Source: Verrucomicrobiia bacterium
GTDB taxonomy: Bacteria; Verrucomicrobiota; Verrucomicrobiia; Limisphaerales; UBA11358
DNA: 64,000 nt
Assembly (NCBI GenBank): GCA_036510395.1
Contig: DATCDZ010000152.1
Coordinates: 4,325 to 68,324, forward strand
Direction of reading: 5' to 3'
Shown here: piece after piece, positions 1 through 64,000 of the stretch
Layout: each line of letters opens with the position of its first letter
Position numbering within the stretch: position 1 is the stretch's first letter
Made by a program: the position numbers and the translations under genes
The notes under the pieces: model-generated
Told to the model about the DNA's origin: nothing
What the model saw: the letters and a program-made list of their open reading frames with translations, nothing else
Databases searched by the model: none

Positions 1-2648
1 TCGGCAACATTGGTCAGCATGTTGTTAGGCCCAAATTTGAAAGTGCGCCCCTGACGCTCTTGAAGAACAAACGCGCCATTGGTTTTGGCGAGTGTCATTG
101 TGCAATTTGCGGGTGGCGTGAAGGAACCGTCCGGTTGTTTGGTAAATTGAAGTGTATCGTTTCCAAGATTGACCGACACGGCGTTGTTGATGAGTTGGTC
201 AACGCCCCACTTGGCGATGAGCGCCGTGACCATCCAGTTCTTCGCGTCAAGTGTGCCAGTGTTGGTATAGAGATTGAGGGCTGCATAGGTGGCAACGATC
301 ATCGGGGCCATCTGTTGGACGGTTTCGGTGCCCAAACTGCCTTCGGGATCACTGATAGGCAGGGCATTGCAGTAGTAACTGTTCAACCAGCCCGGTCCCA
401 TGCCCGCCGGATTGGAATTAAGGCGGTCGGATGAATAGGATTGCGTCAGATTCAAGCCTCGCGGCTCCGTTCCGCCCAAAGTCAAGGCGGTGGTCGAGAA
501 TTGCAGACTTCCGTCCACCAAGTTCACCGGGTCGGCTCCAAATTGCGTCGGAATCTGCAACGTGTCGGATTGCGGATTGAAAAATGTCGGCTGGTTGTCG
601 CCGGATTCCTGCACGTAGGGCGGATTGATGGTGGCGTTTGGATTCGAGACATAACCGCCGTGGTAGCCGCCTCCGATAATCATGCCCATTGACCTACCAC
701 CGTTCGCGCTGACTCCCAATTCCACGTAGCCATCTCCCGCCCAACTGCTGGCTCCGGCAACATGGTTGGAGCCATTCTGCGGCAACAACAGGATATAACC
801 ATTGCCGATGAGACCGTCCAAGGTGCTCAATGAGGAGCCATAATTAACGAGACTATTGCGGATGTTTGGCCCGCTTGTCCAGTCGGAACTGCTGGCCAGA
901 TAGACGGGCTGCGAGTTTGAGTTGGCGATGTCGAGCATTTTCACCGTGGACGCGGCTACCAGATTGCTGTCCTGCAATTGCTCGATAATTCCATGTTCCA
1001 TCGCGCTGGCGATGTAGCTGTCCACGTCAAAGACCTGATAGCTTCGCTGAAAGTCGGCGGTGTTCGCGCCGCTGTTTGGCAGCGTGCCGGTCAGTTGTAG
1101 ATAAACGTCCACGTAATAACCGCGACCGGCTTCCTCACCCATGCGTCCAAAACGATGTTGGTTTTCCGGCAATAGTCCCCATTCCTGGCAGAGAAGCTCC
1201 TGCGCTAATTCCGTTTGAACCATCCAGCCCAAGCCCATGACATTGAGCGTCTCGGTGGTGACTTGCCGCGATGTATCCGAGTAGCCTTCGGCCCGGTAAG
1301 CGTCCAATTTCCGCTGCCGTTCTTGCAGCCAATACTGGCTCGGCTCGAACCCATACATGATGGCGTAGGATGAATTTGTGCGTTGATAGGCGTTGGTCGA
1401 ACTTAAATCAAATCCCTTCGATGGTCCGCCATCAATCGGAACTTGCAGTGTGCTGTTCCAACCGCCGCCGTAGGGATGCGTGGCGCTGAAGATGACGTTC
1501 ACTGTGTTTGAAGTTCCTGTGGCTGATGTTTGCAAGACTTCTGAATCGTCCTGCCAAAGCTGCGCCACTCCGTTGTTGGAAAATGTGAGCGAAATTCGGT
1601 CTCCTTCCAGTTGCGGCGTGAACCACGTTTGATTGGTTCCGCCGAACGTCATGGAAAATGTTCCCATGAAATTGGTCGGCTCGTTTTGCCAATTCAGTAG
1701 TGGATAAGTGCTGTTGGTATACATGGGAAATTCCAGAGACGTGCTCAATGGCAATCCGCTTGAGGACACAATCTGCTGCCCGCCGATGAGTTGAGCGTCG
1801 GTGGCATTGGGGATGTTATTGGAGATGTAGCCAAGCAGGTTGCTGTTACACGTCTGCAAATCACTTCGCACGGACGTTTCACTTAATCCGCTGACGGCAT
1901 AGCCGCCCGTATCTGTTCCGCCCGCATCGCTCAAGAGCTTGTTGGTATTGAGCATCATGGCCGAAGCCAAATCAACGCCGCTCACCGGCTCGCTCACCTT
2001 GAAGGCCGGGTCGAGGTAATAGTTGGTGCCGCCCACGCTCAAATTCACCCAGATCCTTTGAAAGGCAATGGTGTTCGTGTCGCTCCCAAAAGTATACCAT
2101 GCCGGATTGCCGCGAGTGCCCATGAGGTAACTGAAAAACAAAGTCGTATTGTCCCAATTCGTATTTTGGAGACTCAATCCGAGCCAATGATGCAGGTCTT
2201 GGTGATTGGCCGGGTTGTCGTAGGGCATTTTCAACATCGCAAATTGATAGCTTGGCGAATAACCCGCCGTCCGCAATAGCGCCACCAGCAGGGCGCATTG
2301 GTCGAAATCGTTGCCGCTGCGCTCCAGCAAGGTCAACGCCGCGCCTTTCTTCGAGCCGAAATAATGCACATACCGGATTTGGTCATGCACATAATTGAAG
2401 ATGCGGGTGGGGTCATCGCCCAAGTTGCTGGCCAGCGCCTGAATATCCGGCGTGACCGCTTCCGCCACCGCCGGTCCGGTTTCATTCAAGGGACTTGCCT
2501 GAGCTTGAAAAAGAGGTTGTGCGCCGCCCGTCTCTTGTGAAGGGGCAAGGGCGTTGGTCGTTTCAGCCCAAGCCGGGTCGGTGCCTTGCGCCCGGCCAAT
2601 GCTGGAAATCGTCAGCAATCCAAAAATCAAATATCGCAATGTTTTCAT
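1..2648 (-). CDS. Secreted transglutaminase-like / RHS-family N-terminal (DUF6531-like) protein, partial (C-terminus beyond left edge)
   Basis: Absent from the ORF track because it runs off the left edge. My minus-strand translation from ATG 2648-2646 stays open to nt 3 (both ends re-checked codon by codon). MKTLRYLIFGLLTISSIGRAQG is a signal peptide. LERSGNDFDQCALLVALLRTAGY is a transglutaminase-core-like Cys motif. GADPVNLVDGSLQFSTTALTLGG...LNLTQSYSS resembles the motif preceding RHS/YD repeats. Confidence 0.7.
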   Translation of the reverse strand, partial: MKTLRYLIFGLLTISSIGRAQGTDPAWAETTNALAPSQETGGAQPLFQAQASPLNETGPAVAEAVTPDIQALASNLGDDPTRIFNYVHDQIRYVHYFGSKKGAALTLLERSGNDFDQCALLVALLRTAGYSPSYQFAMLKMPYDNPANHQDLHHWLGLSLQNTNWDNTTLFFSYLMGTRGNPAWYTFGSDTNTIAFQRIWVNLSVGGTNYYLDPAFKVSEPVSGVDLASAMMLNTNKLLSDAGGTDTGGYAVSGLSETSVRSDLQTCNSNLLGYISNNIPNATDAQLIGGQQIVSSSGLPLSTSLEFPMYTNSTYPLLNWQNEPTNFMGTFSMTFGGTNQTWFTPQLEGDRISLTFSNNGVAQLWQDDSEVLQTSATGTSNTVNVIFSATHPYGGGWNSTLQVPIDGGPSKGFDLSSTNAYQRTNSSYAIMYGFEPSQYWLQERQRKLDAYRAEGYSDTSRQVTTETLNVMGLGWMVQTELAQELLCQEWGLLPENQHRFGRMGEEAGRGYYVDVYLQLTGTLPNSGANTADFQRSYQVFDVDSYIASAMEHGIIEQLQDSNLVAASTVKMLDIANSNSQPVYLASSSDWTSGPNIRNSLVNYGSSLSTLDGLIGNGYILLLPQNGSNHVAGASSWAGDGYVELGVSANGGRSMGMIIGGGYHGGYVSNPNATINPPYVQESGDNQPTFFNPQSDTLQIPTQFGADPVNLVDGSLQFSTTALTLGGTEPRGLNLTQSYSSDRLNSNPAGMGPGWLNSYYCNALPISDPEGSLGTETVQQMAPMIVATYAALNLYTNTGTLDAKNWMVTALIAKWGVDQLINNAVSVNLGNDTLQFTKQPDGSFTPPANCTMTLAKTNGAFVLQERQGRTFKFGPNNMLTNVA

Positions 2649-2666
2649 TTGTTAATTCCTTTCCAA

Positions 2667-4136
2667 TTATTGTGAAACCGACAGCACGTTGCCTTCATTG
2701 TCCAAGTTGATGTTTCCATATCTGACGCCGGTGACCGAATCCAGCCAGTCGGCAAAGGTGTAATCGTAAGTTGAGCGCGTGCTTGGCTGCGCGAATTGGT
2801 TGACAATCGGGCTTAATCCAAGCAAAACATCCCAACCGTCGGACAAACCGTCGCCGCTGGTGTTATAGACGTTCGGATCGGATTTTGAAACCAGCAGTTC
2901 GTAAGCATCTGTCAATCCGTCGCCGTCTGAATCTTTAGGCGTCCCTAGAATCAGGAAACACGCCGTGCTTGGCAGGTTTGTCAGGGTATAGATGTTTCCG
3001 TGGTAGCCCTGTCCCATCCACGCCCAAGGCATTCCGGTTGGGCCGAATGACAGGACTGAATTTGCAAAGACATCATACGGCACGCCGTCGGAGCCTCCCT
3101 GAATTGTGAACGTCATCGCCATTCCGCCGTTGGTAACGCTGGTGGTGACATTTGTAATCCAAATATTGGTGCTGGTGATGGCGGAAACCGAGCCGACAAG
3201 CTGCAAGCCGCCCTGTCCGGTGATGGCGTCATAATAGGTCGGCGAACCGGACGGATTTGAAGGTTCGGAAACGATGTTTTCCATCGCCGTGTTCCAAGGA
3301 TTGATCTCGTAATAGGTGTAATACCAGTCAAAAATGGTTTGAACATCGTTGGAACTCAGCGGGTAATTGTAGGTGGCCACGGTGTTGAACATCCCGTGAG
3401 CCTGATTGGTTCCACTGCTCGAACTGCCAATCCAGAACCCGTTGGCCAGAACATCGGGGCCGGGATAAACCGTCACTCCGGGGCCGTTGGTGGCCAGCAC
3501 GCCGTCCAGATACAAGGCCGTATTCGTCGGCGAATATGTCAGCGCAACAAAATGGAAATAGTTGGTCGTCCATGAAATCGGGGCGGAAAGGTAGGTCGTG
3601 ATGCTGTCAGACAAGTCGTTGGTCTGTGCGGCAAAATAAATGTTGTTTCCGCCTTCATCCACAAAAATACTCCACCAGCCATAGCTGTTATCATCCGTGT
3701 AGCTGCCGACTTCAATCAGGCGTCCGTATTGGCCCAGTCCCGTTCCGCCCGCATTCGTGCTCGACCAGGATGATGGCGCGAACCAAAAAGTAACGGTGCC
3801 TGAATCAACCGTCAGGTTTGTGGTTCCGTCATTTTCATAGACGTTATATTGCAACCAAGCCGGGACATTGGTGTCCACGACGAGGGATGAGCCGTTGCCA
3901 AGATGTGAGTAGTTTAGGTTGGTGAACGAAACCGGCGCGTAGCCGGCGTCGCTTGTCCAGTTGGTACTGTCATAAAATGACCACGAATCCAGCGGCGCGT
4001 TTGTCGGCCCATATCCACCGCCGCCGGATGGCGGCACTTGTGCATGAGCCGTCCCTGCCAGAGAATAGAGCAGCATTGCAGGGATGATCAGCCGGATTAA
4101 CTGATAGTTCAATTTAATGTGATTAACAGTTTTCAT
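2667..4136 (-). CDS. Secreted LamG/ConA-like lectin-domain protein with C-terminal Asp-rich (TSP3-like) repeats
   Basis: 489-aa ORF with an N-terminal hydrophobic signal (LIIPAMLLYSLAGTAHA). LamG-like pattern: GTVTFWFAPSSW...YFHFVALTYSPTNTALYLDGVL...GFWIGS. C-terminal DSDGDGLTDAYE and SGDGLSDGWD repeats. It stops 18 nt upstream of the start of feature 1 on the same strand. Confidence 0.75.
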   Translation of the reverse strand: MKTVNHIKLNYQLIRLIIPAMLLYSLAGTAHAQVPPSGGGGYGPTNAPLDSWSFYDSTNWTSDAGYAPVSFTNLNYSHLGNGSSLVVDTNVPAWLQYNVYENDGTTNLTVDSGTVTFWFAPSSWSSTNAGGTGLGQYGRLIEVGSYTDDNSYGWWSIFVDEGGNNIYFAAQTNDLSDSITTYLSAPISWTTNYFHFVALTYSPTNTALYLDGVLATNGPGVTVYPGPDVLANGFWIGSSSSGTNQAHGMFNTVATYNYPLSSNDVQTIFDWYYTYYEINPWNTAMENIVSEPSNPSGSPTYYDAITGQGGLQLVGSVSAITSTNIWITNVTTSVTNGGMAMTFTIQGGSDGVPYDVFANSVLSFGPTGMPWAWMGQGYHGNIYTLTNLPSTACFLILGTPKDSDGDGLTDAYELLVSKSDPNVYNTSGDGLSDGWDVLLGLSPIVNQFAQPSTRSTYDYTFADWLDSVTGVRYGNINLDNEGNVLSVSQ

Positions 4137-4302
4137 AGATTACCTTTTGGAAGTTGGCTCCCCTTTTGCACCCGCAGCGTGGCTGGATTCGCCAGATTCA
4201 TCTGACCATAAAATCTTGCAACATGAGTCCCCGTTGAGTCCAGAGGTTTTCTGTGACTTTGAGGAAACATTTACCCGACAATTATTATAGCAATGTATCC
4301 CG

Positions 4303-4581
4303 TTGTCAATCATCTTTCCCCATGAGTTCAAAATTCGCGTCTGGCACGCTTCGGGGGTGGCGAAAAAAACACTCCAGTTCAACATCCGCATGTCCGAGGA
4401 ACAGCGCACGGAATTGGAAGCCATGTGCCGCCGCCGCCGCCGTCCGTTGAGCTTCCAAGTGGAACATCTGATTGCCTTGGCTAAACTGCTCATTGAATTT
4501 TGCGATGGCAACGATGATCTGGAAATTGCGCGTGAACGGCTGGCCGCTGCCAAAAAGCGTTTGCCAAAAAAGGGCAGTTGA
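4303..4581 (+). CDS. Ribbon-helix-helix (CopG/MobC-like) DNA-binding protein; probable true start GTG 4357
   Basis: KKTLQFNIRMSEEQRTELEAMCRRRRRPLSFQVEHLIALA fits the strand-helix-helix pattern of RHH proteins. The competing antisense ORF 4140-4658 has no recognisable features. Confidence 0.45.
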   Translation: MSIIFPHEFKIRVWHASGVAKKTLQFNIRMSEEQRTELEAMCRRRRRPLSFQVEHLIALAKLLIEFCDGNDDLEIARERLAAAKKRLPKKGS

Positions 4582-4654
4582 ATCGCAACTGAAACATTTC
4601 GCCCACACCTTTCTAAAAAGTGCGCTTCCCGATTAAATTGTTGGAATAGGTTGG

Positions 4655-5077
4655 TCATGCCGTTGCGGTTTCTTCGACGAGGGAAAGAATGCGGGAAAGG
4701 AAATCCTGCGTGTCAAATGGCTTCTCAATGAAATCCGCTGCACCAAGGTCAAGGCCACGCTGCTGATTTTCAATACTGGCATTTCCGGCCACAAATACAA
4801 TTGGTGTTTCCGCGAGGCGGGGGATTTGCCTCAAACGCGTGAACAGGTCGAACCCACTGCTGCCGGGCATTTCAAGGTCAAGGGTGATTAAATCGAACAC
4901 TTGCGTTTGAGCCAGACGCAAAGCTTTTTCGGCATCCAAAGCTCCTTGTGTTTCGCAACCGGCTCGTGTCAGCAGAAATCGCATCATCGTCACCACGGCC
5001 ATTTGGTCGTCCACCACCAGAATTTTCGCTTTAGCTGTCATAAACCCGTGTCGTGAAGATTTGTTATCAGTTTTCAA
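4655..5077 (-). CDS. Stand-alone CheY-like receiver-domain response regulator
   Basis: KILVVDD...FDLITLDLEMPGSSG...PIVFVAG...ADFIEKPF. The probable start is ATG at 5041 (MTAKAKILVVDD). Confidence 0.85.
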   Translation of the reverse strand: MKTDNKSSRHGFMTAKAKILVVDDQMAVVTMMRFLLTRAGCETQGALDAEKALRLAQTQVFDLITLDLEMPGSSGFDLFTRLRQIPRLAETPIVFVAGNASIENQQRGLDLGAADFIEKPFDTQDFLSRILSLVEETATA

Positions 5078-5143
5078 ATCGAAGTCAACACTGTTCTCTT
5101 AAAAGAACAGAAGTTTCCGGCACTGACCTAGCCTTTAATCTGG

Positions 5144-5449
5144 ATGACTGCTCCGCTCAATCTCGTCGGCCCCCAGGTGCGGCGATTTCGCATCAAGAAA
5201 CATTGCACGCAGGAAGCACTGGCGGCCAAGCTGCAAGTCGAGGGCTGGGATGTCAGCCGCGAATCGCTGGCCAAGCTGGAATCGCAATTCCGCCGGGTGC
5301 CGGATTGCGAATTGCTGTTTCTGGCCAAAGTTCTCGGTGTCGAGGTCATGGATTTATTTCCGGCCAAACCGGATTTGAAAAAACTCGACCCGGCGTTGCG
5401 CCTGAAAGTGTCCACCAAATTTCCCCGCCGCAAGTCCCGCCGTTCGTAG
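5144..5449 (+). CDS. XRE-family helix-turn-helix transcriptional regulator
   Basis: VGPQVRRFRIKKHCTQEALAAKLQVEGWDVSRESLAKLESQFRRVPDCELLFLAKVLGVEVMDLF is a typical HTH_3/Cro-C1 pattern. Confidence 0.8.
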   Translation: MTAPLNLVGPQVRRFRIKKHCTQEALAAKLQVEGWDVSRESLAKLESQFRRVPDCELLFLAKVLGVEVMDLFPAKPDLKKLDPALRLKVSTKFPRRKSRRS

Positions 5450-5519
5450 GCGATGATTTTCTGGGTTCCGATTTCTTCCTGTTTCCCCCCCGCGCTCATT
5501 TGGCTGGCGCGGCTGCGCT

Positions 5520-5543
5520 CCTGAAAACAAGAGTGTTTTCAGG
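5520..5543. terminator. Hairpin between convergent genes (possible bidirectional terminator)
   Basis: Perfect 9-bp stem CCTGAAAAC / GTTTTCAGG with a 6-nt loop, lying between the 5449 stop (+) and the 5580 stop (-). No U-tract. Confidence 0.35.
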
Positions 5544-5579
5544 AACCTTGGATTCGCTTGGGGAAAGGGATGCGGCAAA

Positions 5580-6548
5580 CTATTTTGCCGGGTTGTTGGT
5601 GGCTTGCGCCTGATTTTCACCGTCCGGAAGCAAGTGCCGGATTTGTTTTTGGGAGACGCTGCTGCGAAAGAAAATACAGCCATTATTTTGTCCGTTGACC
5701 TGACGCATATCAGCGGCGTAAGCGCCTTCAATCACCAGCACAAATCCCGGTGGACTGGCAAAGCTGTCATTTTGCGTCGGCAACACTTTGATGGGAATTT
5801 GGGCAACGGCCAGCATGTGAAACGCCACCTGATTGAATTGCATGACCTGCGCCATGTCATCAATTTGGATGGCCATTTTGCGGTCGTAGCGGGCGGCAAG
5901 CTCCAAACTAATCAGGCAGGCAATGAGAAGAGCCGCCCCCATGCTCCAAAAAAAACTGGTGGTCCAAGCGGTTTTCCAAATTCGTTTCGTCCATTCGGAC
6001 TTGGCTTCATCGGCGGCATCCTGAATTTTCTCCAGCGTTGGCATGACCTTCCAAGCCAGATCGTTTGTATGCTGCACGAACGGCGCGATGATTTTCTGGT
6101 TGATGCCGGATTGAATCGAGTTTTGAATCCCCTGCACGATGGCCTTGGTGTCCACCTGTGCGCCAAGATTTTTCATCGTCAATTCAATGGCCGCAATGGT
6201 TTCATCGCATTTTTCTTGGGTTGCGCGGCAAAGCTCGTCGGTCTTTTCGGCGTGATCCGTGATGTTGGCATCGCGGGTTTCAATCGTTTTGGCGAGCAAA
6301 CTAACTTCGTCGCGCAGTTCCTGAAAGGTCGCCAGCGAATCGGCGTTGGCCGAAATCATCCGGGCGGGGATGCGTTCGGCGTAATGGGCATACACGTCCA
6401 GCACGAGAAAAAGCTGGCTAAAAAACTGCGTGCTGTCGCCGTCGGCGAAGCGATAATAAACCGCCCGCGCCAGCTCCCGCTTTTCAGCGGGATAGGCGGC
6501 AAGCATTTCTTCAAACAATTCGGATTCGGGCATAACATCTCCTTTCAA
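5580..6548 (-). CDS. Hypothetical coiled-coil protein with one central TM segment (third gene of the ParA-like operon)
   Basis: 322-aa ORF whose start overlaps the upstream stop by 4 nt. The N-terminal half is helical and acidic; the hydrophobic segment is TTSFFWSMGAALLIACLISL. I recognise no family. Confidence 0.6.
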   Translation of the reverse strand: MKGDVMPESELFEEMLAAYPAEKRELARAVYYRFADGDSTQFFSQLFLVLDVYAHYAERIPARMISANADSLATFQELRDEVSLLAKTIETRDANITDHAEKTDELCRATQEKCDETIAAIELTMKNLGAQVDTKAIVQGIQNSIQSGINQKIIAPFVQHTNDLAWKVMPTLEKIQDAADEAKSEWTKRIWKTAWTTSFFWSMGAALLIACLISLELAARYDRKMAIQIDDMAQVMQFNQVAFHMLAVAQIPIKVLPTQNDSFASPPGFVLVIEGAYAADMRQVNGQNNGCIFFRSSVSQKQIRHLLPDGENQAQATNNPAK

Positions 6549-7372
6549 TTCGTGAGATTCACTTTCGCGCCGCGCTTGGCTGAAAATGGTTCGCCGATGG
6601 GCGGCGCGGTTTTAGGTTTGATGGTGGCCGCTTCAACGGCGGGCAACAGCTTGGCGGCAATCTGGTCGTATTGATTGAACATGGTGGCGAGCCAGTCCTG
6701 CAACACGCCCCGCGCCATGATGTCGAGGCCGAGCGAGTCGTTGCCGATGGCTTCATTGAACGGGATGCCGCGCTGATGGTCGGCCTCTAACTTCGCCAGC
6801 CGAAGCTTCACAAATTCCGACAGCACCGGCACGGTGATGGTCACTGCACCGCAGTCGAGCAATTCCTTTTCCATCGGGCTGTTGTCAAACATTCTGGTTT
6901 TGGATGCCCGCGCCGGATTACGGACAATGACATAATCCACCTGCCTGCCGCAGAACTGGCAGACGGCGGCAAGATTGGTCATCACGTCCAAGTCATCGAA
7001 TGGAAACACCATGAGCGTGATGCCGATGTTCTGCGTGGCGGCGATGTCAAAGAAATGCGTGGCCGATAACGCCTTCATCAGTTGCGCGTCCAGATGCGCC
7101 CGTGGGTCAATCAGGGTGACGGGTTGGGCGGTCGTCTTTCGCAGAATCAAAATGAGTTCGTCCAAGTCTTCGGCCTGGCCGTTTAGCGGTATGAGTTTGA
7201 CCTGGCCGGGGAATAATCGGGACAGAGTGCGGTTGTCGCCGTCCAGATCAAATCCCTGCCACGGGAGGCCACGTTGGTTAAGCCAGCACGCGCGGGCGGT
7301 GGCTTCGATGCTTTTGCCCATGTTACCTTTGGCCTGCATGGGCAGAATCAGGCGATGTTTTATAGTTTTCAT
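6545..7372 (-). CDS. ParA/MinD-superfamily P-loop ATPase (plasmid TraL/MobD-like)
   Basis: Deviant Walker A near the N-terminus (PMQAKGNMGKS), a size of 275 aa, and 4-nt overlaps with both neighbouring genes. Confidence 0.65.
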   Translation of the reverse strand: MKTIKHRLILPMQAKGNMGKSIEATARACWLNQRGLPWQGFDLDGDNRTLSRLFPGQVKLIPLNGQAEDLDELILILRKTTAQPVTLIDPRAHLDAQLMKALSATHFFDIAATQNIGITLMVFPFDDLDVMTNLAAVCQFCGRQVDYVIVRNPARASKTRMFDNSPMEKELLDCGAVTITVPVLSEFVKLRLAKLEADHQRGIPFNEAIGNDSLGLDIMARGVLQDWLATMFNQYDQIAAKLLPAVEAATIKPKTAPPIGEPFSAKRGAKVNLTN

Positions 7373-7716
7373 ATTGGGAGGTTATTGAACTGATATGGAT
7401 TATCTGTTTTGGTTGTTGTTGTTGCTGCCTGCGCCGGCGTCGGTGCCGATGCAGATGGATTCACCGTGTCCGGCTGTGCCGTCACCGCTTCGTTTTCCCA
7501 ATGAGACTGCGCCTGACGTTTCAGGTAGCGCCGGTAGAACTGGTGCAATCCCTGAAACGTGATGACGCAATCCTTTTCGGTGCGCAGCCGGGCGGCGATT
7601 TCCTGCCACGTTCGGCGCTGCTGGCGTTGCTCGCGGATAAACTCCGCGAACGCTTCGAGGCGGCTGCGATAAGCGCGTCCGCCGCCACGCCGTTTAATTT
7701 TGATTTCCGAATCCAT
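7369..7716 (-). CDS. Small basic putative DNA-binding protein (first gene of the operon divergent from the relaxase operon)
   Basis: 115 aa. The Arg-rich N-terminus RRGGGRAYRSRLEAFAEFIREQRQQRRTWQEIAARL is HTH-like. It sits next to the GTTGAA iteron array. Confidence 0.5.
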   Translation of the reverse strand: MDSEIKIKRRGGGRAYRSRLEAFAEFIREQRQQRRTWQEIAARLRTEKDCVITFQGLHQFYRRYLKRQAQSHWENEAVTAQPDTVNPSASAPTPAQAATTTTKTDNPYQFNNLPI

Positions 7717-7750
7717 TCGCCACCAGTTTAGGCCAGCCGATGGCGGTTGC

Positions 7751-7795
7751 GTTAGCGAGTAGTGGGCGGGTTAAGCAGGAAAGTGGGCGAGTTAA
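7751..7795 (-). promoter_or_regulatory. Element-specific conserved box (full copy 7751-7773 plus half copy 7782-7795) upstream of the 7716 operon
   Basis: Read in the gene direction: TTAACTCGCCCACT-n7-TTAACCCGCCCACTACTCGCTAAC, ending 34 nt before the ATG. The 23-nt core is identical to 14060-14082 and near-identical to 9631-9649. Confidence 0.55.
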
Positions 7796-7815
7796 ACGCG
7801 ATAGCGTTTTTACCT

Positions 7816-7916
7816 GTTGAAAGGCGTTGAATCGCCGGGTTGAAACCGGTTGAACGGTGTTGAACCGTGACGTTGAAAGGTGTTGAATCGCGTTGAATTC
7901 ATCAACGCTTTTCAAC
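7816..7916. repeat. Iteron array: 8 direct GTTGAA repeats plus inverted copies
   Basis: GTTGAA starts at 7816, 7826, 7839, 7849, 7859, 7872, 7882 and 7892 (spacing 10/13/10/10/13/10/10 nt). TTCAAC follows at 7911, with a GTTGAT-type inverted variant at 7902-7907. The sub-repeat GTTGAAAGG(C/T)GTTGAATCGC occurs twice. Confidence 0.85.
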
Positions 7917-8230
7917 GCAATTTTTCATGGCGTCCGGCGCGCAACCGAGAACCTACGATTTTTCGTAGGGGTGGGGCGTCCACCTTTTAAGCTGACGAAT
8001 AGGAAGCTAAACAATTGATTAAATACCGGGCGATTAGCGTTGAATCGGAATGTTGCAAATGAATTACCACCATGATGAATTTCAGTCGGATGCAACTGAA
8101 ACGGATGATTTAGGAATCACGTTTGGGAAAGATTGAACCGGCATACGTTTCAAAACCGATGATAATTTCTTAACGGGAATTGGTGATGAAAATTCAACCC
8201 GTATATCAGCATTGATTACCGTCAGCACTG

Positions 8231-8301
8231 AATGGCCGTTTCAGAAACCGGAGCGAAACGAAACGGATGAGCAGAGGAGCGCGGTTTTTGAAACGGCCAT
8301 T
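8231..8301. repeat. 20-bp inverted repeat (19/20 match) with a 31-nt spacer
   Basis: AATGGCCGTTTCAGAAACCG (8231-8250) pairs with CGGTTTTTGAAACGGCCATT (8282-8301). Confidence 0.8.
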
Positions 8302-8332
8302 GAGTGCGTCACCGGATAGGTTTGAATCACGC

Positions 8333-8408
8333 GGCGTTTAGTCTGTCCGGTTTCCGAGAGCCGCAGGAAAGCCGAACAGTCTAAACGCCGTTGCCGCATA
8401 TTGTGGAT
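8333..8408 (+). other. Candidate oriT core: imperfect hairpin followed by a nic-like GCATATTGTGGAT
   Basis: GGCGTTTAGTCTGT (8333-8346) pairs with ACAGTCTAAACGCC (8376-8389) at 13/14 positions. GCATATTGTGGAT lies 6 nt downstream (8396-8408). As I recall, the R388/TrwC nic region is GGTGCGTATTGTCT/AT just 3' of a hairpin. The resemblance is weak. Confidence 0.3.
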
Positions 8409-8464
8409 TGTGTTTCAGAGCGATTCTGAATTCAAAAATTCAGGCAGGCTCGCCGATGGGTTAC

Positions 8465-8943
8465 GGGAAAGGATGGGGCAAGCGGTGACTGAATTCTGCC
8501 GGAAATCCAAGCCAAAAGCCTTTTTCATTTTGTTCCAAAATGGAACGAAGCTGCCCAGGCAATCTGGAAAAATACTGCCAATGGTGACATTCGTTTTTGC
8601 AAAGTTTGCAGGAGCGGAGCCGGTTGTTCCGCGAGAATGTCAGCCGAAAAAATAAACCAACGTGACGCATGAAAAATAAATCCGAAAAATGGCGGCAGAC
8701 TGGCCGATGGTTTTTGGGGAAAGGACGGAGCCATGAACGGCCAAATTCCGCCGGGAATGAATGCCGCAAGTGCTTTTCACTTTGTTTCATTTTGAAACAA
8801 TTACCACTGCCTGTTCTGCCAGAATGGTTCCATGAATTTATATTTCGACCAAGTTGCGGGAAAGGATTGGGTCAGGCGGTCGTTGAATTCCGCCGTGAAT
8901 CCAGACCGGAAAAAAAATTCATTTTGTTCATGGGGTGAACAAA
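8465..8943 (+). repeat. Three dispersed ~85-nt U-repeats (8465-8546, 8717-8800, 8858-8943), each ending in a hairpin
   Basis: Shared skeleton: GGGAAAGGA..GG...AATTC.GCCG.GAAT...TTTCA.TTTGTT-hairpin. The terminal hairpins are GTTCC-aaaat-GGAAC, (TT)GTTTC-atttt-GAAAC(AA) and (TTT)GTTCA-tgggg-TGAAC(AAA). Confidence 0.8.
8608..8710 (+). repeat. V-repeat copy 1 (paralogue of the leader and first codons of the 9183 gene)
   Basis: GCAGGAGCGGAGCCGGTTGTTCCGCGAGAATGTCAGCCGAAAAAATAAACC..GTGACGCATGAAAAATAAA...CTGGCCGATGG aligns with 9117-9222. It contains the hairpin GCGGA-n9-TCCGC followed by a GAGAAT -10-like hexamer. Confidence 0.75.
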
Positions 8944-9116
8944 GCGGCTTCGCCAATCCGATAAGATGCCGCCAAATAACAGCCATGAAAAATGACAGCC
9001 AAAAAAATCATTGTGGCAAAAGTGGTGGCTTCATCCTGTGTGTTTTCCGCACTGGATCGCCCGCAAACTCTGCCAAAGTGGGAGCCGTTGGGAAAATTCG
9101 AGTTGTGCAATGGGCT

Positions 9117-9222
9117 GCACAAGCGGAGCCGGAATTTCCGCTAGAATGTCTGCCGGAAACATAAATAAACCGTAGGTGACGTATGAATAATGAAGCGCCA
9201 AACAACCTCGCTGGCCGGATGG
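9117..9222 (+). repeat. V-repeat copy 2 = probable promoter/leader and 5' end of the 9183 gene
   Basis: GCACAAGCGGAGCCGGAATTTCCGCTAGAATGTCTGCCGGAAACATAAATAAACC..GTGACGTATGAATAATGAA...CTGGCCGGATGG. It has the same GCGGA-n9-TCCGC hairpin and a TAGAAT hexamer. Confidence 0.75.
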
Positions 9223-9605
9223 AAAAAGAGATTCGCGTCAAGCCTGGAAAAAATAAAGAAGCAGCAGAACAGCGAGCCAGTGCCGTTTATGTGCTCAACA
9301 ACGAACTCAAGGCGATCTTGAATCTGAACCGGCCACCGGCGCGTTTGAACACGGCGCAGACCGCCGCCTACCTCGGCTTCAAACCGCATGACATCCCGGT
9401 GCTGGCCGCGCGGGGATTCCTCAAGCCGTTGGGCGACCCGATGCCCAACAGCGATAAATACTATGCGCGGGCAAGGGTGCTGGAACGGTTGGACGATGAG
9501 GAATGGCTGTCACTGGCAACAGCGGCCTTGAGCCAGCATTGGCAGAAGAAAAACGCCAGCAAAACCAAAAAGCGGAATGGTCATGCCCGGCCAGTTAAAA
9601 AATGA
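9183..9605 (+). CDS. Helix-turn-helix (excisionase/MerR-like) protein, putative relaxosome accessory factor
   Basis: LNTAQTAAYLGFKPHDIPVLAARGFLKPLG resembles excisionase-family HTH_17 proteins. It lies immediately upstream of the relaxase on the same strand and has a basic C-terminal tail. Confidence 0.6.
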   Translation: MNNEAPNNLAGRMEKEIRVKPGKNKEAAEQRASAVYVLNNELKAILNLNRPPARLNTAQTAAYLGFKPHDIPVLAARGFLKPLGDPMPNSDKYYARARVLERLDDEEWLSLATAALSQHWQKKNASKTKKRNGHARPVKK

Positions 9606-9630
9606 ACTATTCGGTTTAACCACGACCAAC

Positions 9631-9649
9631 TCGCCCACTACCCGCTAAC
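9631..9649 (+). promoter_or_regulatory. Element-specific conserved box upstream of the relaxase gene
   Basis: TCGCCCACTACCCGCTAAC ends 33 nt before ATG 9683. It has the same orientation relative to its gene as the copies at 7751 and 14060. A degenerate upstream half-site is TTAACCACGACC. Confidence 0.55.
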
Positions 9650-9682
9650 GCGGGAAATGCGTTTTGATTTACGCTGGCGGCC

Positions 9683-12649
9683 ATGCTTGCACCGAAAGCC
9701 CAATACAACCCGGTTGACGCCAAAAAGTATTTCAAGGAACACCTGGCGGTCGGCGATTATTATGCCGAGGGGCAGACCGTTCCCGGCCAATGGATCGGCA
9801 AGGACGCGGAAGATTTGGGCTTGTCCGGCGTAACCACCACCGATGAGTTTGTCCGGCTCTGCGACAATCTCCATCCGCAAACCGGCGAACGGCTGACACT
9901 CCGGCAAAAAACCACGCGGATTGAAAAGGGGATTGATGGCGAAGAACGGCAAGCCGCCAATCGCCGGGTTTTTTACGATTTCACTTTTTCCCCGCCCAAA
10001 TCGGTTTCCATTGCCGCGCTGGTCGGCAACGACGCTCGGATTGTCGAGGCGCATGAGCAGGCCGTGACGGTGGCCATGCACCAGTTGCAAACCTTCGCGG
10101 CAACGCGCGTGCGGAAAAACGATGAATGCACGGACCGGCATACAGGCAACCTCGTGGCCGCGATGTTCCGGCATGACACCTCGCGCGCTTTAGACCCGCA
10201 TCTGCATACGCATTGCATCGTGTTCAACGCCACGTTTGACGCGGTGGAAAAGCAATGGAAGGCATTGCAGAACCATGAAATGTTCGCCGCGCAAAAATTT
10301 GTCGAGAATGTTTATTACCATGAACTCACGCGCGAAATGGTGAAGTGCGGCTATCAGATTGAAAACAAACCGCGCGGCGATTTTGAAATCAAGGGCGTCG
10401 CGTCGGAACTGATTGACAGGTTTTCCAAGCGGCACCGGGAGATTGACCGGAAAACCAGGGAACTGCTGGCGCGTGAACCGGAAAAGGCGGGCGACAACAT
10501 TGCGGCGATTCGGGAGAACATCGCGCACAAGGACCGGCCACGGAAAATCCGGGACATCGGTTTGGAAAAATTGCAAACGCTGTGGGACGGCCAGATGACA
10601 GCGGGCGAAAGGGCTTCGCTGGATGGGCTGACGGTGAAGCCGTCCGTCGCGCCCGTTTCCAGCGAGAAGATTTGCGAGCAGGCCGTGACGTGGGCGGAGC
10701 AACACCTGTTTGAACGTCATTCCATCGTCCATGAGCATGAACTGTGGCGGCACGCGCTGGAACGCGTCAGAGGGCAGGACGTTTTACTGGCGGACATTCA
10801 GGCCGTCACTCAAAAACGCGGCTATCTGCACTTCGACGAGCATCCCGGCAAGGTTTCCACGCGGGAGCATCTTGAACGTGAAATGGAAATTGTCCAGAAG
10901 GCCAAAGAGGGGATTGGCGAATGTCATCCGCTGGTCTGGCAACCGAAGCCCTTCAATCCCATGTTGGATGGGGAACAGCGCGAAGCCCTCGCCGCGCTGG
11001 TTTCCAATCGTAACCGGGTCGCGGTCTTTCGTGGCGGTGCCGGCACGGGCAAAAGTTTCGTGCTGCGCGAGCTGGTCGGGCAAATCCGCGACGGCGGGCG
11101 CGGCGTAGTCGTCCTCGCGCCGCAACGCCAGCAAGTGCTGGACATGGAACGGGACGGCTTTCCGTCGCCGCTGACGGTTGCCAGTTTTCTGCAAAAGAAA
11201 GAACTCCAAGAGGGAACGGTGGTGATCGTGGACGAGGCCGGGCAGATTGGGGGCAAGCCGATGTTGGAACTGCTCCGGCTGGTTTCTGAACGCAATGCGC
11301 GGCTGATTTTGTCGGGGGACACGCGCCAGCATGGGGCGGTTGAGGCGGGGGACGCGCTGCGGGCGATTGAAAAACATTCCGGCGTCTCGCCAGTGGAATT
11401 GACCAACATCCGCCGCCAGAATCCGGCGCTGGCGAAGTCAATCGAGGAGCGCAAGCATATCAAGGAATACCGTCAGGCCGTCGAGGCAGCGCGTGACGGC
11501 AAGTTCGCGGAATCGTTTGCACGGCTGGACAAATTGAAAGCGATTGAGTCCTGCACGCTGGCCGACAAGCATGAAAAGCTGACGGCGCGTTATCTGCAAC
11601 TGGTGAAAGATCATCAGTCCACCGTGGTCGTCTCGCAAAGCTGGAATGAGATTCACCAGGTCAACGACGCGATTCGTGTTGCGCTTAAAAATGAAAAGCT
11701 CGTCGGCGAAGCGGAAACCACGGTCACGGCATTTCAGCCGGTGGATTTGACGGAAGCGCAAAAGCGCGATGTCCGTTCTTATGATGCCAATACGGTGCTG
11801 GTGTTCAATCGTGACGTGCGCGGGTTCAAGGCCGGTGAATCGGCGCGGTTGAAATTGATTACCGACACGCATTTGCTGGTGGAAACGGACACGCGCATCG
11901 TCCCCATTTCCTTCAAGCAGTTGGACAAGCTGACGGCCTGCCAGCGCAAGGAATTGGCTTTGGCCGCTGGCGACAAGCTGCAACTCAAGGCGAATGGCCG
12001 CAGCGTGGAAAACCGCAAGCTGGTCAACGGCGAACTGGTCACGGTCAAGGCGGTCCAGCCTGACGGCCGCATTGCACTGGCGGATGGCAGGGTCTTGGAT
12101 AAAAACTTCCGGCAGTTCGTCCGGGGCTACGCCATCACGTCCTATGCGTCACAAGGCAAGTCGGTGGAACACGTTTTGTTTTCGGATTCGGCGGCGAAGG
12201 CCGCGACGAACCAGCAGCAATGGTATGTCACGATTTCGCGCGGCAAAAAGGGGATTCATATTTTCACCACGGACAAGGAGCAGTTGCGGGAGAACATCAC
12301 GCGCAGCGGGGATCGCCCATCGGTGGTGGATGTGCTGATGGCACATTACCGGAAACATGATTCGTTTTTTCGCATGATTGAACGGAGTTGGGGAACGCGG
12401 CTGGCGCTCACCATGACCAACAGCAAACGCGCCAGAGAATTTCGCGCGCTGCGCCAGCGGCAAAACCAAAGTCAGGCGCAAGCGCAAACTGAAACGATCA
12501 AGCAAACGGTTGAATCCAATGAGCCGCGCCAGCAACCCGTCCAGCCACCGGCGCAAAGCCACATGGCTGAAACCACGGAGCCGAAAATCAAGCCGCACCT
12601 GATTTTCCCGGAAGTCCCGAAAAAACAGTCGCGCGGTTACAGGCCGTGA
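9683..12649 (+). CDS. MobF-family relaxase (TrwC/TraI-like) fused to a RecD-like helicase
   Basis: N-terminus: DAKKYFKEHLAVGDYYAEG...GQWIGKDAEDLGLSG. Histidine triad: HDTSRALDPHLHTHCIVFNATF. Walker A: FRGGAGTGKS, with LILSGDTRQHGAVEAG. C-terminal helicase motif: ITSYASQGKSVEHVL...YVTISRGKKGIHIFT. Confidence 0.9.
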   Translation: MLAPKAQYNPVDAKKYFKEHLAVGDYYAEGQTVPGQWIGKDAEDLGLSGVTTTDEFVRLCDNLHPQTGERLTLRQKTTRIEKGIDGEERQAANRRVFYDFTFSPPKSVSIAALVGNDARIVEAHEQAVTVAMHQLQTFAATRVRKNDECTDRHTGNLVAAMFRHDTSRALDPHLHTHCIVFNATFDAVEKQWKALQNHEMFAAQKFVENVYYHELTREMVKCGYQIENKPRGDFEIKGVASELIDRFSKRHREIDRKTRELLAREPEKAGDNIAAIRENIAHKDRPRKIRDIGLEKLQTLWDGQMTAGERASLDGLTVKPSVAPVSSEKICEQAVTWAEQHLFERHSIVHEHELWRHALERVRGQDVLLADIQAVTQKRGYLHFDEHPGKVSTREHLEREMEIVQKAKEGIGECHPLVWQPKPFNPMLDGEQREALAALVSNRNRVAVFRGGAGTGKSFVLRELVGQIRDGGRGVVVLAPQRQQVLDMERDGFPSPLTVASFLQKKELQEGTVVIVDEAGQIGGKPMLELLRLVSERNARLILSGDTRQHGAVEAGDALRAIEKHSGVSPVELTNIRRQNPALAKSIEERKHIKEYRQAVEAARDGKFAESFARLDKLKAIESCTLADKHEKLTARYLQLVKDHQSTVVVSQSWNEIHQVNDAIRVALKNEKLVGEAETTVTAFQPVDLTEAQKRDVRSYDANTVLVFNRDVRGFKAGESARLKLITDTHLLVETDTRIVPISFKQLDKLTACQRKELALAAGDKLQLKANGRSVENRKLVNGELVTVKAVQPDGRIALADGRVLDKNFRQFVRGYAITSYASQGKSVEHVLFSDSAAKAATNQQQWYVTISRGKKGIHIFTTDKEQLRENITRSGDRPSVVDVLMAHYRKHDSFFRMIERSWGTRLALTMTNSKRAREFRALRQRQNQSQAQAQTETIKQTVESNEPRQQPVQPPAQSHMAETTEPKIKPHLIFPEVPKKQSRGYRP

Positions 12650-12656
12650 ACGGCGG

Positions 12657-12950
12657 TCAGTCCAGCGGGTAATCGTCGTGGTCATAATAGTCCGGCGGTT
12701 CCCACAACGGCGGGGCAAACGGTGGTGGTGGTGGCGTTCCCGGCAATTGAATGAAAATCGCTGGCCGGACGTGGGACATGGGTTTTCCTCTCTTTGGTCG
12801 CAATGCGCCGCATAATACCCACACCAAAAGAGCCAGCAAAAGATAGATGGCTCCGATGAGAAAATAGAGCGCATGGTCGTGAACGAATCCGTCAAGGTGT
12901 TTCAATCCCGACGTTTCCAGTTCGAGTGCCTTAATTTGCCAAGGTTGCAT
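12657..12950 (-). CDS. Small membrane protein with a Pro-rich acidic tail (hypothetical)
   Basis: Preferred start is ATG 12950, preceded by GGAGGA (12955-12960) directly after the integrase stop. TM segment: YFLIGAIYLLLALLVWVLCGAL. Tail: PPPPPFAPPLWEPPDYYDHDDYPLD. The track start at 13007 would overlap the integrase. Confidence 0.5.
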   Translation of the reverse strand: MQPWQIKALELETSGLKHLDGFVHDHALYFLIGAIYLLLALLVWVLCGALRPKRGKPMSHVRPAIFIQLPGTPPPPPFAPPLWEPPDYYDHDDYPLD

Positions 12951-12960
12951 GGTGTCCTCC

Positions 12961-14034
12961 TTATGCGGCAACGGCTTTCGCCGCTGGTTCGGGGTTGTGG
13001 CTTCCAATAATCACCTTCTGTTGCCGCTCGTATTCGCTCAAGGAAGGCATTTCCACCGGCGCTTTGCGGGAATAGGCCCGCGTCATGGCCTTGCTGTTGT
13101 GGCCAAGATTCACCTGGGCATACCGTTCGGGATAGCCCGCCGTTTTTGCCCGTTCTGCCCACGCGTAACGGTAGCTGTGCAGCGAGACGCCTTTGATGCC
13201 AAGTCCATCGCAGCGTTGTTTGAACTCCGTGGCGCGGTCACCAGAGCGCACGGTTCGCATATATGGAAACAAGGGGCCGCTCCCCGGCAAGTCGCGCAGG
13301 ATTTCCGCCATGTCTTCATCAAAACGCATGATGGCAATCGAGCCGGTCTTCTGGCGCGCATAGCTGATGACGTGGTGTTCCCAATCAACGTCCTCGGCGT
13401 TCAAGCCCGCCAGATCGGATTGCGATGCGCCCAAGTGCCACGCCAGTTTGTAGAACGCCTTGCGTTCGGGATTGTTCTCGCGGGCGACGATGGCCAGATG
13501 TTCCGCCAGCGTGATGCCGCGCTTCTCTTTGAACTCGACGGCGGGCCACTGGCGTTTCGGCACCAGCGGCCACGGCAGCCAGTTCATGTCCACGCAGAAA
13601 TTGTGCAACCGCCGGAGATAAACATTCGTCGAGACGGTTCCCATTTGCAGGACTTTCAGAATCGCTTCGCCCTTGCTTTCGATGATGACCTGCGGCAAGA
13701 GCATCGCCAGTGCCTTGTCCTTCGCGGCGGTTTTCCAGCGATGTTGATTCGCTCCCTGCTTGGTGCCAATCAACGACTCAATGGCGTTCTGCCATGTCCG
13801 CGTGGTCAAGCCCGTGTCCGAACCGGCCAGATACGCCTTGGCGATTTGCAGGTTAAGAACGGGCTGGCGTTCGGAGTTGTTCTTGGCCGCGACAACCTGC
13901 TTGGCATCGTCCTCATTGGCCGTGCCGAGACTGGTGCGCTTGCCGGTGCTGGTGTCCACGCAATAAAACTTATTGCCCCGGATACCACGACGAATTAAGC
14001 GATAACGTGTTTTCATAGTATTACGCAATCGCAA
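12961..14034 (-). CDS. int: Tyrosine recombinase / phage-type integrase
   Basis: C-terminal catalytic region: GVSLHSYRYAWAERA...NLGHNSKAMTRAYSR. The likely true start is ATG 14016 (MKTRYRLIRRG), since 14034 is a TTG. It lies 155 nt from the tRNA-Cys 3' end. Confidence 0.9.
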   Translation of the reverse strand: MRLRNTMKTRYRLIRRGIRGNKFYCVDTSTGKRTSLGTANEDDAKQVVAAKNNSERQPVLNLQIAKAYLAGSDTGLTTRTWQNAIESLIGTKQGANQHRWKTAAKDKALAMLLPQVIIESKGEAILKVLQMGTVSTNVYLRRLHNFCVDMNWLPWPLVPKRQWPAVEFKEKRGITLAEHLAIVARENNPERKAFYKLAWHLGASQSDLAGLNAEDVDWEHHVISYARQKTGSIAIMRFDEDMAEILRDLPGSGPLFPYMRTVRSGDRATEFKQRCDGLGIKGVSLHSYRYAWAERAKTAGYPERYAQVNLGHNSKAMTRAYSRKAPVEMPSLSEYERQQKVIIGSHNPEPAAKAVAA

Positions 14035-14059
14035 GAATAACTGAAGCCGGTTCCGCAGA

Positions 14060-14082
14060 GTTAGCGAGTAGTGGGCGGGTTA
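14060..14082 (-). promoter_or_regulatory. Element-specific conserved box upstream of the integrase
   Basis: GTTAGCGAGTAGTGGGCGGGTTA is identical over 23 nt to 7751-7773. In the gene direction it is TAACCCGCCCACTACTCGCTAAC, ending 43 nt before ATG 14016. Confidence 0.55.
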
Positions 14083-14188
14083 GTGCCGGTTACGCTAGAT
14101 TCTAACGGAGTAGATAAACTGGTGTCCGTTCTGGTGTCCTTTGACACCCTCGCACCTCTTAAACCATTGCTGCAATAACAGTTAGGAA

Positions 14189-14263
14189 TGGAGGCGGGAG
14201 TCGGAATCGAACCGACGAATGCAGCTTTTGCAGAGCCGTGCCTTACCACTTGGCTACCCCGCC
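14189..14263 (-). tRNA. tRNA-Cys (anticodon GCA), CCA encoded
   Basis: The reverse complement GGCGGGGTAGCCAAGTGGTAAGGCACGGCTCTGCAAAAGCTGCATTCGTCGGTTCGATTCCGACTCCCGCCTCCA folds by hand into a cloverleaf. It has a 7-bp acceptor stem, anticodon loop CUGCAAA and T-arm GTCGG-TTCGATT-CCGAC. Confidence 0.93.
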
Positions 14264-14328
14264 ACAGGGATTGTGAGTTTAATTTTCTTTCGCGTCCGAA
14301 TCAAGCTAAGTTTCGGCTCGACCACTTC

Positions 14329-15456
14329 TCAACCGCCAGAACCCAGTTCATGCCGCCGCCGCCAAAGTTCCTGCGGCTTGATGATGCCGCACGGCGTAAT
14401 AATTCCGGTGATCAATTCAGCCGGCGTCACGTCGAAACCCGGATTGCACGCCCTGCTCGATGGATTTGCCACACGCACATACCGGCGTAAATTCTGACTT
14501 CGGACTTTGGACTTCGGACTTTCAACAATGCCCCACGCGCCGAGAACTTCGCTTTCGCTTCGCTCTTCAATTGGAATGTCGAAACCCTGTTTTAGATTCC
14601 AGTCAATTGTTGAAAGCGGGATGGCTACATAAAACGGAATTTTGTGCCGCGCGGCCAGAACCGCCTTTGTATAAGTGCCGATTTTGTTGGTGACTTCGCC
14701 GGTGCGGCCGAGCGTGCGGTCGCTGCCGACGATGACCAAGTCAATCTCACCGCGTTGCATCAAATGTCCGGCGGCGTTGTCAGCAATGATTTGATGTGAA
14801 ATTTTTTGCTGCGCGAGTTCCCAAGCCGTCAAAGTTGCGCCTTGCGAACGCGGACGGGTTTCGTCGCAGAAGACATGGAACTTTTTGCCCTGCGCCTGCG
14901 CGGCATACATCGGCGCGATGGCGGTGCCGATGTCCACGAACGCCAGCCAGCCGGCGTTGCAATGCGTGAGAATCTTCATGCCGTTGCGGATCAGCTTCGC
15001 GCCGTGTTTGCCAATTTCTTCGCAATGACGGACATCTTCGTTCGCAAATTCCTCGGCGGCGGCAAGCGCGAGCGATTTCTTTTCTTCAACGGTTTTGCCG
15101 CGCGCCATTTCGCGGCGAACGTCGTTCATTGCGTTCACGGGATCAACCGCCGTCGGCCGTGCGGCTTTCAAAGTTTGAAAAACAATTTCGACGTGCGCTG
15201 AAAATTTCTTCAAATCATTTCCGTGAAAAGCCAGCGCGCCCTGCGCGAGGCCGTAAGCCGCCGTCGCGCCGATCGCACCTGCGCCGCGCACAATCATGTC
15301 GCGGATTGCCGCCGCCGTTTCCTTGAAACTTTTCGCGGGGACAATTTTGAATTCGTGCGGCAGCAATCTTTGTTCGATGAACAAAACGGAATTGCGCGCC
15401 CGGTCAAATGTGACAGTGCGGAAATGCTGCGTGCGTCCGTGGACGGTGATGTTCAT
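14329..15456 (-). CDS. mtnA: S-methyl-5-thioribose-1-phosphate isomerase (eIF-2B alpha/beta/delta family)
   Basis: FIEQRLLPHEF...IRDMIVRGAGAIGATAAYG...VGSDRTLGRTGEVTNKIGTY...NPGFDVTPAELITGIIT. Confidence 0.85.
   Translation of the reverse strand: MNITVHGRTQHFRTVTFDRARNSVLFIEQRLLPHEFKIVPAKSFKETAAAIRDMIVRGAGAIGATAAYGLAQGALAFHGNDLKKFSAHVEIVFQTLKAARPTAVDPVNAMNDVRREMARGKTVEEKKSLALAAAEEFANEDVRHCEEIGKHGAKLIRNGMKILTHCNAGWLAFVDIGTAIAPMYAAQAQGKKFHVFCDETRPRSQGATLTAWELAQQKISHQIIADNAAGHLMQRGEIDLVIVGSDRTLGRTGEVTNKIGTYTKAVLAARHKIPFYVAIPLSTIDWNLKQGFDIPIEERSESEVLGAWGIVESPKSKVRSQNLRRYVRVANPSSRACNPGFDVTPAELITGIITPCGIIKPQELWRRRHELGSGG
14496..14522. repeat. Heptanucleotide tandem array (AGTCCRA type) in frame inside mtnA
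   Basis: GACTTCGGACTTTGGACTTCGGACTTT is translated as ESPKSKVRSQ on the gene strand. The same heptamer family forms the intergenic hairpin at 29542-29629. Confidence 0.7.
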
Positions 15457-15548
15457 TAAAAAATAAAACCGCGAATAGACACTAATTCACACGAATATTC
15501 TTGAGCCGGGGAATTTCCCGTTTGTTTGAGTCCATTCGTGGTTAAAAA

Positions 15549-15965
15549 TCACCGGACAGTGGCTTTCATCCGCCGGATTTTTTCCTTGAGGTTGCCGTAG
15601 GCCGGCTGCTGACGGAATTTTTTCAGGTCCGGATCCCTGGCGAGCCACGCGAAATCGCGGTAGCCGAGGCTCAACGCTTTTTCCAGCGCGAACGCGGCGC
15701 GGTCGAACTGGCCGGTGAGCGAGTAGCTGCACGCGAGGTTGTAAAACACGAGCGGACTTTCGGGTTCGAGCCGCGCGAGGCGTTCGTCCACGTCCAAGCC
15801 CTCGCTGAAGCGCCCGCGTTGCGTGTAGTGGTCGCCGAGCAACTGGAGGGCGTCCACATAATTCGGATCGCGGCGGACGATTCCCTCCATGAATTCAATC
15901 CGCGTGTCGAGGTCGCGCTGGCTGGCGCGGCTTGTGCTTTTTCTGCTGCTGCTTTTTAACGGCAT
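15549..15965 (-). CDS. TPR-repeat protein
   Basis: 138 aa with TPR-like helices: ALQLLGDHYTQRGRFSEG...VFYNLACSYSLTGQFDRAAFALEKAL. Confidence 0.65.
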   Translation of the reverse strand: MPLKSSSRKSTSRASQRDLDTRIEFMEGIVRRDPNYVDALQLLGDHYTQRGRFSEGLDVDERLARLEPESPLVFYNLACSYSLTGQFDRAAFALEKALSLGYRDFAWLARDPDLKKFRQQPAYGNLKEKIRRMKATVR

Positions 15966-16077
15966 ACGACACGGCGAAATTGGAGAACCCGCGCCGCCAA
16001 GTCAAGCGGCGGAATGTGAAAAACTTTTTGTGGCGTTGCGCGGCGCGTTGTGCAAAATGAAAACAGCTTCATTCAGC

Positions 16078-17097
16078 ATGAATAATATGAAATGTTTTGT
16101 TACCGGCGCTTCCGGCTTCATCGGCTCGAATCTCGTCCACGAACTTGTCGCGCACGGGCACAGCGTGAAGGCGCTGGTGCGCGCGGGAAGCAATCTGAGC
16201 GGACTCGACGGCACGCACGCCCAACTCGTCACGGGCGACGTGCTGGACCGCAAACTGCTAGAACGCGAGGTTGACGGCTGCGACTGGTGCTTTCACACGG
16301 CGGCGATTTATCAATTGTGGATGCCAGATTACGCACCGATGTATGAGGCCAACGTCGAGGGCACGCGCAACGTCCTCGAAGCCGCCGGCAAAGCCGGTTG
16401 CATCCGCACTGTTTATACCAGCACCGTCGGCTGCATCGGCTTGCCGAAGGAAAAAGACGGAAAAATCGTTCCGGCCAACGAAGGCGAAAAGGTTTCCGAA
16501 GGGGACATGACGAACGATTACAAACGCTCGAAATTCCGCGCGGAAGGCGTGGCGATTGATTTGTTCCGGAAAAGAGGTTTGCCCATCGTCATCGTCAATC
16601 CGTCCGCGCCCGTCGGCCCGCGCGACGCGAAACCGACGCCGACCGGCCAGATCATCGTGGATTATTTGAACCGGAAACTGCCGGCGTATCTGGAGACCGG
16701 GCTGAATTGGGTTCACGTCCGCGACGTTGCCGCCGGGCACATTCTTGCGGCTGAAAAAGGCGTCATCGGCGAGCGCTATATCCTGGGCAATATGCAGGGC
16801 AATTGGACGATGGAAGAAACGCTCGCCGCGCTGCAAGAGATCACCGGCATCGCCGCGCCGAAGACAAAAATTCCGCACTGGGTCGCGCTCGTCGCCGCAC
16901 ACGTCAACGAGGGCACTTCCTTCTTCACGAAAAATCCGCCCAAGGCGCCGCTCGCGGGCGTCCGCATGGCGAAGGAAAAAATGTGGTTCAATCCCGCAAA
17001 GGCCGTCCGCGAACTCGGCCTGCCGCAAACGCCCCCCAAACAGGCCTTCGCCGACGCCGTCGAATGGTTTCGCAAGAACGGGTATGCGAATAAATAA
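16078..17097 (+). CDS. NAD-dependent epimerase/dehydratase (HpnA / dihydroflavonol-reductase-like)
   Basis: Start chosen at MNNMKCFVTGASGFIGSNLV (Rossmann GxxGxxG). The track start 15889 overlaps the convergent TPR gene. Confidence 0.8.
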   Translation: MNNMKCFVTGASGFIGSNLVHELVAHGHSVKALVRAGSNLSGLDGTHAQLVTGDVLDRKLLEREVDGCDWCFHTAAIYQLWMPDYAPMYEANVEGTRNVLEAAGKAGCIRTVYTSTVGCIGLPKEKDGKIVPANEGEKVSEGDMTNDYKRSKFRAEGVAIDLFRKRGLPIVIVNPSAPVGPRDAKPTPTGQIIVDYLNRKLPAYLETGLNWVHVRDVAAGHILAAEKGVIGERYILGNMQGNWTMEETLAALQEITGIAAPKTKIPHWVALVAAHVNEGTSFFTKNPPKAPLAGVRMAKEKMWFNPAKAVRELGLPQTPPKQAFADAVEWFRKNGYANK

Positions 17098-17129
17098 AAG
17101 GCGTAATTTTCATCCGTGGCTGAATAAAC

Positions 17130-17192
17130 TCATCGCTCATCGCCCGCCAGTTTCCGCGCCGCCAGGATTTTTTGCGACGGCTTGCAAATCCA
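17130..17192 (-). pseudogene. Displaced duplicate of the last ~20 codons of tgt
   Basis: The minus-strand reading WICKPSQKILAARKLAGDER* compares with the tgt C-terminus NYKPSQKILAARKAASNER*. The DNA core GCCGCCAGGATTTTTTGCGA(C/A)GGCTTG is shared with 17788-17850. Confidence 0.7.
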
Positions 17193-17222
17193 GCCAATCC
17201 GGTGCATGATTCAAACAGCCGA

Positions 17223-17465
17223 ATGAAAGCGATTGCAAATCAAAAAAGTGTGTTGAGCGGACACATCGTGGCCGACCGGGAAATTCTCGGCGGCGAACCG
17301 GTGTTTCGCGGGACGCGCGTGCCAGTCGCGTCGCTGTTCGAGCATCTGGAAAGCGATTGTTTGCTGGACGAATTTCTTGAAAACTTTCCGACCGTCAGCC
17401 GCGCCGCAGCGGTGGCCGTGCTCATGGGCGCGCAGGAATTGACGCTCGAAAGGGCGCGTCGGTGA
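17223..17465 (+). CDS. DUF433-type antitoxin-like protein
   Basis: HIVADREILGGEPVFRGTRVPVASLFEHLESDCLLDEFLENFPTVS is the typical DUF433 pattern. Its stop overlaps the GTG of the next ORF (GTGA). Confidence 0.75.
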   Translation: MKAIANQKSVLSGHIVADREILGGEPVFRGTRVPVASLFEHLESDCLLDEFLENFPTVSRAAAVAVLMGAQELTLERARR

Positions 17466-17784
17466 AAGTGCTGGTGGACGAGTGCGTGCCGTTGAAACTG
17501 GTGCGTCTGCTCACCAGCCACAATTTCAGCACGCGCAGCAAAAAGGCTGGGATGGTTTCAGCAATGGAAAACTTCTCGCGCAAGCCGAGCCGGAATTTGA
17601 TCTGTTCCTGACCAGTGACCGCAACTTGCAGTATCAGCAAAATCTCAAAGGCCGGAAAATTGCGATCCTGCTTTTGTCCACAAATCACTGGCCGACTTTG
17701 AAAAAACACGTTGAATTGGTCCAAGCTGCGCTGGACAAAATTTCTTCGGGCGAATTTGCGCGCGTAGAAATTCCGAAGAATTAA
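17462..17784 (+). pseudogene. DUF5615 (PIN-like) toxin-like gene with a -1 frame break at an A5 run
   Basis: Frame A from GTG 17462 reads VKVLVDECVPLKLVRLLTSHNFSTRSKK. Frame B continues GWDGFSNGKLLAQAEPEFDLFLTSDRNLQYQQNLKGRKIAILLL. The join lies at AAAAA 17540-17544, and one extra A would restore a single ORF. Confidence 0.7.
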
Positions 17785-17787
17785 ATT

Positions 17788-18933
17788 TCATCGTTCATTA
17801 CTCGCCGCTTTCCTTGCCGCCAGGATTTTTTGCGAAGGCTTGTAGTTGGCGATGAAGTTGCGGTGGTAATCCGCGAACGTCCCCGCCGCGATCGCCGCGC
17901 GCACTTCGGTCATCACTTTCAGATACAGGTGCGAGTTGTGGACGCTCACCATGCGCAGGCCGAGGATTTCATTCGCGCGCAGCAGATGGCGCAGATACGC
18001 GCGCGTGAACGTGCGGCACGCATAACATTCGCAGCCTTCCTCGATCGGGCCGAAATCCGTCTTGTAACTCGCGCCCTTGAGACCGAACGCGCCAGTGTGC
18101 GTGACCGCCGTGCCGGTGCGCGCGATGCGCGTGGGCAGCACGCAGTCGAACATGTCCACGCCGCGCGCGATCAGCTCGACCATCTGCGCGGGCGTGCCGA
18201 GACCCATCGCGTAACGCGCTTTTTTTTCCGGCAAAAATGGGACGGCCAGTTCAATCGCCTTGAACATTTCCGGTTCCGGTTCGCCGACGCTCACGCCGCC
18301 GATGGCGTAACCGTCAAATTCCATTTCCACGAGCGCCTTGGCGCATTGCTCGCGCAACGCGGCGTCGCTGCCGCCCTGGACGATGCCGAAAACTTTCTGG
18401 CCGTCGGCGCGCGGCTGCTCGCGACATTCGCGCGCCCAGCGGATGGTGCGTTCGACGGCGAGGCGCTGCTCCTTCGCGGGCGCGTCGTGCGGCGGACATT
18501 CGTCGAACACCATCGCGATGTCCGAGCCGAGCACGCGCTGGATTTCCATGGATTCCTTCGGCCCGATAAATAAAAGCGAGCCGTCAAGGTGGGAACGGAA
18601 TTCCACGCCGTGTTCTTTTACTTTGCGAATTTTTGCAAGGCTGAAAACCTGGAAGCCGCCGCTGTCGGTGAGAATCGGCTTTTCCCAATTCATGAATTTG
18701 TGCAGGCCGCCGGCGGCGCGAATGATGTCGAGTCCGGGACGGAGGTTCAGATGGTAAGTGTTGCCGAGAATGATCTGCGTGCCCATCTCGTGAAGTTCAC
18801 GCGGGTCGAGCGCCTTGACGCTGGCCTGCGTGCCGACGGGCATGAACACGGGCGTCTCGATGACACCGCGCGTCGTGGTCAATCTGCCGAGGCGCGCTTT
18901 GGTATGCGAGTCGGTTTTGAGGAGTTCAAACAT
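17788..18933 (-). CDS. tgt: tRNA-guanine transglycosylase (queuine tRNA-ribosyltransferase)
   Basis: ARLGRLTTTRGVIETPVFMPVGTQASVKAL...ILGNTYHL...LTDSGGFQVFSL...CECYACRTFTRAYLRHL. Confidence 0.93.
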   Translation of the reverse strand: MFELLKTDSHTKARLGRLTTTRGVIETPVFMPVGTQASVKALDPRELHEMGTQIILGNTYHLNLRPGLDIIRAAGGLHKFMNWEKPILTDSGGFQVFSLAKIRKVKEHGVEFRSHLDGSLLFIGPKESMEIQRVLGSDIAMVFDECPPHDAPAKEQRLAVERTIRWARECREQPRADGQKVFGIVQGGSDAALREQCAKALVEMEFDGYAIGGVSVGEPEPEMFKAIELAVPFLPEKKARYAMGLGTPAQMVELIARGVDMFDCVLPTRIARTGTAVTHTGAFGLKGASYKTDFGPIEEGCECYACRTFTRAYLRHLLRANEILGLRMVSVHNSHLYLKVMTEVRAAIAAGTFADYHRNFIANYKPSQKILAARKAASNER

Positions 18934-18934
18934 T

Positions 18935-19327
18935 TCAGTAATTCAAAACCGGCACGCCGCCCCAGCGAATGATTTTTTTATCGCGCGTGACCAGCGTGAG
19001 CCGGTGAACAATCGCCGCAGCAACGATCAATTGATCGGCAGGATCAGTCGTGGTCAAACCGGCGGCGGCAAGTTTGCAGGATTCGTCGGCGATTTCAGGT
19101 GTGATTGCCAAAATGATTAGATTTTCCGAAAGCGAATCGTGCATCCATTGCAACGGTGAACGGTCAAGAGGCAATTTTTGATATTCAACAGCCTTGCAGA
19201 TTTCCCAAAACGAAATATCTAATAGAAACAAAGGTGTTTCAGGTTCCATTAAAAATTTATGACGCAAAGAAATTTTGTCAGCGGATGAAATAGTTTTCTA
19301 TGCATTGGCATCAAGCAGATGGCTCAT
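18935..19327 (-). pseudogene. VapC-like PIN-domain toxin with an in-frame TAG at codon 10
   Basis: ATG 19327 overlaps the antitoxin stop (ATGA). The reading is MSHLLDANA-TAG(19300-19298)-KTISSADKISLRHKFLMEPETPLFLLDISFWEI...DPADQLIVAAAIVHRLTLVTRDKKI in a single frame. Confidence 0.7.
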
Positions 19328-19581
19328 TGCGTGGCTTTCCATTTCACATCCGGCCTGCCCAAATCTTTCAAAATGGAGCCGCGCGTCGCGCCATAAAGCG
19401 CGCCGGTTTGATTTTTTTTGGAAAGGATGTATTCCGATTTGCCGCGACGAATCGTGACTTTCTCGCCACGGTCGGCGGCGGAAAAAACCCGTTCTGGCGA
19501 ACGATAAAGAGCTGTCGCGGTTGCAGTCATCAGATAAACAGTATGATTGAACTGTTGCCGTGTCAATTGCAAGTCCGGCAA
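19324..19581 (-). CDS. Phd/YefM-like antitoxin
   Basis: TATALYRSPERVFSAADRGEKVTIRRGKSEYILS. The probable start is the internal ATG 19530 (MTATATAL). Confidence 0.6.
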   Translation of the reverse strand: MPDLQLTRQQFNHTVYLMTATATALYRSPERVFSAADRGEKVTIRRGKSEYILSKKNQTGALYGATRGSILKDLGRPDVKWKATQ

Positions 19582-19622
19582 AACGAAACATCCACGAACA
19601 GATCGGCGGCGATTTTTTCAAA

Positions 19623-20027
19623 TTACGGCTGGCTCGTGATTTTCTGCCAGTTGATTCCCTGCGTTCCGGCGAAAATCGCGAACGCCTTTTCATTCTGGAT
19701 CAGTACGGCGCGCACGACGCTCGAATCGTCCGCCCGGCCAAATTCAAGCTGGCTCTCGGGCAGGATGCTCGTTTTCTTGTGCGCGTAAAGCAGCGCGAAC
19801 ACCGCCTGCGCGACCGCCGCGTAAGGCAGCTCCTTGTAGTCGCCGCCGACGGCGTCTTCTACCGCGTCGGCGAGAAATTCAAGCTGGTCCACAAGGTGCG
19901 GAAATTTCGGCGCGCTGATCTGGGTGAATTCCAGTTTCCATTGCGGCAGTTGGCGCAGGACTTTTTCGGCGATGGACGGCGTGATGCCGGTTGAGCCGTT
20001 GTTGACGAACTTTGCGATTTCGGACAT
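19623..20027 (-). CDS. Hypothetical protein
   Basis: 134-aa ORF with protein-like composition. I recognise no family. Confidence 0.45.
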   Translation of the reverse strand: MSEIAKFVNNGSTGITPSIAEKVLRQLPQWKLEFTQISAPKFPHLVDQLEFLADAVEDAVGGDYKELPYAAVAQAVFALLYAHKKTSILPESQLEFGRADDSSVVRAVLIQNEKAFAIFAGTQGINWQKITSQP

Positions 20028-20121
20028 GGCGGCAATGTAGGGAAAGTCCCGGGCCGGCGAAAGTCAAATCGCCGGAGGAATCACGCTTCCATTCGACGCG
20101 AATTTCTTTTACGAATAGCGC

Positions 20122-21003
20122 GTGCAAGATTTGATCGCCAAAGCCGGAACGCTCCTCGAAGCGCTGCCGTATATCCAAAAGTTCAGCGGCGCGACCTTCG
20201 TCGTCAAATACGGCGGCAGTTTCATGGACTCGCCCGACGCCGAAATCCGCAACGGCGTCGCGCGCGACATCGTGTTTCTCGAAGCCGTCGAAATCAATCC
20301 CGTCATCGTCCACGGCGGCGGCAAGGCGATCACGCGCGCGATGGAACAGGCCGGTTTAATCGCGAATTTTATTCAAGGCCAGCGCGTCACCGACGAAGCC
20401 ACGGCAAAAATAGTGGACGACGTTTTGTCGCGCGAAATCAATCCAGACATCGTCGCAACAATCAATTCACTCGGCGGCGCGGCCGTCGGATTTTCCGGCG
20501 CGGACATTTTCAAATGCAAAAAATTGCTGCTTCACGACAGGGATAATCCCAGCAAAAAAATTGACATCGGCTACGTAGGCGAAGTCATCGAAGTCAACGT
20601 CGCGCCGCTCAAGGAATCCATCTGGTGCGGCCACACGCCCGTCATCAGCCCGACCGCGCGCGGCGAGGACGGAAAGATTTACAACTGCAACGCCGACATC
20701 GCCGCCGCGATGTGCGCGATCGCGCTCAACGCGAAACGGCTCGTTTTCTTGAGCGACGTTCCAGGACTGATGCGCGACCCGAAAAATGCTTCCACCGTCA
20801 TCGCGCATTTGCAAACAAATGAAGTGGACGGTCTGAAAAAATCCGGCGTGATTGACAAGGGCATGATTCCGAAAGTGGACAGCGCCGTCGCCGCCATCAA
20901 ATCCGGCGTGGAAAAAGTTTCCTTCGTAGACGGTTGCGTGCCGCATTCCGTCCTGCTGGAGATTTTCACGGACAAGGGAAACGGGACGGAAATTGTTTTG
21001 TGA
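20122..21003 (+). CDS. argB: Acetylglutamate kinase
   Basis: LPYIQKFSGATFVVKYGGSFM...VIVHGGGKAI...YNCNADIAAA. Confidence 0.9.
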   Translation: MQDLIAKAGTLLEALPYIQKFSGATFVVKYGGSFMDSPDAEIRNGVARDIVFLEAVEINPVIVHGGGKAITRAMEQAGLIANFIQGQRVTDEATAKIVDDVLSREINPDIVATINSLGGAAVGFSGADIFKCKKLLLHDRDNPSKKIDIGYVGEVIEVNVAPLKESIWCGHTPVISPTARGEDGKIYNCNADIAAAMCAIALNAKRLVFLSDVPGLMRDPKNASTVIAHLQTNEVDGLKKSGVIDKGMIPKVDSAVAAIKSGVEKVSFVDGCVPHSVLLEIFTDKGNGTEIVL

Positions 21004-21024
21004 TTTGCGATTTACGATTTACGA
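21004..21024. repeat. Heptanucleotide tandem array TTTRCGA x3 (argB-argD spacer)
   Basis: TTTGCGA TTTACGA TTTACGA. Confidence 0.7.
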
Positions 21025-21040
21025 TTCACCCGAATTGCAG

Positions 21041-22387
21041 ATGAAAGAAATTTTTCCAACACCGCCGCCGCTCGTGCAAAACCAGTTCGAGTCCGTGCGC
21101 GAATTGTTTTCCAAAAACGTCGTGCCCAGCTACGGCCGTTTTGATTTGGCGTTGAGCCACGGCAACGGCAGTTACGTCTTTGATGTCGCGGGCAAACGTT
21201 ATCTCGACCTCGGCGGCGGCATCGCCGTGAATTGTCTCGGCCACGCGCATCCGGCGATTTTGGAAGCGCTGAACGACCAAGCCAAAAAACTCATTCACGT
21301 TTCCAATTTGTATTACACCCAGCCGCAGGGAAAACTCGCGGCGGAAATCGTAAAACGCATCGGCGCGGGCAAAGTTTTTTTCTGCAACAGCGGCGCGGAG
21401 GCGAACGAAGGGCTTTTCAAAGCCGCGCGCAAATTCGGCCACGACGAGGGACGGTTTGAAATCCTGACCGCGACAAATTCTTTTCACGGACGGACGCTCG
21501 GCGGCATCGCCGCGACCGGCCAGGACAAGGTCAAAAAAGGTTTTGAGCCGATGACGCCGGGTTTCCGACATATTCCGTTCAACGATCTGGCAGCGGCGCG
21601 CAACGCGATTTCGCCCGCGACGGTTGCGATCATGATCGAAGGCGTGCAGGGCGAGGGCGGCGTCACGCCCGCGGCGCCGGAGTATTTGCTCGGCCTGCGC
21701 GCATTGTGCGACGAGAAAAAACTGCTGCTGTTCATGGACGCTGTGCAAGACGGACATTATCGCACTGGAAAATTTCAGAGCTTCCAGCGGATTTTGGAAA
21801 ATGTAGGACAGGCGTCGCGCCTGTCTCAAACTTCAAATAAAGAAAACGGAGACAGGCGCGACGCCTGTCCTACGGAATTTCTGCCAGACGGCCTTTCGAT
21901 GGCCAAGTCGCTCGGCGGCGGATTTCCGATGGGCGCGTTCTGGATGCGTGAACCGTTTCAAGATTTGCTCGGCGCGGGAACGCATGGCACGACTTACGGC
22001 GGCACGCCGCTCGCCTGCGCTGTTGCGCTGAAAATTCTTTCGGTCATCGAATCGGAAAAACTCGATGAACAGGCGCGCCAGCTCGGCGAGTGGATTTTGA
22101 GCGAATTGAAGCGGTTCGCGGAAATTTATCCGACCGTCGTCAAAAACGCGCGCGGCGTGGGCTTAATGCTCGGACTTGAACTGCAAGAAAAAGAAAAAAT
22201 TCCCAAATTTACCGCCAGCGAAAAATCGGCGGCCATCCAATTTACGAACCGTTTGCACGCGCTCGGCGTCATGGTGATTCCCGCAGGCAATCAAACGATC
22301 CGTTTGCTGCCGCCGCTGAATTTGAAGCCGCAGGAAGCGGGCGAAGGCATTTCCAAAATCGAGGAAGTCGTCAAATCGCTCGCGTGA
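21041..22387 (+). CDS. argD: Acetylornithine aminotransferase (class-III PLP enzyme) carrying an in-frame palindromic insert
   Basis: YGRFDLALSHGNGSYVFDVAGKRYLDLGGGIAVNCLGHAHP...FFCNSGAEANE...FHGRTLGG...DAVQ...AKSLGGGFPMGA. Start chosen at MKEIF. Confidence 0.88.
   Translation: MKEIFPTPPPLVQNQFESVRELFSKNVVPSYGRFDLALSHGNGSYVFDVAGKRYLDLGGGIAVNCLGHAHPAILEALNDQAKKLIHVSNLYYTQPQGKLAAEIVKRIGAGKVFFCNSGAEANEGLFKAARKFGHDEGRFEILTATNSFHGRTLGGIAATGQDKVKKGFEPMTPGFRHIPFNDLAAARNAISPATVAIMIEGVQGEGGVTPAAPEYLLGLRALCDEKKLLLFMDAVQDGHYRTGKFQSFQRILENVGQASRLSQTSNKENGDRRDACPTEFLPDGLSMAKSLGGGFPMGAFWMREPFQDLLGAGTHGTTYGGTPLACAVALKILSVIESEKLDEQARQLGEWILSELKRFAEIYPTVVKNARGVGLMLGLELQEKEKIPKFTASEKSAAIQFTNRLHALGVMVIPAGNQTIRLLPPLNLKPQEAGEGISKIEEVVKSLA
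21803..21873. repeat. Nested palindromic element (GTAGGA...TCCTAC family) inside argD
   Basis: Perfect 25-nt arms GTAGGACAGGCGTCGCGCCTGTCTC / GAGACAGGCGCGACGCCTGTCCTAC around a 21-nt loop. Each arm is itself a hairpin, GACAGGCG-TCG-CGCCTGTC. Confidence 0.9.
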
Positions 22388-22397
22388 TTCTGATTTT

Positions 22398-23027
22398 ATG
22401 ACTCCCGCCGCGCACAAACATTTGTCGAAACGCGATCCGGTGATGCGCCGGCTCATCCGCGAGCACGGCCAATGCGATCTCGCGCCGGAAAAACGCCCTC
22501 CATTTCAATCGCTCGTGATGGCCGTCGCGCACCAACAGCTCAACGGCATGGCGGCGAATACGATTCTGACGCGGTTCAAAAAGCTGTTTCCCGGCAGAAA
22601 GTTTCCGCGCCCGGAAGATTTGGCAAATGTGACGGACGAACAAATCCGCGCGTGCGGATTTTCCTTCGCAAAAATAAAATCCATCCGCGACATTGCAGAA
22701 AAAGCCCTGTCCGGCGTGATTCCAAGTTCACGTCAGATTGTGGAATTGCCTGACGACGAAATCGTGGCGCGGCTGATGGAAGTCCGCGGCGTCGGTCGCT
22801 GGACGGTCGAGATGCTTTTGATTTTTCAACTCGAGCGCGCAGACGTTTTGCCGGCCGACGATTTCGGAGTCCGCAGCGGATTTCGCATTGCCTACAAACA
22901 GCGCGAAATGCCGACGGTGAAAGAACTGCTCGCGTTCGGCGAAAAATGGAAGCCGCACCGCACGACGGCGGCGTGGTTTCTCTGGTGCGCGGCGGACGCG
23001 GCGAAAACAACGAAGAAAAAGAAGTGA
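22398..23027 (+). CDS. HhH-GPD DNA glycosylase (AlkA / 3-methyladenine glycosylase II-like)
   Basis: LMEVRGVGRWTVEMLLIFQLERADVLPADDFGVRSG. Confidence 0.75.
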   Translation: MTPAAHKHLSKRDPVMRRLIREHGQCDLAPEKRPPFQSLVMAVAHQQLNGMAANTILTRFKKLFPGRKFPRPEDLANVTDEQIRACGFSFAKIKSIRDIAEKALSGVIPSSRQIVELPDDEIVARLMEVRGVGRWTVEMLLIFQLERADVLPADDFGVRSGFRIAYKQREMPTVKELLAFGEKWKPHRTTAAWFLWCAADAAKTTKKKK

Positions 23028-23087
23028 CGCCACGACGGTCTTGCGTTAATAAATTCCTTTGGGCGGAATTCCCGAAATTTTTGAAAC

Positions 23088-23987
23088 GTGAAAAATCTGT
23101 TGTCATTGGAAAAATTGCCGGGCGCGGACATGGAGAAAATCCTGCGCGACGCCGCGATTTTCAAGCGGGAGCGGGCGCGGCTGGATCGCAAGCCGCTGGC
23201 CGGGCAGACATGGGCATTGATTTTCAGCAAATCCTCGACGCGCACACGGGTTTCGTTCGAGGTCGGCATCCGCGAACTCGGCGGGCAGGCGATGTTTCTC
23301 AACGCGAACGACATCCAGCTTGGACGGGGCGAGCCGATCAAGGACACCGCGCGAGTTTTGGGCCGCATGATCCACGGCGCGGTCATCCGCACGTTCGCGC
23401 AAACCGACGTCGAGGTGTTCGCGGAATTTTCAAAACTTCCGACCATCAACGCGCTGACCGACGACGAGCATCCGTGCCAGATTCTCGCGGACATTTTCAC
23501 GTTCAAGGAATTGCGCGGGCCGATTTCCGGCAAGGTCGTGACGTTCGTCGGCGACGGCGCGTGCAACGTGCCGGTGTCGTGGATTTTTGCCGCCGCGAAA
23601 CTCGGATTTGAATTAAGAATTGCCGCGCCGAAACAATTTCAGCCGTCCGCTGAAATTCTGGAACGCGCGGGCGGAAAAATCATTTGCACCGAGGATTTGA
23701 AAGCCGCCGTGAAGGGCGCAGATTTGCTTTACACGGACGTTTGGGTTTCGATGGGCAAGGAAAGCGAGTCAGCCGAGCGCTTAAAAATCTTGGCCGGCTA
23801 TCAAATCAATCGAAAGCTCGTGAAGCTCGCAAAGGCCGACGCGCTGGTGATGCACTGCCTGCCCGCGTATCGCGGCAAGGAAATTGACGGGGAAACTTTT
23901 GAGGCGAACGCGGACACGATTTTCACGCAGGCCGAAAACCGGCTTCACGTGCAGAAGGCGATTTTGAACTGGGCGGTTTCAACTTGA
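23088..23987 (+). CDS. argF: Ornithine carbamoyltransferase
   Basis: FSKSSTRTRVSFEVG...DDEHPCQILAD...HCLPAYRGKEI. Confidence 0.92.
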   Translation: MKNLLSLEKLPGADMEKILRDAAIFKRERARLDRKPLAGQTWALIFSKSSTRTRVSFEVGIRELGGQAMFLNANDIQLGRGEPIKDTARVLGRMIHGAVIRTFAQTDVEVFAEFSKLPTINALTDDEHPCQILADIFTFKELRGPISGKVVTFVGDGACNVPVSWIFAAAKLGFELRIAAPKQFQPSAEILERAGGKIICTEDLKAAVKGADLLYTDVWVSMGKESESAERLKILAGYQINRKLVKLAKADALVMHCLPAYRGKEIDGETFEANADTIFTQAENRLHVQKAILNWAVST

Positions 23988-23997
23988 AGCAAAGATT

Positions 23998-24321
23998 ATG
24001 AGCGCGCAAAGCAACATCTACCGTCATGTTGTGTTCTTCAAATTTCATGACCGGACCGGCAAGGAAACGGTGGACGCAATCGTGGAAGCCTTCCGCGTGC
24101 TGTGCGCCGGACTTCCATTTGTAAAAAGTTTTGAATGGGGGCGAAATTCCAGCCCGGAAAACCTTGACGAAGGCTTCACCCATTGTTTCATCGTGACCTT
24201 CGGGAGCGCAAAAGACCGTGACGCTTACCTGCCGCATCCTGCGCATCAGTCCTTCTGTAAAACTCATCTTGATCCAAATCTGGAAAAAGTTTGCGTGATT
24301 GATTACACACCGAACGACTGA
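23998..24321 (+). CDS. Dabb (stress-responsive A/B barrel) family protein
   Basis: YRHVVFFKFHD...FEWGRNSSPENLDEGFTHCFIVTFGSAKDRDAYLPHPAH. Confidence 0.75.
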   Translation: MSAQSNIYRHVVFFKFHDRTGKETVDAIVEAFRVLCAGLPFVKSFEWGRNSSPENLDEGFTHCFIVTFGSAKDRDAYLPHPAHQSFCKTHLDPNLEKVCVIDYTPND

Positions 24322-24348
24322 CCGCTTGAAATTCCGGCCGTCAGGTGC

Positions 24349-25152
24349 CTATGAAAATTGCCGCAGATATTTCAACGCGACTTTCAAATCTTTCGGCCAT
24401 TCGCTTTTGATGGTCACGGTTTCGTTCGTGACGGGATGCGAGAACTGCAATTCTTCCGAGTGCAGCGCGACGCGGGAAATCAGCGGGCGCTCTTCGCGGC
24501 CGGGTTTCAGCCGGTAATCTTTTTTCAGCCGCGAGAGCCACAGGAATTTTCCGCCGTAAAGTTCGTCGCCGACGATCTTCAAATTGACGTGGCTGGCGTG
24601 GACGCGGATTTGGTGCGTGCGGTTCAGAAGCGGCTCGCATTTCAGCAGGGCGTAGCCGTGGCGCGGGAAATTCTCCAGCACTTCAAACTTCGTCTGCGAC
24701 TGCTTGCCATTCGTTGAATCAACGCGCATCAGGCCGGGCGTGACGGGATGCGGCGCGATTTTGGCGTCCACTTCAAATTGGGTTTCCAGCGGTTCGCCGC
24801 GAACGAGCGCGATGTATTTTTCCGACACTTTTTGCGAGCTGAACAGATTGGCGAGCGCGACGAACGCCGGTTTGCTTTTGGCGAGCAGCATCACGCCGCT
24901 GGTTTCGGCGTCGAGGCTGTGCGCGTGGTCCAAATAATCGAGATTGCGTTCGCGCGCCCACGGCTTTTTGTCCGCGATTCCGGCGTGAAGCAGCTTCATC
25001 AAATCCGGACGGTCCGGGCTGGCGATTTCGGGCGAAACCAAAAGTCCGGCGGGTTTGTCGAGCGCGAGGAGAAATTCATCTTCAAACAGGACCGGAATTT
25101 CCCAGAACTCGCGCGTGGCTGGCGAAGAAAGTTTGATGGCCGTGTTCGACAC
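24349..25152 (-). CDS. RluA-family pseudouridine synthase
   Basis: LALDKPAGLLV...HSLDAETSGVMLLAK...RTHQIRVH. Confidence 0.8.
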   Translation of the reverse strand: MSNTAIKLSSPATREFWEIPVLFEDEFLLALDKPAGLLVSPEIASPDRPDLMKLLHAGIADKKPWARERNLDYLDHAHSLDAETSGVMLLAKSKPAFVALANLFSSQKVSEKYIALVRGEPLETQFEVDAKIAPHPVTPGLMRVDSTNGKQSQTKFEVLENFPRHGYALLKCEPLLNRTHQIRVHASHVNLKIVGDELYGGKFLWLSRLKKDYRLKPGREERPLISRVALHSEELQFSHPVTNETVTIKSEWPKDLKVALKYLRQFS

Positions 25153-25154
25153 GG

Positions 25155-26822
25155 CTATTGGGCGGGCGCGGCGCCGCTGGCGGCCTCCTGCTTATAGACC
25201 GGCGTGTCGCGCAATTGGCGGTTGGCCTCGGTCTGCAGCCAGATGTCAAAGCCTTCGTTTTCGCGCTGGCTTTGGAGTTTGGCGGTGAATTTCGGAAGGT
25301 CGGATTTCATGGCCGGCTGGTCAATGGGCAGATGCGACTGCACATAAATGACAAAGCCGCCGTCGTCCGTCTCCTCAAACCTGCTTGTGTGTCCGACCGG
25401 CGTGGAAAATGCCGCCTGCTTGAGCTGCGTCAGGTCGTTGGTGTGGTCGCCGAGTTCGGGCAGTTTCTCCGTGTCGAGCGAGAATGGCGGCAGCGGCAGC
25501 GGCTGCAAACCGGCGGCTTTGCATTCTGTGGCGAAACTTTTTCCGAGCGCACTTCCGACCGCCAGCTTGATGACAAAATTTGTCCCGGCGCTTTGCGCAA
25601 GCAGGGTGGCTTCGTGAATCTGGAAATCATCCGTGACGCGGGCGCGGATTTCTTCGAGCGGCGGAATTGTGGTTGGCAGTTGCCGTGTGAGCGCGATGAC
25701 ATAGACGGCGTTAAGGCCGGCGATCGGCCCGGCGAACGGCTCGTCGGGCGTCAGCGCAAACGCGTCCTTGGTGAAGCCTTCGGGCGCGACGAACTCGTCC
25801 GGGCCGAATTGGCCGCCGAACGGCGCGGTGTTGCGGACGGTCAACCCCTTCTGTTTGGCAACGGTGGCGAGATCCGCAGGTTTGGGCTTGTCCGGATTGA
25901 GTCCGAATACGGCGGTGGCGAATTCATTCGCCTGCACGCGTGCGTCCGCCAGTGCGCGTTGATGGACGCCCTCCTCGCGAATTTTGGATTTTGCCTCGTC
26001 AGGCGTTTTGGCATCTGGAAAGGCCTCGGCACCGTGTTCGCGGTAAAAATTGTCAACGATTTCATCCAGGTTGGTAAGCTCCGTTTTTGCTTTTGCGAGA
26101 TAGTTCGTCACTTCAAACGTGACGTAGCTGACCTGCACGCGGTCGGGCAGGCGGTAGGCGGCGAGGTAGTTCGTGTAGAATTGCGCGACGGCTGCCGGCG
26201 TGGTCTTGACCTGCGACAGGTAATTTGAAGCGGAAAAGAAGACGATTTGCGCGGAGTTTTCCCGGTGTTCGCGCTCGTAATCCAGCGTGGCCTCCTGCGG
26301 CGTGACGAGCGTGGCGGACAATCCCAATGTCTGGATGAGCTGCTGGATGGTAAGGTCGTCCCGGACAAAATTTTCAAAATCGGCGGCTGTCAAACCTTTC
26401 GGCGTCAGGACTTCTTTGACAAAGTCGCTTTCCGGCATGGCCTGGCCGTTGCGCCCGAGCGAACGGAGCATTTCAATCGCCGCGCTTTCCGCCGCCTTAT
26501 CGCCGATGTATATGCCGAGGTCCTCCGCCTTTTGCGCGAGCATCATGCGCACATAAATCTCGCGGTCAATATCCGCCGGCTTCATTTTGTCCGGCCATTC
26601 GCCGTAGTGGAAATAATAGAACAGATAAAATTCGCGCTTGGATTCGGCATAATCGTCCCGCGTGATTTTCTTTCCGTAAATTGAGCCGAAGTTTTCATTG
26701 CCGGCCGCGCCGCCATTGCCCATGCGCTGGCTGGGCGAGAAGAAAAAGAGGAATGATGCGATTGTGGCGACGATGATGATGAACCACAGCCATTTCGAAT
26801 GTTTGCGAATCGTTCCGATCAT
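25155..26822 (-). CDS. PpiD/SurA-like periplasmic chaperone (membrane anchored)
   Basis: N-terminal anchor KWLWFIIIVATIASFLFFF followed by a long SurA-N-like helical region. Confidence 0.6.
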   Translation of the reverse strand: MIGTIRKHSKWLWFIIIVATIASFLFFFSPSQRMGNGGAAGNENFGSIYGKKITRDDYAESKREFYLFYYFHYGEWPDKMKPADIDREIYVRMMLAQKAEDLGIYIGDKAAESAAIEMLRSLGRNGQAMPESDFVKEVLTPKGLTAADFENFVRDDLTIQQLIQTLGLSATLVTPQEATLDYEREHRENSAQIVFFSASNYLSQVKTTPAAVAQFYTNYLAAYRLPDRVQVSYVTFEVTNYLAKAKTELTNLDEIVDNFYREHGAEAFPDAKTPDEAKSKIREEGVHQRALADARVQANEFATAVFGLNPDKPKPADLATVAKQKGLTVRNTAPFGGQFGPDEFVAPEGFTKDAFALTPDEPFAGPIAGLNAVYVIALTRQLPTTIPPLEEIRARVTDDFQIHEATLLAQSAGTNFVIKLAVGSALGKSFATECKAAGLQPLPLPPFSLDTEKLPELGDHTNDLTQLKQAAFSTPVGHTSRFEETDDGGFVIYVQSHLPIDQPAMKSDLPKFTAKLQSQRENEGFDIWLQTEANRQLRDTPVYKQEAASGAAPAQ

Positions 26823-26890
26823 ATTGGCGATATAGGAATTGTCAGCTTAACCGGCAGAAGCAACCTCGGTCAAACTAAAAGCGCGGAACT

Positions 26891-27883
26891 TCAGCCCGCC
26901 TTGAGCCACTCCGCCGCGTCCACCGCCGCGTAAGTGATGAGGATGTCCGCACCCGCCCGCCGCATCGCCAGCAGGCTTTCCAAAGTCACCGCGCGCTCGT
27001 CAATCCACCCTTTTTGCGCTGCCGCTTTAATCATCGAAAATTCCGCGCTCACGGAATACGCCGCCGTCGGATAACCGAATTCCGTTTTCACGCGATAAAT
27101 CAAATCCAGATACGCCAGCGCCGGCTTGACCATCACGATGTCCGCGCCTTCCTGGATGTCCAGCGCCACCTCGCGCAACGCCTCGCGCGCGTTCGCCGCG
27201 TCCATCTGGTAGCTGCGCCGGTCGCCGAATTGCGGCGCGGACTCGGCGGCTTCGCGAAAGGGCCCGTAAAACGCCGACGCGAACTTTGCCGCGTAGCTCA
27301 TGATCGGCATGTCGGAAAAATTATTTTTATCCAGTGCGGCGCGGATTGCCGCAACGCGCCCGTCCATCATGTCGCTCGGCGCGACGATGTCCGCGCCCGA
27401 CTCGGCGTGGCTCAAAGCCGTTTGCGCGAGAACTTTCAACGTCGGGTCGTTCAGGATTTTTCCGCGCGACACGATTCCGCAATGTCCGTGCTCCATGTAT
27501 TCACACAGGCACACGTCCGTGATGACGAGCAGCGACGGCAGTTCCTTCTTCAGCAGCCGCACCGTTTGCTGGACGATTCCATTTTTTGCGAACGCGCCGG
27601 AAGCCTTCGCATCTTTTTTATCGGGAATGCCGAAAAGCAAGACCGCCGGGACGCCGAGCTTATGGGCGCGCGCGGCCTCGCGCAGCAGTTCGTCGGGCGA
27701 AAGCTGGAAAACGCCCGGCATGGAGGCGATGGGATGGCGCAGCTTGCGCCCGGCGCGGACGAACAACGGCAGAATCAGTTGCTCCACGCCCAGCCGCGTT
27801 TCGCGGACGAGATTCCTCAACGCCGCTGACGAGCGCAAACGGCGCGGGCGGTAATTTGGAAATTGTCCGGCGTTCAAATTCAC
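26891..27883 (-). CDS. hemB: Porphobilinogen synthase (delta-aminolevulinate dehydratase)
   Basis: YRPRRLRSSAALRNLVRETRL...DVCLCEYMEHGHCG...APSDMMDGRV...MVKPALAYLD. Confidence 0.92.
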   Translation of the reverse strand: MNLNAGQFPNYRPRRLRSSAALRNLVRETRLGVEQLILPLFVRAGRKLRHPIASMPGVFQLSPDELLREAARAHKLGVPAVLLFGIPDKKDAKASGAFAKNGIVQQTVRLLKKELPSLLVITDVCLCEYMEHGHCGIVSRGKILNDPTLKVLAQTALSHAESGADIVAPSDMMDGRVAAIRAALDKNNFSDMPIMSYAAKFASAFYGPFREAAESAPQFGDRRSYQMDAANAREALREVALDIQEGADIVMVKPALAYLDLIYRVKTEFGYPTAAYSVSAEFSMIKAAAQKGWIDERAVTLESLLAMRRAGADILITYAAVDAAEWLKAG

Positions 27884-27988
27884 AAACCCATTCTAGTTTC
27901 AAATCGCGAAGTGCAAAGCCGAAAGTGCGAACGGGTTTTTAGCCACAGATTGAACACGGATGAAATACGGAATTCAAGGCGGGGATTT

Positions 27989-28939
27989 TCAACCTTTCAC
28001 CCGCAACAATTTCAACGCCGCCAGAAAATCCTCCGGCAGCGGCGCTTCAAACGTCATCAATTTTTTCCGGCGCGGATGAAAGAACGACAGTTCGCGCGCG
28101 TGCAGCATCACGCGCGGCGCGGCGTAATTCGTCAGTTCCTTCAGCCGCGCATTTTGCCGCGCGCCGTAGGTGTCGTCGCCCACGAGCGGATGGCCGATGA
28201 ACTGGAAATGCACGCGGACTTGATGCGTGCGCCCGGTGTGTATCTGCGCCTCCATCAACGTCGCCGCGTAAAGCCGTTCGAGAATCCTGTAGCTCGTGTG
28301 CGCGGCGCGGCCGGTGCTGTCGCCGCTCACGGCCATGCGTTTGCGGTGCGTGGGATGCCGCGCGATGGCGGCGTGAATTTCGGCGGTGGCGCGGCCCGGT
28401 TCGCCGCAGACGAGCGCGTGGTAAATCTTTTTTACTTCGCGCGCCGCGAATTGTTCCGAGAGCGCGAGGTGCGTCTCGTCGTTCTTGGCGACGACGAGGC
28501 AGCCGCTGGTTTCCTTGTCGAGCCGGTGGACGATGCCGGGCCGCGCCACGCCGCCGATGCCGCTCAACGAGCCTTTGCAATGATGCAGCAGCGCGTTGAC
28601 GAGCGTGTGTTCCTCGTGCCCGGCGGCGGGATGCACGACGAGTCCGGCGGGTTTGTTGACGACGAGCAGCGTTTTGTCCTCGAACAGAATGTCGAGCGGA
28701 ATTTTTTCCGGCTGCGCCTGGGCGGGCTTGGCTTCCGGCCAATGGACTTCAATTTTTTCGCTCGCGTGCGGATGATGCGTAGGCTTGACGATTTCGCCGT
28801 TGACGCGGATGTGGCCTTCTTCAATCAGCCGGTGCAGCGCGCCGCGCGAGGCGGTGGGAAATTTCTCGCAAAGGAATTTGTCGAGCCGCTCTTTCGGAAG
28901 CGATTTTTCGACGGTAAAATTTTCAGTTCGATTTTTCAT
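27989..28939 (-). CDS. rluD: 23S rRNA pseudouridine synthase RluD-type (S4 domain + RluA core)
   Basis: RLDKFL...NKPAGLVVHP...HRLDKETSGCLVVAK...GRTHQVRVH. Confidence 0.85.
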   Translation of the reverse strand: MKNRTENFTVEKSLPKERLDKFLCEKFPTASRGALHRLIEEGHIRVNGEIVKPTHHPHASEKIEVHWPEAKPAQAQPEKIPLDILFEDKTLLVVNKPAGLVVHPAAGHEEHTLVNALLHHCKGSLSGIGGVARPGIVHRLDKETSGCLVVAKNDETHLALSEQFAAREVKKIYHALVCGEPGRATAEIHAAIARHPTHRKRMAVSGDSTGRAAHTSYRILERLYAATLMEAQIHTGRTHQVRVHFQFIGHPLVGDDTYGARQNARLKELTNYAAPRVMLHARELSFFHPRRKKLMTFEAPLPEDFLAALKLLRVKG

Positions 28940-29023
28940 CCGCAGATTACACAGATTTTCGCAGATTAAATTTATGACTTGTTTTTAATCTGCGTTCATC
29001 GACGAAATCTGCGGAAAAAGTTT

Positions 29024-29539
29024 TCATTTGGATTCTGCGGATTTCGGCGCGTGTTCATTTTTCCAGGTGATGAGGAAAATCAATCCGACGCCGGTGCAAA
29101 TGGCGCTGTCGGCGATGTTGAACGCGGGGAATCCGATTTCACCGCCGCCGCGCCGGTGCATATAAAAATAAATGAAATCCACGACGGCATGGCGTCCGGG
29201 CAAAAGCCGGTCGGTGAGATTTCCAGCGATGCCGCCGAAGATGAGTCCGAACGCGATCTGCCCCGACAGCGTGTGCGAATCGAAATGGCGCCGCGTGAGA
29301 AACAGCGCGACGAGCGCGAACAGGGCGACGAGCGCGAGCGCGCCGTTGTTGCCCCGAAACAGGCTCCACGCCGCGCCGGTGTTGCCCCAGTGGACGAATT
29401 TGAAGAACCCTGGAATGATGATTTTTTCCTGAAATTCGGGCAGCGTTTCCAGAACGAGCCATTTGGTGAACTGGTCGAGCGCGAGTATGAACAGCGCGAG
29501 CACGGCGATGCGGCGGTTTGATTTCGGGAAAACAGTCAT
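29024..29539 (-). CDS. lspA: Lipoprotein signal peptidase II
   Basis: Start chosen at MTVFPKSNRRIAVLALFILALDQFTKWLV. Motifs include NTGAAWS and FNIADSAI. The longer track ORF (to 29764) reads through the heptamer hairpin. Confidence 0.85.
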   Translation of the reverse strand: MTVFPKSNRRIAVLALFILALDQFTKWLVLETLPEFQEKIIIPGFFKFVHWGNTGAAWSLFRGNNGALALVALFALVALFLTRRHFDSHTLSGQIAFGLIFGGIAGNLTDRLLPGRHAVVDFIYFYMHRRGGGEIGFPAFNIADSAICTGVGLIFLITWKNEHAPKSAESK

Positions 29540-29541
29540 TG

Positions 29542-29629
29542 AGTCCAAAGTCCGAAGTCCGAAGTCCAAAGTCAAGCCAGCCGCGCCGTTGAATTTAGGC
29601 TTTGGACTTTGGGCCTTGGACTTTAGACT
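29542..29629. repeat. Long hairpin built of heptanucleotide arrays (AGTCCRA x5 facing its complement)
   Basis: AGTCCAA AGTCCGA AGTCCGA AGTCCAA AGTCAAG ... loop ... GGCTTTGGACTTTGGGCCTTGGACTTTAGACT, between the divergent lspA and NYN genes. Confidence 0.8.
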
Positions 29630-29635
29630 GCGTTC

Positions 29636-30106
29636 ATGGCGCTCGTGCGAATCCTTGTTGACGGCTACAGCCTGTTGCACAACTGGCCGGAACTGGCGGA
29701 AGGTGCGCCGCGCCACTCCGCGCTCGCGCGGGACGAACTGGTGCAAATCCTGACGCAATATCACGATGCGACGGGCGAACCGGTCACAATTTTTTTCGAC
29801 GGTTCGGGCGCGCCGCCCAACACGCCGAAAAGCGAATCGAGCCGCGACGTGGAGGTTTTATTTTCGCGCGCGGGACAAACGGCGGACGACATGATCGAGC
29901 GCGCGGCGCATCGTTTTCAAAGTTACGGCGAAGTCCTCGTCGTGACGGACGACCATGCGGAGCGCGACATGGTAAGCGGGTTTGGCGGGTCGGTGGCGAG
30001 CTGCGCGAATTTCATCTGCATGATCGGCGGGGCGCTGGCGGAACTGAAGGACGAGTTGAAGAACCACAACCGCGCGGAGCGGAACCGTTTTAACCGGTCG
30101 CGCTGA
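29636..30106 (+). CDS. YacP/Rae1-like NYN-domain ribonuclease
   Basis: ILVDGYSLLHNWPEL...VTIFFDG...VEVLFSRAGQTADDMIE...VLVVTDDHAE parallels B. subtilis YacP. Confidence 0.8.
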   Translation: MALVRILVDGYSLLHNWPELAEGAPRHSALARDELVQILTQYHDATGEPVTIFFDGSGAPPNTPKSESSRDVEVLFSRAGQTADDMIERAAHRFQSYGEVLVVTDDHAERDMVSGFGGSVASCANFICMIGGALAELKDELKNHNRAERNRFNRSR

Positions 30107-30116
30107 AGCAACGCCA

Positions 30117-31226
30117 ATGGAAAAACAGAAACATCCCGGCCATTCATTTTTGCGCGGGCGGATTTTCGCCGCGCTGCTTGCGGGAATTTTTTTAATTCCG
30201 GCGGCGCGCGCCCAGACGGACGAGCGGCGGCCGGTCGAAAATCGTTTCCTGCTCATTTTCGACACTTCGGCGGACATGAAAAAGCGCGTGACGGCGGAGC
30301 AGAAAACGCTGGACAATCTTTTCCTGACGAGCTTTATCGGGCAGTTGCAGTCGGGCGACAGCATCGGCGTGTGGGCGTTCGACAAGGATTTGCGGACGGA
30401 TCAGTTCCCGTTGCAATACTGGTTGCCATCCGAGGCGGCGACGATCGCGGCAGACATCAATTCATTCGTTGAAAAACAGCATTATGCCAATGACACCAGC
30501 TTTGGCTCCTTGCAGCCGTGGCTGAACGAAGTCGTAACGAATTCGGAACGGCTGACGGTGCTGATTTTTTTTGACGGCGAAACCGCGGTCAGCGGGACGC
30601 CGTATGACGACAAGATCAATCCCATTCTCCAGCGGCGGCAGGCTGAACAAAAAAAGGCGCGCCAGCCGTTTGTCATCGTGCTCCGCGCGCAATTGGGGCA
30701 ATACATCGGATGCACGCTGGATTTCCCCCCCACGCCGTTGAGTTTTCCCGATTTCCCGCCGCTGCCGCCGCCGCCCGCGCCGCCCGCGCCGCCCATTCAA
30801 CCGCCGCCCGCGCCTCCGAAGCGAGTTGTCATGCAGTCAATCATCATGATCAACACAAACTCGGAGGCAAAGCCGCCGCCTGCGCCGCCCGCGCCGAAAT
30901 TGGAGATGACCAATTCGCCATTGCCCGTCGCGCTGACAAATCCGGTTCCAGAAACCAACGCCGTCTCCGCCCCGGAAATAATTTCAACGGCAGAAACAAA
31001 TTTGGCTGCGGAAACCAGCGCCGTCTTTGCCCCGGATAAAATCCCGGCGGCAGAAACCAATGCATCGGCGTTGCCGCCGGAAAAATCCGGGCTGGGCGGC
31101 GGCGGCGCGCTGGCAATTGGCGTCGCGCTTTTGGTCGCGGCGGGTGGATTGACAGCATTTATTCTGCGCCGTTCGCGCCAATCCGGCCACGCCAGCCTCA
31201 TCACGCGCTCGATGAGGAAAAAATAA
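30117..31226 (+). CDS. Secreted VWA-like protein with a Pro-rich linker and C-terminal TM anchor
   Basis: Signal peptide (AALLAGIFLIPAARA). FLLIFDTSADM is MIDAS-like. Linker: PPLPPPPAPPAPPIQPPPAPP. C-terminus: GGALAIGVALLVAAGGLTAFIL. Confidence 0.55.
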   Translation: MEKQKHPGHSFLRGRIFAALLAGIFLIPAARAQTDERRPVENRFLLIFDTSADMKKRVTAEQKTLDNLFLTSFIGQLQSGDSIGVWAFDKDLRTDQFPLQYWLPSEAATIAADINSFVEKQHYANDTSFGSLQPWLNEVVTNSERLTVLIFFDGETAVSGTPYDDKINPILQRRQAEQKKARQPFVIVLRAQLGQYIGCTLDFPPTPLSFPDFPPLPPPPAPPAPPIQPPPAPPKRVVMQSIIMINTNSEAKPPPAPPAPKLEMTNSPLPVALTNPVPETNAVSAPEIISTAETNLAAETSAVFAPDKIPAAETNASALPPEKSGLGGGGALAIGVALLVAAGGLTAFILRRSRQSGHASLITRSMRKK

Positions 31227-31270
31227 TTTACGGCGTGACTTTTTGCCGCGCGCGTGGAAAAATCCGCGCC

Positions 31271-31981
31271 ATGAAAGCAATGATTTTTGTCTGCGCCCTT
31301 GGAATCGCCGCGAGTTTCGCGCTGGTTTCATGCACCCAAACCGACCAGACTGCAACCAATAATCCGCCGCAGGACAAAACGCCGGCGTCCGTCGCGGCAG
31401 GATTTGATGATCCCGCCAAGCTCACCGAGAAGGCGCCGGAAACTTTCAAGGCGCAGTTCGACACGACCAAGGGCAAGTTCACCGTTGAAGTCGCCCGCTC
31501 GCTCGCGCCCAACGGCGCGGACCGTTTTTACAATTTGGTCAAGTCCGGCTATTTCACGGACATCGCCTTCTTTCGCGTGATTCCCGGCTTCATGGTTCAA
31601 TTCGGAATTCATGGCGATCCCGCAGTTTCCGCAAAATGGCGTGACGCAAACATCACCGACGATCCGGTCAAGGGCAGCAACACACGCGGCACAATCACCT
31701 TCGCCACCGCAGGCCCCAACACGCGCACCACACAGTTGTTCATCAACTTCGGAAACAACACCGGCCTCGACGGGCAGGGCTTCGCACCTTTCGGCAATGT
31801 GATTGAAGGCATGGACGTGGTGGCCAAAATCAATAGCGAATATGGCGAAGGTTCTCCGAACGGTCGCGGGCCAGATCAGCAGCGCATCCAAATGGAAGGC
31901 AATGCTTACTTGAAAAAAGATTTTCCGAACCTCGATTACATCAAGTCCGCAACCATCCTTCCCGCCGATTCCGTAAAATAA
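31271..31981 (+). CDS. Cyclophilin-type peptidyl-prolyl isomerase, lipoprotein
   Basis: MKAMIFVCALGIAASFALVSC is a lipobox. Cyclophilin core: FFRVIPGFMVQFG...GTITFATAGPNTRTTQLFIN. Confidence 0.85.
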   Translation: MKAMIFVCALGIAASFALVSCTQTDQTATNNPPQDKTPASVAAGFDDPAKLTEKAPETFKAQFDTTKGKFTVEVARSLAPNGADRFYNLVKSGYFTDIAFFRVIPGFMVQFGIHGDPAVSAKWRDANITDDPVKGSNTRGTITFATAGPNTRTTQLFINFGNNTGLDGQGFAPFGNVIEGMDVVAKINSEYGEGSPNGRGPDQQRIQMEGNAYLKKDFPNLDYIKSATILPADSVK

Positions 31982-32000
31982 TTTCCAAATCAAATCATTT

Positions 32001-32579
32001 ATGAGCGAACTCGCAGTCATCAGCACCACCGAAGGCGACATGGTCGTCGAATTCTGGCCGGACGTCGCGCCCGGCCACGTCGAGAATTTCAAGAAACTCG
32101 CGCAAACTGGATTTTACGACGGCACGGCATTTCATCGCGTCATCAAAGGCTTCATGATCCAAGGTGGCGACCCGCTGACGAAGGACGCAGGCAAGGAACA
32201 CGCCTGGGGCACCGGCGGCTCCGGCCACACGATCAAGGCCGAGTTCAACGACAAGGCCCACGTTCGCGGCGTCCTCTCGATGGCGCGCTCCAACGATCCC
32301 AATTCCGCCGGCTCGCAATTTTTCATCTGCCACGGCGACCCGCGTTTTCTCGACCGCCAATACACCGCATTCGGCAGGCTCATCAAAGGCGACGACGTTC
32401 TCGAAAAAATCGCCACCACGCCAACGCATTCCGGCGACCGGCCCGTCAAACGCGTGGGCGTCACCAGCGTAAAAATTGTTCCGGCGCATAGCTCGCGCTC
32501 ATCCGCTTCGGATTGCTCAACAAATCCTGTGTGCCGATGCAAACGAGACAATCGTGCGCGTGCGAATCGCTTTTGTTGA
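32001..32579 (+). CDS. ppiB: Cytoplasmic cyclophilin PPIase with an abnormal ~35-aa C-terminal read-through
   Basis: FHRVIKGFMIQGGDP...SMARSNDPNSAGSQFFI. Homology ends near ...VTSVKIV (~32480). The ORF continues to 32579, antisense to the dnaE fragment. Confidence 0.8.
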   Translation: MSELAVISTTEGDMVVEFWPDVAPGHVENFKKLAQTGFYDGTAFHRVIKGFMIQGGDPLTKDAGKEHAWGTGGSGHTIKAEFNDKAHVRGVLSMARSNDPNSAGSQFFICHGDPRFLDRQYTAFGRLIKGDDVLEKIATTPTHSGDRPVKRVGVTSVKIVPAHSSRSSASDCSTNPVCRCKRDNRARANRFC

Positions 32580-33231
32580 TGTAATGAACGTCGTTCGTCG
32601 CGACGAGCTTCAGGCCAAATTCCTTCGACCATTTGATCAAAAAATTGTTGACCTTCGCCTGTTCGGGAATGCCGTGGTTTTGCAGTTCGAGGAAAAAATT
32701 TTCCGCGCCGAGCGTCTGCTTGAAAAAGTCCACGGCGTCGCGCGCCTTGTCCAGCTGGTCTTTCATGATCCAGTCAGGAATCTCACTGGCGAGGCAGCCG
32801 GACATCGCGATCAACCCTTCGCTGTGCGCGGCGAGGATTTCCTTGTCAATGCGCGGCTTGTAATAATAGCCCTCCAGATGCGCGGCGGTCGTGAGCTTGA
32901 TGAGATTTTTGTAGCCGGCTTCGTCCTTCGCGAGCAAACCGAGATGATGATAAACATCGCGTGTGCCGCCGCCGCCGCCACCGCCGGATTTTTTTTCCAA
33001 TCGCGAGCCGGGCGCGACGTAAACTTCGCAGCCGATGATGGGTTTGATGCCCTTCGCACGCGCGGTCTGGTAAAATTCAATCGCGCCATGCATCGCGCCG
33101 TGGTCGGTGATGGCGAGCGAGGAAAATTTCAGTTCGTGCGCCTTGTCCACGAGCCGGTCAAGACGGCATGCGCCATCGAGCAATGAATACTCGGTGTGCA
33201 GATGAAGATGAACAAAATCGGCGTGCGACAT
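32461..33231 (-). pseudogene. dnaE: DNA polymerase III alpha (DnaE) N-terminal PHP-domain fragment (256 aa of an expected ~1150)
   Basis: FVHLHLHTEYSLLDGACRLDRLVDKA...LAITDHGAMHGAIEFY...GIKPIIGCE...FLELQNHG...VATNDVHYINKSDSHAHDCLVCI...NPKRMSASYAPEQFLRW*. No DnaE-like sequence follows in any frame. Confidence 0.7.
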
Positions 33232-33318
33232 GAAAATAATTTAACTTCTAATCGCCGGGAGACCAAGCTTCAGAAGTAAAATTTTTATGAACTGGCGGAT
33301 TTCCGGCGAATTTGAAGC

Positions 33319-34338
33319 TCACGTCGTCGCTAAAATATTTTCCAGCGCGGCAAAGACTTGTTCCGGTGAAATTCCGGCCATGCAATGGCGCGGGCTGGTG
33401 CAAAAATGGGAGGCGTCGTCGCAGGTGCATTTTGGTCTCTGGATGACGCGGTGTTGCGCGCCGACTGGACGCCAGCGTGTCGGCGACGTGGATCCGAACA
33501 GCCCGATGGTCGGCACGCCCAGCCCGGCGGCGAAATGCATCGGGCCGGTGTCGTTGGAAATGCAGGCGCTGGCGCGCTTGATTACAGCCAGCAGCGTGGC
33601 GAGATTCGTGGGCGGCAGCGCGATGATTTCAGGAACAAGATTTTTCAACTCCTGCAACAGCGCCATTTCGCGCGGATTGGCGCCCATGGTGAAAATTAAT
33701 TTGAAGCCGGCGGTTGTGGCCATCCGATGAAACGCCGCCCAGTGGCCGGACGGCCATTCTTTTTTCGCCATATTTGAACCGATGTGGCAAATGACGGCTC
33801 CATCCGGCAAATTTTTTCCCGCCGCCGCCGCATCCCATTCGGAACTGGTGTGCAATCGGATGTTGATGTCCGATTCAGGCGGCGGCTGGATGCCCCAAGG
33901 CGACAAGAAATCCAGCAGACGCGTAGTTTCATGGCAATCCTGGCGGGTGAGCGGCGGGACATATTGAGTGCAACAAAAACGGCGGCCAACAAAACCTTTT
34001 TCGTAAAGCGGAGCAAGCCTTTCGCGCGCGCCGCACAGGAGGCTCATGATCGCCCCGCGATCGTTGCCGCCAAAATCAACCGAACGGTCAAACCGTTCCG
34101 CCCGCAACGCGCGGATGACCGGCCAGCTCTGTTTGAAAAGTGCGCGTCCGCGAACGCGTGGGATCAGCCAAAGCCGTGTGATGGAGGGTTCGTTTTGCAA
34201 AAGCGGCCCGACCGATTCCGGCGCGAGGACGTGCAGCGCGCAACCGGGATAATGCCGCCGGATCGCCTGAAGCGCGGGAATCATCATCACCGCATCGCCC
34301 AAGGATTTGAACTGGATGGCGAGGATTTTTTCGGGCAT
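33319..34338 (-). CDS. Glycosyltransferase family 9 (heptosyltransferase-like)
   Basis: ILAIQFKSLGDAVMMIPALQAIRRHYP...NDTGPMHFAAGLGVPTIGLFG. Confidence 0.85.
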   Translation of the reverse strand: MPEKILAIQFKSLGDAVMMIPALQAIRRHYPGCALHVLAPESVGPLLQNEPSITRLWLIPRVRGRALFKQSWPVIRALRAERFDRSVDFGGNDRGAIMSLLCGARERLAPLYEKGFVGRRFCCTQYVPPLTRQDCHETTRLLDFLSPWGIQPPPESDINIRLHTSSEWDAAAAGKNLPDGAVICHIGSNMAKKEWPSGHWAAFHRMATTAGFKLIFTMGANPREMALLQELKNLVPEIIALPPTNLATLLAVIKRASACISNDTGPMHFAAGLGVPTIGLFGSTSPTRWRPVGAQHRVIQRPKCTCDDASHFCTSPRHCMAGISPEQVFAALENILATT

Positions 34339-34414
34339 TTGGAAAATGAATTTAAATTATTGCCCAAGACGAAAAAAACAGCCGGTCGAAACCCGGCTGG
34401 TGATTCCAAAAAAG

Positions 34415-35878
34415 CTATTTCTTTTTTTTGAAGTCTTTGCCAAGACGCGCAGCCAGTTTTTTATGCGGCTTGAAACGCGCGTCAATCACCGGACCCAAAA
34501 TGGATGCAAACTTGCGCCGCGACGCGTTCAATTCCCAAAGCAAAGACGGACGGATGAACCCGATCTCGACCGCGTCCTGCACTTCTTTCCATGTGACATA
34601 GCCGGAGTCCAGCGCCTCGCGCAAATGGCCGGCCCAAAGCGCGCCGTTGCGGTTCTTCCGGCTTACCCACGGCTGCGTGTGCATGTCCGTGTAATGGATC
34701 AAATTTGTTTTGCCGGGCGCATATTCTTCCAGTGAATTCCATTCCGGCGGCAACGCGGCGCGGACGGTGTCTGCCGGTTCCAGGCAAACTTCCTTCATCA
34801 ATTGATCGTAATTATAGCGGCCTTCGTCCAGCCCGCGCACGATTTCGTTCAAGTCCCATTTCAAGCGCGAACAATCCAGCAAAAGCACGGCGAATTGTTT
34901 CGGGCGTTTCGGATCGGACGTGGCGCAATGCAGCACGGTCGCGCCGTTAAAAGGCCGGTCCCATAAATCCTGGAAATTCCGCAGCACGAGCATGTCTGCA
35001 TCCAGATAAACCGCGCGTCCGCGATAGCCAGCCAGTTTTGGAATGGCAAAACGACTGAATGAAAAACCTGTTCGCGGCTGGTTTTTCGGATCTTTGGGCA
35101 TCGGAGTTTTCACATGAAGCATATGGTCGAACACGACCGGCAGCGCGCAATGTTTCAAAACGGAAAATTCCAGCACGTGCGCGCCGAGCAACTGGCTTTC
35201 GTCCGTGCCGATGAAAATGCGCACGGGCGTTTCGCTCGTGAGCGGCGCAAAATCAATCCCGTGCCGCCGCACCGTCGAGATCATTCCGTCAAACTGGAGG
35301 TCGAAAGTATTGTGGCCGTTGGCGAGGCGCGTTTTGTCGTCGAGGTCTTTGAATTGCGGCGCGTAGGCGCTGCCGCCGTCCACGCCGAGCGTGCGGATGG
35401 ATTTCGCGCCGGCCGCCGCCAGCAGGCTGATCATCACTTCCGCGCTGAAATAGCCATTTGGAATTTTTGGCGAACCGGTCTCCTGCTGTTCCGAGGAGGC
35501 AAAGTTATACCACACAAGCCGGTTCTCGCGGTCGAGCTTTTTGAGAATTGGAAATTCGTCGAAAAAAGTTTCGAGCGGACGTTTTGCCGCCTCGTGCTTG
35601 ACGTGCGGATAGCGAGGCATCAAAAGAAATCTGGCGTTGCGGTCAATCGCCTCCGCGCAATCGCCCACGACATCAATGTCAATGACGCTGGCCACTTCAA
35701 CGGGCATTTCGCGGACGACGTGGTTGAGCGATAATTTGCGAAACGCGCCCAAGTCAAATTCATTCCTGCGATCCAGTGACAGGCCTTTGCCCAAGACAAG
35801 CCATGAGCCTTTGCCACCGTTGATTTCCGACCACCACTGTTTTAATTCTTTCATAATTGGTTTGCCGCTCAAATTCAA
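34415..35878 (-). CDS. Two-domain protein: unknown N-terminal domain + GT8-like glycosyltransferase
   Basis: The C-terminal half has RIFIGTDESQ...AVYLDADMLV (DxD)...NLIHYTDMHTQPW. I recognise no family for the N-terminal ~215 aa. Confidence 0.65.
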   Translation of the reverse strand: MNLSGKPIMKELKQWWSEINGGKGSWLVLGKGLSLDRRNEFDLGAFRKLSLNHVVREMPVEVASVIDIDVVGDCAEAIDRNARFLLMPRYPHVKHEAAKRPLETFFDEFPILKKLDRENRLVWYNFASSEQQETGSPKIPNGYFSAEVMISLLAAAGAKSIRTLGVDGGSAYAPQFKDLDDKTRLANGHNTFDLQFDGMISTVRRHGIDFAPLTSETPVRIFIGTDESQLLGAHVLEFSVLKHCALPVVFDHMLHVKTPMPKDPKNQPRTGFSFSRFAIPKLAGYRGRAVYLDADMLVLRNFQDLWDRPFNGATVLHCATSDPKRPKQFAVLLLDCSRLKWDLNEIVRGLDEGRYNYDQLMKEVCLEPADTVRAALPPEWNSLEEYAPGKTNLIHYTDMHTQPWVSRKNRNGALWAGHLREALDSGYVTWKEVQDAVEIGFIRPSLLWELNASRRKFASILGPVIDARFKPHKKLAARLGKDFKKKK

Positions 35879-35993
35879 GCTGCTGCCTGCTGCCGCGCAA
35901 TGACATTTGATCTACCCCTGAAAATTCTGCAATTCTTGCCCGACGGATCACGGCGCTTAATGCCAACTCCGGCCAAATTAGGCAAGGCGATAA

Positions 35994-37067
35994 ATGATTG
36001 CGCTTCGCCGGCTGCCTTTGATTTTTTGCTCGACTTGTTTCCTTCAAGCATCCAAAAGTGGCGTTTTAATTGTGATCGGTTGGAAGCCATTTTCGTGGGA
36101 TTCAAATACTGCCAGCGCGCGCCTGCGCTGCTTCGTGCCATGCGCGCAGCTCAAGCAGGCCGGCTGGCCTTGCGAGCTTTTTGAAATTTCTCGTTTGAAC
36201 GATTACAAGTTGGTTGTCTTCCAAAAAGCCTACACAACGGAAGACATAGGGCTGGCCCGGCAACTCAAGGCGCGCAAGGCAAAAATCGTCTTCGACCTGT
36301 GCGACAATCATTTTTATCGAATGACCCACCAGCCTAATCGCGCCGAAGAACTCCACCGCCTTGAACAGATGGTTGAACTGGCCGACATGGTTTCGGTTTC
36401 GACATCCGAACTGGCGAAACTGATCCCTCAAAAAACGACGGCCGTGATTGACGACGCCATGGAAGATTTTTCCGAAAACGGATTGCGAAATTTTTTCATC
36501 CGTAAATTCGGCCTTTGGCATCATCGTTTTTCCAAGTGCGTGCGGCTGGTCTGGTTTGGAACCGCAGGATCCGAAGATCCGCCGTTCGGTTTAATAAACC
36601 TTGCGGCGATCGTCTCGGAACTGAACGAGTTGAATGTTTCAATGCCCGTTTCCTTGACAGTCCTGAGCAATTCCAAAGACAAATTTGAGAAGCAGATTCG
36701 CGATGTAAAATTTCCGGTGCGCTTTTACAAATGGAACAGGGATTCCTTCCGCGCCATTTTTCAACAGCATGACGTTTGCCTGCTGCCGATTTCCAAAAAT
36801 CCTTTCACTGTTTGCAAAACCAACAATCGTTTGTTGCTGTCGCTGCGCTTGGGCATTCCGGTCGTGGCGGATAAAATCCCAAGCTACGAAGAATTTTCCG
36901 GTTTTGTTCCCTTCGGTGACTGGCAAAAGAATATCCGCGCTTACATTGAAAATCCTGAATCAGGCCGCGCGTCTGTCAAAAATGCCCAGGCTTATATCCA
37001 AAACAAGTATCACGATAAGCGCACGGTCCAACAATGGTCTGATCTGCTCGGTTCAATGCTGTATTGA
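35994..37067 (+). CDS. Putative glycosyltransferase (GT1/GT4-like C-terminal half)
   Basis: The only + strand gene of the cluster. ...HDVCLLPISKNPFTVCKTNNRLLLSLRLGIPVVADKIPSYEEF. The start is uncertain. Confidence 0.5.
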   Translation: MIALRRLPLIFCSTCFLQASKSGVLIVIGWKPFSWDSNTASARLRCFVPCAQLKQAGWPCELFEISRLNDYKLVVFQKAYTTEDIGLARQLKARKAKIVFDLCDNHFYRMTHQPNRAEELHRLEQMVELADMVSVSTSELAKLIPQKTTAVIDDAMEDFSENGLRNFFIRKFGLWHHRFSKCVRLVWFGTAGSEDPPFGLINLAAIVSELNELNVSMPVSLTVLSNSKDKFEKQIRDVKFPVRFYKWNRDSFRAIFQQHDVCLLPISKNPFTVCKTNNRLLLSLRLGIPVVADKIPSYEEFSGFVPFGDWQKNIRAYIENPESGRASVKNAQAYIQNKYHDKRTVQQWSDLLGSMLY

Positions 37068-37077
37068 TCGTCACTGG

Positions 37078-37872
37078 TCAGATCGGGCTTTTTTGTGAAG
37101 GCCGGTCCAGTCCCATTTTTCTCGAAATGTCGCCGTTATCAATGAAATCGGGCTGGTTCAATTGCCTGCACAAACCGGCGAATTCTTCCGCGCAGTCGCC
37201 GATGCGCAGAAACGGCGTCGCGCTCAACAAATTGATTTTGCGTTCGCGCAACGCCTCCCGGATTTCGCGCAAGCCTTCGTAATATTCACGGTAGCGCACA
37301 TTCGGATCGTTGCCGGCCCATAAAGTGTGCTGTGCGTGCGCGTGATGATTGTCCGCCAGCGGGGCATTGTCGCAACCGACGAGGATGATGTTTTTCGCGC
37401 CCATGTTCGTCGCCAGATTCACCGCCGACTGCGAAATCGAACTCCAAAGATAAAGATAATTTTCAACCGGTCTGCGAAGCCAGTCCAGATTGCGCCCGGC
37501 CACGCTGGCCTGCCCTTGGATCAGGCTCTCCTTGTTCTCGGGCCGCACAAAATCAAAATAGTAGAATCGCGCTGCGTGGGTTTCGGCAAATTTTCTTTGT
37601 TTGGGCGTGGTGAACTTGATGTATTTTGTGATCCACACGATTTCTTCGCGTGATTCGCCCGTCAGAAATTCAGGGATGTTCAGTTCGGGGCGAATCGTGA
37701 TGCCGTATTTGACGGGCAACATTTGCCACGCCTGGTTCAGCCCGATGGTTATTTTGTCCTCCAGAAACGAAAGCGGGAAGACGCGCAAACTCGTGCCTGT
37801 GCCGACCACATATATGTCCGCGCCCTTGTGCGCACCGTAGAGTTGGCTGACGTAATTCATGGCACGAATCAA
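37078..37872 (-). CDS. DUF115/MptE-like (motility-accessory-factor-like) putative glycosyltransferase
   Basis: GADIYVVGTGTSL...AKNIILVGCD. Confidence 0.5.
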   Translation of the reverse strand: MIRAMNYVSQLYGAHKGADIYVVGTGTSLRVFPLSFLEDKITIGLNQAWQMLPVKYGITIRPELNIPEFLTGESREEIVWITKYIKFTTPKQRKFAETHAARFYYFDFVRPENKESLIQGQASVAGRNLDWLRRPVENYLYLWSSISQSAVNLATNMGAKNIILVGCDNAPLADNHHAHAQHTLWAGNDPNVRYREYYEGLREIREALRERKINLLSATPFLRIGDCAEEFAGLCRQLNQPDFIDNGDISRKMGLDRPSQKSPI

Positions 37873-38750
37873 CTTTTCTGCAAAAGATCAAGCACATCAG
37901 GCCGCACATGTTGTTTTTGCATTTCGTCCTTCAAGAAATCCTCCGTGAAAACTTTGTTGTCCAGACATTCCTTCATCAGATTGATGCAAAAACGCTCCTG
38001 ATTTGAATCGGGATGCTTGAGGTATTTTTCTTCCGTCTGCACCGGCGCTTTTTTGGCGGGCGAAAGCCAGCTCCAAAAGCCGCGCCTGGCCGGTGCGGTG
38101 CGGTAATTCATGTTGTAATCCACAGGCAAACCGGTTTTCCACGGCTGCGTCGAGCGCTCTGTGTTGTGCAGCAATTTGGTTTTTTCGTTGAGCGTGTCGA
38201 AATGGTTCCATTCCTCTTCCAATTCCAAAATGGTGTTCGGGTCTTCGTCGCGCAAAAAAATCCAGTCGCCGTAATCCAGCTTGTGCGCGAACAACCGGTC
38301 AATTTTTTTGTTCCAGTCCCAATGCGGCAGTTGCCCGCAATCCAGCAGCATGGCGCTGGTCGCGTAATAAGGTTTTCCATTGTCCGATTTGATGAGGCGG
38401 CAGACGATTTTTTTTCCGCCCATGTCGCGGTTCAGCAATTCCCAAACGTCAGCCACGGCGAAAATGTCCGGGTCGAGCACCAGTGCGCGTCCTTGAAAAC
38501 CCATTTCCTGCGGCGGCAGAAAACGGATCAGGCTGAACGATTGCAGGTCGCGGTTGTTCCAGGTCACGACGGCGCCTTTGCGGATGTAAGTCTCGCTCTG
38601 ACGTTTGGTCAGGTGCGGATAATCTACCAGATTCAGGATACGCACGTCAAACTTCTCGTTGTTCCGCGAGGCTTTGCGAAGCGAATACTCCGACATTTTC
38701 GCGCCGATCATTTGAACGGGATTCGTATGAATGAACACGGTCGGTTTCAT
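37869..38750 (-). CDS. Nucleotide-diphospho-sugar transferase (GT8-like)
   Basis: RALVLDPDIF...LLHNTERSTQPW parallels the GT8-like domain of 34415-35878. Confidence 0.55.
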   Translation of the reverse strand: MKPTVFIHTNPVQMIGAKMSEYSLRKASRNNEKFDVRILNLVDYPHLTKRQSETYIRKGAVVTWNNRDLQSFSLIRFLPPQEMGFQGRALVLDPDIFAVADVWELLNRDMGGKKIVCRLIKSDNGKPYYATSAMLLDCGQLPHWDWNKKIDRLFAHKLDYGDWIFLRDEDPNTILELEEEWNHFDTLNEKTKLLHNTERSTQPWKTGLPVDYNMNYRTAPARRGFWSWLSPAKKAPVQTEEKYLKHPDSNQERFCINLMKECLDNKVFTEDFLKDEMQKQHVRPDVLDLLQKS

Positions 38751-38782
38751 GGATTGACTTTATTCGGCGTCTTCCGCCGCCG

Positions 38783-38842
38783 TCAATGCTTTTGCGCGAT
38801 GACGTAAGAAAATTTATTTTGGCGGCGATGAAGCAACGCCAG
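38783..38842 (-). pseudogene. Duplicated, internally deleted copy of the 3' end of methyltransferase gene 39547-40515
   Basis: TCAATGCTTTTGCGCGATGACGTAAGAAAATTTATTTTGGCGGCGATGAAGCAACGCCAG aligns with 39547-39621 except for indels. Confidence 0.7.
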
Positions 38843-38843
38843 A

Positions 38844-39533
38844 TCAAGCGGTCTTGGGCTTTTTGGTGCCGACGAGGTTGATCATGCTGGGCACCAGCAA
38901 ATATGGGGCGCGAGTGAACATTCGTGGCGGCGGCCCTATCGGCGAGACTGACGGCGGCGGACGGACTTTCGATTCCTCAGACGTTATAGATCCGCGATAG
39001 ACAACGAATTGATTTGGATCTTCATCAAAACCGGCACTTTCTCCGAAGGCATTGGAGGTGATGCTGTTCAATTCTTTTGCAAAATCAAAATCCGGGAAAA
39101 GGTATTTGAGTCCGGCCGGCGTGAACCGCCAGAAATCATTCGGATATCCATGAAACCGCCATGTAAAAGGCGCGGAAAGAAAGAGCGTGCCGCCCGGTTT
39201 GGTGATACGCGTCAGATTCTGCGCGAACTTGAATATGTTGTCCACATGCTCAATGACGCTGCAACAGATGATCGCCCCGAACTCCCGCCCCAGCTTCTCA
39301 CGAACAACTGAAAAATCCGCCGTGAAATCAACCACCATGTCCACATTGTTCCCCTCCGACATATCCACGCCAACATATTCCAAGCCGTCGAACAGGCTTC
39401 GATAACCAATCGCCGATTTGGTGGCGTAATGGCGCGAACCGATTTCGAGGATTGGAGGATTTGCCAGGTGTCGGTTGGTTCGCACCCATTCGAGTTGGTT
39501 TTTATCGCCCATCGCGCTGTTTGTTTTCCACAA
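38844..39533 (-). CDS. Class I SAM-dependent methyltransferase
   Basis: ILEIGSRHY...VGVDM...FGAIICCSVIEHV...PGGTLFLSAP. Confidence 0.75.
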   Translation of the reverse strand: MWKTNSAMGDKNQLEWVRTNRHLANPPILEIGSRHYATKSAIGYRSLFDGLEYVGVDMSEGNNVDMVVDFTADFSVVREKLGREFGAIICCSVIEHVDNIFKFAQNLTRITKPGGTLFLSAPFTWRFHGYPNDFWRFTPAGLKYLFPDFDFAKELNSITSNAFGESAGFDEDPNQFVVYRGSITSEESKVRPPPSVSPIGPPPRMFTRAPYLLVPSMINLVGTKKPKTA

Positions 39534-39546
39534 CCCTGCATCCGTG

Positions 39547-40515
39547 TCAACACTTTTGCGCGATGACGTGATAACGGTCGCATAAATTTATTTTGGCGGC
39601 GATGAAGCATGGCAGCGCCAGCACGGCGACGCCAAGCGGCGCGTCAACGAGACTGGGGATTTTTTCGTGCTTCATCCAGCCCATATCTGCGAGCAAAAAT
39701 CCCGCGCTGCGAGCGACGTCCTTCGTGACGAATTCCGGAAAAATTTCAACGGATTGAAAACCGGCCTTCTTCAGGCAATCCGCGACGAGCTGCGGCGAAA
39801 ATAAAATGATGTGCCGCGGACAATCCAAGCCCAGCCAGCGGCTGCCGAAAAGCCGGCTGCCCAAACCTGCGGGGTTAGGCGTGGCCAGATGCAACCTGCC
39901 GCCGGGCTTCAATTTACGGAATAAATGTTGCAGCACGTCGGCCGGATCGTAAAGGTGTTCGATGACATGATTCATCCGCACCAGCGTCAGCGATTCGTCA
40001 GGAATTTCCCGCCACAATTTTTCGCCGGCGATTAAACCGCCATGCCCGGCAGCCTTGACTTTTTCGACAACGGATTCGGAAAAATCCACGCCGATGGTCC
40101 GCCAGCCTTTGTGTTTTGCTGTGCCAAGAAATTTTTCCGAGCCGCAGCCATAGTCGAGAAAAACGGAATATCCACGCGGCGGTTGATAAAGCGCTTTCAG
40201 GCGATGCCGCAGCTTGCGCGTTCCGGAGTTCAACAATTTGCCAGTCGCCTTGCGAAAAAATCCCGGCGTGGCCGTTTGTTTCCATTTTTGATATGGCCCG
40301 TAGTCGGACGGATAAAATTTTGAGATCTCCGCCGGGGCTGGCGGCGCGGCCTGGAAACACGCGCCGCACGCGCCGCAGCGCAAATAAATAAATTCATCAT
40401 CGGTGATGCGCAGCAGGCGGTCGCGACCGCGCGTCCAGAAAGAACAGTCGCAGGCGTGGCATACCGGGCAGCAGGATTGAGAAGAAAACGGCAGTTTATT
40501 CATAGATGGATTCAT
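39547..40515 (-). CDS. SAM-dependent methyltransferase with N-terminal Cys4 zinc ribbon
   Basis: CPVCHACDC...CGACGACF; FLDYGCGSEKF...VGVDFS...RMNHVIEHLYDP...PGGRLHLATPN. Confidence 0.75.
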   Translation of the reverse strand: MNPSMNKLPFSSQSCCPVCHACDCSFWTRGRDRLLRITDDEFIYLRCGACGACFQAAPPAPAEISKFYPSDYGPYQKWKQTATPGFFRKATGKLLNSGTRKLRHRLKALYQPPRGYSVFLDYGCGSEKFLGTAKHKGWRTIGVDFSESVVEKVKAAGHGGLIAGEKLWREIPDESLTLVRMNHVIEHLYDPADVLQHLFRKLKPGGRLHLATPNPAGLGSRLFGSRWLGLDCPRHIILFSPQLVADCLKKAGFQSVEIFPEFVTKDVARSAGFLLADMGWMKHEKIPSLVDAPLGVAVLALPCFIAAKINLCDRYHVIAQKC

Positions 40516-41508
40516 CCGCTTGCGCGCATTTATTCAAAGGGACAGTTTGTGGGCGCGACATATTTCCTGAGGAACTCCACAATTTTTTACATCGGTTAAT
40601 TTTGTGCTTGATCCAGAAGATGGCATGCCAGCCTGAACCCAGCATCTGCTTCATTTCCGCAAGGGTGGCGCTCGTTTTCGCGGCGGGCAATCTTCGGAGC
40701 GCATGGATTTGGGCAAAGAGCATCTGTCGTGTGGTCATTTTCCGCAGCCATGGTTTGGCGAAATATTCTTCCAGCAATTGTAAGCTCTCGTTTTTCGTGT
40801 GGCCTCTTTTTTGATTGAATCTGGTCTGCTGCATTGCGTGCTGGCGGAACGCGCAGAGCGTCTCGGCGAGATAGCCGAATTTTCCGTTCTCCAGCAGATG
40901 AAACCACATCTCCATATCCACAAACTGGCTGTAACGCGAGTCATATCCGCGCGCGTCCTGCGGATTTCGGAACATCACGAGCGTCGGTTCACCAATCAAA
41001 TTTGCAGGACGCTCCAGGCAGCGCACGATGATTTTTTTTCCGTCCCACACTCCATCTTGAAAATAGTTCCGAGTCTCAATCACCCGCGAGTGCGCATCAA
41101 TCACTTCCGAAGCGGACGCGACCAGTGAGATGGCAGGATCGCTTTCCATCAGGCCGGCCATTTGGCTGATGGCCGAAGATGAGAGCAGTTTGTCATCGCC
41201 GAAAATAAATTTAACGTATTCTCCGCGCGCCTGTGACAGGCACCAGTTCCAGTTTTGCACCATGCCGAGATTCGCCGGATGAACGTGAAAGCGAATGCGG
41301 TTGTCCTTGGCGGCGTAGCGGGCAATTACCTCGGCGGAATTGTCCGTCGAACAGTCATCGCTGATGAGCAATTCGAAATCCTGATAATCCTGTCCGAGGA
41401 TGGATTCAATCGCCTCCGGCAAATACCGCGCATAATTATATGTCGGAATCAGGACGCTGGCTTTTGGGGCTATCATAGGACGTTTCTCGTTGGACAAATG
41501 CGCGTTCG

Positions 41509-41512
<4 letters not shown>
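40496..41512 (-). CDS. Glycosyltransferase family 2
   Basis: ASVLIPTYNYARYLPEAIESILGQDYQDFELLISDDCSTDNS. Confidence 0.85.
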
Positions 41513-43332
<1,820 letters not shown>

Positions 43333-43386
43333 GGTTTCGGCAATTATGCGCGCACACGCCGAGCAAGGCGAGCAGTTTGTCGGCCT

Positions 43387-44268
43387 TCAGCGGACAAGGC
43401 GGTAATGTTTTTTGTTGAACCGCAGCCCGAACCATTGCTCGAGTCTCAACATGACGCGGTGTTTTTTTTCGCGCGAAGTCAGCTTGTGATCCGGGTCGGC
43501 CTGAAAAATCCCGTCCGCCTTTGGCAGCCATTTCTGCACGGCTTTTGGATGCGTGCCTTCAAATAATTTGAGCGTGGCCGGATCAATTTGCGCGTAGTCA
43601 ACGGACGCCGAAGGCTTCAAATTTTTCTCCCAGTATTTTCCGATGGCGGAAACTTTCAGGTTCATCTGTGCCTCGCTCCGCGCCCAGCCGTAATGATAAA
43701 CCGTCGCGCCCGTGTGCGCCGCGCGCGGATGGCGCGATTTTTTGTGTCCGGCAAGCACGTTGAAAAAAAGCGCCTCGGACGACCACGCGGGAATCGTATT
43801 GCGGATGATCCGCACCTCGCTGCGATACCAGCGCGGCGACCACGCGAAGGTGTTCACGTTGCCGTAAAAATGCAGGTAGTCGAACGCCAGCGCCTCGACA
43901 CGTCCGTCATCCAGATATTTTTCCATCGCCGCGCGGATTTTCGGCAGGTCATTTTCGTGGATGACCTCGTCGGCTTCGAGGTAAAACGCCCAGTCGCCAG
44001 TGCAATTGAACAGCGCGATGGATTTTTGCTGGCCATAGACAAAACCGCCCACGCTGTAATCGCCGCGCAGCCGTTCGTTCCATTGCGTCGGAATAATGCG
44101 GATTTTCGGATCGCCAATTTCCAGCAGCAATTTTTCCGTGTCATCGTCACACGGGCCGAGCGCGACGACAAATTCATCCACCAGCGGCAAAATGGAGCGG
44201 ATGGATTCGGCGAACGGATAGCCGAGCTTCCGCCCGTTCCGCAAAAATGTGAAGCCGCTGATTTTCAT
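43387..44268 (-). CDS. Glycosyltransferase family 2-like
   Basis: ISGFTFLRNGRKLGYPFAESIRSILPLVDEFVVALGPCDDDT...YLEADEV. Confidence 0.65.
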   Translation of the reverse strand: MKISGFTFLRNGRKLGYPFAESIRSILPLVDEFVVALGPCDDDTEKLLLEIGDPKIRIIPTQWNERLRGDYSVGGFVYGQQKSIALFNCTGDWAFYLEADEVIHENDLPKIRAAMEKYLDDGRVEALAFDYLHFYGNVNTFAWSPRWYRSEVRIIRNTIPAWSSEALFFNVLAGHKKSRHPRAAHTGATVYHYGWARSEAQMNLKVSAIGKYWEKNLKPSASVDYAQIDPATLKLFEGTHPKAVQKWLPKADGIFQADPDHKLTSREKKHRVMLRLEQWFGLRFNKKHYRLVR

Positions 44269-44293
44269 TCGCAGGTTTTTTTCATCGCGCGGT

Positions 44294-45109
44294 TCAATGG
44301 TAGTAATAACGGATTTTCCCCGCCACGCGCAATTCCAGCAGCGTGTGTCCGTGCCACAGCCGCTCGAAAATTTTTCGCCAGTTGCCGGCCGTTTTCCGGC
44401 GGATCCGGTTCCAGCGCCGCTGCGCCCAGTTGATTTTCCATTTCCTGCGAAAATATCCGACCGTTTCCGCGCGCGTCGAGCCGCGCGCAGTTTTGAGAGC
44501 CTTCTGCGTCACGCTGCCAAAATGATGGATGTAGGTGCAGCCGCTGACGGCCATCTTGATGCCCGCTTTTTGCGCCCGCCAGAAAAAATCCGTGTCCTCG
44601 TTCCCGCCCTTGTTGAAATTCTCGTCAAAATTCCCAATCACCTCGAACACACTTCGCGCGACCATGAAGCAAACGCCAGAGGCGGTTCCGCGCCGTTGCA
44701 CGGCCTTCATGCTGGCGACATATTCGTGGGCGTAAAGGGACAGGTCATAATCCAGATCGCCCTCGCCCATGCCCGGACTTGCGATGTCCACGCCGTTTTT
44801 TTCCGCGAAATTCAAGAGGCTTTCCAGCCAGCCGGCCGGCACGACCGTGTCATTGTTGAGAAAAACCGTCCACTTCGTTTTGCCGGCCTCAAAACCCTGG
44901 TTCCACGCGGCTGAACACGCACGGTTTTCAGGATTGTGAATCACGCACAACTTCGGTCGCGTCGCCAGAAATTCCGCCGTCCCGTCCGTCGAGGCGTTGT
45001 TGATGACGACAATCATCGAATCGTTGCAGCCCGCCGCGTTGAGGCTTTCAAGGCACTGCCGCGTGAAATGCAGTTGGTTAAAGACAGGAATGACGATGGT
45101 GACGTCCAT
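44294..45109 (-). CDS. Glycosyltransferase family 2
   Basis: VTIVIPVFNQLHFTRQCLESL...VINNASTDGT...FLNNDTVV. Confidence 0.8.
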   Translation of the reverse strand: MDVTIVIPVFNQLHFTRQCLESLNAAGCNDSMIVVINNASTDGTAEFLATRPKLCVIHNPENRACSAAWNQGFEAGKTKWTVFLNNDTVVPAGWLESLLNFAEKNGVDIASPGMGEGDLDYDLSLYAHEYVASMKAVQRRGTASGVCFMVARSVFEVIGNFDENFNKGGNEDTDFFWRAQKAGIKMAVSGCTYIHHFGSVTQKALKTARGSTRAETVGYFRRKWKINWAQRRWNRIRRKTAGNWRKIFERLWHGHTLLELRVAGKIRYYYH

Positions 45110-45126
45110 GATTTTTCAGTGGGGGC

Positions 45127-45429
45127 TTAATCGCCCAGCAATTTTTTCAAATGCTCGCGCGCAGCGGTCTCGCGTTTGTTCGTCTCCGATTTTGGCGGCC
45201 AGTTGCGGCGGATGAAATCAAAATACTCGCAGAAATTTCCAGCGGCCTTTTCCAGAACCGGCTCCGCGCGACGCTCGCGGCATTGCTGCGCGATGCGCGG
45301 ATCGTAATGCGTGCAATTCAGGCAGACGCGCAGATCCGCGCGGCATTTCATGCACGTCTCGCCGCGCCCCGGCTGGCCGCCCAGCGTCCAGGGTTCGCCG
45401 CAATTGTGGCAATGACGGGTCATTTGCAT
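45127..45429 (-). CDS. Small Cys-rich zinc-ribbon protein
   Basis: CHNCGEPW...CMKCRADLRVCLNCTHY...QCRE...FCEYF. Confidence 0.55.
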   Translation of the reverse strand: MQMTRHCHNCGEPWTLGGQPGRGETCMKCRADLRVCLNCTHYDPRIAQQCRERRAEPVLEKAAGNFCEYFDFIRRNWPPKSETNKRETAAREHLKKLLGD

Positions 45430-45456
45430 TTACGATTTGTGATTTACGATTTACGA
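45423..45456. repeat. Heptanucleotide tandem array TTTRYGA (about 5 units)
   Basis: TTTGCA TTTACGA TTTGTGA TTTACGA TTTACGA. It overlaps the start codon region of 45127-45429. Confidence 0.7.
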
Positions 45457-45492
45457 TTGTGCCTGGAAAAGCAATCTCATCGTGCATTAAGA

Positions 45493-46065
45493 ATGAAGAT
45501 CGGATTATTTGGCGGCACGTTCGACCCGGTTCACATCGGCCATCTGCTCGTCGCGCAGGCGGCGGTGGAAGAACTCGGGTTGGACAGATTGTTTTTTGTT
45601 CCCGCCGCTCAATCGCCGTTCAAATCTGAAAATCAAATTGCGCCGGCGCAAATCCGTCTGCAACTGCTCCGGCTCGCGCTCGTCGGAAAAGTAAATTGCG
45701 AAATTGACGGGCAGGAAATCCGGCGCGGTGGAATTTCCTATTCAATTGAAACCTTGCGCGACTACGCAAAGCGATTTCCGGCGGCAAAACTTTTTTATCT
45801 CATCGGCGCGGACAACATTTCGAAATTGAACGAATGGCGTGAAGTGGATGAACTGGCAACGCTCGCGGAATTTGTGGCCGTTCCGCGACCGGGAGAATCA
45901 CAGGCGCCATTTCCGAAACCATTTCGCGGGAAAATTTTGATAGGTTTTCCAATTGAAATTTCCTCGTCGCAAATCCGCGCCCGCGTCAAAGCCAATCTGC
46001 CGATTGAAAATCTCGTGCCGCCGTTCGTGGCCGGCGCAATTTATTCGGCCAAACTTTACATTTGA
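45493..46065 (+). CDS. nadD: Nicotinate-nucleotide adenylyltransferase
   Basis: MKIGLFGGTFDPVHIGHL...ISYSIETL...YLIGADN. The track start at 45151 is an upstream extension. Confidence 0.88.
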   Translation: MKIGLFGGTFDPVHIGHLLVAQAAVEELGLDRLFFVPAAQSPFKSENQIAPAQIRLQLLRLALVGKVNCEIDGQEIRRGGISYSIETLRDYAKRFPAAKLFYLIGADNISKLNEWREVDELATLAEFVAVPRPGESQAPFPKPFRGKILIGFPIEISSSQIRARVKANLPIENLVPPFVAGAIYSAKLYI

Positions 46066-46117
46066 ATTTTATCCGTGTTCATCCGTGCCCATCTGTGGTT
46101 AAATTCTTCAGGTAACT

Positions 46118-46531
46118 ATGGATTCAAAAAAACTGGCGCAGCTTTGCCGCGATTTCGCGGAGAACAAAAAAGCGGAGAACATCGTCATACTCGACGTGCG
46201 CGATCTGTCGTCCGTGACGGATTATTTTGTGATCGCGTCCGGCACGAGCGAACCGCATTTGCGCGCCATCGTGGACGAGATCACCGACCGGCTGCGCGAC
46301 GAGCATGATCTGCGCCCGCTGCGCAAGGACGGCTCGATGCAGGGCGCGTGGGTGATCCTGGATTTTTTCGACGTGATTGTCCACGTCATGCGCTCGGACG
46401 CGCGCGAGCGTTACGACATGGAAGGACTTTGGGGCGACGCGGCGCGGGTGAAGTCGAAGAGCAAACCGGCCAAAATAAAATTAAACAACCGTCAAGCTTC
46501 GAAGAAGCGAATTAGGAAACCCGGAAAATAG
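46118..46531 (+). CDS. rsfS: Ribosome silencing factor RsfS (iojap)
   Basis: KKAENIVILDVRDLSSVTDYFVIASGTSEPHLRAI...WVILDFFDVIVHVM. Confidence 0.88.
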   Translation: MDSKKLAQLCRDFAENKKAENIVILDVRDLSSVTDYFVIASGTSEPHLRAIVDEITDRLRDEHDLRPLRKDGSMQGAWVILDFFDVIVHVMRSDARERYDMEGLWGDAARVKSKSKPAKIKLNNRQASKKRIRKPGK

Positions 46532-46562
46532 GAATCAGAAATCCGAGTTGGTTTCAGATTCT

Positions 46563-46913
46563 TTATTTTACTCTCAACCAAATACTCAGAAACAACAAAA
46601 CGCTGGCAACGACGATCAAATACGAAAGCCAATAAAATTTGCGATTTAAGTTTGGAAGTTCGCGCGGGCCAAAAGTCCAAAAGCGGTGTTGCCGGTAAAG
46701 CGGTAATCGCGCAAAGAAAAGCAGAAAAATTCCCAAAGAGCCTATTCCTAACGCGACATAGAATAAAATAAGTGCGCTTTCAGTTTTGAGAAAGTTCAAC
46801 AATAAGAGTAAGCAAGTCGCCCCAACCGCAATTATTGGAAGAATGAGATCAAACTTGAACAATGCAGCCAAGTCTGCTGGAAAATTCCAATCTGATTTTT
46901 TCTGTTTATTCAC
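46563..46913 (-). CDS. Hypothetical 3-TM membrane protein (AT-rich orphan)
   Basis: 116 aa with three hydrophobic segments. The DNA is visibly more AT-rich than the flanks. Confidence 0.45.
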   Translation of the reverse strand: MNKQKKSDWNFPADLAALFKFDLILPIIAVGATCLLLLLNFLKTESALILFYVALGIGSLGIFLLFFARLPLYRQHRFWTFGPRELPNLNRKFYWLSYLIVVASVLLFLSIWLRVK

Positions 46914-46921
46914 GATCTTTT

Positions 46922-47227
46922 CTATTGAGCCTTTTGCGGGATTTCATTTGACGCCTTCACCATTTCATTCACGAGCTTTTTGAAATCTTCCAGACCAGTT
47001 GAAGGAATAATAATCGTGTCGCGCCGTCCGCCGACGTCCTCGGTGATGCGCAAAAATCGTCCGCGCGGGTTTTCCTTGAGCGTGAGGACGAAAGTTTTGC
47101 GCTCAATCTGAATCGTCTCGGATTTCAGCGTGTCCTCCAGCACCTGCGGCTTGGGCTGGCCGTAACCTTGACTCTGGCCTTGATAAGGCCGCCGTCCGAA
47201 TGGTGATGGTCGTTCGTTTGAGATCAT
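46922..47227 (-). CDS. PUR-alpha-like nucleic-acid-binding protein (DUF3276-type)
   Basis: LKSETIQIERKTFVLTLKENPRGRFLRITEDVGGRRDTIIIP matches the PUR repeat pattern (compare eukaryotic ...[23 protein letters not shown]). Confidence 0.7.
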   Translation of the reverse strand: MISNERPSPFGRRPYQGQSQGYGQPKPQVLEDTLKSETIQIERKTFVLTLKENPRGRFLRITEDVGGRRDTIIIPSTGLEDFKKLVNEMVKASNEIPQKAQ

Positions 47228-47295
47228 GGTCTGCTGCGAGTTTCCCAGCTAAACCGAAAATCCGTCGGCAACGGCAATTTGTCAACTGGCAAAAT

Positions 47296-48654
47296 TCATA
47301 AAATATTCGCAGCAAGTTCCGCCAGTTCCGAGCGCTCGCCTTTCTGCAATTCGATGTGCGCGGCGATGGCCTGGTCGCGGAAACGGCTGACGATGTAATT
47401 GAATCCGTTCGACGACGAGTCCACATACGGATTGTCAATCTGATACGGATCGCCGGTGAAAATGATTTTCGTCCCGTTGCCGACGCGAGTGATGATGGTC
47501 TTGGCCTCGAGCGGCGTCAGGTTTTGCGCCTCGTCAATGACCATGAACTGGTTGGCGATGCTGCGACCGCGGATGTAACTCAACGCCTCGACGACAATCG
47601 CGCCGCTTCGCATGAGGTCGCCACTGCGGCGATGGTCGTGGCCCATGTTGAGGTCGCTCAACATTTCGAGCGCGTCATGGATCGGCTGCATCCACGGCGC
47701 GAGTTTTTCCTCAAGCGAACCCGGAAGAAAGCCAAGTTCCTTGCCCATGGAAATGGTCGGGCGCGCGACGACGAGCCGGCGGAATTCGCGGTCGAGCACG
47801 GTGCGTTTCAATCCGGCGGCCATCGCCATCAAAGTTTTTCCCGTGCCGGCCTTGCCCATGAGCGTGACGAGCTTGACGCGGTCGTCGAGCAGCGCGTCGA
47901 AGGCGTAATGCTGCTCGCGGTTGCGCGGCTTGATTCCCCAGACGCCTTCGCGGCAGTCAATGATCGGAATCAATTTCGTTCCCGTCGCGTCAACTTTCGT
48001 GAGCGCGGCTTTTTTGGGATTCGTTTCGTCGGTGAGCGTGCAGAATTCGTTCGGAAAATATTTTTTGCCGCCGGGAATTTCCAGTTCGCCGTTGGCGCGG
48101 AACGCGGCGATTTTTTCCGTGCTGACGGACATCTCAATCATGCCGGTGTAAAGGTCCTGGATGTGGACGCGGTCGTTCTCATAATCCTCGGCCTGCAAAC
48201 CGAGCGCATCGGCCTTGATTCGCAAATTGATGTCCTTTGAAACTAGAATCGCCGGATTTTTAGGCTGAGTTTTTTGGATTCCGGAGGCGAGCGCGAGAAT
48301 GCGGTTGTCCACGCTGTTGCCGTTCAAGATGTGGCTGTCGCCGTTGCCGTTTCCATTCTTTTGAAACGCGACTTTCAGCTTTCCGCCGTTCGGCAGGTTC
48401 ACGCCTTCGCTCAAGCTGCCTTCGCCGCGAAAGCCGTCGAGCATCCGCGAAACCTGCCGCGCATTCTGTCCAAGTTCGCTGGACTCGCGCTTGAAGCGGT
48501 CAATCTCCTCGATGACTTCGATGGGAATCACGACGTGATTGTCCGCGAAATTGAGGAGCGAGTTGGGGTCGTGAAGAAGGACGTTGGTGTCGAGTATGTA
48601 ATTTTTCACTTGGGCAGTTGATCGAATTTGATTGTCGCCATGCGGCGATGCCAT
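47296..48654 (-). CDS. PIN-PhoH2 (YlaK-like) ATPase
   Basis: YILDTNVLLHDPNSL...VIPIEVIEEID (PIN); GKAGTGKTLMA...VIDEAQN (PhoH). A likelier start is GTG 48609, overlapping the upstream stop (GTGA). Confidence 0.85.
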   Translation of the reverse strand: MASPHGDNQIRSTAQVKNYILDTNVLLHDPNSLLNFADNHVVIPIEVIEEIDRFKRESSELGQNARQVSRMLDGFRGEGSLSEGVNLPNGGKLKVAFQKNGNGNGDSHILNGNSVDNRILALASGIQKTQPKNPAILVSKDINLRIKADALGLQAEDYENDRVHIQDLYTGMIEMSVSTEKIAAFRANGELEIPGGKKYFPNEFCTLTDETNPKKAALTKVDATGTKLIPIIDCREGVWGIKPRNREQHYAFDALLDDRVKLVTLMGKAGTGKTLMAMAAGLKRTVLDREFRRLVVARPTISMGKELGFLPGSLEEKLAPWMQPIHDALEMLSDLNMGHDHRRSGDLMRSGAIVVEALSYIRGRSIANQFMVIDEAQNLTPLEAKTIITRVGNGTKIIFTGDPYQIDNPYVDSSSNGFNYIVSRFRDQAIAAHIELQKGERSELAELAANIL

Positions 48655-49274
48655 TTCTGGATTTGTTTGTGGCGCGCGGGCAGTTTGTAATGGCCGGAGT
48701 AGAGAAAATTTCCGAGCATCCCGAACAAATCAAAATCCACAAAATGAGGCCGGTCATCGAGCAGATAATCTTGGTGCGTCAAAATGATTTCAAACGGAAT
48801 CAGCAATTCTTCCAGCCGCTTGAGCCAGGTTTTTTGATCCTTGCGCCATTGCTCGATGCAGCCGCGCCCGAATTTCCGTTCCTTGAACCGCAAGAATTGC
48901 AACTGCTCCGCCGCCGGGACATTTTCCTTCCAATAAATGTCGTTGAGCCGGAACGTCGCTCCTTCAATCTCGCTTTCGATGAAACGCCAGAGGACGGATT
49001 GCACGCCGCGCCATTGCTTCGGAAAAAGGCCAAGTTCCAATTCTTCATCAAGATATTTGGCGATGACCTGCGAATCGTCGGCGACTTCAAAAATCACATT
49101 TTTACCATCGCGAATGATCGGCACGCCATAATAACGCTGCTTCGTGAGTTTCCAGATCAGCGAGCGATCCTGATTCGGGATGTTTGTGATTTTGAAGGGC
49201 GCTCCGGAAAATTCAAGGATGCGCCGCTGGACAATGCAGAACGGACTCCACGGAAATTGAATCAATTCAATCAT
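48606..49274 (-). CDS. Glutathione S-transferase / glutaredoxin-fold protein
   Basis: IELIQFPWSPFCIVQRRILEF...YYGVPIIRDG is a thioredoxin-fold N-domain, followed by a helical C-domain. Confidence 0.6.
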   Translation of the reverse strand: MIELIQFPWSPFCIVQRRILEFSGAPFKITNIPNQDRSLIWKLTKQRYYGVPIIRDGKNVIFEVADDSQVIAKYLDEELELGLFPKQWRGVQSVLWRFIESEIEGATFRLNDIYWKENVPAAEQLQFLRFKERKFGRGCIEQWRKDQKTWLKRLEELLIPFEIILTHQDYLLDDRPHFVDFDLFGMLGNFLYSGHYKLPARHKQIQKWHRRMATIKFDQLPK

Positions 49275-49381
49275 TTCAAAAAATCGTCGCCGACCGATGC
49301 GTGCAATTTAAGACCCGTCCGCGGACGTGACAAGTGCAAACACCGCTTTACACAAAATTGTAACAGCGTTAGATTCGCCAC

Positions 49382-50050
49382 ATGGCTGAATACGACGCGA
49401 CCGAGTTTATTGACACCGATTTTCAAGCGCACAAGTCGCCGTCACCTTTTGCGCCGACCAACGACCCGCTCCGCGCGCCCACGCGCGAGGACGTGGACCG
49501 CAAAGTTGTCGAGGCGCAGCAAAAACTCGCCGAGCTGAAGCGCGCGCAGGAAGATTTGGAACGCGAACGCGCCTCGCTCGAGGAATTGCGCCGCCGCCAA
49601 TTGGAATTTCAAAACGGCCGCCAGGAAATGGTTCACAACCTCACGCGCGGACTCGGTTTGCTCGAAGAAGCCGAATTCAATGCGCGCCGCGATTCCGAGC
49701 AAATGATTAAAACGCTCGCCGATTTCCGTGGTGCGCTTGAAAAAATCCAAAATGTCCGCGACGAAACGTGGACGAAGGAAAATTTCCAGATGGAATTGAC
49801 CCGCGCGCTGACTGTTGTTGAAAACGCGCGCATGGAATGGAATTCCGCGCGCCTGAAACTGCCCGCGCTCGCCGGCGAAACCGCGCAGAAAAAATCCGAG
49901 GCCGAATCCGCGCCGCAGCCGGCCGTTTCACCGTTCGCCAATTTAAGTTTCGGCGAACTCTGCAAAATCGGCCTTGCAATGACATGGCCGCTCTTAATCG
50001 TGGCGTTGGTTGCTCTCGGCATATTTATCGCAATCCTGTTACGCCGGTGA
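49382..50050 (+). CDS. Hypothetical coiled-coil protein with C-terminal TM anchor
   Basis: QQKLAELKRAQEDLERERASLEELRRRQ...; C-terminus IGLAMTWPLLIVALVALGIFIAILL. Confidence 0.55.
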   Translation: MAEYDATEFIDTDFQAHKSPSPFAPTNDPLRAPTREDVDRKVVEAQQKLAELKRAQEDLERERASLEELRRRQLEFQNGRQEMVHNLTRGLGLLEEAEFNARRDSEQMIKTLADFRGALEKIQNVRDETWTKENFQMELTRALTVVENARMEWNSARLKLPALAGETAQKKSEAESAPQPAVSPFANLSFGELCKIGLAMTWPLLIVALVALGIFIAILLRR

Positions 50051-50052
50051 AA

Positions 50053-50154
50053 TTTTTGATTTACAATTTATGATTTATGATTTGGCAAAAGTCGCCCGCG
50101 CTTGGAAAAAATCATCAATCGTAAATCATCAATCGTAAATCATCAATCGTAAAT
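50053..50154. repeat. Long hairpin of heptamer arrays (TTTNNRA x5 facing 3 perfect 14-nt units AATCATCAATCGTA)
   Basis: Left arm TTTTTGA TTTACAA TTTATGA TTTATGA TTTGGCA. The right arm is 50110-50151, three exact 14-mers that read TTTACGA/TTGATGA on the other strand. Confidence 0.85.
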
Positions 50155-50164
50155 TGTTTGTCGT

Positions 50165-50716
50165 ATGGCGTTCGCGAAAAAAAAGGTGAATCCGGCTGAC
50201 TTGATTTCCGCCCGCGCCCGCGCGCTCAACGACCAGATTTCCTCGCTCGAATCCGAGATCAAAAAACTAGACGGCCAGTTGCAAGGCTCGTCCGCGAAAC
50301 CAAAACTGCGCTCGACGACAATTCCCCACGGCCCGACCGTTTCGCGAAAAATTGAAAATCCGCCGTCGGTGGGGCGAGCGTCCTCGCGAGCCGAGAAACC
50401 AATTTCTCACGAGCCGGTTTTTGAAGAGGTGAACGCAAAATCATTCCAGCCTGAAACTGACCCGCGCGACCGCTACAACCATCTCGGCGTTCGCAAATAT
50501 GACCTGCCCGCGCTGTGGCATCGCCTGTGCAATTATTTCCGCGGCCCGACAACGAGCAACCCGCGCCTCGTGAGTTATCTCGCCGCCGGCGGAGTCCACG
50601 GCCTGCGCCCGATGCGCTACGAAAAACGGATTGCGCGCAGGCGGTTCATTGTTCTTGCAGCCGCATTGTTTCTGCTGTTGCTTGGCACGCTGTTGGTCTG
50701 GCTTCACGGCCATTGA
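50165..50716 (+). CDS. Hypothetical protein with N-terminal coiled coil and C-terminal TM anchor
   Basis: LNDQISSLESEIKKLDGQLQ...; RRFIVLAAALFLLLLGTLLVWL. Confidence 0.5.
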   Translation: MAFAKKKVNPADLISARARALNDQISSLESEIKKLDGQLQGSSAKPKLRSTTIPHGPTVSRKIENPPSVGRASSRAEKPISHEPVFEEVNAKSFQPETDPRDRYNHLGVRKYDLPALWHRLCNYFRGPTTSNPRLVSYLAAGGVHGLRPMRYEKRIARRRFIVLAAALFLLLLGTLLVWLHGH

Positions 50717-50729
50717 ATCGTTGAATCAC

Positions 50730-51263
50730 ATGAAAAATAAACTTGTCGAACTGCCGATCTCCACGCCAGACGGAATTTTCCTCGCGCACTATTCCGAAAA
50801 AGGTCTGGTCGAAATTGATTGGCCAAACACGAATCGTAGGAGACGAAGTAACGAGTCTCGAATTTCTTCAGCTTCCAGCGAATTAGTTAGAGACTCCTCA
50901 CGTCGTCTCCTACAAATTAAAAAGTGGCATCGCGCGACTGAAACGGCGTTGAAAAAAATTCTTGCCGGGAAAAAATCGAAGCTGCCCCCGCTCGACTGGA
51001 AGGGCAAAACGGATTTTCAAAAATCCGTCTGGCGGCAGATGCTGAAAATTCCCGCCGGCAGGACGAAAAGCTACGGCGAAATCGCAACGGCAATTGGCAA
51101 TCCCAAGGCCGTCCGCGCGGTGGGTGGCGCGTGCGGGGCGAATCCGGTTCCGGTTTTGGTTCCGTGCCATCGCGTTCTGGCCGCGAACAAAAAACTCGGC
51201 GGCTTCGGCGGCGGATTGGATTGGAAACGCAGTTTGCTCAAGCGCGAAGGAATAAAAATGTAA
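50730..51263 (+). CDS. ogt: Methylated-DNA-protein-cysteine methyltransferase carrying an in-frame palindromic insert
   Basis: TDFQKSVWRQMLKIPAGRTKSYGEIA...VLVPCHRVL...GGFGGGLDWK. Start chosen at MKNKLVEL. Confidence 0.85.
   Translation: MKNKLVELPISTPDGIFLAHYSEKGLVEIDWPNTNRRRRSNESRISSASSELVRDSSRRLLQIKKWHRATETALKKILAGKKSKLPPLDWKGKTDFQKSVWRQMLKIPAGRTKSYGEIATAIGNPKAVRAVGGACGANPVPVLVPCHRVLAANKKLGGFGGGLDWKRSLLKREGIKM
50836..50913. repeat. Palindromic element (GTAGGA...TCCTAC family) inside ogt, 78 nt
   Basis: GTAGGAGACGAAGTAACGAGTCTC - 30-nt loop - GAGACTCCTCACGTCGTCTCCTAC, with arms 21/24 complementary. It shares the GTAGGA / GTCTC / GAGAC / TCCTAC landmarks with the argD element. Confidence 0.85.
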
Positions 51264-51283
51264 CGTCAGATTGTTAGTCCACT

Positions 51284-51763
51284 ATGTTTGTCATTCGCCA
51301 TATTTTAGCCTTTGCGTTGCTGCTCATATTGGGTTTAGTCCTTGCTTTGTTGGTTATATCGGCGGGTCGGTTTCACTATGAGAGCGTGACATTGACTTTC
51401 CAGAAACCCGTTGATGTTTCTCCAAATTTGCCAGCGTCACTTACCAATGCCGTTCTTTTTGTAAAAGTTTTTGAACCGAGCGACCCTCTAGCTACAAATT
51501 ACGCAAGTTGGCGTGGCAGTCGCAGTTTGAATTTTCCTGGCGGTTCTTCCGGTTCATCTGTCATTGGAACAAATGAGAAATGGGATGAAGATCGATTGAT
51601 TGCCATCAACGCCGAAGGATTTGAAATGCTTTTCACCAAAAGATGGAGATGGGCTGGTCTGGGTCAAAAAATACACAACGAGACAAATGTCATTCTGTTT
51701 CGTTATGGACAAATTACCGAAACAAACACTTTAGGACGAAGGATTGTTGGAAAATTCAAGTGA
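51284..51763 (+). CDS. Hypothetical membrane-anchored protein (AT-rich orphan)
   Basis: N-terminal TM segment ILAFALLLILGLVLALLVI. No family recognised. AT-rich relative to the flanks. Confidence 0.45.
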   Translation: MFVIRHILAFALLLILGLVLALLVISAGRFHYESVTLTFQKPVDVSPNLPASLTNAVLFVKVFEPSDPLATNYASWRGSRSLNFPGGSSGSSVIGTNEKWDEDRLIAINAEGFEMLFTKRWRWAGLGQKIHNETNVILFRYGQITETNTLGRRIVGKFK

Positions 51764-51789
51764 CTTAATTCTGTTTTAGAACATAAAAA

Positions 51790-52421
51790 TTATTCCGCCG
51801 TCAGCCGGATGATTTCGCGCAGCGGCGTCTGCGGTTTGAATTTCACGAGGCGTTCCAGTTTTGTTTTGGGGAGCGCAACCGTCCCGGTTGCCGTTCGGTG
51901 CGTCCCGCGTCGAACACGCACGTGATGGCGCATACAAATTGAAATCAGTTCGCCGTCGAAGATGCCAGTGGCGGGACGCCGTTGGCTGCGACCGGACGGT
52001 CGCGCTCCCCATTTCAATTTGTTTCCGCCGTTACTTTGATAATTTCGCGAAGCATTGTGCGTGGATGGAATTGAACAAACCGTTCCAGTCTTTTCACGAG
52101 CGGCTTGTGCGGCATATCGTCAAGGGCCGCCGGAACACGACGCGAACTGTCAACGGAAAAGCCGAGTCGCTGGTTTTTCCGACGAACGCCTTCGTTCATT
52201 CCGTTCACGCCAGTCTCAACTGCGTGGATTCCCACACGGATGTCAAAGACCTTGTTCACGATCCGCTCGGTCCGCCGGATTGCATGGCGACGCGCCTGGC
52301 GCATTAGTCCCAGCCTATGAATTTGATTTTTGAATCGGCGGATCCTGCGGCTCATTTTTTTATTGCGCGCCTTGCGACAAAGATTTAACTTGGAATTAAC
52401 GAATATGTCGAACGCTGCCAA
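51790..52421 (-). other. Two tandem Arg-rich ORFs (51790-52017, 52014-52421) sharing a conserved C-terminal ~24 aa; nature unclear
   Basis: ...KLERLVKFKPQTPLREIIRLTAE* versus ...KRLERFVQFHPRTMLREIIKVTAETN*. The upstream parts are unrelated and no family is recognised. Confidence 0.3.
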
Positions 52422-52623
52422 AGAATCGTCATCGGCGAACGATTTGCTGAAGAATTCCTCGCTCTACCGCGAGTTTCAGGCCGAGCGCGAGGAAATCCTC
52501 CGGCACAAGTGGATCGAGTCGGAAAAGGCCGGTCGCGACATCGGCTTCGAGCAGGCGCTGACGGATTGGATCATCAGGCACCGCTCAAGCTGGCGCAAAA
52601 ACCGCCAGTCCACGGCGAGTTGA
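52405..52623 (+). CDS. Small conserved hypothetical protein
   Basis: YREFQAEREEILRHKWIESEKAGRDIGFEQALTDWIIRHRSSWR. I recognise the KW.ESEKAG.DIG motif as recurrent in small bacterial proteins but cannot name the family. Confidence 0.5.
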   Translation: MSNAAKESSSANDLLKNSSLYREFQAEREEILRHKWIESEKAGRDIGFEQALTDWIIRHRSSWRKNRQSTAS

Positions 52624-52762
52624 ACTAAAAATTTGTTCCTTTAACGCCGCCCTGCGAGGTGGCAAAGGAAAATATGAACGCGAAATTGCCAAAGACGAAC
52701 TGTCTCGTGAGAGTAGTTTGTCTTTATTTTTTCCACCCGCCCGTGCCGGCGACGACGAAAAC

Positions 52763-52880
52763 CTCCAAGCTCCAACCTCCAAGCTCCAGAGAATCATCAA
52801 ATTCCAATCACCAACAATTGAAGGTTGATGCTTGGAGCTTCTCTGGATGTTGGGTGTTGGATGTTGGAGCTTCTTATTTT
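52763..52880 (+). promoter_or_regulatory. Structured pyrR leader: heptamer arrays with alternative pairings, a UCCAGAGA motif and a U-tract (candidate PyrR attenuator)
   Basis: CTCCAAG CTCCAAC CTCCAAG CTCCAGA GAAUC... faces ...CTTGGAGCTTCTCTGG and GGATGTT GGGTGTT GGATGTT GGAGCTT CTTATTTTT, 5 nt before ATG 52885. Confidence 0.35.
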
Positions 52881-52884
52881 TCCC

Positions 52885-53409
52885 ATGTCTGAAGCCACCG
52901 TCATCCTCGACGCGAATGCGATTGGCCGCGCGCTCACGCGCACCGCGCATGAGATCGCCGAGCGGAATGAAAATTCCGTTGAGGTCGTGCTGATCGGAAT
53001 TCCCGAAGGCGGCGTGCCGCTCGCGCAACGGCTGGGGAAAATTCTTTCGGAAATTTGGAAAATTTCCGTGCCGATTGGCAGTCTCGACGTTTCCATGCAC
53101 CGCGATGATCTGGACCAGCGTGCCGCGCCAAAAATTCATCCGACGAAAATTCCTTTCGACGTGAACGGAAAAATCGTCGTGCTGGTGGACGATGTTTTGT
53201 TCAGCGGCCGCACGATTCGCGCCGCGCTGGACGCGCTGAATGATTTTGGCCGACCAATGAAAATTCAACTGGCGGTGTTGATTGACCGCGGCCATCGCGA
53301 CTTGCCGATTAAGGCGGATTTCGTCGGGAAAAACGTGCCGACCGCTGCGAATGAAAAAGTCCACGTCCGCATCGGCGAAAAAGACGAAGTGATTTTAGAA
53401 CGAAAATGA
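52885..53409 (+). CDS. pyrR: Bifunctional pyr operon regulator / uracil phosphoribosyltransferase
   Basis: [13 protein letters not shown]...[19 protein letters not shown]...[23 protein letters not shown]. Confidence 0.9.
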
Positions 53410-54347
53410 GTTGGAACAAAAAACATCTGCTCGACATCGAATCGCTCACGGCGGACGAAATCGTCACCGTGCTCGACACTGCGCGCGCGTTCAAGGCCGT
53501 CGGTGAACGTGCGATCAAAAAAGTTCCGGCACTGCGCGGAAAAACGGTCGTGAACCTGTTCATCGAGCCGTCCACGCGCACGCGCATCAGCTTTGAACTG
53601 GCGGCACAACGGTTGACCGCCGACATCGTGAATTTTTCCGCCGACGCATCGTCGTTCAAAAAAGGCGAAACTTTGAAGGACACGGCAAAAAATCTCGAGG
53701 CGCTTAATGCCGATTTCATCATCATCCGCCACAGCGCGAGCGGTGCGCCGCATTTTCTGTCGCGCGTCGTGAACGCCAGCATCATCAACGCCGGCGACGG
53801 CGCACACGAGCATCCGACGCAGGCGCTGCTCGACGCGTTCACCATCCGCGAGCACAAGAAAAAAATCGTCGGATTGAACGTCACGATCCTCGGCGACATC
53901 CTTTACAGCCGCGTCGCCCGCTCGAACATCTGGGCGCTGACGAAACTTGGCGCCAAGGTTACGTTGTGCGGCCCGTCCACGCTCGTGCCGAAAACTTTCG
54001 AGCAGATGGGCTGCCGCGTGACGCACGAAGTTGACGAGGCGATTCGCGACGCCGACATCATTCATTTGCTCCGCATCCAGCATGAGCGCCAGCGCAAGAC
54101 GATGTTCCCGAGCATCGGCGAATACACGACGCTTTTTGGCTTGAACAAAGCGCGACTCGCGAAAACAAAATCCGACGCGCTCATCATGCATCCCGGCCCG
54201 ATCAACCGTGGCGTGGAAATTGACAGTGAAATCGCGGATTGCAGTCGCTCGTTGATTTTGGAACAAGTGACGAACGGCCTCGCCGTGCGCATGGCGGTAT
54301 TATTTTTGCTGAACGGCGGCAAAGGCCCGCAGGAAGTGGCGACTTGA
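53406..54347 (+). CDS. pyrB: Aspartate carbamoyltransferase catalytic subunit
   Basis: [17 protein letters not shown]...[10 protein letters not shown]...[13 protein letters not shown]. Confidence 0.92.
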
Positions 54348-54356
54348 AATGAAAAT

Positions 54357-54770
54357 ATGGAAATACTAAACATATGTCCGTTTGATCCGACAATTAAAGC
54401 AAATCGTCAGGTGTTTAACTACATTAAGAACCTCCACGCTCATTCAGATTTTTCGCAAGCGTTGATTAAATCGTTAAAGCCATGCGGGGATGTCCAAATT
54501 TTCTCGCCTGACCATCGTGCTTGTCGCTACCTGACCGTTTCGACCCAAGGCATAATTTTTGGTTTAGCTCTTGGAATGGATACCATTGCTTTTAGGTTGA
54601 ACAAGCAAATGAAAGAAATAGCCCTTGAAACCGGAGCAAAGGCATTTCCGCAATGTGGGGAAGACTGGGTTAATCTGTGGCCGTCTCGATGCGATTGGCC
54701 AAAAGTTGATTACGAATTTTGGGCACTGAAAGCCTACCTCAACATTCGCGAGTCGGTGGGATTGGCCTGA
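54357..54770 (+). CDS. Hypothetical protein (AT-rich orphan directly after pyrB)
   Basis: 137-aa ORF. No family recognised. The composition differs from the flanks. Confidence 0.4.
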   Translation: MEILNICPFDPTIKANRQVFNYIKNLHAHSDFSQALIKSLKPCGDVQIFSPDHRACRYLTVSTQGIIFGLALGMDTIAFRLNKQMKEIALETGAKAFPQCGEDWVNLWPSRCDWPKVDYEFWALKAYLNIRESVGLA

Positions 54771-54838
54771 TTCAATTTTTTCTTAAATCAAATCCCAATC
54801 GGATGCCATGCGGTTTTGAATTCCACCGTGTCGAGAAT

Positions 54839-55654
54839 CTAATACGGGTCTTCCACTTTCGCAGAGAACCAATCGGCTGCGGCGTGGTTTGAATAACGCT
54901 TGAGATTTGTCGCGACGCCAGCTTGCAACTTCGCGCTGATTTCAAAATCACCCGTGCCGTCCACAATCGCGTTCACGTCCATGTGCGTGGCGATGTGCGG
55001 GACGAGTTCGGCGCGCTTGCCGATCAAAATATTTATTACGCCGCCGGGCAAATCACTCGTCGCCAGAATTTCGGCGAACGTCGCGGCGGGGAGCGGAAAT
55101 TTTTCTGACGCGACGACAATCGCCGTGTTCCCGCTCAAAACCACCGGCGCGACCAGTGAAACAAGCGCGAGCAATGATGGTTCGTCCGGCGCTAGCACCA
55201 CGACCAAGCCCGTCGCTTCCGCCGTGGTGAAATTAAAATGCGGCGACGCGACCGGATTCACGCTGCCGAACACTTGCGGGTATTTGTCTGTCCAGCCCGC
55301 GAAATAAACAAGCCGGTCAATCGTGAGCGTCACTTCGCGTTTCGCTTTCGCCGCGCTGACGCCGGTTGAACGCGCAATCTCATTGACTAATTCGTTCGCG
55401 CGGTTTTGCAGCATTTCGGCGGCGCGATATAAAATTTGTCCGCGATTGTAAGCGCTCGCTTTATTCCAGCCTTCAAATGCCGCGCGCGCGGCGACAACGG
55501 CATCGCGAAAATCTTTGCGCGAGGCGTGCGCATAATTATCAAGCTGCGCGCCCTTCGCGGATTTCGCGGGCAGGCAGCGTCCGCTCTCGCTGCGCGGAAA
55601 TTTTCCTCCGATGTAAAGCTTGTAGGTTTTTTTTACGTCGAGTCGCGCGCTCAT
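54839..55654 (-). CDS. Aldehyde-dehydrogenase-family protein, N-terminal/NAD-binding portion only (271 aa)
   Basis: KTYKLYIGGKFPRSESGR...AFEGWNK...RGQILYRAAEML. No catalytic Cys/Glu region follows, so it is possibly truncated. Confidence 0.55.
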   Translation of the reverse strand: MSARLDVKKTYKLYIGGKFPRSESGRCLPAKSAKGAQLDNYAHASRKDFRDAVVAARAAFEGWNKASAYNRGQILYRAAEMLQNRANELVNEIARSTGVSAAKAKREVTLTIDRLVYFAGWTDKYPQVFGSVNPVASPHFNFTTAEATGLVVVLAPDEPSLLALVSLVAPVVLSGNTAIVVASEKFPLPAATFAEILATSDLPGGVINILIGKRAELVPHIATHMDVNAIVDGTGDFEISAKLQAGVATNLKRYSNHAAADWFSAKVEDPY

Positions 55655-55658
55655 AAAA

Positions 55659-55865
55659 TCATTTCTTTTTCCACGGCCAGATGATCTGGACCGCGCCGTA
55701 GAGCGCGAGCGCGATGCCGCCGATGTAAAAATACATCGCCCGGTTTGTCGGCGTGCCTGTGAAAATGTTTTTGACCTGCGAGTCGAGTGATTGCGCCATG
55801 TTGTGTCCCCACACGAGAAGCATGATGCCGATGGCCAGCGCGATGATTCCGATGATTCGTTGCAT
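55659..55865 (-). CDS. DUF3185-like small membrane protein
   Basis: MQRIIGIIALAIGIMLLVWGHNMAQSL...FTGTPTNRAMYFYIGGIALALYGAVQII. Confidence 0.6.
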   Translation of the reverse strand: MQRIIGIIALAIGIMLLVWGHNMAQSLDSQVKNIFTGTPTNRAMYFYIGGIALALYGAVQIIWPWKKK

Positions 55866-55988
55866 GGTGAACCAGCCTATCCGCCGCCATGAATTTCGCA
55901 AAGGCAAAATTATTTTCCGGCCGGAACGAATTTCCTGATCCTTTTTCCCCGCGTTTTACGCACTGTTGAATGAAAGGAAAAAACATTT

Positions 55989-56768
55989 ATGAAAAACACA
56001 AAAACAATGGTGGCCGGCCTCGCAATCCTTGCAGCGGTTACGGTGGCGATAATCGTCAAACAACAATTCCCGACGGTCAAAGATTCGTATTTCAAGCCGG
56101 ACTTCGACAATTTGCGGCGCGTGCCGTCGGGAATCGTGGCCGTCCGTCCGACGCATTCCACAGAATCCATCGGCGACCCGGTCCGAAATATGTTCGAGCA
56201 AGGTTCTCTGGCGCGCACGGTGGGACGCAACGTGACGCTGCGCGACCTCATTGCCGAAGCTTACGATTGCGAACCGAGATTGGTCGTGCTGCCGCCGAAT
56301 GCCTCGAAAAGCGGCTTCGATTTTCTGGTCACGGTGCCGGCAGATGTGCAACAACATTTGCAATCGGCCATCGCGAAAAAACTTGGCTATGTGGTGCGGC
56401 AGGAATCGCGGGACATGGAAGTCCTGAAGTTGAAGATCACGGACGCGAGCCTGCCCGGCCTCACGGCCAGCCCCGAAGGCGAAAGCGAAAGCATCCAATA
56501 CAAGGACGGCAAATTATATTTCACGCACAAGACATTGAAAATGCTGGTGGACGGATTGCAGGACGGGCTTGCGCAGCCGGTGCTGGACGAGACCGGGCTC
56601 ACGGGACGCTACAATTTCTCGATGGCCTGGAGCGGAGCCGCCCAGGAAAAAATGCGTGGCGGCGGATTCGATCTGGACGGCGTGCAAAAAGTCCTCAACG
56701 GCCTGGGACTCGAATTGGAACCGGGCACAGAGCAGATGAACGTCTTCGTTGTCGGGAAAACGCGCTGA
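55989..56768 (+). CDS. TIGR03435-family (DUF3738-like) protein, N-terminally anchored
   Basis: VLDETGLTGRYNFSMAW...LGLELEP...MNVFVVGK. Confidence 0.6.
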   Translation: MKNTKTMVAGLAILAAVTVAIIVKQQFPTVKDSYFKPDFDNLRRVPSGIVAVRPTHSTESIGDPVRNMFEQGSLARTVGRNVTLRDLIAEAYDCEPRLVVLPPNASKSGFDFLVTVPADVQQHLQSAIAKKLGYVVRQESRDMEVLKLKITDASLPGLTASPEGESESIQYKDGKLYFTHKTLKMLVDGLQDGLAQPVLDETGLTGRYNFSMAWSGAAQEKMRGGGFDLDGVQKVLNGLGLELEPGTEQMNVFVVGKTR

Positions 56769-56829
56769 CCCAAATGTTGCAAAGGCCGCATGATTTCCAC
56801 ATCATCCGGCCAATCAACGAAAGGATTTT

Positions 56830-57078
56830 ATGAACGAATTCAAATTTTCCTGCCCGCAATGCCAGCAGCATTTGCAATGCGACGAGCAATTCTCCGGCCG
56901 CGAAATCCAATGCCCTGGCTGCCATCATTTGATCCGCATTCCGACGATTCCCGGCAGAACGGTGGAATACAAACCGGAATCGGGAAAAACGTGGGCGACA
57001 TTTGTGCCGCCGGGAAATGCCGCGCCGCCAAAAAACCTTTCCGTCAAAAAAGACAATCCAGAACCGCCGTCCAAATGA
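56830..57078 (+). CDS. Small zinc-ribbon protein
   Basis: FSCPQCQQHLQCDEQFSGREIQCPGCHHLIRIP. Its stop overlaps the kinase ATG (ATGA). Confidence 0.6.
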   Translation: MNEFKFSCPQCQQHLQCDEQFSGREIQCPGCHHLIRIPTIPGRTVEYKPESGKTWATFVPPGNAAPPKNLSVKKDNPEPPSK

Positions 57079-59197
57079 ACGAACCGTCCAATCGCGAGGA
57101 AGTGATTTTTGAAGCGGCGTTGAAATTGCCGGTCGAACAGCGCGCGGATTATTTGCAAAAAACGTGCGGCGACGACGCGGCGTTGCGCGTGCGAATCGAA
57201 GGATTGCTGAAAGCGTATCAGGACGCGGGCGGTTTTATGGAAGAACCGGCGGCGCGCAAAACAATTATGCTTTCGCTTTCGCCGTCACCGGACGAAAAAC
57301 CCGGCGACAGAATTGGCCGCTATAAATTGCTCCAGCAAATCGGCGAAGGCGGCTGCGGCGTGGTTTATATGCCGAGCAGGAAGAACCGGTCAGCCGTCGC
57401 GTCGCGCTCAAGGTCATCAAGCTGGGCATGGACACGAAAAGCGTCATCGCGCGATTCGAGGCGGAACGTCAGGCGCTGGCGATGATGGATCATCCGAACA
57501 TCGCAAAAGTTTTGGACGCGGGAGCGACGGAAACGGGCCGTCCGTTTTTCGTGATGGAACTGGTGCGCGGAATCAAAATCACGGATTACTGCGACCAAAA
57601 TAAATTGTCCACGCGCGAGCGGCTCGGATTGTTCATCCAGGTTTGCAACGCCATCCAGCACGCGCATCAAAAAGGAATCATTCATCGCGACATCAAGCCG
57701 TCGAACATTCTCGCGACGGCGCACGACGGTTTGCCGGTTCCGAAGGTCATTGATTTCGGGATTGCGAAGGCGACGCAAGGACGCCTGACCGACCAGACGC
57801 TGTTCACCGCGTTCGAGCAATTCATCGGCACGCCCGCTTACATGAGTCCCGAACAGGCGGAAATGAGCGGCCTCGACATTGATACGCGCAGCGACATTTA
57901 CGCGCTCGGCGTCTTGCTTTACGAATTGCTCACGGGGCGCACGCCGTTCGATGCGAAGGAACTATTGCAATCGGGAATTGACGAAATGCGCCGGACGATC
58001 CGCGAGAAAGAACCGGCGCGGCCTTCGACGCGGTTGAGCACGATGCTCGATGCCGATTTGATCGCCGTCGCGCAACGCCGCCAGTCGGAAGCGCCGAAAT
58101 TGATCCACATGATGAGCGGCGACCTGGATTGGATCGTGATGAAGGCGCTGGAAAAAGACCGCACCCGCCGTTACGAAACCGCGAACGGCCTCGCGGCGGA
58201 CGTTCAGCGTCATTTGAGCAACGAGCCGGTCATGGCGCGTCCGCCGAGCACGATTTATCGTTTTCAAAAATTGGTGCGCCGGAACAAAACAATTTTCGCC
58301 ACGGCAAGCGTGGGCGTGGCGGCGCTGGTCATCGGTTTGATTCTTTCGTTGTATTTGTTTGTGCAGGAAAAATCCGCGCTGAAACGTGTAATAGCCGCCG
58401 AGCAGGCGGAAAAGCAACTGCGCGAACAGGCGGAACAAAGCGCGGCGTGGAGCCAGGAAGTCGCCCGCGCCGGATTGCTGTTGATGAACGGACAATACGG
58501 CAAATCAGAGATGATTCTGCGCGACATCCCACCGCACGCGACGATAGTTCCGTTTTACAACGTCTTCGGCAGCATTCACGCGCGGCGCGGGGAATGGCCG
58601 CAGGCGTTGACGAACTGGAACCTCGTCGTCCGATACGCTCCTGACGATCACGTCGGCTATATGTATCTCGCGCCGCTGTTCTTGCAACTCGACGACGTGG
58701 CGGGCTACAAAAATTGCCGCGCGCAAATGCTCCAGCATTTCGGCAACACGTCCGACCCGCGCATTGCCGAACGGACGGTCAAAGCCAGTTTGATTCTTCC
58801 GGCGACACCGGATGAAATGACTGTCATTGCGAGGTTGGCCGACGTCGCCGCGAGCGTTGAAACCAACGCCGACGGATGGGACTTCAATTTGTTTGCGAAA
58901 GGTTTTGCCGAATATCGCCAGGGCAATCCTGCCAAGGCGGCGGAACTTTTGAAGCAAGTCATAACGCTCGATCCGGGGTCATCCTGTCGCGCCGAGACGT
59001 TCCTCGTTTTGGCCATGACGCAGGCCCGGCTCGGCCAGTCCGCAGACAGCCGCGAATCCATGGCCAAGGCAATGGACGTTGTTGACAATTCCTTGCGCAA
59101 AGAAGGTCACCTCGAGGACGATTGGAACGATTGGATTATCATCCACGTTTTGTTGCGCGAGGCGACGGCATTGATCCCGGACGCCGGAAAAATTTAA
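57075..59197 (+). pseudogene. Ser/Thr protein kinase (TM + C-terminal TPR-like domain) interrupted by a 1-nt frameshift between the Gly-loop and the catalytic Lys
   Basis: Frame 0 reads ...[21 protein letters not shown] (ending at 57371). Frame -1 continues [17 protein letters not shown]...[10 protein letters not shown]...DFGIAK...[17 protein letters not shown] would need to be ATGGCCGAG. Confidence 0.75.
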
Positions 59198-59215
59198 TCG
59201 CGAACAATCCGGCAA

Positions 59216-59791
59216 ATGAGCGACGTCACACGCATTCTTCAATCCATGGAAACCGGCGATGCCAAAGCCGCCGATGAATTGCTTCCGTTGGTTTATGCGG
59301 AATTGCGCAAGCTCGCCGCCGCAAAGATGGCGAACGAATCGCCGAACCAGACTTTGCAGCCGACCGCGCTGGTGCATGAGGCGTGGCTGCGCCTCACCGG
59401 AAATGAAAACGTGCAATGGAACGGGCGCGCGCATTTTTTTGGCGCGGCTGCCGAGGCGATGCGGCGAATTCTCATTGACAACGCCCGGCGCAAACGCGCA
59501 TTGCGTCACGGCGGCGGCCAGCAACGGCTCGATGTTGACGAGATTGAAATCGCTGCGCCCGAAAAGGAGGACGAACTGCTCGCCATGAACGAAGCGCTGG
59601 AAAAATTTGCGGCCGTTGACAGACAAAAAGCGGAACTGGTGAAGCTGCGTTATTTCACCGGCCTGACGATTGAAGAAGCCGCCGGAATTCTCTGCATTTC
59701 CGTCCCGACCGCCAAGCGCTGGTGGACTTTCGCGCGCGCGTGGCTTTATCAACAAATCCAAAACGGCAGTGCCGCGCATGGCCGTGATTGA
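59216..59791 (+). CDS. ECF-type RNA polymerase sigma factor (TIGR02999-like, kinase-associated group)
   Basis: LLPLVYAELRKLAAAKMANESPNQTLQPTALVHEAWLRL...LRYFTGLTIEEAAGILCISVPTAKRWW. Confidence 0.85.
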   Translation: MSDVTRILQSMETGDAKAADELLPLVYAELRKLAAAKMANESPNQTLQPTALVHEAWLRLTGNENVQWNGRAHFFGAAAEAMRRILIDNARRKRALRHGGGQQRLDVDEIEIAAPEKEDELLAMNEALEKFAAVDRQKAELVKLRYFTGLTIEEAAGILCISVPTAKRWWTFARAWLYQQIQNGSAAHGRD

Positions 59792-60105
59792 AATTCAATC
59801 CAGCCTGCAATACGCCGCCAGGCTGAATTGTTTGCGAGCTTTTTCGTGGAGAACGCTTGCGGGCACGGCTTCGAGCAGGTCAAGGTAGTCGTTTAATCTT
59901 CCATTTCCTCGCGCAGGGAACCGGTTTGTTTGAGCACGGTTTTGAGCCAGCGCGCCCGCAAGGAGAACTTGAGCATATAAATTATGGTGGAATCCACGGA
60001 ATGATCGGAGAGTGTCTTTATCGTATCTGCCAAGTGGTTTTTGTTGGGTTTTGGTGAAATGAAGTCCGGCCAAATGCGCGAACTTCACGCGCGACGCGTG
60101 AAATT

Positions 60106-61677
60106 TTAATGCCCCGCCGCCATCGGCTTTTTGGCGTATTGCACGCGTTTGAACAGGAAAATGAGGGGAATGCCGCACAGCGCGAGCAGGCCGAACAAAT
60201 AAAAATTATCCACGAACGCCCACAGGTGCGCCTGCTGGTCCAGCAGCGAATAAACGGCGTTGTAAGCCTGCCGCATCGCGGTCACGGGATCGGTCTGATG
60301 CCCAAGCACGCTTTTGGCGACGACGATCTGGCGCGCGAACACCGGGTCGGTCGCCGTCAAATGCCCGACCATCAGCGCCTGGTGTGTCTGCGCGCCGCGG
60401 GCGAGCATCGTGGTGACGAACGCGATGCCGATGCTGCCGCCGAGGTTGCGCATGAGGTTGTAAAGGCCGCTGGCATTCCCGATTTGCGCCTGTCCGAGCT
60501 GGCTCATCGTCGTCGTCGTCAGCGGCACAAAAATAAAACTGATGGCCATGCCGTTGATGACGCTCGGCCAGACGACGCTTCTCATTCCCACTTGCAGGTT
60601 GATGTCGCTCAACATGAACGACGAGAGCGCGAGCATTGAGAAGCCGAAGCAGAGCATCCAGCGCATCCGGAGTTTTCCGACCAGCCGGCCGACAATGAAG
60701 GTCGTGAAGAACGCCGCCACGCCGCGCGGCGCGAGTGCGTAACCGGCTTGCAGGGCCGGATAGCCCATCAGCGTTTGCAGGAACAGCGGCAATTGCGCGG
60801 TTGTGCCGTAAAGAATCGCGGCCAGCGACGTCATCAAAACCAGGCCGATGGTGAAATTCCGGTTCTTGAAAACGCGCAAATCCACGAGCGGATGATCGCT
60901 TTGAAATTCCCACCAGATGAAGGTGAAAAAAGCCATGACTGAAGCCACCGTGAACCAGCGCACCCATTCCGCGCCGAACCAGTCGGCTTCCTGTCCCTTG
61001 TCCAGGACGATCTGCATCGTCGCCAGCCACACGGCCAGCAGGCCAAACCCGATGTAATCAATCGTCGCTTGGACGTCGCGCTTGATGTAAGGCGGATCCT
61101 CGACGACCCACTTCGCCATCAGCACGGCAAAAATTCCCACCGGCACGTTGATGTAGAAAATCCAGCGCCACGAATAGCTGTCGGTGATCCAGCCGCCGAT
61201 CACCGGCCCCAGGACTGGCGCGACGACCACGCCCTGCGCAAACGCCGCCATCGCCACGCCGCGTTTCTGCGGCGGGAAACTTTCCAGCATGATCGCCTGC
61301 GCGATCGGCACCATCGCGCCGCCGCCGATGCCCTGAAAAATCCGCGCCAGAATCAGAGTCGGCAGGCTCCACGCCAGTCCGCACAGCACGGACGCGAACG
61401 TGAACAGCATGATGCAGGTGAGCAGGACGCGTTTGCGGCCGAAATAATTTCCCAGCCAGCCGGTCATCGGCAGCACGATGGCGTTGGCGACCAGGTAGCT
61501 TGTCAGCACCCATGTCGCCTCCTCCGGCGTCGCCGACAAACTGCCCGCGATGTGCGGCAGCGCGATGTTGGCGATGGACGTGTCCAGCACTTCCATGAAC
61601 ACCGCCATCATCACGGTGAGCGTGATGAGCCACGGATTGTGGCGCGGATGCCAGATTTGTTGCGGTGCTTCGGCCAT
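60106..61677 (-). CDS. MFS transporter, DHA2 (EmrB/QacA, 14-TMS) family
   Basis: FMEVLDTSIANIALPHIAGSL...GWLGNYFGRKRVLL...RIFQGIGGGAM. Confidence 0.88.
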   Translation of the reverse strand: MAEAPQQIWHPRHNPWLITLTVMMAVFMEVLDTSIANIALPHIAGSLSATPEEATWVLTSYLVANAIVLPMTGWLGNYFGRKRVLLTCIMLFTFASVLCGLAWSLPTLILARIFQGIGGGAMVPIAQAIMLESFPPQKRGVAMAAFAQGVVVAPVLGPVIGGWITDSYSWRWIFYINVPVGIFAVLMAKWVVEDPPYIKRDVQATIDYIGFGLLAVWLATMQIVLDKGQEADWFGAEWVRWFTVASVMAFFTFIWWEFQSDHPLVDLRVFKNRNFTIGLVLMTSLAAILYGTTAQLPLFLQTLMGYPALQAGYALAPRGVAAFFTTFIVGRLVGKLRMRWMLCFGFSMLALSSFMLSDINLQVGMRSVVWPSVINGMAISFIFVPLTTTTMSQLGQAQIGNASGLYNLMRNLGGSIGIAFVTTMLARGAQTHQALMVGHLTATDPVFARQIVVAKSVLGHQTDPVTAMRQAYNAVYSLLDQQAHLWAFVDNFYLFGLLALCGIPLIFLFKRVQYAKKPMAAGH

Positions 61678-61777
61678 AAAAACCGGCGGAACAATACTTC
61701 ATTCCGGCGCTGCTGCAAAATTTGATTTTTGGCCGCCGGCATTTGCGAAGATTCCGCCGATGGGTTACGCTCCCGCC

Positions 61778-62425
61778 ATGAGAACCAAGCTGATGTCCGT
61801 CTCATCGGGAATTATTATCCTGTCCGCCGCCGGGTTGTGGCTGCGAGCCGACGAGGTGGAAATGCAAAACGGCGACCGCTATTTCGGCAAGGTGCTGTCC
61901 GTCTCCGCCGATTCTGTGACGCTGGACAGCGAAGTGCTGGGCAAAATAAACTTGCCGCGCAAAAATGTGGCGGGCCTCGCTTTCGGCACGAACGCCTCCG
62001 CGCCGAAAGCGGCCAGTGTCGCGACTGTTTCCGCGCCGACGAATCTTCCAACCGCCGCGTCACCGTCTGCCGTGGCGGGGACCAACGCGGATTTGTCCGC
62101 CGCAATCCGCAGTCTGGTCGCGGACACGAATTTAACCGGGAACATCCGCGATCAAATGCTCGCCGGCAGTCCCGAGGCGACGGCCAAATACGGGGCGATG
62201 GTCAGCGGCCTGTTGAGCGGGAGCATGAGCATGGACGACCTGCGGCGCGAAGCGCAGTCGGACGCCGACCAGTTGCGGGCGCTCAAGCGCGACCTCGGCC
62301 CCGATGCCGGCGATTCGCTGGACGGTTATCTGGACGTGCTGGACGATTTTCTCCAGGAATCAGACCCCGCTGTCGATCCGACGAACTCCAACGCCGCGAC
62401 TAAAATTAAAGTTCAAAACCATTGA
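61778..62425 (+). CDS. Secreted hypothetical protein
   Basis: Start chosen at MRTKLMSVSSGIIILSAAGLWLRA (signal peptide). Ala/Ser-rich middle region. Confidence 0.5.
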   Translation: MRTKLMSVSSGIIILSAAGLWLRADEVEMQNGDRYFGKVLSVSADSVTLDSEVLGKINLPRKNVAGLAFGTNASAPKAASVATVSAPTNLPTAASPSAVAGTNADLSAAIRSLVADTNLTGNIRDQMLAGSPEATAKYGAMVSGLLSGSMSMDDLRREAQSDADQLRALKRDLGPDAGDSLDGYLDVLDDFLQESDPAVDPTNSNAATKIKVQNH

Positions 62426-62508
62426 TCCGCGCCCGGCTGCAAGATTCCGGCTTTTCCGGCGCTGCATTCTTCGGGAAAACCTTGACGCGCGCCCGTCGTC
62501 GCGTTGAA

Positions 62509-63240
62509 ATGCAGCCGAACTCCAACCCTCAACCAAATAAAATTATGGCCGTCCCCACCCAACTGACCACCAGCGTGCAAAATGAAACCTTCGGCGGCGT
62601 CACCTATCACATCGAAGGTGAACTGGTGCCGGCGTTGCACCTGGAATTAAGCAACACCGGCGTTTATTTCGAGCATCACATTTTGCTCTGGAAAGACCCG
62701 GCGGTGCAGGTCGCGCTGCACCCGATGAAGGGCGCGTTCAAGCGGATGCTCGCCGGAATGCCGTTCCTGCTGACCGGCGCGAACGGTCCGGGGCGCATCG
62801 CGTTCAGCCGCGACGGCGCGGGCCACGTTTTCGGGCTGCATTTGAAGCCCGGCGACAGCGTGGACGTGCGCGAACATCAATGGCTCGCGGCGACCAACAA
62901 CGTGGAATACAACTTCACGCGCGTGCGCGGCGCGGCGAACATGCTGCTCGGCGGCACGGGATTTTTCATTGACACATTTTCGTGCCCGGCGCGCGAAGGC
63001 ATTTTGTGGCTGCACGGCTTTGGAAATGTTTTTGAAGTGACGCTCGCGCCGGGCGAGGCGATTGACGTCGAGCCGGGCGGCTGGATTTACAAGGAGCGCA
63101 CCGTGCAGATGCAGACGATGTTCCAGAAACTTTCGACCGGCCTGTTCGCCAGCGGGGGACAAATCGTCTGGAACCGGTTCACCGGGCCGGGAAAGATCGC
63201 GCTGCAAACGATGTATTGCCACATGGAAGGCGGCGAGTAG
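62509..63240 (+). CDS. AIM24/TIGR00266-family protein
   Basis: YHIEGELVPALHLEL...GEAIDVEPGGWIYKERTVQMQT... has the typical length and beta-rich pattern. Confidence 0.6.
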   Translation: MQPNSNPQPNKIMAVPTQLTTSVQNETFGGVTYHIEGELVPALHLELSNTGVYFEHHILLWKDPAVQVALHPMKGAFKRMLAGMPFLLTGANGPGRIAFSRDGAGHVFGLHLKPGDSVDVREHQWLAATNNVEYNFTRVRGAANMLLGGTGFFIDTFSCPAREGILWLHGFGNVFEVTLAPGEAIDVEPGGWIYKERTVQMQTMFQKLSTGLFASGGQIVWNRFTGPGKIALQTMYCHMEGGE

Positions 63241-63287
63241 ATCCGTGGCCAGCGGTTCAAAACCGGGTTAGCTGGTCTTAAATCTCC

Positions 63288-63349
63288 GTAAGAGACGGCG
63301 TAAGTAGTCTCATTCTAAAATTTGTGAGCCTCGTCACCTCGACTCCTGC
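63288..63349. repeat. Decayed intergenic copy of the GTAGGA...TCCTAC element family
   Basis: The left arm GTAAGAGACGGCGTAAGTAGTCTC matches the ogt left arm at 19/24. The right arm GAGCCTCGTCACCTCGACTCCTGC matches the ogt right arm at 19/24. The two arms are only ~14/24 complementary to each other. Confidence 0.6.
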
Positions 63350-63361
63350 GACTCGGACAAT

Positions 63362-63430
63362 TTATTTTGGTTTCAATTGCGGGAACAAAATCACATTGCG
63401 GATGCTTTCCTGGCCGAGGAGCATCATGCA
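63362..63430 (-). pseudogene. Isolated 3'-terminal remnant of a class-IIb aminoacyl-tRNA synthetase gene (LysRS-like)
   Basis: CMMLLGQESIRNVILFPQLKPK* resembles LysRS C-termini (...DRL.MLLT...IRDVILFP..R). The upstream sequence in that frame is not synthetase-like. Confidence 0.5.
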
Positions 63431-63533
63431 TACCTTCGGCGTGCGTCGGTGAAATGACCAGCGCGGACTTGCCAGCCTTTGGCTTTTCCAAGTCGGCAAG
63501 GGAATCAACACGATGATAAACACAATGTGTTCA

Positions 63534-63983
63534 TCATTTCCGGCGCAAGGCTTCGTCCAATTTATCCACGATGGATTTCAGCAGCGCCAGGATGACGGGC
63601 TGGGCGTCCATAGTGGGGCGAATTTTTTTTGGCGCGGTGTTGGCGGCTTTCAGAAACCCTCCCAGCAGCGCCAGCATCATGCCGGGCTGCGGGCTGCCCT
63701 GCAAAAATGACTGCAGCTTTTCCTGAGTTCCAACCATGACGCAGGACTCGATCTGGCGCAGGTTGGCCACGAAGGTTTGATCGAGTTCGGAAAAGTTGAT
63801 CTCCGGCGCGCGGCAACCGCAGGGCACCAGCGCAAACCAGGTTTGCAGCAGAAACGGAATGGCAAAGCAAAAATCACTTTCCGTCAGGCCGTCCAGCGTC
63901 AGTTTCCCGGCATCCTGCAAAAGCGTGGCGCCGCTGGCGACAAGTTCATTTTCCGCCGCCGCCGCCGTATCAAACAAATCCAT
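63534..63983 (-). CDS. Hypothetical protein
   Basis: 149-aa ORF. No family recognised. Confidence 0.4.
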   Translation of the reverse strand: MDLFDTAAAAENELVASGATLLQDAGKLTLDGLTESDFCFAIPFLLQTWFALVPCGCRAPEINFSELDQTFVANLRQIESCVMVGTQEKLQSFLQGSPQPGMMLALLGGFLKAANTAPKKIRPTMDAQPVILALLKSIVDKLDEALRRK

Positions 63984-64000
63984 AGCCGCTTGTAGCCGGT

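Follow-up and report, generated by a model that had tools for sequence, protein, structure and literature searches.

GTAG-tagged REPs, REPINs and their RAYT enzymes have been described in E. coli, Pseudomonas, Stenotrophomonas and Opitutus terrae (PMC3733652; PMC3116915; PMC3337134; structure 4ER8). Dimers of GTAG REPs also occur within genes, where they encode 20-30 residues; they are reported to be most numerous in Opitutus terrae and frequent in replication and repair genes (PMC3733652). In-frame insertion of GTAG REPs has already been published, Verrucomicrobia included (PMC3733652), and the ogt case analysed here is a further example. Another comparable system is that of the Rickettsia palindromic elements (RPEs), for which a dedicated transposase is not known. 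RPE-1 measures about 100-150 bp and has a conserved peptide (PMC10969869; PMC3733652), while the tag of RPE-4 and RPE-6 is CGTC, not GTAG (PMC3733652).

Here we analyse a 78-nt palindrome lying in frame within ogt in a 64-kb window, the window being the whole stretch of DNA under study. With a probability of roughly 85%, we take it to be a REPIN of a Verrucomicrobiota family with a cognate RAYT, which has survived in frame in a tolerant loop of Ogt.

A REPIN inside ogt

The features that enter the argument are the following, with coordinates of the window.

50730..51263, + strand: ogt, methylated-DNA-protein-cysteine methyltransferase, 177 aa, intact; host gene of the element
50836..50913, + strand: REPIN, a GTAG-tagged REP inverted doublet of 78 nt, in frame in ogt (Ogt residues 36-61)
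50836..50859, + strand: left REP arm GTAGGAGACGAAGTAACGAGTCTC, with GTAG tag, 5-bp stem GAGAC/GTCTC, GA/AG and GTAA loop
50860..50889, + strand: spacer of 30 nt, GAATTTCTTCAGCTTCCAGCGAATTAGTTA, partly self-complementary and variable among orthologues
50890..50913, - strand: right REP arm, GAGACTCCTCACGTCGTCTCCTAC in plus-strand letters, GTAGGAGACGACGTGAGGAGTCTC in minus-strand reading
63288..63349, + strand: decayed ogt-type REPIN, GTAAGAGACGGCGTAAGTAGTCTC-14 nt-GAGCCTCGTCACCTCGACTCCTGC, intergenic, 48 nt downstream of an ORF ending at 63240
21803..21873, + strand: REPIN of a second GTAG-REP family, inside argD, arms 25/25 complementary

The preliminary description had reported a palindrome with 21 of 24 complementary arm positions, a 30-nt spacer and an in-frame translation of 26 residues, and both letters and frame bear this out. 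The ogt frame begins with the ATG at 50730, ends with the stop codon at 51261-51263 and is open for 177 codons; the element fills codons 36-61 and one further base, in codon 62 (translation RRRRSNESRISSASSELVRDSSRRLL). The three arm-to-arm mismatches fall at arm positions 12, 15 and 17. Position 12 of the left arm is A, where the family has G, and for this reason the inner 12-17 pair is broken in that arm; the right-arm sequence is, by the arm tally, the commonest arm of the whole family. The inverted repeat can be extended to arms of 34 nt with 79% complementarity. The palindrome is a REPIN, formed by two inverted 24-nt GTAG-tagged REP hairpins around a 30-nt spacer.

As RNA, the 78-mer has a folding energy of -36.2 kcal/mol (z = -6.5), and as DNA one of -19.2 kcal/mol (z = -5.3). 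A single arm reaches -2.8 kcal/mol (z about -0.5), which is indistinguishable from shuffles, and the single-arm hairpin consequently rests on the covariation presented below. A search of the whole window with Rfam at gathering thresholds returned one tRNA only and no family at the ogt element.

A scan for GTAG...CTAC palindromes (40-160 nt, at least 17/24 arm matches) found two in the window, the ogt element and the argD element, against a mean of 0.02 per window in 50 shuffled controls. ArgD has an insertion of about 27 aa when compared with solved acetylornithine aminotransferases, and the argD element explains it. It had been proposed that both elements belong to one family on the basis of their outer GTAGGA/TCCTAC and inner GTCTC/GAGAC landmarks. 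These landmarks are real in both sequences; the arms, however, differ, being GTAG + GACAGGCG-TCG-CGCCTGTC in argD and GTAG + GAGAC-GAGGTGACGA-GTCTC in ogt. We therefore recognise two GTAG-tagged REP families of the same architecture. When the window was scanned generically for GTAG tags with a perfect hairpin behind them, 10 matches were obtained where 6.7 were expected, and beyond the argD arms none stood above chance.

A dispersed family and its associated RAYT

The arm pattern AGGAGACGASGTRASGAGTCTC was found in at least 119 stretches of GTDB species genomes, nearly all of them Verrucomicrobiota MAGs, and 121 two-armed copies at no more than 3 mismatches were counted over the loci collected. 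The same arms occur in Verrucomicrobiota genomes both between and within genes. The window itself contains two copies of the ogt-type family, at 50836 and at 63288; of the source genome, the analysis covered these 64 kb and one contig of 11 kb. The family is, in short, dispersed through Verrucomicrobiota of the Limisphaerales/Pedosphaera type.

Each REP hairpin consists of the 5' GTAG tag, a 5-bp stem GAGNC/GN'CTC, a tandem GA/AG, one G-C or C-G pair and a GTGA or GTAA loop. Across 238 arms, positions 8/21 read AT in 186, CG in 21 and TA in 15, and positions 12/17 read CG in 151 and GC in 80, with 7 non-pairs. Among the 78 distinct arms, 91.7% of the cells are paired, compared with 79.3% in shuffles. 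The covariation score of the same arms, which derives from few independent double changes, is 0.276 versus 0.089 in shuffles; none of 500 shuffles reaches this value, and controls slid along the arms stay at or below 0.032.

Searches of the Pfam, NCBIfam and PDB libraries identified a transposase associated with these repeats. The proteins encoded at three loci (L187, positions 1600-2166; L190; L103) and 1561 database relatives constitute one family, and many of the relatives carry the JGI name 'REP element-mobilizing transposase RayT'. The NCBIfam model REP_Tyr_transpos matches the family over the full profile length (E = 3e-9). The family stays below the curated cut-offs, scoring 36.9 bits against 80 for the RAYT model and 17.2 against 23 for the Y1 model. 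A profile of 21 members retrieved a single PDB entry, 4ER8 (E. coli TnpA-REP, E = 7e-4), and in the alignment with this structure the HUH motif (PDHxHLxW) and the tyrosine motif (CFYxLxNP) are invariant.

The position of the REPs points to the same enzyme. A REP adjoins the RAYT start codon at all seven gene loci (representing ten fetched places, some of which are near-duplicate contigs), 14-20 nt upstream at five of them, 12 nt at L103 and 50 nt at L187. At four of the seven an inverted REP lies at the stop codon or within 18 nt of it, and REP arrays near RAYT genes comprise up to 21 arms. Since arrays flank the RAYT genes, it is unlikely that the arms found elsewhere are copies of a fragment of ogt. 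One RAYT, HEY5234197.1, is only 155 accession numbers away from the Ogt of the window (HEY5234042.1), and both are labelled as coming from the same kind of MAG; by this closeness of accession numbers, it very probably belongs to the window's own MAG. From the flanking REPs we infer that this divergent RAYT, an HUH/Y1 transposase, is the cognate enzyme of the family and would be responsible for its cleavage and transposition.

These results also bear on whether the segment could be a native Ogt linker, palindromic by accident, or an artefact of assembly. It is indeed present in many Ogt relatives, at 70-90% identity. But the identical arms recur at unrelated loci and beside transposase genes, orthologues free of the segment exist, shuffled windows hardly ever contain such a palindrome and dozens of independent assemblies show the element. 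Taken together, these observations refute the proposal, to which we give almost no credence. The preliminary description would have been overturned by relatives having the segment as a conserved linker without palindromic DNA; the relatives that share the segment keep the palindrome, and other relatives are devoid of the segment.

Survival in coding sequence and history of the ogt copy

Extragenic location is a trait of the REP class that the ogt copy does not have, and neither do 36 of 90 two-armed copies sampled outside ogt (about 40%), which lie in frames open for at least 60 codons on each side. Nine of the intragenic hosts were scanned against Pfam. Clear domain matches were obtained for eight: DnaE, DnaK, MetH, ValRS, a xanthine-dehydrogenase-type enzyme, a Ser/Thr kinase, an MmeI-type enzyme and a CHAT-domain protein. 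The ninth host had no match in Pfam. The lengths of intragenic palindromes are not enriched in multiples of three. A comparison of target sites by their flanking duplications had been suggested, and there are none to compare: 81 of 91 copies lack any direct repeat of at least 2 nt at their borders, the ogt copy, flanked by AATC and AAAT, among them. A motif search around the copies found a pyrimidine-rich 5' flank and nothing else. The missing duplication is understandable, as a single-strand Y1/HUH mechanism is expected to leave none. The view that this is a mobile palindromic family with frame-preserving survivors inside genes holds up, given its occurrence at so many places, its flanking of RAYT genes and the existence of ogt with and without the element.

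In Ogt, the C-terminal DNA_binding_1 domain (PF01035) matches residues 95-175 (E = 1.4e-34), the protein contains the PCHRV active-site motif, and of the solved structures the Ogt of M. tuberculosis matches it best. The insert interrupts the N-terminal domain itself, after its third beta-strand (VEIDWP) and before its helix (WHRATETALKKIL), and does not sit at the boundary of the two domains, where the earlier description had placed it. An AlphaFold2 model of Ogt, built with a 48-sequence alignment, has a mean pLDDT of 48.7, too poor for placing the insert. Judging by the open frame, the insert is probably translated, and Ogt is presumably active with a 26-residue loop rich in Arg and Ser.

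If the RAYT works as IS200/IS605 and E. coli TnpA-REP do, it would cut single-stranded DNA at the GTAG-tagged hairpins and join it there, and by this single-strand route it would move the REP doublet with no target-site duplication. In our reading, the ogt copy landed in the non-catalytic N-terminal domain, in the surface loop that joins strand 3 to the helix. It persists there because its length is 3 x 26 nt, because the xGT-AGG frame avoids the TAG stop contained in GTAG and because the loop tolerates extra residues; these three circumstances together leave ogt open.

We collected 81 orthologous ogt loci with conserved synteny. Their loops are occupied by the ogt-type element in 25 cases, by a short loop in 14, by other sequences in 22 and by other doublets in 20, the latter being a 49-nt doublet GTAGGGCCGAGC...CCCTAC (12 loci) and a 50-nt doublet GTAGGGACGCCGC...CCCTAC (8 loci). 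The insertion is not private to the source genome; it is common to many orthologues, with in-frame deletions in the spacer. The short 'VGRASSRAAK...VPAK' loop of element-free orthologues may itself be a decayed, GTGG-tagged REP doublet, as it begins with GTGGGG, finishes with CCCGCC and is close in length to the 50-nt doublet found at the same place. However, more distant Ogt proteins, in which no REP features are seen, have a loop that aligns with it residue by residue.

In the 17 alleles that have the element at 78 nt, identity is 92-94% in the arms (89-93% at third codon positions), 66% in the spacer and 81% in the catalytic domain of Ogt, whose third positions are 66% identical. The near-invariance of the arms probably reflects either lasting selection for the REP hairpins or exchange of sequence with the REP pool of the genome. 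The first of these leads to the idea of one ancient insertion into ogt, inherited vertically, in which purifying selection on the DNA or RNA hairpins has kept the arms; such selection could come from a role as RAYT substrate or binding site, or from a structural or regulatory role. We consider this possible, although somewhat short of probable, and as a sub-hypothesis about the copy's history and its maintenance it can stand together with our main explanation. Apart from the contrast, in the same locus pairs, between arms on one side and spacer and catalytic third positions on the other, it is favoured by the spacers of the ogt copies, which are closer to one another than to those of 78-nt copies elsewhere (0.63 versus 0.51) and whose lengths, ranging from 15 to 45 nt, are all multiples of 3. 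The differing junctions in ogt can moreover be derived from each other through in-frame deletions. Against it, outside the loop the element-bearing alleles are often nearer to element-free alleles than to one another. Allele P0004 is 95.8% identical to alleles with other loop states and 93.1% to its nearest element-bearing allele. With such mixed neighbours, vertical inheritance would require loss, replacement or recombination to have happened repeatedly. The shortness of the protein leaves the neighbour-joining tree of loop-masked Ogt poorly resolved, and the nearest-neighbour identities are ambiguous.

Alternatively, the loop of ogt may be a recurrent landing site, subject to repeated insertion, replacement or gene conversion from the REP pool of each genome. 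The arms would then look conserved through youth or homogenisation and not through selection in place. Different orthologues have at least three unrelated GTAG...CTAC doublets in one and the same stretch of about 60 nt, alleles at least 95% identical outside the loop show four loop states, and the ogt-type element has several left and right junctions. REPs are also known to cluster together (PMC3733652), and arrays are present in this family too. On the other hand, the ogt spacers form a somewhat coherent group, and no near-identical pair of genomes differing by the insertion alone was found. Besides, there is essentially one permissive loop, where selection alone could gather the survivors with no need for a target preference. 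This account, too, remains tentative, and we would stop a little below calling it probable.

The orthologues speak as well to a third proposal, by which the hairpin has been co-opted, as mRNA structure or as an Arg-rich peptide, for the expression or function of Ogt. The strong fold of the 78-mer as RNA, the conserved synonymous sites of the arms, the basic RRRR...RR peptide within a DNA-repair protein and the excess of REPs inside genes for replication and repair (PMC3733652) could all be read in its favour. But the same element sits in the unrelated genes for DnaK, MetH, ValRS and kinases as well as in intergenic DNA, and many close orthologues either are free of it or have unrelated doublets at the same site, encoding a wholly different peptide at the same position. 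We hold such co-option to be improbable.

It is tempting to go further and propose that REPINs of this Verrucomicrobiota family in essential genes are living substrates of the RAYT, that the ogt copy is old and vertically inherited with hairpins selected as DNA, and that the Ogt loop serves as a landing pad. As a whole this is rather unlikely. If true, it would mean that synonymous sites stay frozen across family-level divergence while Ogt merely tolerates the peptide, and that successive REP families replace one another in the loop at GTAG/CTAC boundaries. Coding regions would be a regular habitat of REPINs, and ogt would offer a natural system in which selection on a mobile element and selection on its host protein could be measured against each other at identical nucleotides.

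Relation to described systems

Returning to the reading of the ogt element as a REPIN with a cognate RAYT, its closest counterparts are the known GTAG REPs. Like these, the ogt family has a 5' GTAG tag beside a short stem-loop, inverted doublets with a variable spacer, stem subfamilies related by compensatory changes and dimers of mixed arms. Its RAYT is bracketed by the family's own REPs, target duplications are missing and dimers occur within genes, also as in the known cases. It differs from them in the REP sequence, in the clade of its RAYT, which falls under the curated cut-offs, and in the unusual interior of the hairpin, with tandem GA/AG, a single base pair and a GTGA/GTAA loop. Moreover, REPs are extragenic by name, whereas about 40% of the sampled copies of this family are intragenic. 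What is new with respect to known GTAG REPs is that a single gene loop holds several REP families across orthologues and that the synonymous sites of the arms are frozen. The published basic picture of GTAG REPs is unchanged by the ogt case.

The IS-derived MITEs (such as Correia, ERIC and MITEAba12) resemble the ogt family in being small, non-autonomous, palindromic and sometimes intragenic. However, they have the terminal inverted repeats of a DDE transposon and target-site duplications, while the ogt family has GTAG-tagged hairpin ends, no duplication and an associated enzyme of the HUH/Y1 type. The Rickettsia RPEs (PMC10969869; PMC3733652) share with the ogt element the habit of in-frame palindromes in unrelated housekeeping genes, giving a peptide that the protein fold tolerates. 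The ogt element is RPE-like in this habit only and is probably not a member of the RPEs, from which phylum, size (78 nt) and GTAG tag set it apart.

In annotations of Verrucomicrobiota, translated REP arms explain odd low-complexity insertions rich in Arg and Ser, as well as many spurious 'hypothetical proteins' containing peptides such as RLLTSSPT, ETPHVVSY and VGDEVTSL. In summary, our results link one particular, divergent clade of RAYTs with a large REP family from an uncultured lineage of soil and peat, and the ogt loop provides a compact case for studying the persistence and turnover of REPIN populations. The intragenic scale of this family is comparable to that of the Rickettsia RPEs, here with an identifiable transposase.

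The palindromic element in ogt

The preliminary description had reported a 78-nt palindrome, with 21/24 complementary arms and a 30-nt loop, lying in frame in ogt, and all these details were reproduced. Residues 36-61 of Ogt are its in-frame translation, RRRRSNESRISSASSELVRDSSRRLL. A repeat search of the window extended the arms to 34 nt at 79% complementarity, and folding of the 78-mer gave -36.2 kcal/mol (z = -6.5) as RNA and -19.2 kcal/mol (z = -5.3) as DNA. GTAG...CTAC palindromes with at least 17/24 arm matches occur only twice in the window, in ogt and in argD, where 0.02 are expected from shuffled sequence.

Features in the window
50730-51263: ogt reading frame, 177 aa (ATG at 50730, stop at 51261-51263)
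50836-50913: ogt element, GTAGGAGACGAAGTAACGAGTCTC + 30 nt + GAGACTCCTCACGTCGTCTCCTAC, arms 21/24 complementary
21803-21873: argD element
63288-63349: decayed ogt-type REPIN (inverted doublet of short GTAG-tagged hairpin repeats, REPs), intergenic, 48 nt past an ORF ending at 63240
50052-50157, 52757-52872, 29542-29629, 28939-29015, 8225-8307, 8332-8390: long imperfect palindromes built of short simple repeats

PF01035 matches residues 95-175 of the host protein (E = 1.4e-34), PCHRV is present and the best solved match is M. tuberculosis Ogt, so that the protein is a genuine Ogt. Within the N-terminal domain, the insert comes after the third strand (VEIDWP) and before a helix (WHRATETALKKIL); it is not at the junction of the two domains.

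The argD element, whose arms pair perfectly (25/25), is a doublet of another REP, GTAG-GACAGGCG-TCG-CGCCTGTC, and explains the insertion, about 27 residues long, that sets the protein apart from solved acetylornithine aminotransferases. Consequently, the idea that both elements are of one type holds for architecture and superfamily, but not for family. Doublets of the argD type were found in six other loci, one within another class-III aminotransferase; in L120:2012-2096 (L numbers denote fetched database loci, with local coordinates) such a REPIN directly follows GFGRTG of a class-III aminotransferase, a site unlike that of the window's argD. GTAG tags are absent from the six simple-repeat palindromes (examples are AGTCCAAAGTCCGAAGTCC / GGACTTTGG... 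and ATTTATGATTT / AAATCATCAAT), of which 50052-50157, at least, sits between genes. These six could be terminator-like hairpins, or else repeats of some other class.

Loop states and history of the ogt copy

A Verrucomicrobiae MAG encodes a protein 100% identical to the window's Ogt, which has thousands of relatives. Among 48 close Ogt proteins the alignment is conserved throughout, save for the stretch from (D/N)(W/F)P to WHR. Orthologous ogt loci were fetched (n=86), 6 by exact look-up, all with the same two genes upstream of ogt, and 80 by metagenome scan; loop states were assigned at the DNA level for 81 parsed loci.

Loop states among 81 parsed ogt loci
Window's element: 25/81; five keep a short-loop remnant upstream
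49-nt doublet: 12/81; GTAGG-GCCGAGC-TGCC-GCTCGGC-C-AGGCGGCGC-GGCA-GCGCCGCC-CTAC
50-nt doublet: 8/81; GTAGG-GACGCCGC-GCT-GCGGCGTC-C-GGACATCGC-AGC-GCGATGTCC-CTAC
Short loop: 14/81; VGRASSRAAKKEIVPAK
Other: 22/81; unclassified or different sequences

Thus, one Ogt loop hosts at least three unrelated GTAG...CTAC palindromes in different lineages, every one in frame. Spacers of window-type elements are 15-45 nt long, without exception a multiple of three, and lineage differences in the flanks could be explained by in-frame deletions. The 45-nt spacer of one copy (L077:802-894) holds the simple repeat CGGATTGGCAATTGCGGATTGCGGATT, translated FGLAIADCGF, which resembles a low-complexity hairpin inside the REPIN. 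In element-free Ogt (L002:10091-10170 and relatives), the short loop, GGTGGGGCGAGCGTCCTCGCGAGCC...GTTCCCGCC, has ends resembling a degenerate GTGG/CCGCC-tagged doublet and is nearly as long as the 50-nt doublet that fills this position in other orthologues. Distant Ogt proteins have a loop that can be aligned with it, too.

Pairwise identity among 17 ogt alleles carrying the 78-nt form (all positions; third codon positions)
REP arms: 92-94%; 89-93%
Spacer: 66%; 63%
Adjacent helix: 66%; 49%
Catalytic domain: 81%; 66%

According to these identities, constraint on the arms would act on DNA and not on codons. The arms could have been kept by selection in place or homogenised from the genomic REP pool. 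Spacers are somewhat more alike among ogt copies than among copies elsewhere (0.63 vs 0.51), which favours common descent. Outside the loop, element alleles are often nearer to alleles with other loop states (up to 95.8%) than to each other, implying turnover, replacement or recombination.

REP arms and the dispersed family

Each ogt-type arm carries, after the GTAG tag, its own hairpin: a GAGNC/GN'CTC stem, GA/AG, one G-C or C-G pair and a GTGA/GTAA loop. Over 238 arms, positions 8/21 are AT in 186, CG in 21 and TA in 15, and positions 12/17, for which the search pattern admitted all four G/C combinations, are CG in 151, GC in 80 and non-pairs in 7. For 78 distinct arms, pairing cells amount to 91.7% vs 79.3% in shuffles, and the covariation score is 0.276 vs 0.089 (reached by 0/500 shuffles; slid controls at most 0.032). 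As single-arm nearest-neighbour energy is unremarkable, the small hairpin is suggested by covariation, from few independent double changes. Paired arms usually differ in subtype, leaving two mismatches in the long hairpin and both small hairpins intact. This arm and doublet architecture is that of GTAG-tagged REPs and REP dimers/REPINs.

At least 119 stretches match AGGAGACGASGTRASGAGTCTC (one genome per species scanned), and among the matches listed nearly all are MAGs of Verrucomicrobiota with the label Limisphaerales, Pedosphaera or 'subdivision 3'. This Verrucomicrobiota family is also carried by L089, L091, L105, L145, L146 and L165, whose record titles name 'uncultured Klebsiella' or 'Bifidobacterium'; these bin labels are probably wrong. 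Two-armed copies outside ogt number 90: for 36 of them the surrounding frame stays open over 60 codons or more to either side, and the other 54 are intergenic or almost so. One copy of the arms in the fetched loci lies within a Ser/Thr kinase gene (L005:19897-19981). Of nine host ORFs compared with Pfam, eight show clear domains (DnaE, DnaK, MetH, ValRS, xanthine-dehydrogenase-type, Ser/Thr kinase, MmeI-type restriction-modification, CHAT-domain) and the ninth matched no Pfam family. Intragenic copies use only the two frames avoiding the TAG of GTAG, and their peptides recur (RRRRGDESQ..., VGDEVTSL...; far arm ...ETPHVVSY, ...RLLTSSPT, ...DSSRRLL). An ogt-type REPIN within an MmeI-type gene (L206:1522-1593) stands directly upstream of a gene for a REP-associated tyrosine transposase (RAYT), and L155 holds an independent copy within another MmeI-type gene.

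A candidate RAYT and known REP systems

ORFs in L103, L187 and L190 were first reached with an E. coli RAYT sequence as a lead. The L187 protein matches the full NCBIfam profile REP_Tyr_transpos (E = 3e-9; 36.9 bits, under the 80-bit cut-off) and, weakly, Pfam Y1_Tnp. It has 1561 database relatives, many called RayT by JGI. A PDB search with a profile of 21 relatives gave E. coli TnpA-REP (4ER8, E = 7e-4) as sole match, and the HUH motif and tyrosine of the RAYT family, aligned with 4ER8, are invariant.

RAYT genes were examined at seven loci, which represent ten fetched places, some of them near-duplicate contigs (L103; L187; L190; L206/208/209; L210/211; L212/213; L214/215). In all seven a REP adjoins the start codon, 14-20 nt upstream at five, 12 nt in L103 and 50 nt in L187, and in four (L190, L206/208/209, L103, L214/215) an inverted REP lies at the stop or within 18 nt of it. 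REP-arm arrays near RAYT genes reach 21 arms; tandem-REPIN arrays of 17 to 21 arms stand immediately upstream of RAYT at L210:2150-2981 and L212:1761-2677. The L214/215 RAYT, HEY5234197.1, is at accession distance 155 from the window's Ogt, HEY5234042.1, and on this closeness both evidently come from the same MAG submission. Spacers of the REPINs beside this RAYT begin with ATTCTAAAA, as does that of the window copy at 63288-63349.

At L190:6574-7024, a RAYT homologue has lost the HUH motif by internal deletion and keeps REPs on both sides; it looks like a decaying gene. Another GTAG REP, GTAGCGCAGACTGGCAGTCTGC, flanks a second, more canonical RAYT (L204:6800-7960; REP_Tyr_transpos 81 bits, over the cut-off; Y1_Tnp 32 bits), so several RAYT/REP systems coexist in these lineages.

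With a dispersed family, 36/90 copies in long ORFs and a REP-flanked RAYT, the earlier interpretation as a mobile palindromic element with in-frame insertion was essentially right. Target duplications, whose comparison over the copies had also been suggested, are absent next to 81/91 copies, and the 5' flank is pyrimidine-rich. Both features fit a single-strand HUH/Y1 mechanism, by which the elements would move. The best explanation of the ogt element is a REPIN, associated with a RAYT, that a permissive loop of Ogt tolerates.

Rickettsia RPEs are the classical analogue of in-frame insertion (PMC10969869). Di Nocera et al. 2013 defined families of GTAG-tagged REPs, together with their stem subfamilies, dimers and REP-flanked RAYT genes, and already reported intragenic REPs, mostly dimers encoding 20-30 residues, many in replication and repair genes; intragenic GTAG repeats were most numerous in Opitutus terrae, a verrucomicrobium (PMC3733652). 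The ogt element belongs to a new REP family, with a new RAYT clade, of the kind described there; what may be new is that several REP families occupy a single ogt loop, that synonymous sites in the arms are frozen and that about 40% of the sampled copies are intragenic.
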